DNA of 64,000 nucleotides from Scyliorhinus canicula (Eukaryota). This document shows positions 1 to 64,000 of this stretch, piece by piece (the first letter of the stretch is position 1; every line of letters starts with the position of its first letter). The notes below the pieces were generated by a model. It saw only the letters and a list, made by a program, of their open reading frames with translations, made no database searches and was not told where the DNA came from. The translations under genes and the position numbers were made by a program. The stretch spans positions 94,040,493 through 94,104,492 of the forward strand of contig NC_052160.1 of assembly GCF_902713615.1 (NCBI RefSeq). Direction: 5' to 3'.

Positions 1-1320
1 TGATTGCTTTTAAAGGCTTCCAAGTTCTCTGGCTTCCCAATAATCTTTGCCACTTTGTATGCTTTTTCTTTTGCTTTTATGCTGTCCTTGACTTCCCTCG
101 TCAGCCATGATTGCCTCATCCTCCCCTTAACATATTTCCTCCTCCTTGGAATGAATTTCTATTGTACCTCCTGAATAACTCCCAAAAAACTCCTGCCATT
201 GCTGTTCCACTGTCTTCCCTACTAGGTTCCTCTCCATTCAATTTTGGCCACTCCTCCCTCATGTCTTTGTCGTTGCCTTTACTCAAATGTAAAAGTAACA
301 CAGTTGCTTCACAGCTCCAGGGTTCCAAGTTCAATTCCGGCTTGGGTCACTGTCTGTGTGGAGTTTACACTTTCTCCCCGTGTGAGCGTGGGTTTACTCC
401 GGGTGCTCCGGTTTCCTCCCACAGTCTAGAGATGTTCAGGTTAAGTGGATTGGCCATGCTAAATTGCCCTTAGGGTCCAAAAAGTTTAGGTGGGGTTACT
501 GGATTACGGGGATAGGTTGGAAGTGTGGGCTTAAATAGGGTGCTCTTTCCAAAAACCAGTGCAGACTCGATGGACCAAATGGCCTCCTTCTGCACTGTAC
601 ATTCTACGATTCTATGATTGCTGAGGTCTGTCTCTTTACAAATCGCCAAATCCAGAATTGCGGATTCCCCAGGGCGCCCTACCACAAGCTGCTCCAAAAA
701 ACAATCTTGTAGACATTCCACAAATTCCTGTTCTTGGGATCTGCTACCAAGCTGATTTTCCCAATCCACCTGCATATCGAAGTCCCCCATGATGATTGTA
801 ATATTGCGTTTCTTTCATGCCATTTCTCTCTCCTGATTAATTTTCTGCCCAACATGCTGACTACTGCTAGGGGGCTTGTACATAGCTCCCATCAGGACAT
901 TTTTTTCTTTGCAATCCTCAATTCTACCCACAAAGGTTCTGTGCATTCCGACCCTATATCGCTTCTTGCTATCGATTTAATTTAATTTCTTACTAACAAG
1001 GCAACCCTGCCCGCTCTGCCCATCTGCCTGTCCTTTCGATAGAACACATATCCTTGGATATTTAGATTCCAGCCCTGATCCCCTTGCCGCCACATCTCTG
1101 TGATGCCCACAACATTACCCACCAATCTCAATATGCACTACAAGCTTATTTACCTTGTTTTGTATACTGCGCGCATTTAGATTCAACACCCTCATGTCCG
1201 GCATTGACTGCGCCCTCACTTTTCATAGTTGTCCTCTTTTCTGCCGAGCCTGAAGTTAATACCTGCCATTTGCTATACTCTCTGCTCTATTACATGTTCT
1301 GGAAACTTTACTAACCTGTC
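1..1320 (-). mobile_element. Decayed CR1-clade LINE fragment (endonuclease region of ORF2), interrupted by a SINE at ~297-620
   Basis: Minus-strand ORF 470-790 reads MGDFDMQVDWENQ...EFVECLQDCFLEQLV...AILDL, typical of the CR1 APE endonuclease; frames are broken. Confidence 0.8.
297..620 (+). mobile_element. tRNA-derived V-SINE/HE1-type SINE with CR1-type tail
   Basis: B-box-like agttcaattcc, core gtgtggagtttacactttctccccg...tccggtttcctcccacagtc, tail aaatggcctccttctgcactgta followed by (ttctatg)-like repeats. Confidence 0.85.
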
Positions 1321-2002
1321 CTAAGCCTTCGACCTCTTTAACTAGTTTAAAGTCCGCATCATTAACCTGCAGTTAGTACCGTAAAAAATAGTACATGGTT
1401 TTGTTTCTGCACTGATTGTCTTCACTGCTCTCTCTGTAGATTCTTGCACGGAGTTAGTTATTCTGCATTGTGGCTCAGAAGTCCAAGCCTTTTTAACCAT
1501 ATCCAGTTTTCTGCCTGATCAGAGTCAGGCACAGCAGTGATGTACAGGAGGCCTCCGAATACTGTTCACCTGTGAGACGCAAGGCTAGATTTTAAGACAT
1601 TTCCCATTGCATTTTTCCAAAGGCAAATCAATCACTGCAGCCCAAGGAGCTAATTCTATTTGATTAAATTATCAACTCAGATTGAATCTCGATTTAATAA
1701 GTAACATGGAATTATACTTATTTGCGTTTTTATTAAAAATAATTGGCGGCATTTTGAAAGTACTTGGAAGCTTTCACATGATTAGCCATTTTTTTTGTTA
1801 GCTTTCTGAAACGTCTCATTAATGTTAAGTTTTCATTAGCTACTAGAATGATACATCACTTTCCATTTTGAGCCTTTGGCTGTAATACATATTGTAATGA
1901 TGGGAGCTGTGATGAGAAGTAGAACTTTTAATTTAGTGTTAGTTCGCAAATCTATCCTTTGAATTATTGCGAATGACTCATGCTTTTGGCGTGATATGAA
2001 AG

Positions 2003-2292
2003 ATTTGATTCTCCGTTGGCGGCATTCTCTGTTTCACCGGCAGCGCACTCACGCCCGGGGATTTCCCAATGGCGTAGGGGTGCGCACAATGGGAAACCCC
2101 ATTGGCTCACTGCCGGGACGGAGAATCCTGCTGCCAGTAGGGTCGCACAGCACCAGATATTTTCCAGCCATTCCCACCAGAAGGATCTTCCAGTCCCACA
2201 AACGGTGAACCCCAACGCGGATTCGCCGGCAGCAAGAGCCGCAGGCCAATGGCGTGCCGCCACTGCGAGACATGCATCGGGAAATCCCATCC
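2003..2292. mobile_element. Degenerate short palindromic Harbinger-type MITE(s)
   Basis: gattctcc...ggagaatcc motifs; internal segment shared with the MITEs at 33528 and 59631 (cacaatgggaaacccc). Confidence 0.6.
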
Positions 2293-2396
2293 TGAGGCTT
2301 CAGCATACCCTAATAAACTTCATACCCTCATCATCGATTCCACTCCTCTATCCAGTCGTTTTCCCTAGCTGACTCAGGCTGTTTGTAACCTCAAAA

Positions 2397-3840
2397 TCAC
2401 AAGAAATAGAAGCAGGAGTATGCCACCAGGCCCTTCAAGCCTGCCCTGTCATTCAATATGATCTATTCCGGCCTCAACTCGTTTTCTGTGCCATTTCCCC
2501 ACAAACCTCTATTCCTCGATCAAATATTTATTTACCTCCACTTCAAATAGTTCTAATGATCCAGCCTCCAACCCCCTCTGGGGCAGAGAATTCCAGAGAC
2601 TCGGCATCTTCTGCCAGAAGAAATTTCTATGCTCTTCCGTTTTAAATGACCTGGCCTTTTTCTTGTAGTTCTGTCCCCTTGTTCGAGACCCTCCCACTAG
2701 TGAAAACATCTCACCATCTACCCTATCAAATCCCCTCAGGGTCCTCTCCATTTGAATAGGGTTACCCCTCACTCGTCTCCAAGGAATATAGACTCAGACT
2801 ATTTTATCTCTCTTGATAGGTTAACTCTCTCTCAGGAATTAGCCTGGTGAATCTTCTTTGGACTACCTCCAATGTTACTATGTCCTTTTTTAGGTAAGGG
2901 GATGAAAACTGTATGCAGTATTCCAGGCCTCACCAACACCCTGTACAATTGCAACAAAGCCTCCCTATTTTTAAACTCCAACCACTTTGCAATAAAGGCC
3001 AAAGTGCCATTTGCCTTCTTACCCATCTGTTGGACCTGCGTTCTAGTTTTTTTGTGATTCATGTAGAACATTTAGATCCCTATGTACTTCTCTCACCTGC
3101 AGTCTCTCTCAATTTAGATAATAATCTGCCTTTTGATTCCTCCTCCTGCAGTGCATGACCTCACATTCCCCACATTAAACTCCATTTGCCAGGTTTTCGC
3201 TCAGTCACCCAATCTATCTGTATCCTATTGCAGAATCACAATATCCTCATCACATCATGCCCTTCCACCTATTTTTGTATTGGCAAATTTGGAAACCATA
3301 CATTCTGTTCCTTTATCTAGGTCATTAATGTAACTAGTGAAACATTGCGGGCAAAGAACTGATCCCTGCAGTACTCCACAGTTGCATATTTCCACTCTGA
3401 GAATGGCCCATTCATTCCAAATCTGTTTTCTATATGACATCCAGTTTTCAATCCATGTTAATATACTTCCAATTCCATGGGTTTTTATATTATACAGCAG
3501 CCTCTTTTGTGGCACCTTGTCAAATGCCTTTTGGAAATCTAAATACACTACATCTACAGGTTCCCCTCTATCCACTCTTTCTGTTACATCCTCCAAGAAT
3601 TTGAGCAAATTTGTCAAACATGGTTTACCTTTTATAAAATCATGTTGACTAGATTTGATTATATTCAGCTTTCCAAAATGATTAGCTATTTCCTCTTTGA
3701 TTATTGACTCTAGCATCTTGCCAATAATAGATGTTAAACTAACTGGTCTATAGTTTCCTGCTTTCTGTCTTTCTCCCTTTTTGAACAAGGGGGCACATTA
3801 GCTTTTGCCAATCTTCCGGTACCCTCCTGGAATTGAGTGA
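2397..3840 (-). mobile_element. 5'-truncated CR1 LINE: RT domain and 3' UTR
   Basis: ORF 3255-3788 has NYRPVSLTSIIGKMLESII, VDVVYLDFQKAFDKVP and GVLQGSVL; C-terminal WNSLP motif in 2509-2772; frameshifted. Confidence 0.92.
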
Positions 3841-3849
3841 GTTACGAAA

Positions 3850-4087
3850 AATTCCCGTCCAAGTTACTCACCATCCTGACTTGGAACTATGTCGCTGTTC
3901 CTTCACTGTCGCTGGGTCACAATCCTGGAACTCCCTCCATAACAATACAGTGGGTGCACCTACACCTCAGGGACTACAGTGGTTCAAGAAGACAGCTCAC
4001 CACCACCATCTGAAGGGCAACTAGGGATGGGAAATGAATGCTGGCCTAGCCAGCGGTGCCCACATCCCGTAAATGAATTTTTTAAAA
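3850..4087 (+). mobile_element. 3' end of a second LINE family (CR1/L2 group)
   Basis: Encodes SFTVAGSQSWNSL...WFKKTAHHHHLKGN*; related copies at ~58200-58475 (+) and ~61450-62470 (-). Confidence 0.7.
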
Positions 4088-4116
4088 CCCTCATTCATAT
4101 CCAAAATCCACTATTT

Positions 4117-4328
4117 CAAAATAAAATAGAAAATGCTGGAAAAACACAGCTGGTCTGGCAGCATCTGTGGAGAGAGCAAAACAGAATTAACGTTTCAAGT
4201 CCAGGGGACTTTTCTTCAGTCATACCGACTCAACACGTTAACTCTGTTTCTCGCCCCTCAAATGCTGACAGACCTGCTGAATTTTCCAGCATTTTCTGTT
4301 TAGATTTCAGATTCCCAGCATCCAGAGT
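4117..4328. mobile_element. Penelope-like element terminus in inverted-repeat form (degenerate)
   Basis: Arms gaaaatgctggaaaa...ggcagcatctgtggagagag and ...acagacctgctgaattttccagcattttc; same family as 8982-9225. Confidence 0.65.
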
Positions 4329-4329
4329 C

Positions 4330-4971
4330 ATTTTGAGGCGATGTCCGGAGGGTCCGTGGTGTTTTACGTGGGAAAAATCGGCGCCGTGCCAGTACCGATC
4401 TCCCAACCGGTGAAGTGCTAGCAGCCGCGCCACGTAGAACGCTCGGCCTCCACGAAATAAACAACAGGAGAATTGCCGGGTTCGTGACCAGCATGCGCAC
4501 AGCGATGACCTGCAGCGGTCGCGCCGTACAACATCGCTCCGCCCATGCACGGATTCGATCTGCCAGATAAAGCCTCCTGGACATCCCCCAGCCACCATGT
4601 GGCCAGCCTTCACCAGTCCCCCCAGCGCTCCACGAAGTCGCCCCGGCCAACAGAATGTCTCCCGCCCAACTGTGGCGGTGCTGGACACAGTCCGCAGCCG
4701 CCACGCCAGGTTCCCGACCGCTGAGACCACACGTCAACTGCACGGTCGTAAACTTGGCACGTGGGGGTGGAGCATCTAGAGAGGGCATTAAGGTGAAGTC
4801 CTGATTCCGTCCCAATGGTGTGCGGCGGGTGGCAGGATGACGTTGTCTTGGAGGGGGCGGAGCATGCACAACCTGGTAGTACAGGGACCGCCCCCAATTT
4901 GGTATTAAAAATGGATTCTCCGTCCGATCGCCAACTCTGAAATCGCCGTCAGGAAACAGAAAATCCCGCCC
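4330..4971. mobile_element. Partial GC-rich Harbinger-type MITE
   Basis: Ends in aaaatcccgccc (TIR); internal sequence shared with 28765-29353 and ~34910-34980. Confidence 0.6.
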
Positions 4972-5157
4972 CTGGTGAGTGATGCAGGGTGAAGCCAGCA
5001 GCACTGGTTCAATTCCCATACTGGCTGAGGTTATTCATGAAGACCCTGCCTTTTCAGCCTTGCCCCTCGCCTGAGGTGTGGAAATCACCACCAATCAGCT
5101 CACCCCCTTCAAAGGGGAAAGCAGCCTGCAGTTGTCTGGGAATATGGTGACTTTACT
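4972..5157 (+). mobile_element. Short tRNA-derived SINE (different family)
   Basis: B-box ggttcaattccc, body ctggctgaggttattcatgaag...ttgcccctcgcctgaggtgtgg, ending ggtgactttac. Confidence 0.6.
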
Positions 5158-5359
5158 AGTCAGCATCCTTTTTTTTGTACTGAAGAAATTGGCAGGAAAG
5201 TGGAAAACGGTGTCTCCACACACTGCATGGTATCAGCCTGAGAGTGGCACAGCTCACCGGGTTGTTTGGTGCCACGTTAACCCCCATACCCCATTGGCAT
5301 TTATCGCCATGTTATTTCCTCAGACAATCCCCATTAACTCAGCTTACATGGTGGAACTG

Positions 5360-5822
5360 GCACCTCTGTGTCATCTTTCAATTGAAATGTTTAACCAAAG
5401 CCTCACCTTCCCTCTCGAGTGGATCTAAAAGATCCAATGGATCTATTGAGGAACAGGGGTGTTCTCAGTGTCCAGGCCAATACTTATCCCACAACTAACA
5501 TCGGAAACAAAGGCAGGGACTGGTCCCAGGAGCAGGGACTGAATCTCAGGCCAGGAACTGAAGCCACCCATTAGATCCCAGCTACAAACCCCAAACCCAG
5601 GAACTAATCCCCAAAATCAAGCACTGGTGGCATGACATTTAGCTCATTGCTGTTTGTTATGGAAACTGGCTGATGCATTTTCTGCATGACAATATTGACT
5701 ATACTACCACTAATAAAATAAACTACTACTAATAAAACACTACTACTACAGGTTAACCCCGCTGAGCGATGAGCGCTGGGTCATCCTGAGCTTGTGAAAG
5801 GTGCCACAAAAGTCTTTGCTTT
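5360..5822 (+). mobile_element. DeuSINE (SacSINE1/AmnSINE1-like) relic with small insertions
   Basis: Deu-domain-like ctctcgagtggatctaaaagatccaatgg...ggtgttctcagtgtccaggccaatacttatcccacaactaacatc, later cattgctgtttg and cctgagcttgtgaaaggtgc. Confidence 0.7.
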
Positions 5823-5994
5823 GCAGATTTTAACAGTGCAACTTCATGAGTACATCTTTTGCATTTGTTATTTATCAATTAGTGCTGGCAAGAACACACT
5901 AAAGTCATTTTTTCACACATTAGCGGAATGTCAGTGCAAAGCTTACACACAGATCAACCTTTGTACCACATAATGATAGTGCATTCATTACTCT

Positions 5995-6167
5995 AGCCAG
6001 ATAGACAGAGTTTTAATCAGTGAGGGCAACAAGGATCATGGGGATAAGGAGGGAAAGTATAATTGAAGATTATCAGATCAGATCAGTCATGATCTCTTGA
6101 ATGGCGGAGCAGACTCGATGGGATGAATGGCCTACTTCTGCTCCCACGTCTTATGACCTGATGGCCT
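5995..6167 (+). mobile_element. CR1 3' terminal fragment
   Basis: gatcagtcatgatctcttgaatggcggagcagactcgatgggatgaatggcctacttctgctcc tail. Confidence 0.75.
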
Positions 6168-6514
6168 AATTGCCTTGGTTGGCAAGTGGGCCCACTCACT
6201 CAGAAACGCTCAATTCTTCCAGCTGCATCTGGTATTTGTCAATCATTATAAAACTGAAGTTTTTAAATAATATGACCACAGTTAAATGGAATCTACAAAT
6301 TCCTAAACTACCTTCCTTGATAAATAAACGTGGGGAATATATCACGAATGATTAGCCAGAGTGCACTGGTGCCTTCATATCAACTGTTAGAAATATGCCG
6401 TCTTGACACTGAGTGAGGTAACAGATTTCTTACACGTGATCAGCCTGACATGGACTGGATTTTCCAGGCAATATGAAGGTAGGGTCGTAAGAAGAGCGGC
6501 AGTGTAAAGAACAT

Positions 6515-7206
6515 GGGCGGGATTCTCCCGCACCCGGCGGAGCGGGGGGTCCTGGCAGGACGGAGTGGCGTGAACCACTCCGGCGTCAGCCCGCCCCCCG
6601 CACCTTCAGGGGCTAGGCCGGCGCCGGAGTGGTTTGCGCCCCGCCGGCCTGCGTGGAAGGCCTTTGGCACCTCGCCAGCCGGGGCCAAAGGGACTCCACC
6701 AGCTGACGCAGGGCGCGCATGCGCAGAAGCGTCAGCGTCTGCTGACGTCATCCCCGCGCATGCGCGGGGGGGGGTTCACCTTTGCGCCGGCCATCGTGGA
6801 GGCTTACACGGCTGGCGCAGAGGAATAGAGTGCCCCCAAGGCACAGGCCCGCGCACGGATCTGTGGGCCCCGATTGCAGGCCAGGCCACCGTGGGGGCAT
6901 CCCCCGGGGCCAGATCGCCCTGCACCCCCCCAAGGACCTCAGAGCCCACCCGCACCGCCAGGTCCCGCCGGTGAGGGACCTCATCTAATTTCTGCCCGCG
7001 GGACCTGCATTGAATGAGCAGGACTTCGGCCCATCGCGGGCCGGAGAATCGCCGGGGTGGCCGCTTCCAGCGGCTACCGACAGGCGTGGCGCGATTCCCG
7101 CCCCGCCAAATCTCTGGCGCCAGAGAATTCGGCAGCTAGCGGGGGCAGGATTCACGCCGCCACGTGGCGATTCTCCGACCCGGCAGGGGGTCGGAGAATC
7201 CCGCCC
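6515..7206. mobile_element. Complete Harbinger-type MITE with CAT TSD, inserted in a CR1 tail
   Basis: Perfect 14-bp TIR gggcgggattctcc / ggagaatcccgccc; CAT at 6512-6514 and 7207-7209; removing it restores aagaacataagatttaggag. Confidence 0.9.
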
Positions 7207-8981
7207 CATAAGATTTAGGAGAAAAAATAGGCCATTTGGCCTATCTAGTCTGGTCCACTATTCAATGAGATCAACAGGAGTGTCATGTCTGTGTATCACT
7301 TCAGGGTAGCCACACCCCCATCCACGCTTCAGGGAGACCTTTCCTGGGAACCAGGGTTGGCTTATCTGGTCCACAGAGCTAGTCAGCCAATTAGTCCAAG
7401 GAAGGCCCCATTTAGAAAAGTGGGTGGGATTTTACAGCTGTTCCTGCTGCAGGATATTCCTGGCCTGCTTATGGTGACACCCTGCCACCCCTCGCCACTC
7501 CCCCGCCCCCCAAAGCTCCTCCGCCACAGGTTCCTTGGTGGTGGAGAATGTGAACAATGAGAAACCCTGTTGGCAGGAGCAGGACTGAAAGATCTTGTCA
7601 CCAGCCAATGGTGGGCAGCCTCCGCAAAACACGCTGCGGAGGGGGGGTGGGGGGGGGGGGGGCGGGTAGGGTGGGAAAATGCACACAGTGTTTGAGATGA
7701 TGCTGATATAACATCGGAATGACTTCGACCCACCACCATGTCACCAGCTCAGCCAAGGTGGTTTGCCAGAGGGTGAATGGAGCTGGAGGTCGCATGTCCA
7801 AATGACGGCACTGCGGGAATGATAAGCTACAACCCCATCTATGAATAGCCCTGTGGAGGGGTTGCCCCCACAATCCAATAGTCCGACTGTCTTCAGGCCT
7901 CTTTCATTTGTAACTCCAATGCTGGCAGCTAAGGCAGTCTCCGTGCTGAGGAGTCCTCACGCTCACCTGCCTGCCTCAGAAGCACCCATCTCACCAGGCT
8001 GATATGGCCAGCTCTCTGGTTGGTTGTGCAGCATCAGCAACTCACCAACTCTCCTTAACAGGAGGCAGCCAATGAGGAAGGCACCTCCCAGAATGCTGCA
8101 GCTCCTAGTAGAGCACTGTTGGCAATGAACCCACGTATGGGGCCAGAATCTGTTGTCCTGATGCCCGCAGGAAAACACAGCCCGTCATTTCTGGTTGCAA
8201 TTCCAGAGTCTCCTACATCTCCTCCCATGACTGATGACAATGGGGAGGTGGTGGACTGGTTCAGGGTGATACCTTACAGAAACTCATACCATTCTCTTTC
8301 CTGCTGCTGAATGGTGCTGTCCAGTGTTCCAGTCACCTGATTTAAAATGGTGGACAGTTGAGGACAAAAGTTCGCCACTGGTGCAAACCCTCAAGCTAGT
8401 TTCCGTTGATTGTTTAGGCTAATGGGGAATGCAATGATAAAAGAAGTACTAGATACCTGCTGAATGCAGCTGTGGACGCCAGGCTGGGGCATCTTACCTG
8501 AAGCAGGAGCCAGTGGTGAAGAAAGGAAGGGCTATGCTCTCCAAATGGATCCTGCGTGCGCCTCCTCTGAGCATCTCTCCTCACCTGCTGTCTTCTGAGA
8601 GGTGTTGCTGCTGCTCCCCTAGCTCCGACTCTATCGATCCAAAACAAGAGCAAAAAATGTGGCACTTAAAAGTCCAGGAAGTTCAAGGACAAGGAATAGT
8701 GAGAAAGAAATGACTCAGAAACTGGAAAGACATGACTGTCTGGGTGACTGGAAGCCTCTTATGGACACCTCCAGTGGTTCAAAAACAATAATCCCACCAC
8801 GTTTTACTGGAAGATTGGGTTTTGAGCAGGTGTGGACTTAAGTACGGTGCTCTTTCCAAGGGCCGGTGCAGACTTGATGGGCCAAATGGCCTAATTCTAC
8901 ACTGTAAATTCTATGACCATTTGCAACGTCTCTGTACATGAGCAGAGATTTTTTTTCCTTGACTGTCTTTTAGATTAATTA

Positions 8982-9225
8982 ACGAAAGAGAAACTGTTGG
9001 AAAATCTCAGCAAGTTTGGCAGCATCTATAGGGAGAGAAAAGAGCTAACGTTTCGAGTTCGATGACTCTTTGTCAAAGATGCCTTCAAACCCAGCTTTGA
9101 CAAAGAGTGATCGGACTCGAAACGTTAGCTCTTTTCTCTCCCTACAGATGCTGCCAGACTTGCTGAGATTTTCCAACATTTTCTCTTTCGCTTCAGATTC
9201 CAGCATCCGCAGTAATTTGCTTTTC
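8982..9225. mobile_element. Penelope-like element terminus: ~95-bp inverted repeat carrying degenerate hammerhead motifs
   Basis: Arms ~8983-9078 and ~9095-9190; flanking direct repeat tttt(a/g)gattaatta; hammerhead-like core at 9097-9126. Confidence 0.75.
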
Positions 9226-10739
9226 TTTTGGATTAATTATGTCCACTTTCTGTACTTGTTAACCACGCATAATGACCAGTTACCTCCTGCAGTTACAAAA
9301 ATGGAAAAATCGCCCAGATGTAACATTCAATTGTCCAAAATAGCCTGGGAAATGTAAATCGCAACTGAAAAAAAATCACACAACTGTAATTTGTCCAATT
9401 TGACAGCTATCTACGCAAGGGCAGCTTTGAAGAGGCTGCAAGTCCTTTTTTCATTCAATGCATCTGAATTAGCTTAGTCTTTACCCGGAAACCTTGCAAG
9501 CAAAATATAGATATAGTTCACAGGGGGGGGGGGGGGGGGGGGGGGTGGATGCCATAACACAGGTACGCTAAATCAGATGGGGGTGGGGGTATTATCCAGC
9601 CCACTGATTCGGGAAGAATAATTCAGGGAATTCATTTTAATAAGGACATGGTAGTCCACACTGAGTAAAATAAGAACAAAGACAAGCATTCCCACCCCAT
9701 AGGTCCCGTGCGGGATGTTACGTTCTTCCCCGCCAGTCCGAAGACCCCTAGATGAGCAAGGAGGTGGCGAAGGAGGAACAGGAGGAGGACCTCGGAGTCT
9801 CTTCAGCTCTGCGAAGTCCATAAGGAGTTGATGAGCCGGATCAGTTGGCTTATACACAGCCGGTGAATGCCCTCGATGGCAGGAACAACGTGGCAGATGA
9901 TCGTCAGGAGTCGGCATTCGAGAACTCAGAGGTCTGCATCTCCATTTTGAAGTCGAAAGACGCAATGTCGGGCATGTCACTGTCGAGAGAGACTGGAGGC
10001 ATCACAAGAGGCTGGTTCGGCAATGGAGCTGGAGGATCCAGGGCAGGCTTCTTTCCAGGGACATCACGAGGGAGCAACCGCCATGAGGGAATATGATCCA
10101 GGTGTCGCTTCATTAGTTGCCCCCGGCCCCAAACTTGGGAAGAGATTGGTTCTGTTTGACAGACAACAATCCCAGAGAGCCAGCGAGCACTGTTGTTGAA
10201 GTTTTGAAATGAACGTCGCGTCAGCAGGTGCGAAGCGGCAAAGAGGTCGACGTCAAACTGGGCGAGGCCCTTGCAAATCCTGGTTACGCTGCACCTTTGC
10301 GCCAATGTCCGCGAGATACAAACTCCATCGTGTACGAAGTCTACGACCCATTAACATCTCAGCGAAGGCTACCCCAGTTAATGCGGGCGTGGTCCTGCAC
10401 GAGAATAAATATCTTGCCAGTCTTGTGTCCATCGAGCCGGATGTCTGTTTCTTGATCACCCATTTAACCTTCTGCATGGCCCTCCCTGCCACACCATTAT
10501 GGTATGAGATGGGGCGGACATGGCAAAACCCATTGCTCTTCACAAAAGAGGCAAACTCTTCACTTGTGAAAGAGGCCCCTTTATCGGTCACAAATACCTC
10601 TGGGATTCCGTGGGTGGAAAACGAAATGCGCAATCACTCAATGTTCACCCAGGAAGTGATTGTTGCCATCTTTTGGCCTTCCAGACACTTTGAGTGGATG
10701 TCGACTTTGAGTAGGATGAGAAACATCAACTGAAGAAGA

Positions 10740-12158
10740 GAACATAAGAATTAGGAGCAGGAGTAGGCCATCTTGCCCCCCTGCTCCGCCATTCAATGAG
10801 ATCATGGCTGATCTTTTATGGACTCAGCTCCACTTTCCGGCCCGAACACCATAACCCTTAATCCCTTTATTCTTCAAAAAATTATCTATCTTTATCTTAA
10901 AAACATTTAATGAAGGAGCCTCAAGTGCTTCACTGGGCAAGGAATTCCATAGATTCACAGCCCTTTGGGTAAAGAAGTTCCTCCGAAACTCAGTCCGAAA
11001 TCTACTTCCCCTTATTTTGAGGCTATGTCCCCTAGTTCTGCTTTCACCCGCCAGTGGAAACAACCTGCCCGCATCTATCCTATCTATTCCCTTCATAATT
11101 TTATATGTTTCTATAAGATCCCCCTCATCCTTCTAAATTCCAACGAGTACAGTCGCAGTCTACTTAACCTCTCCTCGTAATCCAATCCCTTCAGCTCTGG
11201 GATTAACCTAGTGAATCTCCTCTGCACACCCTCCAGCACCAGTACGTCCTTTCTCAGGTAAGGAGACCAAAACTGAACACAATACTCCAGGTGTGGCCTC
11301 ACTAACACCTTATACAATTGCAGCATAACCTTCCTAGTCTTAAACTCCATCCCTCCAGCAATGAAGGACAAAATTCCATTTGCCTTCTTAATCACCTGTT
11401 GCACCAGTAAACCAACTTTTTGCGACTCATGCACTAGCACACCCAGGTCTCTCTGCACAGCAGCATGTTCTAATATTTTGCATTTAAATAATAATCCCTT
11501 TTGCTGTTATTCCTACCAAAATGTACATTGTATTCCATCTGCCAGACCTTAGCCCATTCACTTAACCTATCCAAATCCCTCTGCAGACTTCCAGGATCCT
11601 CTGCACTTTTTGCTTTACCACTCATCTTAGTGTCGTCTGCAAACTTGGACACATTGCCCTTGGTCCCCAACTCCAAACCATCTATGTAAATTGTGAACAA
11701 TTGTGGGCCCAACACTGATTCCTGAGGGACACCACTAGCTACTGATTGCCAACGAGAGAAACACCCATTAATCCCCATTCTTTGCTTTCTATTAATTAAC
11801 CAATCCTCTATCCATGCTACTACTTTGCCCTTAATGCCATGCATCTTTATCTTATGCAGCAACTTTTGTGTGGCACCTTGTCAAAGGCTTTCTGGAAATC
11901 CAGATATACCACATCCATTGGCTGCCCGTTATCTACTGCACTGGTAATGTCCTCAAAAAATTCTACTAAATTAGTTAGGCACGACCTGCCCTTTATGAAC
12001 CCATGCTGCGTCTGCCCAATGGGACAATTTCCATCCAGATACCTCACTATTTCTTCCTTGATGATAGATTCCAGCATCTTCCCTACTACCAAAGTTAAGC
12101 TCACTGGCCTATAATTACCCGCTTTCTGCCTACCTCCTTTTTTAAACAGTGGTGTCAC
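10740..12158 (-). mobile_element. 5'-truncated CR1 LINE nested in the Gypsy integrase region
   Basis: RT motifs NYRPVSLT, YLDFQKAFDKVPH, KFADDTK, LVRPHLEYCVQFWSP; 3' tail gaacataagaattaggagcaggagtaggcc. Confidence 0.92.
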
Positions 12159-12771
12159 GAGCAGCAAACAGCAAAACTGGCTTCTGGTGCTCTTGAAAGA
12201 TGGAACACTGCTGGGCCAAAAACTCAATATCCTTGTCCAATCCTGTTCACCAGACGTAGCTTCTCACCAGCATCTTCATTTTGGACACTCTGGGATGTCC
12301 ACTGTGAAGATCCTTCAGCATGGCAGCGTGTCCCGCACTACGGCAACAGCCCTGGTCCCTCACAGGAGGATGCTGTCCTCCATAGTCAACTCCAACATTT
12401 TTGAGGAGAAGGCCTTCAACGTCACGGTAGCTTCACACCAATCAGCGCACTTGGCAAGTACAAGGTTGGTTTGCATCCAGTCACAAACACACAAGGCAGT
12501 GACAGGCAAGGAGTCCATGAAATTCAGGATGGCAATCACTTCGTCCATCGAAGTTTGCGGATTTGACCTGCAGGGGAAGACGGCTCAACACATCAGCATG
12601 AGCAATCTTGGTCCCTGGGCGCTGGGCGGTGCTCGAAAGAGTATTTAAAAGCAGTCAATAACAGAACCCAGCGCTGAATCCCTGCAGACGCTATTGATGG
12701 GATTGCCTTGTTTTCACGGAAGAGTCAGAGTAATGGGTTGTGACCTGTGATGATAAAACAAATGGCGGCCA

Positions 12772-13665
12772 TAGACATAGGGACAGAGGAACAGGAATAG
12801 GCCATTCAGCCCCTTGAGGATGTCCTGCCATTTAATGGGATCATGGCTGATCTGAGACCTAACTCCATATACCTGCTTTTGGCCCATATCATTTAATATA
12901 TTTGCTTAACAAAAATCTATCGATCTCAGATTTAAAATTGACAACTTCTCCAGCTCCAACTGCTGTTTGTGGGAGAGATTTCCAAACCCCTAACACCCTT
13001 TGAGTGAAAAGGTTCTTTTTAACATTTCTCCTGAATGGTCTAACCATTTTCAGACATTGTCCCCTAGTTTTAGAATCTCCAAACAGTGGAAATAGTTTAT
13101 CTTTATCTACCCTGTCTTTCCCAATTAATATCTTGAATATTTTGATCAGATCACCCCTTAACCGTCTAAATTCTAGGGACAACGGGCCTAATTTGTGTAA
13201 CTCTCCTCTTAACTCAACCCTATCATCCAGATATCATTTTTGTAAATCTATGTTGCACTCCCTCCAAGGACAGAATATCTATGAGGTTTGGTGCTCAGAA
13301 CTGCTCACAGTGACTCCAAGTGGGGTCTAACCAGGGTTTTGTACAGCTGCAGCATAACCCTTGTGTCTTTATATTCCAGTCCTCTAGATATAAAAGCGAG
13401 CATTCCATGAGCCTTTTTGATGATTTTTTACAGTTGTTCCTGGCATGTTAAGGATCTATGCACCTGAACCCCAAGTCTCTTTGGACATCCGCTGCACCCA
13501 ATCTCTTTCCATTTAGAAAGTACTTTGCTCTGTCCTTTTTTGGTCCAAAATGGATAACCTCGCACTTGGTTACATTCAATTCCATCTGCCATAGTTTTAC
13601 CCATTCACCTAACCTGTCGATATTTCCTTGCAATTTTATGCTATCATATATGCCACCTAACTTTG
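12772..13665 (-). mobile_element. 5'-truncated CR1 LINE nested in the Gypsy relic
   Basis: SLEFRRLRGDLIKIFKI and WQMELNVTKCEVIHFG motifs; CR1 3' UTR. Confidence 0.88.
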
Positions 13666-16600
13666 AATTTATTGATGTATAAATTAAATCGCTTTACACC
13701 GAATACGACCTATTTCTCTCAGCCGTAGCCAGCGTCCGGGAAGCAATAGCAATCGGACAGTCACGGCTATCATCCGTTCGATGGGACAAAACTGCCCCAA
13801 TGCTGTAGGATGAAGCATCGTGCGTGATGTACAACGGTATTGAGGAGTCAAAATACGTCAATGCCCCTAACGAGACAACCAGCACTTCACGTTGTTAAAC
13901 ACTGTAACCTGAGCCCTGCCCCAAGCACAGGGCTTGGCGTGTTTCAAAAGCAAGTTGGGGGGGGGGGGGGGGCAGGATGCTAGCCAAATTCGAAATAAAG
14001 TGCACATAATAATTCACTAATCGTAGAGAAGAGCGAAGTTCTATGGTGTCCCGCGGAGCGGGGGCCATTTTGACTGCCTGCACCTTCTTGCCAACCTGCC
14101 GACTTCTTTCTCGTGAAACAGGCACATTGCATAGGGCAAGCGGACCTCATATTCAGAAAACAGTTCAACACTTCCTTGAGGTTCTGCAAATGTTCTTGTT
14201 CCATGGTCCCGATGACCAATACATCGTCTAAGTAAACTGCAACACGTGGCAATCCACACCGGGTGTTCTCCATGACGTTCTAGAAGATTCTGCATGTTGA
14301 AGATGGAAGCTGGGTGCACTCCTACAGTCTCTTGTGTGTTTTAAGCGTGTCGTACATCCATGAGAATTTATTGAGCTTCAGCTGTTGATAAGCATTACTC
14401 ATATCCAATTTTGTGAATGTACAGCCACTGGCCAATGTTGTATATGAATCCTTGATGCGAGGTAAAGGGTAACGGTCTTGAACCCATGCTCAATGTCAAT
14501 TTATAATCTCTGCAGAGGAGGACTGACATATCCTGCTTTATGATGGGAACCACCAGCGCAACCCAATAAATGAAGTGCACAGGCCGAATAATGCCCAAAC
14601 TTTACAAATGTCAAAGTTTGGTCTCAACATTCCCCACTATAGTGTAGGGAACTGGGCTGGCACAAAAAATATCAGGGCTAGGCCTCCATGTCCACCTGGA
14701 TGTGAGCCACGGCTCCTTTAATGGTACCCGAACCAGGCTGGAACACCTCCAGGAATTTGCTCAGTATTGTACATCCATGAGGATTTATTGAGCTTCAGCT
14801 GTTGACAAGCATTGCTCATATCCAATTTTGTGAATGTACAGCCCTGGCCAATGTTGTATATGAATCCTTGACCCCACTTGGAAGATATGCTGTCAATCCT
14901 ACTGCAGCTGGTGTAGCCAATCGAGGCCCAAAAGGCCAGGACTGTTTCCCTGCACAGCAATTAGTGGGTGGACCCCTCGATATTTAGCCGTTGCCCTGTA
15001 TAAGTGGCCAAAAGAACCAACGTGTCAGCCAACGATAAAGTATGCACTCCTTATTGGGGAGGTCAAAACCACTACAAGAATGTCAATTCCCGTATCCAGC
15101 TCCATTTGGAGCAAATGGCCATTCACTTGTATCGGAACGCGAATAGGGCCCATATGGGGCACTGCCAAACAGTTCAGTTGCATCTCAGCCTCATCCTTGG
15201 CCTCTTCCGCATCATCCAGATGCAAAGCCCAGCTCCAGGGCTGATGTCTACCTCGACCCAGGGGCTTAGAGCACGGTCATTCCTGCTGCCAGCGGGTACG
15301 CCTAGACCACCTAGTCCACATGTAGAAAACGGACCACAATTGCCTTCAGTTGAGTCCAGGGATGTCTCACGTCTGGACAACCGGCTCTCCCCGCAGAAGC
15401 CAGAGTCGCAGCGACTTTTGGTCCAGGCTGAGGGGATACCACATGAGGGGTGACACCCCAAAATATTCACCTCCATCCCTTGTATCTCTTGGACGGCTCA
15501 TTTCTTGCTTTCTTGGGAGAGAGAAATCTGAAGCTACTGCTGAAAGGTTAGGGAGCCTTTACCCAAAAGCTTTTTCTGAGTCTCAATTTTATTGATACCG
15601 CAGACCAAGCGACTGAGGAGCGTATCGGACACAGCAGTTCCATAGTATCAAAACTCCGCTATCATCCGTAGTTGAAACACAATCTCGGTGACGGACTCAC
15701 CGGTGGACCGCTCCGCCGCATTAAACCGATATCTTTAAATGATTACGATATCTTTAAATGATTATGATGGGGTTGGGTTAAAGTGTTGCTCCGCCAGTGT
15801 CACGAGCCAATCGAATGTCCACATATCAGGTGTTGCTGGCTACGTGAGACTCCGGATTACCATGTGTGCGATCCACAGGCTGTCAACAGTATAACCGTCT
15901 ACCACTTCTTCTCCATGATACTGTTGACCTGGAAGAAATAGCACATTTGTTCAGTGCATCCAGTCTTCAACACTGTCATCAAATGCATCTAACCACCCAA
16001 ACAGAGGCATGTCGAATCAAAGAAATCCAAACCTTGGCCCAGAAAATCAGGGAGGTGGCTCAGCTGAATAGGCCGCAGCGTCGACAGCAAACAAATTTAC
16101 TCCTCGTCGCCAGTTTAATAAGGACACGGGGAGTCCACATCGAGTAAAAATAAGAAGACAATTTTATTTGCCAACAATATAGTATGTACTTCCCGGTAAA
16201 CCGTACTGGGTTCCTGCTTGGTCGTTGCCTTACTGGCCGACCTTATATACATTGGGTAATTGAGATACCCCGTCCCTAGTGGGGGAGCTCGTACTCTGCA
16301 AGGGACATGGGGAAGACAAGCATTCCCAACTCGTAGATCCCTTGCGGGATATTACATTCATTCTCTTCAAAATGGGGGGAAAAGTCCCAAAGGCCAAATA
16401 ATAAATCTTTGAATTTATTAAAATTGAAATGCCATTGGAAGGCTTTTTAAAATAGATGATCTTTTTATTTGTTTTCAGGCATTTAAATGTCAGACCAGTT
16501 ACGTGGGCCTCCCACTGCTGTCAAATTGAGCAGCTAATTCAGGGACGCTAGTCATAACATTTAATTTAATATGTTTGTCTGCGCATTCACAGGAGATCGA

Positions 16601-16732
16601 TTAGCTTCGGCCTGCAAAAACTCGTAAAGACAAGCAAGGGCAACAACAAGGAAGGAACTGAAACACAACAGTAGTCAAACAGGCTTAGAACTTTGTTTCT
16701 TCAGAATTATAACAGCCAATATAGTGGGTAAT

Positions 16733-17035
16733 AATATTAATTTTTATTAGTGTCACAAGTAGACTTACATTGACACTGCAATTAAGTTACTGTGAAAATC
16801 CCCTAGTTGCTACACCACGGCGCCTGTTCGGGTACACAGAGAGAATTCAGAATGTCCAATTCACCTAACAAGCACGTCTTTCGGGACCTGTGGGAGGAAA
16901 CCGGAGTACCCGGAGGAAACCCACGTAGACCCAGGGAGAACGTGCAGACTCCGCAAAGTGACCCAAGCCAGGAATCGAATTGGGCCCTGATGCTGTGAAG
17001 GAACAATGCCAACCACTGTGCTACTGTGCCACCCA
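16733..17035 (-). mobile_element. V-SINE-type SINE with second tail type (…gtgacactaataaa)
   Basis: A/B-box head and shared core; same subfamily at 27583-27888 and 61898-62225. Confidence 0.85.
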
Positions 17036-17718
17036 TATGCTACCATGCCATCCATAGAATGGGTAGAATGAGGCAGCTCAAGTACTTTTAGTATGGGTTA
17101 AAAAACAGGTAACCTTGAGGAGAATAACACTGATCTGAGGCCCGCAGTGAAAGGTTGTCTTATGAACCCAGTTGGCACCAGCCCCGGCTGCACACTGTTA
17201 AAAAGAACACAGGTTTACCTGCTGTCCACTGTATTAAAGATACAGTCTCAGGCTGTCACCAAAAAAGTAAATTTATTTGAATGTGAACTTGAGATGCAGG
17301 AATTCTCTTCCCCAGCCCTAGATGAAAACCAGCCACAACCCACACCCTCCACCCGATCACTGCCTCACCCCATCCAGGTCGTCTTCTTACTCGGTGTCTC
17401 TCCACCATCACCATTCTCCATTGCAACAGTTTCCTTTTAAATAACATACCTGAGAGTTACTGCTGACGACGCAGTGACCCAAAAGTATAAAGTCCCCTTT
17501 ACCAGTGAGCTGCCGGGAGATGCCCATCAGGAATTGGCACCTTGCCCATCTTCTGTAAGTTTGGCCCAGAGACTAAACTCGGGTGCACCTCAGGCCTAAC
17601 AGTTCAGGTGTAGGGACTGTTCCCCATGGTCATTGGGCAAGTTTATATTTAGTTTGAAAATACAATACTTTGTCAGAAGCCATTAAAACAAATCTGGGAA
17701 AACTAACAAACTGGTCAG

Positions 17719-18034
17719 TGTGTTGTTACTCGTGTCTTAATAAAGCTCGTAGTCTCAAGTGTGGAGAAGATGCTTTATTGTGAGTTCGTTCAGTTTCCAG
17801 AGCTCGACCTAGAACGACCTTCCAGTGCTAACTACCAGCTTTGCTTGCTGTGTGTGTGTCCTGCTTACCAGCCCGCCTGCTGTGAAGTGTGTCTTGTGTA
17901 TATGTGTTGCTCCAAGTTCTGCCCTCAGTGAAGTGTGTCCTCACTTCCTGTCCTGATCTATTTATATGGCTCTCCCGTGCTCCCTCTAGTGGTTGCTCAG
18001 TTGTGTTGCATCTGGTTAACTTGTGATCACCACA
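17719..18034 (-). repeat. 3' LTR (316 bp)
   Basis: Identical to 21537-21852 except gagttcg versus gagtttg; on the minus strand it has ATATAAAT and AATAAA. Confidence 0.95.
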
Positions 18035-18435
18035 TCCCCCTTTTTCTCTTAACATATTTTCTGTACATCGTTAAAGAAAATTGTACATCCTGTCCCGGTG
18101 TATTTGTAGCTCTCCCTCTGGTGTTTGCTCAGTTGTTTTGTATCTAGTAAATCTACGATCACCCCATCCCCCTTTTTCTCTTTACATATTTGCTGTACAT
18201 CGTTAAAGAAAATTATAGAAAACAGTTACTTATGATATGCGTATCTATACAGGTGATGGTGCTATTGCATACTGTACAAAGCCAATGTAGTTATATGTCC
18301 AATCTCAATAAAACATTTATGAGTCCAAACTTGATGAATTTGTTCAGAGCTTTTTTTTTTTTTTTGTGTTGTTGATGACGTGGTGATATTGATATTGCAA
18401 GTCCGCTGTGAATGTTGTTGGTGTTCCTTGTTATT

Positions 18436-21400
18436 TTAAGTACCCAATGCATCATCCCGAGGTGTTTGCATGGTCACCTCACTGATGTTGACTGGCATGG
18501 ACTTTTTTCTGTGCTTGTGGTGTTGATTTATTGTCTCATCCGCCTTGGATGCTGGTGTGCTTGCTCGTTCTGGAGCAGACGTGTGTTTATGCGATTCGTC
18601 GTCATCCCATGACATGTTTGTGGTCTTGTCATCGTTTTGCCATGCGCTGTGGCATTGTCCGTCATGTGCCAAGTAGTACCATTGTGTACAAGTCGTTGTT
18701 TCATTGCTGTTGTCTCTGTCGTTCCTGTTTTTGTTGTTTTCGTTGCCGTACTTGTTGCTGTTTTTGTCGTTTCTGTCTTTGGTGTTGGCAGTGTCGTTGT
18801 TCCTGACTTTGTTGTTTTCGTTGCCGTTCGTGTTGCTGTTTTTGTCATTTCTGTCTTTGGTGTTGTCGCTATCTTTGTTCCTGACTTTGTTGTTTGTCTT
18901 GTCGCGCTTCATGTTGCTTTTGTTCTTTCTGTTGTCGTTCTCGTTTCTGCTGTGCTTCTTGCTATTGTTGTTGGTCTTGTCACGCTTCATGTTGCTTTTG
19001 TTCTTGCTGTGTTTCTTTTGACTTTTGTTTTTTTTGTTATACTCTATGAGTGTCCCAAGTGGATAATTTGAGTCATTGAGCATTTCGTCTCGAGAGTGGT
19101 GCGAATGATCTGATGTTGCATCGGTGCAGGTGACCTCAATCATTTGTGGAGAATTGGATTCCTCATCTTTGCTTTCTTGGTGCTCCTCTTCCGGAGTCAA
19201 ATTCTTCTCGATTTCATTTGACGCGGTGTCTCTGGATTCTTGGCGCTCCTCTTCTGGAGTCAAAACCTCCATGATTACAATTGACGTGATGTCTGTGGAC
19301 TCCTGGCGCTCCTCTTCTGGAGTTGAAATCTGCATGATTTCAGTTGACGTGGTGTCTGTGGACTCCTGGTGCTCCGCTTCTGGAGTTGAAATCTTCATGA
19401 TTTCCGTTGATGTTATCTCACTGGACTCCAGGTGCTCCTCTTCTGGAGTCAAAATCTGCATGGTTTCTTCTGGCTTGGTCTCTCTGGACTCCAGGTGCTC
19501 CTCGTCTGGAGTCAGAATCTGCATGGTGTCTTTTGGCTTGGTCTCTCTGGACTCCAGGTGCTCCTCTTCTGGAGTCAAAATCTGCATGGTTTCTTTTGGC
19601 ATCGTCGCTCTGGACTGTTGGGTGGCCCGACTCTGTGCTTCTGTACAGACAAGCTGAGAACTGTCAGTCTCGCTGTGATCCTGTACGTCGAGTGCGATCA
19701 CCTTGTTACTGTTCTCGCATGCAGTGGGTAGAGGTGCATTGTCTTCTTCTTGTTCATGTGAGCTTGTTAGACTTTCATAGTCTGCTTGCGGTTGCTCAGA
19801 TACTGCGGGTTTACCTGCATGGTCTTGTTCATGCATGGTGTTCGCCAGGGAGTGTTTGCTTGCATCCCTTTTGGAGTCTTTCATTACTCGCACTGTGGAG
19901 CCTGTCATCGCTCGCTCTGTGGAGTCTTCCTGTGCTCTCTGTGTGGCGTCGTCTTCGTCTTGGGTATTGCTGTCATCCAATGTATCGACGAGCTGCCATG
20001 GCCTCATGGTGTTGGATTCATCTACCATGAGTAGAGTCGTGCTGAGCTTTGCAACGGTGTCGCTGATGCTGTGATCAGCATGTCCAAATAACTCCTCCAT
20101 GTCTGAGTAGTATTCTTTGATACCCATTTCATCTTCGTTGGCTTCTTCTACCACGAGTTGATTTGTGTTGAAGTTTGCGACCGTGTCGCTGATGCTGTGA
20201 GAAGCATATCCGACTGACTCAGCTGTGTCTGAGTAGTATTCTTCGAAAAACAAATCATCCTGGTTGGATTCTTCTACCACGAGTTGATTCGTGTTGAACT
20301 TTGCGACCGTGTCGCTGATGCTGTGAGAAGCATATCCGACTGACTCAGCTGTGTCTGAGTAGTATTCTTCGAAAAACAAATCATCTTTTGTTGTTTCGGA
20401 ATTCTTTTTGTTCTCTTCACTTTGGGTGGTGCAGACTGCTTTTTTCAGGGTGTTGTGCAAGTTGTTTTTAACTGTTGGTGTAAGTTCAGTCGTTTTTCTG
20501 TGTTCTGAGGCAAGAACATTTGTGTTTACCACTTTAAGTGTCTTATTTTCAATTTTCGGGCATTTCCCTTTTAAGTGGGCGTGGTCGGGATGCTCAGACG
20601 TCATGACGTCACGCGTTGGCATGACTTGCGCATGTGCAAATAGGCTTTTGTCCTTCACTGTGCGGTTTCGTTCCCATTGCGCATGCGCGGCTTGCGCATG
20701 CGCATGACGATCCGCGACGACGACTTTTTTTGACTGCGCATGCGCGGCTTGCGCATGCGCATAACAATCGGCGCTGCGATCTTTTTCAAACTGCGCATGC
20801 GCGGCTTCCGGTTCCGGCGCATGCGCAGACGCGATTTGTAGTTCTTTGCTTACCGGAGACTGCAAAATGTGCTCCAACGCCATTTTTTGTCGTTTTTCGC
20901 GGATTTCAGCGATTTTACTGTCCCACCAGGACTGCAAAATTCGTAAGTGATCTTCTCTTCCCGATTTGGACAGGGTTTCAGCGTTTTGGCTTTGTGAGAA
21001 ATTCTTTTTATTTCTTCTTTTTGATCTGTACTTTTCATTCGCGATTTCTTGCTCTTTTGGTGATTTTTTAAGTTTTGCATCACTCAGTCTCTGTGCAGTT
21101 TGGCCTCTGAGTATGTCTTGCTGTTCAAATTTCTCACAGTACTCTTCAAATTTGTTTAGTACCGTTTGTAAGCTGTTTCTGTCTTCACCTTTTGAGTATT
21201 TAAATCCATTATAAACTTTCCAAGCTTCATTTTCTTCGATGAGAATTGCTATTTTAATTTCGTCTGAGGCTGCCGCTGCATCATATGCTATGATAGCGAA
21301 ATCGAACATTTGTTTAAACCTTTCCCAGACACTTCTTACTTTTCCAGTCGTGTCCAGGTGAAGTGGGAATCCAAGGCACATCCTCTCATCAGCAATGTCT

Positions 21401-21462
21401 TCCCAAGTCGAATGTCCAGCAGGAGATCTCCATGCCATTCTTGGTTGAGATTTCCATGCCAT
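18436..21462 (-). CDS. 1008-aa Gag-derived protein: Gypsy Gag N-terminal domain, degenerate zinc knuckle, acidic 42-aa and 21-aa repeats, N/K-rich 26-aa repeats
   Basis: Uninterrupted ORF filling the LTR interior; PLHLDTTGKVRSVWERFKQMF...IKIAIL...VLNKFEEYCE resembles Gypsy Gag N-termini; no pol motifs. Confidence 0.8.
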   Translation of the reverse strand: MAWKSQPRMAWRSPAGHSTWEDIADERMCLGFPLHLDTTGKVRSVWERFKQMFDFAIIAYDAAAASDEIKIAILIEENEAWKVYNGFKYSKGEDRNSLQTVLNKFEEYCEKFEQQDILRGQTAQRLSDAKLKKSPKEQEIANEKYRSKRRNKKNFSQSQNAETLSKSGREDHLRILQSWWDSKIAEIREKRQKMALEHILQSPVSKELQIASAHAPEPEAAHAQFEKDRSADCYAHAQAAHAQSKKVVVADRHAHAQAAHAQWERNRTVKDKSLFAHAQVMPTRDVMTSEHPDHAHLKGKCPKIENKTLKVVNTNVLASEHRKTTELTPTVKNNLHNTLKKAVCTTQSEENKKNSETTKDDLFFEEYYSDTAESVGYASHSISDTVAKFNTNQLVVEESNQDDLFFEEYYSDTAESVGYASHSISDTVANFNTNQLVVEEANEDEMGIKEYYSDMEELFGHADHSISDTVAKLSTTLLMVDESNTMRPWQLVDTLDDSNTQDEDDATQRAQEDSTERAMTGSTVRVMKDSKRDASKHSLANTMHEQDHAGKPAVSEQPQADYESLTSSHEQEEDNAPLPTACENSNKVIALDVQDHSETDSSQLVCTEAQSRATQQSRATMPKETMQILTPEEEHLESRETKPKDTMQILTPDEEHLESRETKPEETMQILTPEEEHLESSEITSTEIMKISTPEAEHQESTDTTSTEIMQISTPEEERQESTDITSIVIMEVLTPEEERQESRDTASNEIEKNLTPEEEHQESKDEESNSPQMIEVTCTDATSDHSHHSRDEMLNDSNYPLGTLIEYNKKNKSQKKHSKNKSNMKRDKTNNNSKKHSRNENDNRKNKSNMKRDKTNNKVRNKDSDNTKDRNDKNSNTNGNENNKVRNNDTANTKDRNDKNSNKYGNENNKNRNDRDNSNETTTCTQWYYLAHDGQCHSAWQNDDKTTNMSWDDDESHKHTSAPERASTPASKADETINQHHKHRKKSMPVNISEVTMQTPRDDALGT

Positions 21463-21521
21463 TTTTGTTTTTTTGTTTTCTGTATCTGCAGCTGAGTTGT
21501 CCTGTCATAAGCGTCTGAAAT

Positions 21522-21536
21522 CACTCCTAGGTACCA
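21522..21536 (-). promoter_or_regulatory. Primer-binding site, tRNA-Leu(UAA)-like
   Basis: TGGTACCTAGGAGTG matches the complement of the tRNA-Leu(UAA) 3' end (TGGTACCAGGAGTG) with one extra T; tRNA sequence recalled, not searched. Confidence 0.7.
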
Positions 21537-21852
21537 TGTGTTGTTACTCGTGTCTTAATAAAGCTCGTAGTCTCAAGTGTGGAGAAGATGCTTTATTGTG
21601 AGTTTGTTCAGTTTCCAGAGCTCGACCTAGAACGACCTTCCAGTGCTAACTACCAGCTTTGCTTGCTGTGTGTGTGTCCTGCTTACCAGCCCGCCTGCTG
21701 TGAAGTGTGTCTTGTGTATATGTGTTGCTCCAAGTTCTGCCCTCAGTGAAGTGTGTCCTCACTTCCTGTCCTGATCTATTTATATGGCTCTCCCGTGCTC
21801 CCTCTAGTGGTTGCTCAGTTGTGTTGCATCTGGTTAACTTGTGATCACCACA
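21537..21852 (-). repeat. 5' LTR (316 bp)
   Basis: Direct repeat of 17719-18034, immediately followed on the minus strand by the PBS. Confidence 0.95.
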
Positions 21853-23305
21853 GTCAGATATAAGAAACCCATGAAGTATTACACTTCACATGTTACTCTG
21901 GCCCACTTGCAAATTTCTGCGTAACAGAAAAGAAGAATGGCAGTCAGACCCTTCATTGGTTTGCATCGTGTTACATGAGATCCAATCACACAGACTGCAC
22001 CAAGTTATAAAACAGTGGTTCTACATTCCACTGGCATCAAATCCTTTTAAATATCAATGGAAAAGCTGAACTCAGAGAACCAAACTATTTACAATGGACA
22101 TTAGCATCTCACACTCCAGATCCACCAGGAAACTGTTGAGAACTTAACTCCTGATCGCTAATCAGTCAAGTAGCAGAATTCAGTTAGTGGAGCTCGTATT
22201 GCTAATTTCCATGTTCCAGTGACCCGGATTACCTTGTCTCCTAGACATGAAGAGAATTTTCATCGCCTTGTGGCCTCTCGGACTTGGGGGTGCTGCTCAG
22301 TCTGTTCACCAACGTGCATGTCCGCCTCATTTCCTCTTCTCACTGTCCCTCCACCATCCAAGTTGCCCAGTTTGTAACCTTGTTAATATCCATGCTCCAA
22401 CTCACATGTCCTGGGCTTCTGCTCCTGTCTCCTCCTGCTGCCACACTCTCTCTCTTCATGGCATCTCATTCTCCATCCAACCGCCCTCCTTGCCCCGCAC
22501 TACCTCTCCCCCCTCTCCCCACCTCTCTTCCCCTCTCCACACAGCTCTCTCCCCGCCTCGCCCCCACCCTCTCTTATGGTGGGGTGGGGGTCTTTGGTGG
22601 GGGTCTCTGTAATTGAGCGGTCTCTAGTGGGGGGTCTCTCATGGGGGTCTCTGTTAGGAAGGGGTCTCTGTATTTGGGTGGTCTGTGGTGGGGTCTCCCT
22701 CACGGGGAGTGTCTGATGAGGGGCAATGGGGGGAAGTCTGGTTGTGGTGGGGGAGGGTGGCCCTTCGGTGGACTTGGGGCAATTCCCTTAAAGAGTTACC
22801 CCAAAGGTCCACCGCGAGGTGCACCGCATCAGGATCACATTGACACCAATTCTCGCCCACGTGAATCCCGGCCCACAGGACCAGAGAATCAGGCGGGCTT
22901 GAACAATACGGTGCCCGGCCCGTGAATAACTTGGGGCGCGAACCCTGAAACCACTGCTAGCGGGGGACCATAGAATCGGAATGGAATGTGCGACTGACAC
23001 TGAATTCTCTGCCGCATCGGGAACTCCGTTACCGGTGGCGGAGAATCCAACCCTGAGTGTTGCTGCTGAGGCTGAATAGCAGGCGGTTCGCATTCCTGAT
23101 GGGATGTGCTCCAAGAGGGAGCGTTATTCGGAAAGCAATTCAGGACATGCAAATGGGTCAGCACTCTGCGCATGTGAATTGAGAGCTATTCACATTTCTT
23201 ATGGCATCTGATTTACTGGGGACGGAATTAGCGCTGGAGAGCCTGACAAGCTGGAGCTGCATGTACGCACTCCATTCCCCACACGCTCTCATTCCTTCCA
23301 AGAAA

Positions 23306-25270
23306 ATGGCTCAAAGGAGACCTGTCCCCAGATTATCAGAGTCTGAACTCGATCGACTGCTGGACATGTTGGCGGAGCGGAGGGACACCTTCTTTCCCAG
23401 GGTTGGCCAGAGACTAAAGACTACCATTGTCAACAGGGCCTGGGAGGAGGTGACAGAGGTGGTCAGTGCTGCCAGTGTCACCAGCACGTGGTGCCATAAG
23501 AAGATGAATTAACTCCTTAGGGCAGCTCAGGTGAGTCACCACCTCAGAGCCCTAGCATCACACTCATACCTCACCCCTCACATCACCTCCTATTCCCCTT
23601 GAGGCCAATGAAACTCACCTGCCTGCATCTCCCTTACATTGCACCCTCCACCAAACCCCAATACCTGTATTGTCCACTTTGGTCAGTTGCCACACACACG
23701 TACGCCACCAGCTACAGATCCGCTGTAGAACTCACCTCCCTGCGTCTCACCATGTCCTTTATGTGTCCCCAAGGACAAGATGGCCCATAATAGAGGAGAG
23801 CACCAGAAAACTAGAGGCGGCATCCCTGACCTGTGAGTCCAAACCCCCAAGGAGCAGAGGCAATGGAGATAGCGGGTGAGGCAGATGAGAGGGCGGTTTC
23901 AGAAGTGGAGGTTGGGATGTGGCAACCAAGCTATCCACCAATGCAAATTGATGTCCCTATAGCAAGTGAGTCACCCCTCTCCCACAAACCATTCCTTCCC
24001 ACAATCTCATTGCCTCTTGCCTTTTGTCTTTTGTCTTGCATAGTCACCAACAGACCAGGCCGGCCCGTCTGGGGTGCATTGCCCCCAGCCACATCTCAGC
24101 ACACCCCGGAGCACCAGTCCAGGGAAGACACCGACTTCTCGTCACTGCTGTCACCTGCACCCTCCACCATCACAGAGACTATCACCTCGATGGGGCATTT
24201 TAGTGAAGAGGGTCACCTTCTGGTGCGCAGGTCACACATGCTGCAGCACATCAGGTGGAGGCAGGGACACTCAGGGAGGGAGAGAGCATCAGAGGGCTTC
24301 CCGATCCCAGGAAACAGCTGTAGTCCAGACAGGTGTCGTTCTCCTGGAAGGTATGATCGCATTACCCATAGAGATGCAGACACAGAGCCAGGATTCACAG
24401 GAGGTGTGTCAGTGACTTTCCAGCACCTCTCAGTACATCTGGAGGAATCCATTCACCTTTCGGCGCAAGAGATTTTGCCAATAATGCGTGGTATCCAAGC
24501 CAACACTGAACGGGTTGTGTCTGCAATAGAAAGCCTTGGGCAAGAAGTCGGAGCCATGGGTCAAGATGTCCAAGGCTTGGGGGACACAGTGCGGTTTTTG
24601 GCTGAGGCACAGGACAGGGAAGCCCAGTCACAGGCAGGCATATACCAGGCCCACTTGGACATTGCTGCGGCACTCCATCACTTGGCCCATGGCTAAGGGC
24701 ATCGAGAGCCCTCATTGGCCGGGCGCTGACTGTCCTTGGCCAGTCACAGAGAGACATATCACAGTCTCAGAGGGGCATGGCACAATTCCGGAGGGACATG
24801 ACCAACACAGTAAGGGACATGTCTCACTCGCTGAGGGATGTGACGCAGTCCCAGTGCTCCTTGGTAGAGGGCTTTGAGACCATGGGTCATACGAGAGCGG
24901 GCCTCCAGGACTGGAAGTGCCATGTGATGGTGGAGCCTTCAGAGCTCACTCTGAACTCACCTTGATCCCATGGAGTAGCCTGGGAGCCACTGAGCACCCT
25001 GAGGGAAGAGGAAATGAAGGGGCCCCTGCCGGCGCCTGCCACAGGAGAGTTGCTGGACCACCTCAGCGCTTCCGAATCCCCCCCACCTGGCACTGGTGCA
25101 TCTGATGGGCAGCGGGCATCCGAACATCGGTTGGATCCATCCAGGTCCAGGCCTCCAGAGAATGGCTGCCAAAGGCTTCTCAGTTCAGAGAGCAAGACTA
25201 GCAGCAGGCCACTTCCAATTCTGATGTGCTGTCTGGATTAATATCTAGAAGGAACAGTAGGCTATGTAAA
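23306..25270 (+). pseudogene. Harbinger Myb/SANT-like DNA-binding protein gene (NAIF1-like), spliced, decayed
   Basis: Exon 1 MAQRRPVPRLSESELDRLLDML...AWEEVTEVVSA...CHKKMN*; donor cag|gtgagt at 23531; acceptor before 23774 giving DKMAHNRGEHQKTRGGIPDL; second intron ~23966-24043; coiled-coil-like third exon; stops and frameshifts. Confidence 0.8.
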
Positions 25271-26074
25271 ATTAGAAAGTTAGACACCACTTAAGTTGGC
25301 ACGGGTGTAGCACATAGGTGATAGTTAGGGGTCTGGGCACAACAGTGTATATAGTCACCAGTAAACACTTTTGCACCAACATTCAGGCTTGTCTCTATCC
25401 TCTGTGTTCGGGATGGGCTGGGGCTGAGGGTAGAGGGTGTGCTGCGTGGGGGTGGGGGGGGGTAGGTTGGAGGGCGGTGTTGGGGACAATGGGTGTTTGG
25501 TTCGGGTGGGGGCTGGAGGATGGAGTTGAGCAGGACCCCATGACACTTGAACGTCCCACCTGAGGTCACCCTGAGTGAGAGGTGGCAGGAAACGGGGCCA
25601 GAAGTGTGAGGTTGCCTTGCATGACAACAAACCCAGTGAGTGAACCCTAACCACTCACCAGATCCAGAAGCCCCACCCCCAATACCCCCCTCCCCCCCCC
25701 CCCCCAAAGGATATCTGGACCAATGGATTGGTCAGTGCACATGCAGGGATAACCCAGGCGGACAGTGAAAGGTGATCCTAAAGGCAGGAGTCAGACTTTG
25801 TCAAACGATGAGGAGCACCAGAGATCATCTCACAGCGAGTCATAATTATCCTCCATCCCATGGACAAGACACACTCCATACTGTCAACATGGGGCCAACA
25901 TTCTGTGGTGATGCTGGTAGGACCCTGGGAGAGAGAAGGGGAGCTGGGGTGGTGTGATAGAGTGATGGGCTGTAGGTCAGGAAGGATGAAGTGAAGAGAG
26001 GCGGGATAGGGAAGGTGGAGCGAAAGGCTGTGTGACAGGGAAGGTGTGAGCGGGTATGGGGAAGGGGCTTCCAT

Positions 26075-27280
26075 TTGGAAGGGTGGGAGAAATGGAGAGG
26101 TGTGACAGGACAGCGGAGCTGCCAGTGGCCAGTTCTCATATTTGGAAAATCAGGAGATAATGAAGTTGTCCCGTGTATGGCACCCCTGGAGCACACATTG
26201 GGCAGCCTGCCCTGCCAGCCCAGGTTCCACTCCCGATTCTTCCTAGGCACCCTCCTCATCCTCCTCCTGCTCTTCTTACTTCTCCTGCAGCAAGTCCCCC
26301 CTGTGCTGCACGATGTGTGCAGGGCACAGCAGGTCAGCACGATGTTAGAGACCCTCCTGGGGCTATATTGCAGCAACCCCTCGGAACTAGCCAGGCATCG
26401 AAAGCGCATTTTTAGGACGCCGATACACCGCTCAGCGATGCTTCTGATTGCTGCATCGGTGTGGTTGTAATGGATCTCATTGATCTGGTCCTTCGGACAG
26501 GCATCATTAGCCATGACCTCAGCAGATAACATCGTTGCCCAAGAGGAAGCACCTTGAATGTGCCGGGAACCTCAGAGTGCGCCAGGATGTCAGCGTCTTG
26601 CACGCTCCCTGGGTAACAGGCACAGATGTGCACGATGTACAGCTGGTGGTCATAGAGCAACTGCACATTTACGGAGTGGAACTTCTTCCTATTGGTGAAG
26701 GACATCCCCTAATGGGCTGATGCTCGTAGGGGGACATGCTTGCCATCAATCACCTCCAGACCTGGGGCATGCCAGCGATGGCGACAAATCCTTCTGCTTG
26801 GGCATCCTGTGTGCCTGAAGGTAATATAGTCTGCTGCCCAGATACATAGGTCCTCCGTGACAGCACGGATGCACCTGTGTGCGGATATTTGCAAGATCCC
26901 ATCCCAGACAGGTCTCCGTTCAGCCCCTCGAAAGACACAGAAGTATAAAGGTTCAGGGCGGCGATCACTCTAATGGTCACCTAGAGTGGGTGCCCTCCTA
27001 CAAAACCCTGCGGTGTCAGATGCGCCACCATTTGGCACAGTCCTCGAAGGAAAGGCGCCAACGGTATATACATGCCCTTACATGGCGCCTCCTTCGTACC
27101 TCCTCCTCGGTTTGTTGCATGGCCGGCACTTGCGCCTCACCAGCTGGACCCTGTTCCCCTGAGGCAGGCCCCTCTTATGCAGGGTCATCCCTGAGCTGGT
27201 CCTGTTCCTCCAGCCTCCGTGCCTCTGCAATGGCAGCTGCGGCCAGGTAGATAGTGAGCATAGCTGGCTGCATTCCAAAA
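26075..27280 (-). pseudogene. PIF/Harbinger DDE transposase (HARBI1-like), frameshifted
   Basis: Motifs IRVIAALNLY, VIDGKHVPLRA, FTNRKKFHSVNVQLLYD, YPGSVQDADIL and YNHTDAAIRSIAERCIGVLKMRFRCL across several frames. Confidence 0.9.
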
Positions 27281-27582
27281 TTCATTCTCTGCGAGTGGAG
27301 AAGGGGGGAAGACACAGTTAGCAAGACGAGTATTTCCTTGCCCATCCAAAACCAACAGGTTACATGGTCACCCTGGGTTGTACAGCAGAGCCACCTCCAC
27401 AGGTCCCTCCAATCCCACCCCCCTACTCAACCCCCTCAATATGTTGCCGTTGACACTGCACCACTGTCTCCATCGGTGAGTTGCACTGGGCCTGTGATCT
27501 TGGGAGCCTCTATTCTCACCATCTGTCCCTGTCAACAGGAGTTATGACAACCTGACCGACAGCAGGATGGATGGAAGAAAGG

Positions 27583-27888
27583 GGCGGTACAGCAGCATAA
27601 TAGCACAGTGGATATCACTGTTGCTTCACAGCTCTAGGGTTCCTGGCTCGATTCCCGGCTTGGGCCACTGCCTGTGTGGAGTCTGCACATTCTCCCTGTG
27701 TCTGCGTGTGTTTCCTCCGGGTTCCTCCCACAAGTCCCGAAAAACGTGCTGTTAGGTTAAATTGGACATTCTGAATTCTCCCTCTGTGTTCCCGAACAGG
27801 TGCCGGAATGTGGCGACGAGGGGCTTTTCACAGTAACTTCATTGCAGTGTTAATGTAAGCCTACTAGTGACAATAAAGATTATTATAA
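27583..27888 (+). mobile_element. V-SINE-type SINE, second tail type
   Basis: tRNA-like head ggctcgattccc, shared core, tail gacaataaagattatta. Confidence 0.85.
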
Positions 27889-27899
27889 AAGACACGCAC

Positions 27900-30600
27900 G
27901 ATTTGGAGACAGCTGGTGGTCCTGAGTAGTGGGTTAGCTGATAGTGTCACTGGTGAGGCCTCTACCCTGGGAGGGGCAGTGTACCGGGGAGGGTACCAAA
28001 GGACCACGGTGCATGTTCCCTTTGTTTGGGGTGAACTCTGCTATTCCCCCGCTTCCCCTGCAGTGGGACTGAGCTTCTGGTGAGTGCACTGAGTGGAACA
28101 CCTGGTGGGCCACTGATTGAGTTTGGCCACGCCCATTCCATTGATGCTACTGCTGCAGCCTGATGGTTTCCAGAGAGACGGCCTGATTGGGCTCCCAGAT
28201 GACCAGAGGCTCTTTGAACATTTACAGGACACAGGCAGCACTCAGCAGTGTGAAGAGCAAGGGGCCTGTAAGTAGCACCAAAGGGGTGTGTTTAAATCCA
28301 CAAACTACAGCAATGGCGACCTGAGCCAAGCCACTCCAATCCCGAGGGGGACACCCTGAGTCCACAAACCTGTCTTCAATTTGCTACTGCCTCCAGCCCA
28401 GGCAGCCATGCAAGTCCAGCAAGCCAGACAAGTTTTGAGAGCTTTTATGAGATTTCTTACCTTCTCACTCCCCCTCAACAGCCATGGCTCCCGGACCCCA
28501 TTGTAATGATTTGCATCAATTCGCGTCTGTGTGACGTACACTTCAAAGGGTTGGAGCATCGCGGAAGAGTGGAGCATACTGTATCCAACCAGCAGATGAT
28601 ATTAATTATGCAAATGACGGTTTTACATGGGCCAGCGGTGTGGGGCGCAAACTTCAATATTGCTGCCAATGAAGGGCCAGAGCATGGCGTTGGAATCAGT
28701 GCTGAGCGCAAACGTCGATTTTTAAATCTTCTGCAATTCTCCGCCGATCGCGATTCGCGCTTCCGGGCCTAGATTCTCCGATTCTCAGACTAAGTGCTGT
28801 CGTCGATGTGGGAACGGTGGCCTTTTGAAAAACTGGTGGAAAACAGCCACCGATCCCCCGTCTGTTGGGGGGGGCTTGCAGGCATGCAGCGTAGAGCACC
28901 CGGCTCTAGCTGCCGTTACGGATGGAGAATTGCCGGGTCCGTGGCCACGCATGCCCACTGTAGCGGCCTGCGGCGGCCACGACATGCAACGTGGCGCTCG
29001 CCCATGCCAATGCCACCCCCTTGCACACGGATTGGTTCTCCCCCCAAGGTGGCGGTGCTGGACTCGGTCCACAGTCGCCACACCGAGTTCCCACAAAACA
29101 TAGCATGAGTGACCCACGCCGTCGGGAACTAAAGCCGTCGGAGGCGGAGCATTGGGGAGCAGGGCCTCAGGTAACATCCTGAGGTCATCCTGAGGGCGGT
29201 CAGCGTACTCCTAGAGTACACTGTTTTGGAAGGGGCAGAGCATCCCAAAAGCGGCAATGCCCTTGATTTCAGCGCCAACGTGGATTCTCCAGCCGATTGA
29301 CAAACCAGACTTCTGTGTCGGAGACCGGTGTCACAAAGCGGAGAATCCAACCACTCGTGGTCCTGAGTGGTGGACGTCTCTGGTGAGACCTCTACCATGA
29401 GAGTGGCAGGGAACCAGGGAGGGTTACAAAGGCCAAGTGCAGGTGTTTTTTGGTTGGGTGAACTCTGCTGACCCGCTGCTTTCTCTGCAATGGGGCAGTA
29501 CTTTTGAGGAATGCTAACATATGGTGGGCCCTCGACTGAGCTTGGCCACACGCATCCCCTTGATTAAACAGCTGGGGTATGAGTGTGTCCTGAGGGGCGG
29601 CCTGTAGACTCCCAGATGGCCAAAGTTCTTCTGAGAATTCATGGAACGCAGGGAACACTCAGTAGTGTGAGCAGCCAAGAGCCTTTAAATAGCACCAGAG
29701 GGGTGAGTTTAAAACATGCACTGCAGCAATGGTGGTCTGAGCCAGGCACCCCGATCCCAAGGGGGACATCCCAATCCATGGACTTGGCACCAAGTCATTA
29801 CCCGCTAATGCCCCAGCCCAGGAAACCACCCTTCAGCAAGCCCGAAAATGTTTGAGGCTTTCTCAAGAGATTCTTTACCCTCCTGCTCCTGCTCCAAAGC
29901 CATGGCGCCCAGACCCTGTTTGGAAATACTTGCACTAACCCGCGCCCGCGGGACTTCTGAATAGGACGGGCGGAGCATCACGGAGGGGTGAAGCATGAAA
30001 TATCCAAGCCGTTCATGAAATTAAAGTCCACGCAAATGATGGTTTTGCATGGATCCGCCAGCGCGGGGCACAAACACGATATCGTCGCCAGCGAGGGACC
30101 GGAGCATGGTGACAGAATTGATGCCGTCCCCAAAATGGATTTTCTACATTTCGCACGATTCTCACTTCCGACGTCATGAAGCGGAGAATCCAGCCCCCGT
30201 TCTCCTTTCACTCTGTCGAATAAAAATGGGGGAAAGGGGGCGTGGTTTGCACCATCACTCTGGTACAGCTGGGCCTGATAGAGCCGACAAGATCAACTCC
30301 ACGGCGATCAGGGCACCATCTTTAAAATACACCCTGATCTGCAAAAATAATTCTCTTCCAACCACGCTCCCCCAAGGCCATGGAGGACTGCCCCACAAAC
30401 TTCGGGGCAAATCCCCCCACCTCTGCCCTCTGCCACTATCCCCTGGCACTTCCCCCTGCCTGGGTTCCAGGAGCAATGCAAAGCCCCTCAACCCCAGGGT
30501 CTCCAGGCACCGCCGCACCCCTGGTGTGGTCATCACAACAGGTTTTGGTTTTTGTTTTTGAAAACCAGCCGGCAGGGGAGCATTCCACGGGGCCAGACGC
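27900..30600. mobile_element. Cluster of nested or tandem Harbinger-type MITE fragments
   Basis: ~27930-28760 and ~29360-30196 are diverged copies of one family; MITE 28765-29353 lies between them; several ggagaatcc(a/c)(a/g)ccc-like ends. Confidence 0.6.
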
Positions 30601-30604
30601 TACA

Positions 30605-30935
30605 TATAGAACATAGAACATAGAACAGTACAGCACAGAACAGGCCCTTCAGCCCTCGATGTTGTGCCGAGCAATGATCGCCCTACTTAAACCCACGTAA
30701 CCCGTATACCCGTAACCCAACAATCCCCCCATTAACCTTACACTACGGGCAATTTAGCATGGCCAATCCACCTAACCCGCACATCTTTGGACTGTGGGAG
30801 GAAACCGGAGCACCCGGAGGAAACCCACGCACACACGGGGAGGACGTGCAGACTCCACACAGACAGTGACCCAGCCGGGAATCGAACCTGGGACCCTGGA
30901 GCTGCGAAGCATTGATGCTAACCACCATGCTACCG
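30605..30935 (-). mobile_element. V-SINE/HE1-type SINE with (catagaa)n CR1-type tail
   Basis: Well-preserved head ccagggtcccaggttcgattccc, core and tail. Confidence 0.9.
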
Positions 30936-31267
30936 TGAGGCCATTACAGTGTTAAGCCATTTCATTATATTTAAATTAATGTAAACTAATTCTAATCCGG
31001 TTAACGCTCTAATTACTGTAGGGGGAGGGGATGATCTCAAACTGAGATCTCGCTGGTGCAAATTCGTTATGGAACTCTCGTAAGATTTAGTGGCCATGAC
31101 AGGATCTGTGCCTGCGGCTAATGGGCACACAAAATCCCGCTCGTAATAACAGATGATCGAAATCTCAGTTAAATGGGTAGGTTGTAAGTGATTGAAATGA
31201 GAGAGGTACAAGGAGAGAATTTCAGAATATTTTTGACATTGGTTGAAAGATAAATTTTGGCGGGATA

Positions 31268-31830
31268 ACAACAACAACTCAGCAGTTTTTATAGCACCGT
31301 CAACATAATAAAACATCCCAAGGTCCTTCAGAGGCATCATAGAACAAAATAGGGCTCAGAGCCACAGAAGATGACCAAAAGCTTGGTCAGACATGTAGGT
31401 TTTAATGGTAGCCTTCATGGAGGAAGAAGAGGTTGTGAAGCAGAGAGATTTAGTGATGGAATTCCAGGCCTAAGCCACGGAAGGCACGACGCATTGGTGA
31501 AACAATTGAAGTGGTAACGCTCAAGAGACCAGAATTAGAGGAACGCGGTTATCTTGCAGACTTGTGGAGGTGAGAAGAGAGAACTCAGGAGGGATCTAAA
31601 AAGAGGGATTTAAATTTTGAAATCAAAGCAATTGCATAACTAGGGTCAGTGAGTACAGGGATGTTGGGCGAACAGGATGTGCAGTGCATTAGGCCGTGGC
31701 AGCATATTTTGGATGACCTTCAGTTTATGGTGGGGCAGAATAAGATAAACTGGCAGGACTGCTTTCGAATTGTCAAGTCTCGAGGTAATAAAGTCATGGA
31801 TGAGTGTTCCAGTACTGAACGAGCTGAGGT
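31268..31830 (-). mobile_element. Old L2 LINE 3' fragment
   Basis: TLIHDFITSRLDNSKAVL resembles the L2 motif LIHAFVTSRLDYSNALL; L2-type 3' tail. Confidence 0.7.
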
Positions 31831-32416
31831 AGGGGTGCATTTCAGTCCTCACCTCAATCTCCTGGTGACACTGCCTCATGTAACATTTGAGAATTAAATA
31901 AGAGACATCCTGATTTGTGTACCTTGGTTCAACGCTTAGCAATGCATTTACCAGCAAGCTTATTTTTTGCAGATTGTAACAAAATCATCAGGAGTTAAGG
32001 CGGTTACATTACTGCACAAATGGTTGGCTTTAGTACTGCCCTTTGTGGACTAATGGGAAATCATGAACCACAGCCCACAATGGAAAATCATGGGCTGAAC
32101 ATGCATTTTTGCAACAGCTGAGGCTGGACTGCAACATGGAAACATTTTTATCATGTGCATCATTACATTGCAGCCAATTTATCTTGTAAAATGCAATGGC
32201 AGTGGAGGATTGTCGGGGTTTACGTGTCAGGCCACACCTCGGTTGAGTATCCCCATGGCTGATCCTATCAGATTAACTGGGGGGGTGGGGGACCAAGGCA
32301 CAGTTCCCTCAGCTAGGCAGCTGCCTGTGCTACTTACGGTGCACCACAGGTACCTGTCACTCAGGAAAGATGTCAAAATGCAGGATTGCCAAGATATGCC
32401 TCAGAAAAAGGATGTT

Positions 32417-32996
32417 GTGAACCACTCCGGTATCGGGCTGCCCGGAAGGTGCGGAATCCTCCGGCAGCCGGCGCGCCAACCGGCACTGAAAGGCCTCCGC
32501 CGGTCGGCGCAAGTTAGCACATGTGCGGGAGCGCCAGTGTGTGCTGGGCATCATCCCAGCACATGCGCAGGGGGGTTCTTCTCCGCGACAGCCATGGCGG
32601 ACCGTTACACCGGCCGCGCGGTGGGAAAGAGTGCCCCCATGGCACAGGCCCACCCACGGATCGGTGGGCCCAGATCGTGAGCCAGATCCCCCTGCGTCCC
32701 CCAAGAACTCCGCAGGCCGCATGCAGAGCCGGGTCCCGCCGGTACGGACCTGGTGCATTTTACGCCTGCGAGACTCGCTGAAAACGGGCAGCCACTCGGC
32801 CCATCGCGGGCCGAAGAATCGCCGGGGGGGCCACTGCCACAGTCCCACACCGGCACGGCGCGATTTCCGCCCCCGCCGACAACCCTGTGCTGGAGAATCC
32901 GACAGCCGGTGTCGGGGAGGGCGGGGGCGGGAATCGCACCGCGATCCTCCGGCCCGGCGATTCTTTGGCCTGGCAGGAGTTCGGAGAATCCCGCCC
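32417..32996. mobile_element. Harbinger-type MITE, left end truncated (related to 6515-7206)
   Basis: Shares gtgaaccactccgg, gagtgccccc, cggcccatcgcgggcc; right TIR ggagaatcccgccc. Confidence 0.8.
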
Positions 32997-33527
32997 CACA
33001 CTTCTCTACAAATCACTGAATATCACAGAGGTGCATCGGGTAGGAGTTCATATGCGGGTGGAAAAGATCAAATTCATGTGGATTAAAACGAGTCTGAAAG
33101 AGTTGTCTAGACTGGGCTCGAGGGAGAGTTTCAAGAAAAAGAAAACCACATTGGGAAGGACAGTTCTAAGATTCCAAGCTAAGGGCTAAGAAAATTTTAA
33201 AAAACTGAGGCAACTTAGGATTGATTTAAGGAAAATTGAATGTGTGCACAGTGTAAAGGAAGTGTAGAGTGTACCTTTAAAGCGTGTATTTTCGGTTGGG
33301 CTAAGAAGGAGGGGTATTCTCCCTAGGTACCAGGATGGCCTGGCTCAGACCTCCATTACTGCAGTGTGTGTTTTAAATGCACCCTTCTGGTGCTACTTAC
33401 AGGCTCCTGGCTGCTCACAGTGTTGATTATTCTCTGTGTCCTTTGAATGCTCAGAGAGCCTCTGGTCATCTGGGAGCCCACCCAGGCTGTTCTGTGGTTT
33501 AATGTGCAAATTGCCTCCAAAGATAAT

Positions 33528-33717
33528 GGCCGGAATTCTCCATTGTTGGGATTCACTTTTCCCGGTGGCTGCGCACCCCCAACAGTGGGGTTCGCGGTGG
33601 CGTGGGGTGGGTTCAATGGGAAATCCCATTGACAAGTGGCGGGAAGATAGAATCCCGCTGCCAGCGAATGGAGCGCAACTGAGAAACACGTGGCTTGGGC
33701 AACGGAAAATCCCGTCC
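33528..33717. mobile_element. Short Harbinger-type MITE
   Basis: Imperfect TIR ggccggaattctcc / ggaaaatcccgtcc; flanks aat and agt. Confidence 0.65.
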
Positions 33718-34459
33718 AGTGTTTCGTCAATAGTGCTTTTAGTGTGTTGTTACAATTAACATCTTAAAGCGTGAAATCTTGTTGTGACACATGTGGATCA
33801 TTACACATGAGAATGAGAGGTAAAAACAACATAATAGTTGGGTGCTGTGGAACTTAGGGATGGGAAAACTGAGGAACAAAAGGAATTTCAGTTTTTCATG
33901 TTCCGGGAAATGTATCTTGATACCAATAGAAACATACAGATAGCCAGATAATAAAAGACCATGTCCATTAAGTTGACCTTCCAGAATCCTGGTGGTTGCA
34001 GGATATAATAACAATACAAAGAGCAGGGAGAGAACGCAACATGGGAGGAACAAGAGGAGATGATTCACAAAGAAATGATCACTGTCATGTTAACAATGTA
34101 GAGACAAGTGTTGCTGCCAGTAAGAGAATAAACTGGTGGTGGGGAGTGAAGGAATAACCTTCTATCAGAAAGCAAGACTTTCCTTGTATCGTCTCCAGGT
34201 GTGTCAGTCAGGGGGTGAAAGAGCTTCTCCAATTTAGCAGTATTGAGATGTGATTCTAGATTGGTGTTAGTTCTTTTTTTGGCAATATGAGGAGTCAGTA
34301 GTGAGGCCAGAAATCCATTTGATGCATCCAAGAGTGTCGCAGCCACTTCGGTGTTGCTGACATCATTTGACGCCGAGATGAGTGTTTTACCTCAGGTCCT
34401 GCAGGCTTTCAAGCAGAAACATTTTAAAGATGCATTCCAATTCCACAAAATAAAAACTT

Positions 34460-35700
34460 AAGGACACGATTCAATGGATAGACCTCAAAGTGTGATTTAA
34501 GCCTGTTTGGTGGGGTGTTTGCGACAGCAGCAATGGTGAGATGGAGACCGCTATTCAACGGCACTTGGCCTTTTTTGGGGGGCCTGAGAAAGTTTCTCCC
34601 CGGTCAAGGCCACATTATGAAATTTTTCCAGCACTGGGGAGCTGAACTCCCAGCAGGACCAGCTCCTCCAAGATCGGGGTGCCACTTTGAAAGGTTGCTC
34701 CGATCTCTACACCCCTCCCAGTTTCAGGACCCCTCCCCCCCTTCAGCCCCTTCATTCCCTTCCTCACCACCACTTCATGGACATTGCTCTCTCAGCCCTT
34801 GGCAGTGCCAACCTGGCACTTGGGCACCTTAGTACTGCCAGCCGGGATGCCTGGAAGCGTCCCTCCAGCCCTTGAGGAAGCCACACTGGCCAGTGCCACG
34901 GATCTCGGCCGTGTGTGGCGGTGCTGGACACAGTCCGCAGCCGCCACACTGGGTTCACGACCGCTGAGACCACACGTGTTCCGCGCCCTCGGGAACTTTG
35001 GCAGGGCATTGCAGGAGTGACTGCCAATGACACTCCAATGCCATTGCAATGACGCGCGATGCAATGACTCAATTTCAGAGGGGTAGGAGAACGGCTGACC
35101 AGCGTCAAACCACTGCCGGCCTCGATTTGGGCATCAGGGACCATTCTCTGCCCGGGGCGAGATTCTTCGTAGCCAAAAGCCCAAATTGTGATTGGCGATT
35201 GGGCGAAGAATGGATTCCCACACTGAAATCGGGGCCGTCGCCATTTTCACGCCGGTCCGCCATGCTCCGCCCTCTCCAAAATGGCATCATAGCTCCGTTT
35301 CAGCACCGTTGGCACGTCATTGGCCAGCCCACCTGTGATGATCCGCCCCGATGGGCTGAGTCCCCGACGGTGCGGAACACGTGTGGTCCCGACCATGCGG
35401 AAACCCGGAATTCTGGTTGCGGACAGTTCCCAGCGCCGCAACACTCGGCCGGTATCCATGCCGCTGGCCGGGGTGCTTCTGCTGGGGCTGGGGGTGGGCT
35501 GTGGGATCACGGTTGATGGATTGCATTCGCACACGACCGGTGCCACGTTGAAGGGCGCGACAGGTGCAGATCGTCAACCATGCGCATGCGCTGCCTGGGA
35601 CCCGGGCATTCTGAGATCGCTTTCGGTGCGACCCGCGGGTGTTTCACTCGGTGCTGGTGTTAGCCCCTCACCGGTACATGTGTGGTCATGGAAATCCACA
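34460..35700. mobile_element. Nested GC-rich MITE fragments
   Basis: Segments shared with other MITEs in the window; TIR-like ggacacgattc and ggggcgagattc. Confidence 0.5.
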
Positions 35701-35729
35701 CATACTACACTTTCGTCAGCACTAATTCT

Positions 35730-36060
35730 CCAGAACGTCAGTCCAGAACTATACGGCACTGTTTTAAAATTCGGGGTTGTCCTTTCAGGAAAGAGATGAG
35801 GAGAAATCTTTTCTCCCAGAGGGTTGTGAGACTTTATAACTCACTGCCTCAGAGGGTGGTGGAGACAGTATCTTTTAATACTTTTAAGGCAGAGGTAAGT
35901 TGATTCTTGTTGGGAAAGGGGATCGAACGTTAATGAGGGTGGATGGGGAATGTTGAACTCAATACAAACAGATCAGCCATGATCTTATTGAATGGCAAAG
36001 CAGGTTTGAATGGCTGAATGGCCTACTTCTGCTTCTATGTCATATGTTTGCATGTTCGTA
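35730..36060 (+). mobile_element. CR1 3' fragment
   Basis: FRKEMRRNLFSQRVVRLYNSLPQ plus CR1 3' UTR. Confidence 0.85.
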
Positions 36061-36211
36061 TCAGAAACCGAGGCATGTCCTTATGTGACGTCTGTGCACC
36101 TGAAGGTGTAAAATTACAAATTGTAGTGTGACATTTCTGATAGGCAATATCAACAAATGCCAGAAACATGGAAAGATAAAATCTCTCCTTACATGATCAG
36201 CAGTGTTTACA

Positions 36212-36258
36212 TTTTGATACCTGAGGAAGGAGCAGTGCTCCGAAAGCTAGTGTTTGAA
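36212..36258 (+). ncRNA. Minimal type-I hammerhead ribozyme motif in a Penelope-like terminal fragment
   Basis: CTGAGGA (36221-27), A, stem II GGAGC-agt-GCTCC, GAAA (36242-45), palindromic AGCT helix III, CUA site, weak stem I gatac/gtgtt. Confidence 0.65.
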
Positions 36259-37146
36259 ACAAACATGTTGGACTTAAACCTGGTGTTGGAAGACTTCTTA
36301 CTACATTTTGATAGATCTTGCCTGTTGTCTCTAAAAGTGTTGTCTTCTGGAAGTTCCTGTTCTACTAACACGGAGTGGTGGGTAAGATCATTTTAAGGCC
36401 TTAAAGTACCCTTCTGAGGTACAAGTTCTATGCAATTGGAGCCAAGCCTAATTCTGCCTCTCCTCTTGAATTCAAGCCTGGACTGGCCAGTCCATGCTTC
36501 TTTTGCAATGAGTTGGTGGTGAGACAGGACATTGTCAGGATCCTCTTCTTAATCCCTGTCTGTCCCTTGTTTTTCCTTTTCATTTCTGTTATTCAGCTAT
36601 TTCAAGGTTTGTACCTAACAATTAATGGGACCTATGCCTTTAAGATTAATTTTACTGTTAATTTTAAAACAGGAAACTGTTTGGTCTAACATCAGTGATA
36701 AGACCACTTGATGGACTTGGCTGGCAGCCAATGAGCTGTTTTACATTGCTGGGGCTCAGCTGATACTCAATGTTGATTGATGTTGACTGTCCCTATATGC
36801 ACCATTCATGCCAGAATGAAACTATCATCTTCTCATACACTCGCTCTACATTGTGAAGCAACTGCCTTATCTCGAGTCCTTCCACAGGCATTTCTCCTTA
36901 TCTTGTTAATCATAGACCACGTGGCAGAAGAGATCAAGGAATGTATTTATTTCAAATAGCAAATCAGTCACTGAGGCATAGTTCAGCCAAGGGCCTGTCC
37001 CCACAGACTGTTTGAACACTATGAAGCTGGTTCAGAGCTTTATCACTCATCAATCTAATTGGTTACTTGCTTTTTCTTTTTGCTGTGGCATGACAAAGCA
37101 CTGAGATTCAATCTTTCTTTTCAATGCAACTTTTAAGAAGAAACAT

Positions 37147-37825
37147 GGGCGAAATTCTCTGACCCCCAGCAGGGGCCGCCGAAAATCCGGCCCCTGCCGT
37201 GGCAGAGATTCTCCGCCACCCGGGAAGTGGCGGCGGCGGAATCACGCCACTCTGATCGGCGCGGCCCCTGTGGTGATTCTTCAGCCCGGATGGGCCGAAG
37301 TCCCGCCGCTGGGAGGGCTCTCCCGCCTCCGAGATATGAACCACCTCTGTAACGGTGGGATCAGCGGTGCGAGCGGGCCCCTGGGGTCCTGGGGGGTCGG
37401 GGGGCGATCGGACCCCGGGGGATGCCACCACGGTGGCCAGTCCCGCGATCGGGGCCCCCCGCTTAGATTCCGGGCCAGTGCCCTGGGTGCACTATTTGTG
37501 TTCCGCGGCTGCCACGGCCTCCGCCGTGGCGGAAGCGGAAGAGAAACCCACATCGCGCTTGCGCCGGTGGTGACGTCAGCGGCAGCTGGCCGCTGACGTC
37601 ACTGCCGGCGCATGCGCCGACCGGCGAAAGCCTTTCGGCCAGCCCCGCTGCCGGGGGCGCCGGTTTTTTGCGCCAGTCTTCTGGTGCCAACCGCTCCGGC
37701 GCGGGGCTAGCCCTCAAAGGTGGGGAGAATTCCCCACCTTTGGGGAGGCCTGACCCCTGAGTGGTTGGCGCCACTCCCCTACGCCGGCACCCTCCGTCAC
37801 GCCGGGTAGGGGGAGAATCCAGCCC
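37147..37825. mobile_element. Complete Harbinger-type MITE with CAT TSD
   Basis: Ends gggcgaaattctc / ggagaatccagccc; CAT at 37144-37146 and 37826-37828. Confidence 0.88.
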
Positions 37826-37853
37826 CATGAGTCAGTTTTACAAGGGAAAACAG

Positions 37854-38514
37854 GGGCGCGATTCTCCGCTGCCCACGACGGGTCAGAGAATAGCGGGAGG
37901 GCCTTCCCGACAATTTTCACGGCCTCCCGCTATTCTCCCCCGCCTCCGGCCGCCCCCCGACACAAATTGCTGCTCGCCGTTTTTTACGCCGAACAGCAAT
38001 TCTCCGCAGGCCGATGGGCCGAATGCCGTGGAGTTTACGGCCATTTTCACGGCCGCAATCACACCTGCTTTCAGTGTTCATGAAAACGGCCGCAAAGTGC
38101 CTGTCCCGGACAACCATGGCACCGATTGGCACGGGCCTGCGATCGGTGGGCACCGATCGCGGGCAGCGGGTCCGATACCCGCGCACTATTTGTTCTTCCA
38201 TCGCCCGCAGGATCAGTCCGCGGGGCGGCTGAGGGGCATGATGGCCCACGCATGCGCGGGATTGATGCGTCTGCGTGATGACGTCATCCGCGCATGCGCG
38301 GCTGACGTCATCGTGCGCGTCAGCCGCAGTGACTCTTGGCGGGCGGAGTGAGCGATGTTCGCTAACTCTGCGTCGCCGTGATTTTCCCGGCCCCGATACT
38401 AGCCCCGCCCGGGGGGGAGAATCGGGTCCCGGGACGGAGCTCCGAGTCTGGCGTGAAACACGGCCAGTTTCACGCCAGCCTTCACGGCACCCAGATCTGC
38501 GGAGAATCGCGCCC
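37854..38514. mobile_element. Complete Harbinger-type MITE with CAG TSD
   Basis: Perfect TIR gggcgcgattctccgc / gcggagaatcgcgccc; CAG at 37851-37853 and 38515-38517. Confidence 0.9.
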
Positions 38515-39751
38515 CAGATGTTTTGCTGCTTAGAGCTAACCACCTATATCGCTGGGCCTGTTACAACAGGCTGGATTGTTCTATATGGTCAAATGAGATC
38601 CTGAGCCCACACTTGATGAAACAATGCAGGGGGCCTCCTATTGAGGACATCAGGCTCCCGATGTTGCAGGCCTGACCAAGGGACCACTAACCTTGGAGCC
38701 TTAGATGACCCACCAGAAGAGATGGACATTGATGAGACAGGTTATGGACCTAGAGAGCACCTCAACATGGAGATGTTCTCAGAACCGTGAATCAAAATCA
38801 AATATTACAAGACCTGAGGCTGGTAGGCCTTTGAACCAGAGAGACCAGCCTCCAGAGGAATAGTTTGGGCCACATGTGTGATTTTTCCTGCACTGGGGTC
38901 CTGTTATTGGGGCATGGAGCCTGTGCTTTTGATGGACCCTCAGCTTGCTGCAGCGCGCATGCCACACAGTGCGGGGGAGGGGGGCTCTGCCAATGGTAAA
39001 AATATGGCAATGTCTCAAAATCATCACTTAATGGGGCCTTAAGCAATGTATACTTCTGCCCATCTCTGTGGAGTGAGCGGCCAATCCTAGTCCCAGCCCA
39101 CATACCCTGGTAAATTTCCAAGCTGGCACTCTTGCCCCCATATCCATTGAAGCCTTTGTGTGGACAGGTCACCTACTTCTCTACCCTCCCTGTGAAAATG
39201 CAGCAAGACTCTCTGGAAAATCCGGCAACTGACCACAACTTCCCCAAGTACTTCACCATACAAAAGGTTCCAAAAGTATAACTTAGCTGCAATCAGGATG
39301 ATCTTGGCTCAAACGCAAGACCATTTTGCAGCATGACACATGCTTTTTCCAGTTTGCTTGTAAAATATTCTTCTGAATGACACAAATGCTGCCTGGACAT
39401 TTGTTGCTCAAGTTTGGTATTCTGGCTTTGCATCAACGGATTGAGCTGTGTGATATCAGGCAAATGGAGCCTTCCAGAACATTCTCCTCTTCGTGGGTCA
39501 TGCAAGATGTGGCTGGTGGTGGAGGGCACTTAGGCCGCAAGGAGTAAAATTACACCGGGCAGTCTCTCACCTTTGAACCCTGAATGCCAGAAATGTGCCA
39601 GGTTTCGTTCCTGACCTGTGCCGGGTTAGCTGATCCCGATCTGACCAGTAGCTGGGTGAAGGAAAAGCGAATCACAATGGCCCCATCCATGATCCCTAAA
39701 TGATCATCCATAGTACAAGCATACATTTGTAGATGGTGAGAAGGGCAGGAT

Positions 39752-39980
39752 GGGCGGCATGGTGACCCAGTGGTTAGCACTGCTGCCAGCGTCGCTGAGG
39801 ACCCGGGTTCGATCCTGGTCCTGGGTCACTGTCCGTGTGGAGTTTGCACATTCTCCCCGTGTCTGTGTGGGTCTCACCCCCACAACCCAAACATATGCTG
39901 AGTAGTTGGATTGGCCACGTTAAATTGTCCCTTAATTGGAAAAAAAATAATTGGATACTCTAAATGTAAATGAAAAAAAA
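39752..39980 (+). mobile_element. V-SINE-type SINE with A-rich tail and 14-bp TSD
   Basis: GAGAAGGGCAGGAT at 39738-39751 and 39981-39994. Confidence 0.9.
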
Positions 39981-40849
39981 GAGAAGGGCAGGATCAGTGT
40001 TGGCTCAGATGTCCTCCATTGTGAGATAGTCTGGTAGCACTTACTGTTAATGCCTCATGCATGGAATGGCTACTAGGGCAAAGTGATGAAGAGTTGCCCT
40101 TATACTGGGATGATGCTGACACGAGGACTGGGGTAAATCAGAAAAAAAATTCAAACAGTGACCATAGGCTCAGACATCGCGCAACAGTTAGATGTTCATG
40201 TTCCCTATTCCATTGAAACTGTCAGCAGCTCCTGGAGGCCACACATGCACAGCATAAAACATCCAGAGGTTGCTGTCAGTTCTTCTACACTTCTTCAGAG
40301 GGTGTGCTGTTGGTCCTGCCAGCTACCCCTGCACTGCTCCCCACCCTCCCTCCACCCCAGGCTGCAATCATCAACAGAACAGATGAGAACTTCTACCCAT
40401 TCACTAGGCGACTCGCTCTGAAAGCCTTTGACAAAGCTACGCCTTGTTGAATGGAGTTTTAATGCCATGTTAGTTTTATAATTGTTCCTAAACACCCTCA
40501 TAAGCCCTGTGAAGCTAATTTTATATTTTGGAATGTTAAAAATCTATGTGTCCGATGAAGTGTTACCTCTAACTTAATAACTCAATCATTTATTTTGCGA
40601 ACTGAAAATTAAAGGCAAAGAATATTGACTTCCTGGTTTGCTGAGTGTGAATACTGACAGCTGATTGGCTGCTCATGTGCTTGCTGAGATCACCACTATT
40701 GCCAAGAGATCCCCTTGACTTGGAACCAGTTTAAGCCTTCAGGAAAGGGAAAGCCCCATTAGATCTCTTCAAGATCAGCTGCTACTGCCTTTTTTCACCA
40801 CTGGGGCAATTGTAGGATTGATAGAATAAAAGCTCAGGAGGCCCAATAA

Positions 40850-43800
40850 GGTAAATCCAAAAGAAGTTGAATTCAACAACAGAAGTAAAGCTGCAACACA
40901 GCTTGCAGCTCCAAGATCACAGACAGGACTACTGCTCACGCTAGTCCCAATTGGGGCCGGCCTTTATGAAGCGATTTCCATGAGCTCCAGTTAATGGGCC
41001 TCCACCTAGTAGCGGAAGAATTTGTATTCCACAACTCCCACAGGGAGTTCAATTGGGGTGTCCCCATGGGTCTCATGGGGGTTATTACATTCCTTCTCTG
41101 CCAAAGTCCTAAGGTCCCCCGGTAGCCGGTTGTAGAGGGGGTCGATTTCACCATTTGGCCCGTGTATTGGCTGTGTTTTTTGTGTCCAGATCAGGGGCGT
41201 GTATTGGGTTGGCGAGCTCTTTTTTCACGCTGAACTTCGAGGGGGCCATGGCAGAGGTCATTATCCACAGAAAATAGAAGCAGGAGGAAGCCATTCACGC
41301 CTGCTCTGACATTCAATATGATCATGGCGGGTCATCCAATTCATTGGCCTAATTCTGCCTCCCCTCGCCCCATATACTTTGATCCACATCACCCCAAGTG
41401 CTCTATCTAACTGCTTCTTGAAAATATACACAGTGGAATTCTCTGTTCCTGAGACTAAGTGTTGATGCCAGGGCAGGATTCATGGACTTTCACGGCAGCA
41501 GAACTGGCGCCGCACCCGGACCGATTCAGCTAGCACCGGCACCACGTGGAACACAACCAATTCCAATGAGAAATGGTGCAGGATCCATTGGGTCCATGAC
41601 AGACATTCAGGAGGCTGACAAACTGCAGCCACATATACATATTACAATCCCCGCACGCACTCATCCCAGCCAACAAGATGGCACTGGTTGCACTTGACCA
41701 TGCCCATACAACTGATGAATCGGCTGGGGCCAGAGGGCACCGAGCAGGGTGGCCTGAGAAGAAACGTCCATACGATCCATGGCCCTAAGTTCACAGTGGG
41801 CTGTCAGCAGTGTGTGCAGCTGCATGGCTGCCTTGCTGGCTGCAGCACTGGTGTTCTGTGCCCTTCCACCCGACCCCACAGCCCACCGCCTGGCCACCCC
41901 GTTACTCCCCCTGGCCCTGGCAGAAGCCCCGCTGGCCAGCAACATAACTGTCAGCAAACCATGGCAATGTTGGACACTTTCTGTACCCCTCTCTCTCCCT
42001 CAGCAGCCATGGCGCCTGTTTAATAATTTTTGAAAGTACAAGTGAACCTTGCCTCCAGGAATTCCCCCAGTTGAGGCTGAGAATCGCGGAGGCCCCGCAG
42101 ACTACCAGGTCAAGGCCACCAATGATATGCAAGCGGTGTTTACTGTATGTGCGGAGTTAACGCATTGACGCCGCTGTCGACATATCGGAGAATTACAATT
42201 TGGCCAGAAACCGGCGTCCGCCACCATTTCGCCGTCAAAACCGATTTTCCGCCCAATCGCGTTTCCGGCATCAGCCGACGGAGAATCCCACTCAAATTGT
42301 TTCCGTGTCAAATACTTTCTGTGGTAATGAATTCCACAGGCTCATCACTCTCTGGGTGAAGAAATTTCTCCTCACCTCTGTCCTAAATGGTCTACCCCAT
42401 ATCCTCAGACTGTGACGCCTAGTTCTGGAACCCCACCATCAGGGATATCCTTCTTGTATCTACCTTGTCTAGTCCTATTATAATTTTATAGGTTTTAATG
42501 AGGTCCCCCCTCATTCTTCTGAACTCCAACAAATACCACCCTAACCCACTCAATCTCTCCTCATATATCCATCCTGCCATCCTAGAAATCAGTCTAGTAA
42601 ACCTTCTCTGCGCTCCATCTGACCATAATGTCCTCTGAAAGTACTGAGGATTCTGTGTCCATATCAGATGCTGAATCATCCTCATTCTGCTGGCCTGGGC
42701 ACAGGTCTCTGGTGGGGAGTGCCCCTTGGTTCGAGGATGGCAGACGTGGGGGCAGCAAAGGGCCAATTCATCTGACGTAGTTTGCTCTGGGGCAGGTTCC
42801 CTGTCTTTGAGGTGGCTCATGTGCTTTCGCAGGTCCGATCTCCAGTCTTGACCATGTCAGAGACTGGTCCTAATCACTTCACTGTGGTCCCTGGGATCCA
42901 CTGAAATTTTGAGCGTGGACCAGGTCCCCATGTTTAAATCTTCTGTCGCACATCCGATAATCATGATACTTCTTCTGGCCTATCAGCAACTCTGCCGGCA
43001 CTATCCCAGTAATAGCATATGGTGTAGTTTGGTAAGTAAATAGGAATCGTGCAAGGTTTGTATTAACTGACCATGCAGCCTGTTTTTTAATGCCCTACTT
43101 AAATGTCTGGACTGACTGTTCTGCCAGACCATTGATGATGGGTGATATGGGGCAGCTTGCGTGTGTTTCACCCAATTAGTGTGCACAAATCCTTGAAATT
43201 CCTCCCTGGTAAAGGGGGTCCTATTGTCAGTGACAATCACCTCTGGAATCCTATGGGTGCTAAAGGACTGGTGTAACTTTTCTATGGTGCCATGTGAAGT
43301 GGTGGAAGACATACTGTGCACGTCCATCCACTTTGAGTGGCCATTGATCAGGAGCAGAAACACTGATCCCAGGAAGGGCGGAGCGAAGTGGGCATGCAAC
43401 CCAGGGCATCCCGACCATTCCCACCGGTGGAGCGAGGCTGATGGATGGAGTTTCTGGAGCTCCTGGCAAGACACACATTGCTGCACCATTCACTCGATGT
43501 CACTGTCGAGCTCGGTCCATCACATGTAACATCCTGTGAGCATCTTCATTTGAGAAATCCCCAGGGTGTCCGCTATGCACGTCCTGCAAGATGGTTCGTC
43601 GGCCTGGGCGCAGGACAATCACGCGGGCTCCCCACAGGATGATGCTGTCCTACACACTGAGCTCCTGCTGTTATGTCACTTCGTCCTGCAGTTCCTCTGG
43701 GAGTTTCCCCTACAATCTGCCATGTAGGACGACGTGGTACGGTTTTGCAAATACAGAGTCCATTTGGGTCCATGCACGGATTTGAGTGGCCATGACAGGT

Positions 43801-46085
43801 AATGTGTCCATAAAGTTTAATACCAGCATGACTTTGAACACTACTGGCGGGGATGGGGCGATTACAGGCAGTGAGAGTTTGCTAAGGGCATCCGAGTGTG
43901 CAATCTATGTGCCTGGACGATATTCTAACCTGTATTAGAACAACAGCAAAGCCCACCGTTGAATCCTGCCTGAAGTTATCGGTAGTATCAAGTTATCCTC
44001 ATTGAATTGGCCGAGTAGGGGCTTCATGATTATTGTAAAATGATGCGTGCAGACAGACTGATGGAATTTCTTAACTGCAGAAATCATGGCCAGACCTTCT
44101 TTTTGAATCTGCACATAATGGCGCTCCGCGTTGGCCAGGGTCCTGAATGCATAGGCTATTAGCCTTTCTGTCCCATCGTCTCACCAATACGACAACCTGC
44201 CCCAACGCCATATGGAGAGGCGACAGATGTGAGGATGAGTGGCTTTGATGGGTCATTATGTGTTGACAAATTTGAAGATAACAGCTGGTAAATGCTTCAA
44301 CAGGTTAGGGATAAACTTCCTGTAATAACTGACAAGTCCCTGGAAGGACCTCAGCTCTGTCACGGTCTCAGGTGTCGGGGCTCTCTTAATGGCCTGGACC
44401 GGGTGCAACCTATCCTTATTGACGGGTGTCACAAACATGTGACCTCTTTCACCAAGAAAACTCACTTGCCCCTTTTCAGGCGAACACCCATGGTCGACCG
44501 TTGAATGTCCTCTTCTAGGTTGCCCAGGTGTTCCTCTTCGGTGGCTCCTGCAGTATGTACATCATTCAGACAGACAGCCACCCTGGGAAGCCCTTGGGAG
44601 ATATTTTCCATCACCTGCTGGAAAGTTGCACACACCAATGATACCCCGAATGGAAGCTGGGTGTACTCATACAGCCCCTGTGGGTATTGATGATGATGTA
44701 TTTCCTAGATGCCTCATTTAACTCCGGCTGGAGGTGCATGTGCCTCGTGTCCAGTTTTGTGAAGGAGTGGCCCCCAGCTAACTTTGCATACAGGTTCTCT
44801 ACAATTGGCATGGGGTACCTGTCCAGGCAGAAGGCCTTGTTGACAGTCATTTTATAGTCATCACACAGGCAAACAGATTTGTCTGGCTTCAGAACCAGGA
44901 CGACTGGCACTGCCCACTCTATGAACTGGACCGGGCGTACGATGCCCAGGTTCTCCAGCCAGCTCAGCTCCTCATCCATCTTCGACAGCCAGGCGTATGG
45001 GACCAAACGGTCTTTAACTATTTGGGCTGCGCCTCTGGGTCGATGTAGATTTTAGCTGTAGCCCCCTTTATCTTCCCCAGGCCGTCCTGGAAAATATCTG
45101 GCTACTTTCCAAGGACATAGTACAAACCACCAGAACCTATCTAAAAAATCTTATGCCAGTCCAAGCAGAGTGATTGTAACCAGCCTGGCCAAGGAGCCTG
45201 GATCCGGGCCCCAGCACCACTACTAATGGTAGCTGGACAGACTACTGTCCCTGGGTAACCGGGGCCAGCGTGGTCCTAATAATGGTCAACGGTTATCCGG
45301 TGTATGTTGCCAGCCAGTCCTTGGTATCCATCAAGCCCAGGTTCTGGATCCCCAAATTTAGCTTATGGAAGTTCTGTTGTCCAATAATTGAAACAGCAGC
45401 CCCTGTATCAATTTCCATATCCAAGGGGTGATAATTAACTTGGAACGTTATTCTTATTGGGGCTACTTTGGGGGCCCTGATGCAGTCATCATCCTCGGGC
45501 AGGGCAATGTGCAAAGCCCTGGTGTGAGGTGCTTGTGTCATGTGGCGATGCATTCGCTGGTGATTCAGGTGGCCTTAATCTCCATGGTTTCTGTGAGCGC
45601 GAGAGCAGCACCGATATGGGTATTCCTCACTATCCTCTGGGGAGGTGTCTGTGGCAGCCCTTGATCAGCGGGTCTGACCTGACCTTGACGCTGTTTTGGA
45701 GGGGACTGTGTTGTGTAAGTCCTATCCTTAGGGGGCATCACTCATTGGAATGGGAGCTGGCCAACACTGTGCACGTTGTAGCCCATGGAACCCCGGAGTG
45801 CCTGAACCCTCCTTTCCGTGCTCTCACAGGAGAGTGACAACTCTATGGCTCCTTTTAGTTCCAAGGCTGGTTCTGCGAACAGCTTCCTTTGGGTCGCCTC
45901 ATTGTTCAAGCCACAGACCAACCAATCCTTAAAATAACTATTTACAGATTGAGATAAAGGCTATCATACTCCATGGTCCTAAACTACTAACCAAGAATAA
46001 AACCCACGCTCAGCCTCAGGACTCGCGCACTCCGTCCTGTTTGGCCCTACGAGTCACATGATCCTTAAAGGGGCATGCTACTACA
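40850..46085 (-). mobile_element. Decayed Ty3/Gypsy relic with nested CR1 and MITE
   Basis: Protease MEIDTGAAVSII (45293-45553), RT WAVPVVLVLKPD and FTKLD (44611-45006), integrase HRIPEVIVTDN and APYHPSS (43001-43489); LTR-like segments ending ...ttattaca (~41089) and ...ctactaca (~46085). Confidence 0.8.
41270..42620 (-). mobile_element. CR1 3' fragment split by a MITE at 41431-42293
   Basis: CR1 tail at 41270-41430 resumes at 42294 (LEFRRMRGDLIKTYKI); MITE ends cagtggaattctc / gagaatcccactc. Confidence 0.8.
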
Positions 46086-46844
46086 AGGAGAATTTTCCTT
46101 GTCTCCTGCATTGTGAGAGGTGCTGGAAGAATCTCCTCTGATAGGAGAGCACTGACTTCTGCAAAATTATACAATCAATCGTGCGGGTGGGGGGGGGGGG
46201 GATGCAGATCACACAAAAGGCACTTGCTGCAATATCATTACTTTGCATCGTGACATTCAAATATTGTTGGGATGGGGAGATAGAGGAAGGTGCTCGGCAA
46301 CAGAGACAAAGCAGGTCTTTCCTGGAAGCAACGGATATTATCAAGAACCACACAAGGATTGCTGCCTCCTGAAATCACCCTTCCGGCCTGATGTGTGTAC
46401 TCCAGGAGTTGTGAATAATGAGTGTTTTCATTGCAGATAGATAATTGCTTCCCCTGAGTGGAATAAAATAAATAGCCGTCCCAGCTTCTCTGTGTCACCA
46501 ACAGTGAAATATCAACCCTCAGGCTACAACAGTACCATTTAGTCGGCAATTAATTCTTTGACTGGAGACACTGTGCTGAAGTGTGATATTTTATCATTAC
46601 CACTGATGTCAGCAGCCACTATTCATCTCTCAAAGAGCGAGGTACAGTCTCCAAAGCGAACGCTGTCCTTGTCATATTCAGTGAGAAGAATGCCTTAACA
46701 TTCCACAGGCATTGCAGCTATTGTCAAACCATTGGGACTGCTTTCAGATGAAGCCTGGCTGTTCTCTCTTCCACTGTAACTGATAATGTTCTCGGTCCGT
46801 CGACTGCGTTTGATATTGAGAATCTGACCTTGTTCAATTGCCAG

Positions 46845-46881
<37 letters not shown>

Positions 46882-47952
46882 TGCGAGGGAGGGCAAATTG
46901 TAATTAAGAGTTGGCACTTCATGGCTAGATACCAAACGCAATGCTTTTCATCCTAACTGATAATAGCCGTGCATGTATTCGCACCAGAACAATAATAAAA
47001 TGGTCGGGAATAATCATGATTAATGCTTTCCAGCAGCCTTCATCTGCTGTAAGGTGACAATTACAGACCTGTTCCCTCGTTAATGCTGGACAGGAAATGA
47101 TGAATGCCAAATCAGCAGGGCCTTGTAGGCCTTCAAGAAAATACAATAACAACCGAGTCACGGAAGCCTTTAAAGGAGATTCCGGGGGGAATATTCCTTG
47201 ACACAAAGCATTAAGATGAGGAACATTTGAGCAGAAATAATTAATGAAGAGACATTTCAATTAGGTGGAAGGGCACGGGTGAGAGGAAAAGGAGATATTT
47301 ATTTTACATGCTTTAATGAATGTTGTGCTCACTGAGGTGAAGAGAGGTAGACCCAGGAATTGGAATACACCCAGTTTGAACTCGCAGTGTTGGCATCAAG
47401 CACTCACAGGCCAGAGTAAAACTCACTCTATTTAAGAAAAAGATTCATCTCCTTTTTCTCAAATAAGGATGGGAATTAAATGCTGGCCTTGAAAGCCAGC
47501 CTAAACGGTTCAAAAAGCTCTGCCCCAACTCCATTTCTCACCTATTATTTGAGGGAATGGAAATGACTCGGGGTCAAAAGACAGATAAGGGGAGTTCTGT
47601 AGGTGTTTCTAAGCAGCATTTTTCCTATGATGGTAGTAATCGTTGTGGTGGTATGATTTGCATAGCTGTCTGCCATTGGTGCAGAACACCGGCTTACCAT
47701 TGGCCCTGGTCGGTCATGTGCCTCTCGACCGATTGGTTGAGACCAGTCATGTGACGGATCTCTGATTGGTCGAGAGGCTGAGTTAACCACGCCTCCATAC
47801 CGAGGTGTAAATAGTCAGAATGCCGGCGGTCGTCCATTTACTGTAGTCGACTGCAGGGCTAAGTTCTAGCTTATTAAAGCCTAACTTTTGTACAGCAACT
47901 CGTCTCCCGTTCGATTGATGGCTCATCAATTTAATAAGCTAGATTTTTGAAG

Positions 47953-48999
47953 ATGGAGTTCCGGATCAAGCCGGAATGCCTCCGCATCAGCCCGCAAACT
48001 CAGAACGTTTCAGTAATTTTTCAACATTGGCTGGCATGTCTCGAAGGTAGCCTGGAGTCTGCAAACAGCCCCCCCACCATGGCACAGAAGCTTCATGTCC
48101 TCCACTCCAGCATGGGCATAGCAGCCTACGCGATAATCAAGGAAGAGGAAGATTACGATGCGGCCATGCTTAAGCTGAATGGACAGTTTCTTAAACCAGT
48201 CAACAGAGTATTCGCCCGACATCTGCTGGCCACTAGACAACAGCTCCCCGGTGAGTCATTAGACCAATTTTACCAGGCCCTCGCTATCCTGGGCAGGAAT
48301 TGCTCCTGCCCCCAAGTTTCAGTAACGGAGCACATGGAACTGCTGATCAGAGATGCTTACATGGCTGGGATGCAGTCCCCCGCTATCCGCCAGCGGATGC
48401 TGGAGAAAGACGACCTCAGCTTAACTGAGGCACGGACTCTCTCCACCTCCCTGGAGGTCTCCACTATACACGCCCGCGCCTATGTCCCCAGCCGCACTGC
48501 AGCGTCCCGGGCCTCCTGGCACGCTTCTCCACTGCAATCCGCCGCGCCAATCTGCTCCCCCCCCCCCCCCCCCCCGCCGGGCCTTTCCGGGCCCCTCCAG
48601 CGCACCGCGCTAATCTCCCCCCCCCCCCCCCCCCCCCCCCACCGCCGGGCCCCTGCGTCTGGCCTGCGCGCCTCCCCCTCTCCTCTGGGGCCTTCCGGGC
48701 CCTTCCAGCGCACCGCACAACTCTCTCCCCATCCGGCGCCGGGCCCCTGCGCCTGGCCTGCGCACCTACCCCTCTCCTCCGGGGCCTTCCGGGCCCTTCC
48801 AGCGCACCGCGCAACTCTCTCCCCCCCGCCCCCGGGCCTATGCGCCTGGCCTGCGCGCCTCTCGGCCCCCGCTCTCAGCCGCCAAATCGGTTGCTGCTGT
48901 GCCGCGCAGCGACCGGGATCTCCTCAGCCTGGCCTTTCCGGGCCCCGCCAGCGCACCGCGCTAATCTCCCCCTCCCCGCCGCCGGGCCCCTGCGCCTGA
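47953..48999 (+). pseudogene. Gypsy gag; C-terminal part replaced by a GC-rich minisatellite
   Basis: FARHLLATRQQLPGESLDQF, LIRDAYMAGMQSPAIRQRMLE; no CCHC knuckle seen. Confidence 0.85.
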
Positions 49000-49370
49000 C
49001 CTGCGCGCCTCCCCCTCTCCTCCGGGGCCTTCCGGGCCCTTCCAGCGCACCGCACAACTCTCTCCCCATCCGGCGCTGGGCCCCTGCGCCTGGCCTGCGC
49101 ACCTACCCCTCTCCTCCGGGGCCTTCCGGGCCCTTCCAGCGCACCGCGCAACTCTCTCCCCCCCCGCCCCCGGGCCTATGCACCTGGCCTGCGCGCCTCT
49201 CGGCCCACGCTCTCAGCCGCCAAATCGGTTGCTGCTGTGCCGCGCAGCGACCGGGATCTCCTCCGCCGGGCCTTTCCGGGCCCCGCCAGCGCACCGCGCT
49301 AATCTCCCCCCTCCCCGCCGCCGGGCCCCTGCGCCTGGCCTGCAGCCTCTCGGCCCCCGCTCTCAGTCAC
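48540..49370 (+). repeat. Complex GC-rich minisatellite inside gag
   Basis: Repeated modules ccttccgggcccttccagcgcaccgc, gggcccctgcgcctggcctgcgc, ctctcagccgccaaatcggttgctgctg. Confidence 0.9.
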
Positions 49371-49426
49371 TCCGGTCGGCCCGCCGGAACCGCTAACCCC
49401 ACCCCGAGCAACGACGAGGGCTCCAT

Positions 49427-49735
49427 GGCGCCGCCATCTTGGGCCCCGGACGCCACGTGCGGGTCCCGGGCGCCGCCATCTTGGGGCGCCGACTCCACGT
49501 GCGGGTCCTGGGCGCCGCCACCTTGGGGCGCCGACTTCACGTGCGGGTCCTGGGCGCCGCCATCTTGGGGCGCCGACTCCACGTGCGGGTCCCGGGCGCC
49601 GCCATCTTGGGGCGCCGACTCCACGTGCGGGTCCTGGGCGCCGCCATCTTGGGACCCCGAGTCTACGTGCGGGTCCTGGGCGCCGCCATCTTGGGATCCC
49701 GACTCCACGTGCAGATCCTGGGCACCACCTTCCAG
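49427..49735 (+). repeat. 42-bp tandem repeat (~7.5 copies; TCGSWAPPSWGADS)
   Basis: cacgtgc recurs at 49454, 49496 and onward with period 42. Confidence 0.92.
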
Positions 49736-49789
49736 GACTGGCACGCAAGGTTCTTCCAGCACCTACTCGGCCGACGACGACGACTATGG

Positions 49790-52370
49790 ATCTTCTCCAC
49801 GGCTCGCGGCCATTCAGCTCGACCAGTCACGTCCACGCACGCTCGCCAAAACGACAACGCTGATCCACCTCAACGGCCACGAGACGGGCTGCCTGCTGGA
49901 CTCCGGGAGCACGGAAAGCTTCGTTCACCCTGCCACGGTAAGACGCTGCGCGCTCCCTGTCCATCCTGTAAAACACAAAATCGGGTTAGCCTCAGGTTCG
50001 CACTCCGTCCGCATCACCGGCTGCTGCATCGCGGACCTCACGGTCCAAGGGAAGGTTTTTAAAAATTATAAACTCCTTGTCCTCCCTGACCTTTGCGCAC
50101 CGGCACTCCTAGGACTGGACTTCCAGTGCAACCTGCAGAGCTTGACCTTCCAATTTGGCGGTCCTATACCCCCCTCACTGTCTGCAGCCTCGCGTCCCTC
50201 AAAGTGGACCCCCCCCTCCTTGTTTGCTAATCTCACCCCCGATTGCAAACCCGTCGCGACACGGAGCAGACGGTACAGCGCCCAGGACCGGTCCTTCATC
50301 AGGTCCGAGGTCCAGAGGTTACTGAAGGAAGGGGTCATCGAGGGCAGCAACAGTCCCTGGCAAGCCCAAGTGCTGGTGGTCCGGACTGGGGAGAATAACC
50401 GGATGGTCATTGACTATAGCCAGACCATCAACCGGTTTACGCAGCTGGACGCGTATCCTCTCCCCCGTATTTCCGCCATGGTAAACGATATCGCGAAATA
50501 CAAAGTCTTCTCCACTGTGGACCTTAAGTCCGCTTACCACCAGCTCCCCCTCCGCGCGAGTGACCGCAAATACACCGCGTTTGAGGCTGATGGGCGCCTC
50601 TACCACTTCCTTAGGGTTCCATTTGGTGTCACAAATGGGGTCTCGGTCTTCCAACGGGAGATGGACCAAATGGTCGACAAGTATGGATTACGGGCTACCT
50701 TCCCGTATGTTGATAATGTCACCATCTGCGGCCACGATCAGCAGGACCATGACGCCAACCTCCAGAAATTCCTCCAAACCGCAAAACTCCTTAACCTCAC
50801 ATACAATAAGGATAAGTGCGTGTTTAGCACCGACCGTCTAGCCATCCTTGGCTACGTAGTGCGTAAAGAAATGATAGGCCCCGACCACGAACGCATGCGC
50901 CCCCTGATGGAACTCCCTCTCCCCAATACCCTCAAATCCCTTAAACGCTGTCTGGGTTTCTTCGCTTACTACGCCCAATGGGTTCCCAATTACGCTGACA
51001 AGGCCCGTCCCCTCATTCAAACCACGACCTTCCCGCCGTCGACAGAGGCCTGCCAGGCCTTTAGCCGCACCAAAGCGGACATCACAAAGGCCACGATGCA
51101 TGCCATCGACGAGTCCCTCCCCTTCCAGTTAGAGAGCCACGCATCAGAAGTAGCTCTGGCGGCCACCCTGAACCAAGCGGGCAGACCCGTGGCCTTCTCC
51201 AGAACTCTCCAGGCTTCCAAACTCCGCCACCCCTCTGTGGAAAAGGAAGCCCAGGCCATAGTCGAAGTGGTGCGACATTGGAGGCACTATTTGGCCAGCA
51301 GGAGGTTTACCCTCCTCACAGACCAATGGTCAGTAGCCTTCATGTTTGATAATGCACAAAGGGGCAAGATTAAGAATGACAAGATCTTACGGTGGCGGAT
51401 CGAGTTGTCCACGTACAACTACGAGATCTTGTATAGTCCTGAGAAGCTCAATGAGCCTCCTGATGCCCTGTCCCGCGGTACCTGCGCCAGTGCACAGATA
51501 GACCGCCTCCGCTCCCTCCACGCGGACCTCTGCCATCCAGGGGTGACCCGTCTCTGCCATTTCATTGAGGCCCGCAACCTGCCTTTCTCCATCGCGGAAG
51601 TCAGGACAGTAACCCGTGACTGCCACATCTGCGCAGAGTGCAAATTGCACTTCTACCGCCCCGAGTGCGCACACCTGATCAAAGCATCCCGCCCCTTGAA
51701 CGTCTCAGCATTGACTTCAAGGGGCCCCTTCCCTCTAACAACCGCAACATTTACTTCCTGGCGATAATCGACGAATACTCCCGCTTCCCCTTTGCCATTC
51801 CCTGCCCCGGCATGACCACATCGACCGTCATTAAGGCCCTCCTCTCCATCTTCTCCCTGTTCGGATACCCCGCGTACATACATAGCGATGGGGGGTCCTC
51901 ATTTATGAGCGACGAGCTGCGTCAATTCCTGCTCAACAGGGGCATTGCCTCTAGCAGGACGACCAGCTATAACCCTCGGGGTAACGGACAAGTCGAGCGG
52001 GAGAACGGTACCATCTGGAAGACCATACTACTGGCCCTCCAGTCCAGAGATCTCCCTATTTCCCGATGGCAAGAGGTTATCCCCGATGCCCTACATTCTA
52101 TCCGCTCACTCCTTTGTACCGCAACAAATCAGACACCTCATGAATGTCTTCTTGTTTTCCCCTGGAAGTCGCCTTTGGATCCCCTCTCCCGACGTGGCTG
52201 GCCGCCCCTGGACCCATCTTGCTCCGGAAGCATGTGCAGGTTAGCCTCAGCAGGTCCGACCCGTTGGTGGAACAAGTCCAGTTACTCCACGCTAACCCGC
52301 AGTATGCGTACGTGGAGTACCCCGACGGTCGGCAGGACACGGTCTCCCTCTGGGACCTGGCACCCGCCAG
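49790..52370 (+). pseudogene. Gypsy pol (protease, RT, RNase H, integrase), frameshifted in the integrase
   Basis: LLDSGS; RMVIDYS, LDAYPLP, VDLKSAYHQ, VPFGVTNG, YVDN; RNase H EKEAQAIV; HHCC H..LCHPG..CHIC; integrase core SIDFKGP, IHSDGG, GNGQVEREN in the next frame. Confidence 0.92.
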
Positions 52371-53930
52371 CGTGCGGCCTAACCCCCCCCTTCACCACAG
52401 ACCCCCCCTGTTTTTTTTCCCCCAGCGCCCCACCCAGGCCACCCCTTCCCCTATCCATGGCGTCTCCACAGCCAGCTCGGGTGACGGAGACTGTTCAAGG
52501 ACCATCGCTCCAGAGACTCCAGGACGTCAGCAGAACCACCACCATCGGCTGAATCGACGTCACCTCCTCCACTGCGACGGTCTGCCAGGACGTCACGGGC
52601 CACGAAAAGACTGATCGAATCGATTTAAATTACACCAGCTCCATGGACTTTGTTGGGACTTTGTGTAATATTGTTAATTGTCTGGGCCAGTGGGAAGCCA
52701 AAAATGTAATAAAAGAAAATAAGAGAAAACATTTTTTTCCATCTCCCTTCCTCGGCTGCTACTCATACCACCAGTTCTCTTTCCCCCCCCCCCCCCACTT
52801 CCCCCCACCCCCGGCTCTCGTTGGTACCCCCCTCCCCCCGGCTTCTTTCTCCGCAAGGGGTGAATGTGGTGGTATGATTTGCATAGCTGTCTGCCATTGG
52901 TGCAGAACACCGGCTTACCATTGGCCCTGGCCGGTCATGTGCCTCTCGACCGATTGGTGAGACTAGTCATGTGACTGCTCTCCGATTGGTCGAGAGGCTG
53001 AGTTAACCACGCCTCCATACCGAGGTATAAATAGTCAGAACGCCCGGCGGTCGTCCATTTACTGTAGCCGACCGCAGGGCTAAGTTCTAGCTTATTAAAG
53101 CCTAACTTTTGTACAGCAACTCGTCTCCCGTTCGATTGATGGCTCATCAATCGTCATGTCAGTTGTTTTGAAGCGAGCTCCCAATGGGATCTGCTTTGAG
53201 AGTGCATCAGTCCACAGCAGCAGCAGAAAAGCAATCTGGCGTCGTGACAGGAAAAAGACATTTTCACTTTTTGCACAAAATGGAGGTGATGTCGGCAGGG
53301 TAGCTGTGTCACCGATAAAAGCCTCCACTGGGAAACTGGAATCACTTTCAGGCCAGTGCTTCCTATGAGTGCAGCTCACCGGTTGTGAGAAGATGGGAAA
53401 TTGACTGACTCCCAAACTCAGTGAGCCTACAGACTGGGCCTGGAGCAAGAGCGAAGCTGATCACTGAGGAGGCGGAGAGCCTCGGGGGAAGGAGGGGGAG
53501 ACGGGGCCGGGCTGCCTACTGCAGCCCTGCCTCGGTCTTGTGGATATTTTTTAAGTACTATTCAGACCCCAAGGCAATTTTAACTGCCAATGCTGACTTT
53601 TTTAAAAATATTTTTTATTCTCCTCCTTTTTCATATTTTCTCCCAAACTTACACCCAACAATAAACAATAATCAGTAACAAATGTAATGTAGATCCCCAT
53701 ATCAATAACAACAATCCCATCCTCCCACCAAACCCCAGACATTAGCCGCACGTTAACATAAACAAATGACAAAAAGGAATCAGGAATCACCCATAGTCGC
53801 CATCAACACACACAGTCCCTCTCCCCCCAACACTCCCGGCACCCCCCTAATGTTCGATGTGATCCAATTCTCAAAAGTGCATAATGAATTACACCTTCTC
53901 TACATTCGCCGCCCAATAATAATACATCAG

Positions 53931-55605
53931 GGGCAAAATTCTCCGAAGACCTGCGTGACGCCCATTTCCGGCGGCCAAAAGCGGTGCGGATGACTCCGGC
54001 GTTGGGGCCTTCTTTTAAGCCGGTAATCTCCGTTCCCGAAAGGGCCAGCAGTGGACTGACGCGATACGCGTCACTTTCACCCGCTGCGGAAGTGGCGCGT
54101 TGAGAGAGAGAGAGGGGACCCGGCGTTGAGAGGAGAGGAGAGGAGAGGAGGGGGACCCGGCGTTGAGAGGAGAGGAGAGGGGGGGGAACCCGGCGTTGAG
54201 AGGAGAGGAGAGGAGAGGAGAGGGGGGGTACCCGGCGTTGAGAGGAGAGGAGGGGGGACCCGGCGTTGAGAGGGGGGGTTGCGGCATTGAGGGAGGGGGG
54301 TTGCGGCGTTGAGGGGGGGTTGCGGCATTGAGGGGGGGATTGCGGCGTTGATAGGGGGGGGGTTGCGGCGTTGACAGGGGGGGTTGCGGCGTTGAGAGGG
54401 GGGTTGCGGCATTGAGAGGGGGGGTTGCGGCGATGAGAGGGGGGGTTGCGGCGATGAGAGGGGGGGTTGCGGCGTTGAGAGAGAGGGGGGGTGCCGGCGT
54501 TGAGAGAGATGAGGAGGCGGCATTGGAGGGAGGTAGGGGTGGTGGGGAGGGGGGTAGGGGTGGTGAGGGGGGGTTTGGGGTAGGGGGCAGCGGCGTGCAG
54601 AGGCGGGGGGGCGACAGTGCGTTGGCCCCGGCCATCCGTCGGCCCCCCTCTCTGCACGCCGCTGCCCCCTACCCCAACCCCCCCACCACCCCTACCCCCC
54701 TCCAACGCCCCTACCCCCCTAACCACCCCTACCCCCCTCACCACCCCTACCCCCCTCCCCACCAACCCCTATCCCCCTCCCCCACCACCCCTACCCCCCT
54801 CCCCACCACCCCTACCCCCCTCCCCACCACCCCTACCCCCCTCCAATGCCGCAAACCCCCCTCTCAACGCCGCAAACCCCCCCTCTCAACGCCGCTGCCC
54901 CCTCCCTCTCAACGCCGCAACCCCCCCTCAACGCCGCTGCCCCCCTCCCTCTCAACGCCGCAACCCCCCCTCTCAATGCCGCTGCCCCCCACCCCAACCC
55001 CCTACCCCTACCCCCACGCCTACCCCCCCACCCCTACCCACGCCCACTCCCCCCACCCCTACCCCCCCACCCAACCCACCCACCCCCCCACCCCCCACCC
55101 ACCCCCCAAACGCCGGGACTCTCTCTCTCTCTCTCTCCCCCCCTCCCACAAATGCCGGGACTCTCCCCTCCTCCCCCCCCCACGCACGTCGCCCCTCCTC
55201 CCCCCGCACTCGCCCCTCCTCCCCCCCGCACGTCGCCCCTCCTCCCCCCCGCACTGCGCCCCTCCGCCCCCCCCCGCACTCGCCCCTCCTCCCCCCGCCC
55301 TCGCCCCTCCTCCCCCCTCCTCCCCCCCGCACTCGCACCCTCCTCCCCACACCCCTCCCCCTCCCCCCCCGCACTGCCCTCCCCCCCCCCGCACTCGCCC
55401 TTCCTCCCCTCCGCACTCGCCCCTCCTCCCCCCCGCCGCACTCAGCCCCTCCTCCCCCCGCCCTCGCCCCTCCTCCCCCCCTCTCCCCCCCGCACTCGCC
55501 CCTCCTCCCCCCACCCCTCCCCCCCCCCCCCCGCACTCGCCCCTCCCCCCCGCACTCGCCCCTCCTCCCCTCCGCACTCGCCCCTCCTCCCCCCCCCCCG
55601 CCCAC

Positions 55606-55648
<43 letters not shown>

Positions 55649-55905
55649 CACTCGCCCTAGGTCACTGAACGGCGTCAACCATCATCAATGGTTGACGACG
55701 TTTTAAAGCTACTGCGGGCCGGAGATTTGTTGAAAGTAAAAAATCAATGACATCCCGCCGGCGCCAGCTGTTCTCAGAGGCTGCCGGCGGGATTTGCACA
55801 ACGCCGGTTTTTGGCCGCTCGGAGAATAAAAAACCCGGCGGGAGCGGGATTAACGCCGCAGCCGGCCGATTCTCCGACCCTGCGTGGGGTCGGAGAATTT
55901 CGCCC
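53931..55905. mobile_element. Large Harbinger-type MITE with CAG TSD inserted in L1 ORF2, containing a G-rich/C-rich foldback
   Basis: TIR gggcaaaattctccga / tcggagaatttcgccc; CAG at 53928-53930 and 55906-55908; removing it restores the L1 peptide GGLGLPNLMYYYWAANVEK. Confidence 0.9.
54588..54664. mobile_element. 77-bp mini hAT-type element
   Basis: TIR cagcggcgtgcagag / ctctgcacgccgctg; first ~48 nt match the hAT end at 62915. Confidence 0.7.
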
Positions 55906-57654
55906 CAGGTTTGGAAGACCCAAACCCCCTGCCTGCCTTCCTCTCTGTAGTAGTAGCACCTTTTTAATTCAGGCCACCTTCCCTCCCCATATGAACAAGT
56001 TAATCAACCCTTCAATCTCTTTAAAAAATGCCTTTGGCAGGAAAATCGTGGCAGCACATTCATTTTAACCGCCTGTACCCAACCCGCCAGTGACAGAGGG
56101 AGACCATCCCACCTTGCCAGATCAACTTTCACTCTCTCCACCAAACTAGAAATGTTGTATCTACGGAGCCCAACCCCAATCCCACACAATCTGCACCCCC
56201 AGGTACCTAAAGTGAGTCCCTGCCTTACGGAATGGCAGCTGCCCCACCCTTGCCCCCACCCCTGGCCGAGACATCACAAAATATTCACTCTTGTCTAGAT
56301 TTAATTTGTACCCTGAGAAAGACCCAAACACCCAAAGCAGCTCCAGTATTCCCCCTATTGACACACTCAGTTCCGACAGGTATAATAACAAGTCATCGGC
56401 ATATAGGGACACCCTATGCTCTATTCCCCCCCCCCCCAGACTATCCCTTTCCATTCCCCCAAACTTCTTAATGCGATGGCCAATGGCTCAATCACGAGTG
56501 CAAACAGCAGGGGGGACATAGGACATCCCTGTCTAGCCCACGGTGGATAGAAACGTATTCTGAGCTGATGTTATTTGTTCGGACACTGGCCCTCGACTTC
56601 TTATATAATAGCTTTACGCAGTCCACAAATCTGGGTTCAATACCAAACCGCCCTAGAACTGCCATCAAGTACCCCCATTCTACCCGGTCAAATGCTTTCT
56701 CGGCATCAAATGTCACAGCCACCTGTTTCCTTCCCCTCCGCCAGTACCATAAACCTGTTCAATACCTTCCTAATGGTCGAAAAGAGCTGCCTCCCTTTCA
56801 CATACTCCGTCTGATCTTCACCTATCACCTTCGGGAGGCACTCCTTCAGCCTACCCGCCAGTACCTTCGCCAATACCTTTGCATTCACATTTAAAAGAGA
56901 TATGGGCCTATACGACCCACGTTCCGTTGGATCCTTATCTTTCTTAAGTAACAGGGAAATGGATGCCTGCCCCAAAGTTTGTGTTAACAGCCCCTTCCCT
57001 ATCGCCTCCTCAAACATCCCCACCATCAGCGGTATCAGCTTATTTTTGAATTTTTATAATATTCCACCGGAACCCATCCAGCCCTGCCACCTCCCCGACT
57101 GCATCCTCCCAATTGGATCTTTTATCTCCTGCTCACTATTGCCCTCTCTAATGTAGCCCTGTCCCTCTCCCCTAACCTCGGGTACTCCAGCCCATCTAGA
57201 AATTCCTACATCTCCCGGCCTCCCCCAGGTGGCTCTGACCTGTACAATCTCTCATAGAATTCCTTAAAGACCTTGTTAATCTGATTTGGAGCTACCACCA
57301 ACTTCCTGCCCTGTCCCGCACCTGGATAATTTCCCTTGCCGCAGCTTCCCTACGGAGCTGAATCCACCTTATCTCCATGCTCGTAAACTGCCCCCCTTGC
57401 TAACTGCCAATGCTGACTTGAGGCCCAATATCAAACCTGCCAACAGGCAATCTGCTGGCCAGAAGAGGCCCAATAAGTCAATATTCTTCCTTCTTGCCAG
57501 GCCTTCTCATTGTTCAGTTGAAGAGCAGGAGCCCTACCCCTGGCTATGCATGGGAATTGTGGGTTTTTCCTTCTGCAGGCTTCCATCCAACTGTCCTGAA
57601 GGCGATCACCCCCCTGACCCTCAAAACAGTCTGCAATCTGACCTGCGCTTATGG

Positions 57655-57757
57655 TGTTGTCCAACACCTGTGGTCCTGACCAACACCTCTGGCCCTGACC
57701 AACATCGCTGGTCCTGTCCAACACTTCTGATCCTGTCCAACACCTCCAGCCCTGACA
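57655..57757 (+). repeat. ~19-bp minisatellite
   Basis: About 5 copies of cctg(a/t)ccaacacctctgg-like units. Confidence 0.8.
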
Positions 57758-59630
57758 GAAACTCCCATCATTACAGGTGAAGGAGCTAAAATAAATGTAA
57801 AATAATCCCAATAATTAGGCTCAATTACAGAAATAAGAAAATTTGACAACTTGACTCTGGGGGCAACATATGTAATCAGGCTGGTCAGATTAGGACCAGT
57901 TTCACTCATTCCTTCCGGCCACCTATTTAAAATTTTAACGGGAAGAAGGATTTCAGGAAAACAATTTCGTTGATCATACCCTCCTGTTGTAAAGTGAAGG
58001 AAACAAGTATTTGTGATGAAATTGTGCTCAGCAACATTGAGTGAAAACACACTGGTATACTCAACAGAAATTGTCACTGCCTTTTACCTCTTATAGGCTA
58101 AGGGAGCAGGAGAATTTTACCTGAGTTGTCACTCGTTGTTGCCAATACTTGCAGCTCACTTTCAACCTTATTAATATTTTGTAAAAAGGAAGGTTCGGCA
58201 CCTGGTGTCAAGACTCGACAGCACCTTGCAAACCCGTAAACATTACAACTAGAAGGACCTGTAGGCACATGGGAACAGTATTGGCTGTTGCTTCAATGTC
58301 GCTGGGTCAAAATCCTCGAACTCTCTCCCTAACAGCACTGTGGGAGTACATGCACCAGATGGATTGCAACATTTCAAGACAGCAGCTCACCACCACCTTC
58401 TCCATGGCAGTTATGGACAAGTTATGGACATCGCTTTACCAGCGATGCCAATATCCCAAGAAATATTTTTTTTAAAGTGTTCTCAGCACTAAACTGACAC
58501 CATGGTAAGAATTTTCTTTCTCAGATCTACCTCTGTTAGCTTAGTGACATTTAAACCTCCAGCCCAAGTCTGGAATTTATCTGAAGCATGCCACTGGAAA
58601 ACCCAGGACACTAGCTGGGCATATTGTATAAAGACAATTTTCAATCAATGCACGGCAGGAGCATGTTAAACCAAGCATATTCTCCCCAAACCTTTTTCTC
58701 CTAAATATTTCAGTAGCTCTGACACTCTTGGATAGTAATTCTCAGTCTGAGCTGTCACACAGGGTTAGATGAAAGCCAGGCATGGGCTGCTAAATGTGAG
58801 AAAACAGATATCATAAAACTAGAACACAAGGTTAACTGGCTGAGTGATTCCAGAGTGTATCATTGGAGGAGCGAAGCCTCTTCCATTATAATCAATTGTG
58901 GTTATAGTAAGTCACACACTGATGAAACTTGCCATTGTTTTGTCAACTGACTCCTACTTACATGTGACAAGTGTCATCTGTGTGAGAAATCTGTTTCATT
59001 ATATCAGTTCCACTCATTGAACCAGTAAAATGATTTAGGCATTTCAGTTTATCTTACTTTTGCATTTTAAGCATGATTAATGTAGCGCTGCCTCGATTTC
59101 GAATAATGTAGTTTACACAGTAGAGTGCACCAACCAGTGCATAGCTTACCAATGTTCTCGGTTGGCAAATCTTCCAGGTTTCGGCAGGCTTGTGCTGCAT
59201 TCCGACCCACATTTTGGGTCGCAAAGCCTTAGCTGTTTCCAATCTGTATCCAATTTCTCCAGGCATGAGTCAGTGGATTGGGTCATTGCACAGAGGGACA
59301 ATACACCCAATGCTAGACAAACAGGAGCTCTGCTTCTCCGAATTGCTCAGTCATTTCTTTTGGAACTTTAACCGGCTGGGTATCCTATCAGCCTCATACC
59401 CCATTGACTGAAAAGGACATTTCAATCAAATTGATCGTATAATTTGTTCCGAATATAATGTTTATAAGTTAATGTTTTAGGACTGTCTGTTTAATTCTGT
59501 TTAATTTTGGTTAAACTGGAGTCATGAAGGGTTCATGTGACATTCTCCCAATCCTGCTTGTCAAGACTGGGTGGCTTCTTTATTATGGGGCAGTGAGGTC
59601 CAGATTAATTTACTGGGAAGAAAATGTAAG

Positions 59631-59799
59631 GGGCAGAATTATCCACCGGCAAAATTCTCTGTTTTGCCGGCACCCGGTGTTTCCCAACGGCGTGGGGCTG
59701 CCCCACAATGGGAAACCCCACTGACCGGCCGGTGTAACAGAGAATCCCCCCGGCGGGTCGAGGCCGAAATGTGGCGTGGCGGGGCGGAGAATCCAGCCC
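59631..59799. mobile_element. 169-bp Harbinger-type MITE with AAG TSD
   Basis: Ends gggcagaattatcc / ggagaatccagccc; AAG at 59628-59630 and 59800-59802. Confidence 0.85.
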
Positions 59800-60524
59800 A
59801 AGATTTTCACACCTATGCCAAATGGAAAGAGAATCTGTGATGATTCTCGGTGGACTGTTAGTCCCCTGGTCTCACAGGGAGGTATTAAGAATGTAAACAG
59901 TTATACTTTAAACTGCCTATTTAAATTTCAAGATGGAATGGAGTTGGGATTTTAAAGGATAGCTGATTAGCATTTCTACCTGGATACAAGGCCCATATGC
60001 TTCACTTTGACACTGAGGTGGGCATTCGGGGACAAAGAGTCCATTATGAACCATTGTAGTATTAGGTTGCAGAACTTTTCTTAAAATGTCCCTGAACCTC
60101 ACAGACTGGTCAGTCTGCCAGAACCTGAGGGAGGGAGGGAGAGAGAGAGTGAGAGTCCTTATTGTTCGTCATGCAGAAAGTAGGTAGGAGCTCATACTCA
60201 GATTGAAGAGACCAGATTTGAGAGGATTGAAACAACACTGAAAGATTCACCATCGTTGGCTAGTGGGAGGAGTCACCCAGGCAATCCTCACCGTGAAAGT
60301 TAGTTCAGGGATTAGAGATCATCCGTCTGGAAAATAAAAAGGGAACAAGTCATTGGGGGTTGAGAATAGATTTGATATGGAACCTGGAGATTGAATGTCC
60401 ATGTAATGGACAGAGTAAACTATGACTGTGAAAGGGGATTTTTGCTTGTTTTACAAGTTGAATAGGAGATATTTTCTGTACTTTAGAGTACAGACAATTT
60501 TCCTTTCAGTCTGCCTATTGCAGT

Positions 60525-61380
60525 TGTCATGATCAGCTCTGGGTGAGCTTCCACAAACGTTTTTCATCTGGGCGAGACTCTTTTGTTTGCCACCAACCGG
60601 CTGGGATACCTCCGAATTGGGTACAAACCCAGGTGAGGAGGGATGACTGACTCTGTGCCTTTATTCAATGTACCATCTGCTGGTAGTAACAAGGTTTAAT
60701 CAAATAAGGTTCCCTTTCCCATGCGTACCTTTTCCAGACCCAATATTTATGTTTAAAAAGGAGTCAATCTAGCCAGGCATTCTTGAGTTAAGATAGAATA
60801 AGTTTATTAACGACTAAAAAGGTAAGTCGTTAAAAGAAATAGTAAAACGCGTGCATTTACATTCATATAGATTAGAAGTAAGAATTCAGTCCAATAGTAA
60901 GTAAATATAAATAAAAGTGATAAGGAATGGTCCTTAATTTGATGTGCTGTGGCTGTTAAGATTTCATTCCAGTATACTTGACTTCTGCAGGTGAATAATT
61001 GATTGTTTAATTCAGGTGGTCTATGGTTTAGTAGGGATATTTCAGTTCTATTTCCCAGTTGTGATCCTTTTGCTGCGTGATTAACTTCCACAGTCAGAGA
61101 GAGAGAGTTTTTAGATATTCCTGCTTCAGTAACTGTATCACACACCTTCAATGTGGTAAACCTCCAGCTGCTTTTCCTCACAGCACTAACACACAGACCA
61201 AACGACAGACGCACTGGCAGAGCTGAAACAGGCAGACATTAGGCAGGCCTGTGGGTACCTCTCTCTCAGCGCACTTTGAACCTTCTTCTTTATATATTCC
61301 AAGAGGAAACCAGAATACACTAGTTGGTCTGGATAATTGTTTTTATTATACATTTTACAGGATGTGGGTGTTATTGGCTA
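60525..61380 (-). mobile_element. Possible old solo LTR
   Basis: Starts tgtcatga; minus-strand AATAAA and TATATAA; no partner LTR or TSD found. Confidence 0.3.
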
Positions 61381-61449
61381 GGCCAGCAATTATTGTGGGC
61401 AGCACGGTAGCATAGTGGTTAGCACTGTGGCTTCACAGCGCCAGGTTCC

Positions 61450-62470
61450 TTGTTGCCCTTCAGCAGGTGGTGGTGAGCTGTCTTCTTGACCCACTGCAGT
61501 CTCTGAGGTGTAGCTACACCCACTGTGTGGTTAGGGAGGGAATTCCTCAATTTTAACCCAGTGGCAGTGAAGGAACAGCGATATATTTCCAAGTCGAGGT
61601 GATGAGTAGCTTGGAGGGGAACTTCAAGGTGGTGATGTTCCCATGTGACTGCTGCTCGTGTCCTTCTAGATGGTAGTGGTCGTGGGTTTGGAAGGTGCTG
61701 CTGAAAGAACCTTGGTGAGTTACTGCAGTGCATCTTGTAGATAGTACACATGGCTGCCAATGTTCATCAGTAGTGGAGGGATTGAATATTTGTGGAAGAA
61801 GACGCAACAAGATGATCTGCTTTGTCCTGGATGGTGTTGAGCTTCTTTATTGTTGTTGGAGCTGCACTCATCCAGCCAAGTGGAGAGTATTCCATCCGGG
61901 GTACCACGGTAGCACAGTGGGTAGCACTGTTGCTTCACAGCTCCAGAGTTCCAGGTTTGATTCCTGGCTTGGGTCACTGTCTATGTGGAGTCTGCACGTT
62001 CTCCCCATGTCTGCATTGGTTTACTCCAGGTGCTCCGATTTCCTCCCAAAAGTCCCAAAAGACGTGCTGTTAGGTAATTTGGACATTCTGAATTCTCCCT
62101 CTGTGTACCCGAACAGGCGCTAGAGTGTGGTGACTAGATGATTTTCACAGTAACTTCATTGCAGCGTTAATGTAAGCCTCCTTGTGACACTAATAAAGCT
62201 GATTATTGTTGTTATTATTATAATACATGTGCCTTGTAGATGGTGGACAGGTCTCGGGGGGGTCAGGATGTGAGTTACTCTTCACAGGAATCCTAGTTTG
62301 GACCTGCTCTGGTAGCCACAGTATTTATGTGGCTAGTCCAGTTCAGTTCAAGTCAATGGTAACCCCCAAGATGTTGATAGTGGGGTATTCAGTGAAATTA
62401 ATGCTTCTGAATGTTAAGGGGTGATATTTAGATCCACTCTTGTTGGAGATTGTCATTGGCAGGCACTAAT
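61450..62470 (-). mobile_element. LINE 3' fragment (family of 3850-4087) split by a SINE at 61898-62225
   Basis: CTIYKMHCSNSPR...LRNSLP...KKTAHHHLLKGN. Confidence 0.75.
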
Positions 62471-62692
62471 GTTTTTTTTTAACAAGTACCCAATTATTTT
62501 TATTCCAATTAAGTGGCAATTTAGCATGACCAATCTACCTACCCTGCACATCTTCAGATTGTGGGGGTGAGACCCACAAAGACACAGGGAGAATGTGCAA
62601 CTCCAAACCGACAGTGACCCCAGGCCAAGATCAAACCCGATTCTCAGTGCCGTGAGGCAGCAGTGCTAACCACTGCACCATCGTGCCGCCCC
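62470..62692 (-). mobile_element. V-SINE-type SINE, A-rich tail
   Basis: Head gggcggcacgatggtgcagtggttagcac, shared core, A-rich end. Confidence 0.85.
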
Positions 62693-62988
62693 TGAATATG
62701 GATTTGGATTTTTGTTTATTGTCACGTGTAGCGAGGTACAGTGAAAAGTATATTTCTGCGAGCAGCTCAACAGGTCATTAAGTACATGACCATAAAAGAA
62801 AAGAAAAGAAAATACATAAGGCAACACAAGGTACACAATGTAATTACGTAACACCGGCATTGGGAGAAGCATACAGTATTAATCAGGTCAGTCCATAAGA
62901 AGGTCGTTTAGGAGCAGTGGCGTGCAGAGGGGGGGGCCAACGGTGCATTGGCCCGGGCATCCATTGGATGGGGGCATCCAATCAGAGA

Positions 62989-63221
62989 TTTTTTTTTTTT
63001 TTTTTTAATTTAGATTACCCAATTATTTTTTTTAATTAAGGGGCAATTTAGCATGGCCAATCCACCTACTCTGCACATTTTTTGGGTTGTGGGGGCGAAA
63101 CCAACGCAGACACGGGGAGAATGTGCAAACTCCACACGGACATTGACCCAGAGCCGGGATCGAACCTGGGACCTCAGTTCCGTGAGGCGGTTGTGCTAAC
63201 CACTAGGCCACCGTGCTGCCC
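62989..63221 (-). mobile_element. V-SINE-type SINE with poly(A) tail nested in the hAT end
   Basis: Flanked by cagaga at 62983-62988 and 63222-63227. Confidence 0.88.
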
Positions 63222-63885
63222 CAGAGAAGGAAATAAGATAGTAATTTTAAAATTTCAGCGGTGATAAATCAATTTTTGGAGGCTCACCACACTGAAGAGG
63301 CAGTTGTTAGCCCTTTATTCCTTTAACATGGTGTACCCTTTCTGTCTAGAGAAAATGGTCCTTCTCCCCATCCCCCCCACACGCATGCGCATGATGTACG
63401 TGGTGCAACCATCAAAAGCAACAAGCAGACGTGGCTGTTCGTTCCTGCGTTTCCTCGAGTCATAACTCGTCTTTTCTTCAGCTTTTTGTGCATCTAGATT
63501 AGTTCTTTTACCTACTCAGGTCAGTGAATAGCTCTAGAACAGGTGCAACTACGGTTTTTATAGGTTTTTTGGCGATATTTAATGAAATATTTACGTGGGA
63601 TGTAGTAAGAGTGAAGCCTGGATGATCAGAGGACTGCTATGGCATTTAATCTCGGAATAGGAGACATTTATTCCTTAACATGCTAATATTCGAATACAGA
63701 TACCACTAATTTGCAAGTCTATGATATAAATTGCACAAAATTATCAGTGGAGAATCAGTGTGAAATAATTTGATACGAAGGAACAAAGAAATGAAATATG
63801 GTTTATCCGTCTGCAACTGACCGATTGTTTACCATTTTCTTCCCATTTTCTCATGCGTCTTATGGTTTTTGAGATAGAAAATGAA

Positions 63886-64000
63886 ATGTTACGAGTATTT
63901 CGTGTACAACCGAGTGGAGCACAGAACAGGAAAAAAAAGAGGGCCAGAGTCGAAGAAGAGTCCCATCAAAGAGGGGCATTAGATGCATGGATAAAAAGAA
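63886..64000 (+). CDS. Probable N-terminus of a hAT transposase (partial)
   Basis: MLRVFRVQPSGAQNRKKKRARVEEESHQRGALDAWIKR resembles the 'SGAQKRKKK...GALDKF' start of Tip100/ZMYM1-like transposases; only 38 codons visible. Confidence 0.55.
   Translation, partial: MLRVFRVQPSGAQNRKKKRARVEEESHQRGALDAWIKR

Follow-up and report, generated by a model that had tools for sequence, protein, structure and literature searches.

LARD, TRIM, ETn and VL30 elements have complete cis signals, have lost pol, contain no long ORF and are presumed to be mobilised in trans. The TR-GAG elements of Coffea, Arabidopsis, the Triticeae and sugar beet combine LTRs, a PBS and a PPT with one gag-derived ORF and no pol, and are regarded as semi-autonomous, being copied by a partner (PMC13570524, in which LARD and TRIM elements are also treated). 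Descriptions of non-autonomous LTR elements with a retained gag ORF come almost exclusively from plants, and the TR-GAG literature that we found concerns plants throughout. The element analyzed here, at 17719-21852 on the minus strand of a 64,000-nucleotide stretch of the Scyliorhinus canicula genome (NC_052160.1, 94,040,493 to 94,104,492; the window), is a TR-GAG-like non-autonomous Gypsy derivative, in which LTRs, a PBS and a PPT enclose one ORF and pol is absent. It differs from the TR-GAGs in its host, a cartilaginous fish, and in its coding capacity: TR-GAGs keep a GAG ORF (or GAG/protease domains), whereas the shark ORF joins a lobe of about 82 residues to some 900 non-Gag residues, homology to Gag ending at residue 111, short of a whole recognisable GAG, which would comprise the capsid and, in most cases, a zinc knuckle. 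The element shares with LARD, TRIM, ETn and VL30 elements the full set of cis signals, the missing pol and a mobilisation presumed to occur in trans, but its 1008-codon ORF occupies 86% of the interior (3027 of 3502 internal bases). The initial annotation knew of no such family in cartilaginous fish, and we found none described in the open-access literature. New here are a vertebrate element in which a single capsid lobe is fused to a very long, repeat-built and predicted disordered protein, and a cargo protein that is open across diverged members of its family in catsharks.

Structurally, the element is a complete LTR retrotransposon (Table 1), with U3-R-U5 LTRs and TSD, PBS and PPT, and promoter and poly(A) motifs, so that all cis signals for transcription, reverse transcription and integration are present. 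The TATAAA and AATAAA motifs, at LTR positions 69 and 256 in both LTRs, are putative, being motif matches alone. The LTR pair is 99.7% identical, the sole mismatch (17787/21605, C versus T) being a CpG-to-TpG change, and the TSD is intact; the insertion is therefore recent, in agreement with the initial annotation, which had considered the element recently mobile. Thus, a non-autonomous LTR retrotransposon of Ty3/Gypsy descent inserted here not long ago, and LTRs of such identity make the element useful as a marker of LTR mobilisation that is ongoing or very recent. The basis for speaking of an active family is the youth of this one copy, and the window holds no second copy or solo LTR of the element. 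A search of the window for a tRNA to match the PBS gave no tRNA gene at all. In the older internal duplicate, leader sequence is combined with a further, identical copy of the PPT (18167-18182) and with the initial ~55 nt of U3. A Gag-only coding capacity is also a property of Arc, PNMA/MOAP1 and RTL/SIRH, and a Foldseek search with the N-terminal model returned the capsid-like domains of MOAP1 and PNMA2 as best matches, at E values (0.7-3.7) short of significance. Genes of the Arc, PNMA and RTL type are fixed in the host, lack LTRs and have both capsid lobes, whereas the shark locus keeps one lobe; a domesticated Gag gene of this type is ruled out by the near-identical LTRs and the intact TSD, which mark a recent insertion.

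Table 1. Coordinates of the element's features in the window
Feature	Position	Strand	Basis or remark
TSD GTCAG, left flank	17714-17718	.	Identical 5-mer directly outside both LTRs
3' LTR (element orientation), 316 bp, TG..CA ends	17719-18034	-	315/316 identical to 21537-21852
3' LTR motifs	TATAAA 17961-17966; AATAAA 17774-17779	-	Motif matches
PPT AAGAGAAAAAGGGGGA, abuts 3' LTR	18035-18050	-	Read directly from sequence
Internal duplicate, older, ~87% identical	18112-18217	-	Repeat search (family D5), pairwise alignment
Single ORF, 1008 aa, stop codon included	18436-21462	-	ORF list
C-terminal motif C-x7-H-x3-C-H (CTQWYYLAHDGQCH)	18649-18690	-	Kept in S. torazame relative (alignment)
About four 78-bp (26-aa) basic Asn/Lys-rich repeats	18718-19029	-	Repeat analysis
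Seven 63-bp (21-aa) acidic TPEEEH-type repeats	19178-19618	-	Repeat analysis
Three 126-bp (42-aa) acidic repeats	20011-20388	-	Repeat analysis
HLKGKCP, residues 296-302, H-x4-C-P	20557-20577	-	hhalign to knuckle columns, E 0.23, not significant
Residues 112-273, predicted long helices (about 160 residues)	20644-21129	-	AF2
Six exact GCGCATGCGC palindromes in the ORF, encoding AHAQAAHAQ repeats	20679-20826	.	Motif count
Residues 30-111, homologous to N-terminal capsid lobe of Ty3/Gypsy Gag	21130-21375	-	phmmer, hhalign, AF2
PBS TGGTACCTAGGAGTGATT, TGG-type, abuts 5' LTR	21519-21536	-	Read from sequence
5' LTR, 316 bp	21537-21852	-	TATAAA 21779-21784; AATAAA 21592-21597
TSD GTCAG, right flank	21853-21857	.	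Identical 5-mer directly outside both LTRs

A Pfam search of the ORF gave no match at E <= 1, from which we take protease, RT, RNase H and integrase to be absent, and the 3.5-kb interior, nearly all of it ORF, leaves no room for pol; the description of one intact ORF filling most of the interior, with none of these enzymes, thus stands. The order PR-RT-RNase H-IN and an RT phylogeny, by which Gypsy elements are recognised, are not to be had from an element whose lack of pol makes RT-based classification impossible, and the lineage is read from a Gag homologous to Gags with Gypsy-type pol. All of the 113 phmmer matches obtained with the ORF (best E 5e-11) lie at the N-terminus of the matched protein; the long ones are Gag-PR-RT-RH-IN polyproteins, and in proteins whose N-termini were matched (P0003, P0028, P0091 and P0077), PR, RVT_1, RT_RNaseH_2, Integrase_H2C2 and rve follow in Gypsy order. 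With hhalign, residues 30-111 fall on the first ~84 columns of the Gag family (99% probability, E 2.6e-18); the invariant W46, Q51 and A59 of the family, as well as its near-invariant residues, are all kept in the ORF, and the AF2 model has pLDDT > 90 over residues 40-120. Beyond residue 111, hhalign detected no significant counterpart to the remaining capsid or the CCHC knuckles of related Gags. Columns 2-181 of that Gag profile are matched by the gag at 47947-48999, which thus includes the downstream capsid part missing from the 1008-aa ORF. Profile and structure model are in line with the initial annotation, which had limited the Gypsy Gag likeness to about 80 N-terminal residues and had noted the loss of the C-terminal capsid part seen in the gag near 47953.

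A partial Gag encoded by an element, which could meet full-length Gag during assembly, recalls the Ty1 copy-number-control factor p22/p18. The shark protein differs in having the N-terminal lobe only, without the C-terminal capsid region through which p22-type factors bind full-length Gag, and in being all that a pol-less element encodes. Truncated Gag proteins restrict their parent elements (PMC4599808, PMC8458377) and the protein could, in the manner of Ty1 p22, Fv1 or enJS56A1, be a dominant-negative factor, its N-lobe entering assembling helper particles and its bulky charged tail poisoning them, by which the element, or its host by way of the element, would hold the parent Gypsy family in check; a capsid N-lobe that is intact, confidently folded in the prediction and fused to ~900 residues foreign to Gag would suit such a role. 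We regard this as very unlikely, because helper particles are what a non-autonomous element needs in order to spread, and an element that poisoned them would halt itself, whereas this copy is young, with a clean TSD. Moreover, nothing points to domestication by the host, as LTRs and TSD are intact.

Relatives of the cargo occur in catsharks, and the element belongs to a family, as had been proposed: four annotated proteins of S. canicula and S. torazame (gene models XP_038638339.1, XP_072360352-4, XP_072360653-6 and XP_072322184.1) are colinear with residues 287-1001 of the ORF at 37-42% identity. All four are short ORF fragments of 230-390 aa, one of which ends within a few residues of the ORF C-terminus; the comparison, made at the protein level, revealed no full-length relative. 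Repeat numbers differ between them, always in frame, the 63-bp-type repeats being fewer in P0121. Colinearity at ~40% identity and in-frame repeat variation argue that the cargo is not junk, and on these alignments the non-Gag part is an old multi-copy coding sequence common to catsharks. Since the only relatives are NCBI gene models, some of them under more than one accession or named "isoform X1", which hints at transcript support, residues ~287-1008 might have been transduced from a shark gene family, or the catshark genes might be domesticated descendants of the element, the function of the cargo being in either case cellular. The absence of a Gag-like N-terminus from all four models, and the common start and end of P0120 and P0122, which begin near ORF codon 282-288, also count in favor of a host gene. 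Nevertheless, the gene spans of P0119, P0120 and P0122 fit a single-exon CDS exactly (that of P0121 exceeds its CDS by 54 bp), the models begin and end at differing points along one colinear template, an unrelated oxygenase gene spans one of them and one, like a broken copy, has a second same-strand CDS 504 bp downstream. Decayed transposon copies show this pattern, which makes a host-gene origin or fate highly improbable.

The evidence for selection on the ORF is mixed, in that its length is far beyond chance, yet pN/pS is close to 1. The open stretch runs to 1022 codons, compared with a maximum of 186 in 500 composition-matched shuffles of the interior, and the two other sense frames contain 40 and 73 stops. 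Between repeat units, pN/pS is 1.00 in the 63-bp array and 0.96 in the 126-bp array, and changes fall evenly on the codon positions; purifying selection is thus not seen in the repeat sequence itself. These values would suit a LARD- or TR-GAG-like deletion derivative, copied in trans and filled with minisatellites, whose ORF is an unselected leftover, open by chance in this young copy, and whose protein has no role, as would the fragmentary state of the annotated relatives, a protein predicted to be disordered and of low complexity over ~73% of its length, and a T-poor sense strand (16% T), which lowers the frequency of stop codons. We nonetheless find such a passenger ORF unlikely. Its length and the stop-rich neighboring frames speak against it, as do the intact conserved residues of the Gag N-lobe and the tandem arrays, all five of which have a period divisible by 3 (63, 126, 57, 78 and 24 bp). 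In a simulation of neutral substitution, the chance of finding no stop in the three large arrays was ~0.012, a rough figure, as a star phylogeny of the repeat units is assumed and indels are ignored. Nor could neutral decay leave colinear ORFs of 230-390 aa at ~40% protein identity.

The protein had been described as disordered. This holds for residues 275-1008 (~730 residues), which are predicted disordered, but not for residues 30-273, predicted helical with pLDDT 85-98 (helices at 98-131, 135-159, 166-201, 203-211 and 222-273). Residues 112-273 have no detectable homologue, hhalign against the Gag profile giving nothing, and include AHAQ repeats and a basic cluster, KYRSKRRNKKN (21001-21033). 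Similarly, low-complexity repeats, said to make up all the rest, do largely build the disordered part, in frame and in tandem, but unique blocks conserved in the catshark relatives occur outside the Gag lobe too (the ORF has its unique blocks at residues 30-111, 286-358, 485-612 and 926-1008). Within the disordered part, a strongly acidic middle (net charge ~-77 over residues 351-800) precedes a basic Asn/Lys-rich tail (~+17 over residues 801-900). The Gag of Ty1 likewise joins a long disordered, Asn-rich or charged segment to a capsid domain, although there is no sequence relation and the predicted disordered part of the shark protein runs to some 730 residues. In Ty1 the prion-like domain is required for assembly foci, that is, for retrosome formation, and for retrotransposition (10.1101/2023.02.27.530227).

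The element is probably copied in trans, with the ORF kept open because its protein helps the element's own RNA to compete for the helper machinery. Protease, RT/RNase H and integrase would come from an autonomous Gypsy outside the window. The only autonomous Gypsy inside it has LTRs that are different from those of the element and only 96.2% identical, and no TGG-type PBS; no helper sharing LTR ends or PBS was found in the window, and BLASTP of the neighbor's Gag against the 1008-aa ORF gave no match. Most likely, the predicted helices would oligomerise first, the basic tail would then bind RNA and the retained capsid N-lobe would finally dock the resulting complex to assemblies of helper Gag. 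In that case, openness, charge pattern and length would be under selection, not exact sequence. Co-assembly with helper particles, their hijacking or their restriction, all raised by the initial annotation, may be roles of the protein. If functional, the protein would amount to an experiment by nature on the part of Gag that suffices to parasitise or interfere with helper particle assembly, and would test whether disordered charged scaffolds can substitute for the capsid C-lobe and the nucleocapsid. A more far-reaching version, which we think decidedly unlikely, is a shark lineage of satellite retrotransposons in which most of Gag was swapped for a self-made scaffold and the N-lobe became an adaptor to helper Gypsy particles. 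The coiled helices and the block-charged disordered region would here concentrate the element's RNA in assembly condensates, the protein's openness, length and charge pattern, not its sequence, again being the objects of selection, and the lineage would parallel satellite viruses and phage-inducible islands, which redirect the capsid of a helper.

The satellite version also offers a use for the GCGCATGCGC palindromes, which might serve as a second promoter for a Gag-less form starting at codon ~282-288, the point at which P0120 and P0122 set in. The motif has 11 matches in the window against 0.03 expected, six of the 11 lying in the array, whose tandem unit is 57 bp; no other part of the element is as CpG-rich (CpG o/e 1.67). 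The HLKGKCP motif is possibly a relic of the first Gag zinc knuckle, going by a match that is weak and post hoc; in the alignment it is kept in both P0120 and P0122.

The element at 17719-21852 (minus strand) is complete in cis and lacks everything that is needed in trans, a clean anatomy and an unusual one among vertebrates. Its direct LTRs of 316 bp each (17719-18034 and 21537-21852) run from TG to CA, have GTCAG outside either end of the element and differ in the window sequence only at 17787/21605, where C is paired with T within a CpG; both carry motif matches to TATAAA at LTR position 69 and to AATAAA at 256, the usual U3-R-U5 layout. The LTRs with one mismatch, GTCAG TSD, PBS and PPT described in the initial annotation are all legible in the sequence. 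Taken as K/2µ, one difference in 316 bp gives an insertion age of roughly one to a few million years, with a wide error and with a shark rate assumed from plausible vertebrate rates. The element is a younger insertion than the neighbouring Gypsy, as seen from this single mismatch against 96.2% LTR identity in the latter. No further copy or solo LTR is present within the window, and the LTR-PBS junction and the ORF protein, used as queries in metagenome scans, returned zero copies. The PBS appears to resemble the 3' end of tRNA-Leu with one extra base; neither tRNA genes nor Rfam families were found within the window.

Features of the element and of the neighbouring Gypsy, and annotated catshark proteins related to the non-Gag part (cargo) of the ORF
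Feature	Coordinates	Strand	Remarks
PBS of the element	21519-21536	-	TGGTACCTAGGAGTGATT, TGG-type, directly after 5' LTR
PPT of the element	18035-18050	-	AAGAGAAAAAGGGGGA, directly before 3' LTR
Neighbouring Gypsy	47644-53151	+	~288-bp LTRs 96.2% identical, ATCGT TSD
Neighbouring Gypsy, Gag	47947-48999	+	
Neighbouring Gypsy, PR-RT-RNase H	48840-51767	+	
Neighbouring Gypsy, integrase	51638-52552	+	
XP_038638339.1			cargo relative, Scyliorhinus canicula
XP_072360352.1			cargo relative, S. torazame
XP_072360653.1			cargo relative, S. torazame
XP_072322184.1			cargo relative, S. torazame

Immediately before the 3' LTR, as the element reads, the leader-PPT-U3 start occurs twice. The extra copy (18112-18217, ~87% identical) spans the PPT and the first ~55 nt of U3, so that a second, identical PPT lies at 18167-18182, 132 bp from the first. 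At 87% identity the duplication is older than the insertion of the element, and an ancient strand transfer or recombination may have produced it.

The single ORF (18436-21462, minus strand; 1008 residues) occupies 3027 of the 3502 internal bases. No Pfam family is found in the whole ORF at E <= 1, and the same search recovers protease (PR), RT, RNase H and integrase in the neighbouring Gypsy; the element is without pol, and the space for pol is absent too, in line with the initial description of one ORF filling about 3 kb of the interior and free of these enzymes. An exact look-up of the 1008-residue protein found no record of it. A membrane or Env-like protein was ruled out, hydrophobic segments being absent along its entire length. 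At the start of the ORF (21415-21462), a 24-bp tandem duplication (MAWKSQPR / MAWRSPAG) places about 25 extra residues before Met28, the point at which related Gag proteins begin.

How much of the protein is Gag can be delimited closely. A phmmer search with residues 1-200 against 1.84 billion representative proteins gave 113 matches at E <= 1e-3 (best 5e-11, 42-45% identity), all of which pair residues ~30-112 with the extreme N-terminus of the matched protein; the long ones are Gypsy-type Gag-PR-RT-RNase H-integrase polyproteins, and the named ones are proteins of beetles, of ticks and of an eel. Columns 5-88 of a profile built from 18 such N-terminal Gag regions align with residues 30-111 of the ORF (99% probability, E 2.6e-18) and the match extends no further, whereas the neighbouring gag aligns with the same profile across columns 2-181. 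BLASTP of the ORF against that gag found no match, the two being linked via the profile only. In the Gag relatives, a Q..GE....F...LR-type motif comes next, followed by CCHC knuckles; the ORF lacks both. The motif is reminiscent of the major homology region, with which the C-lobe of retroviral and Ty3 capsids begins, and for this reason we infer that residues 30-111 correspond to a complete capsid N-lobe rather than to a random stub. All of the invariant and near-invariant residues of the Gag family are retained, and AlphaFold gives pLDDT > 90 at residues 40-120. The profile check proposed earlier returns a Gag N-terminal match, and the claims that only about 80 N-terminal residues are Gypsy Gag-like and that the capsid C-terminal motifs, present in the neighbouring gag, are missing both stand. 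Foldseek with the model of residues 1-330 found no significant match in PDB or BFVD, long helices dominating the search; its top PDB matches were MOAP1/PNMA capsid-like domains (E 0.7-3.7). The Gag profile against PDB sequences gave one weak match to a retroviral Gag, located in the last part of its capsid and in the zinc knuckles of its nucleocapsid. Nothing significant was found by hhalign between the profile and residues 112-774 or 775-1008. HLKGKCP (residues 296-302) aligns with H-x4-C-P of the first zinc knuckle of the relatives, post hoc and not significantly (E 0.23); it sits at about the right distance, is retained in catshark relatives of the cargo, and may be a zinc-knuckle relic.

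Beyond the Gag region, long helices are predicted for residues 112-273 (pLDDT ~85-90, in a single-sequence prediction whose alignment held no homologues here), and residues 275-1008 are predicted without secondary structure (pLDDT < 50). Charge is blocky, with a net of about -77 across residues 351-800 and +17 across 801-900. Tandem repeats with units of 57, 126, 24, 63 and 78 bp, each a multiple of three, make up much of this region. The picture of a disordered, low-complexity protein offered in the initial annotation is therefore apt for residues 275-1008, predicted as unstructured and repeat-rich apart from unique blocks common to catshark relatives, and fails for the predicted helices. The 57-bp array, where the element is richest in CpG, contains six exact copies of GCGCATGCGC, which we take to be an NRF1-type palindrome and a candidate regulatory site; 11 occur across the window against 0.03 expected. 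Five lie outside the element, at 6715-6765, 35582, 37608 and 38290, in sequence unrelated to it by BLAST, the pair at 6715/6756 enclosing, in CpG-rich sequence, a TGACGTCA-like site.

A search with residues 340-640 matched the four catshark proteins listed in the table, which are jointly colinear with residues 287-1001 at 37-42% identity. They share unique blocks with the ORF, including a C-terminal C-x7-H-x3-C-H motif, and one stops within a few residues of its end; repeat numbers differ from those of the ORF, in frame every time. That such proteins are annotated could suggest that the cargo is a captured or shared host gene. We consider this improbable: the gene-model span is exactly a single-exon CDS in three of the four (handles P0119, P0120 and P0122; that of P0121 exceeds its CDS by 54 bp), the relatives begin at differing points of a common template, one locus lies within the span of an oxygenase gene, and at the XP_072360653.1 locus the 230-residue relative is followed, 504 bp downstream and in the same orientation, by a 192-residue CDS, which would be consistent with one family ORF interrupted by a frameshift or stop. 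On these grounds we read the four as probable ORF fragments from older members of the element's family that have since diverged. Their catshark origin also supports the earlier placing of the window in a cartilaginous fish. None of the four has a Gag-like N-terminus, and word-indexed protein searches with residues 1-330 (candidates of 554-1764 and of 181-577 residues) found no relatives, full-length or otherwise.

Whether the ORF is under selection bears on the view that it is an unselected passenger. The pN/pS ratios between repeat units, 1.00 and 0.96, with changes even over codon positions, favor that view. Against it stand the open stretch of 1022 codons, compared with a maximum of 186 among 500 composition-matched shuffles and with 40 and 73 stops in the other two sense frames; repeat periods that preserve the frame; a rough simulation of neutral change, which left the three large arrays free of stops only ~1.2% of the time; and the colinear ORFs of 230-390 residues retained in relatives down to ~40% protein identity. 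Selection on frame, length and charge pattern rather than on residue sequence, a common situation in disordered regions, would reconcile both sets of evidence, a fit and not a proof, and we regard the passenger view as unlikely.

We favor the view that the protein works for the propagation of the element that encodes it. A Gypsy helper would supply protease, RT and integrase in trans, the capsid N-lobe docking on helper Gag assemblies. Possibly, the predicted helices oligomerize and the basic Asn/Lys-rich tail binds RNA, replacing the lost nucleocapsid, and the acidic disordered middle might favor or modulate the formation of assembly foci, like the prion-like domain of Ty1 Gag (10.1101/2023.02.27.530227). 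That the protein is instead a dominant-negative restriction factor seems to us a slim prospect, a poor fit because the element depends on functional helper particles. The neighbouring Gypsy was ruled out as the helper, because its LTRs differ and are older, the sequence past its 5' LTR is not TGG-initial, leaving no TGG-type PBS, and BLASTP leaves its gag unmatched. The PBS regions of two arthropod-type Gag relatives (L001 and L002) are unlike that of the element and gave no helper link.

Among described categories, the TR-GAGs of plants come closest: LTR elements that have a PBS, a PPT and a gag ORF and lack pol (PMC13570524), a category also named in the initial annotation. The element shares this structure; however, having one lobe and no knuckles, it does not carry a whole GAG, and it carries about 900 extra residues unrelated to Gag. 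Searches of the open-access literature returned no TR-GAG report outside plants and no comparable shark element, in line with the initial annotation, which knew of no such family in cartilaginous fish.

Elsewhere in the window, mobile-element fragments lie at 3255-3788 and 25846-26532 (both minus strand), one being a reverse-transcriptase ORF (RVT_1, E 8e-20) and the other a DDE_Tnp_4 (Harbinger/PIF-type) transposase (E 2.6e-10). The gag-pol junction of the neighbouring Gypsy (48503-49774; 68% GC) is composed of 94-bp and 42-bp tandem repeats. An extremely C-rich low-complexity block at 54400-55700 (GC ~71%), with long C runs and CCCCGCACTCGCCCCTCCTC-like units, yields spurious long ORFs on both strands.
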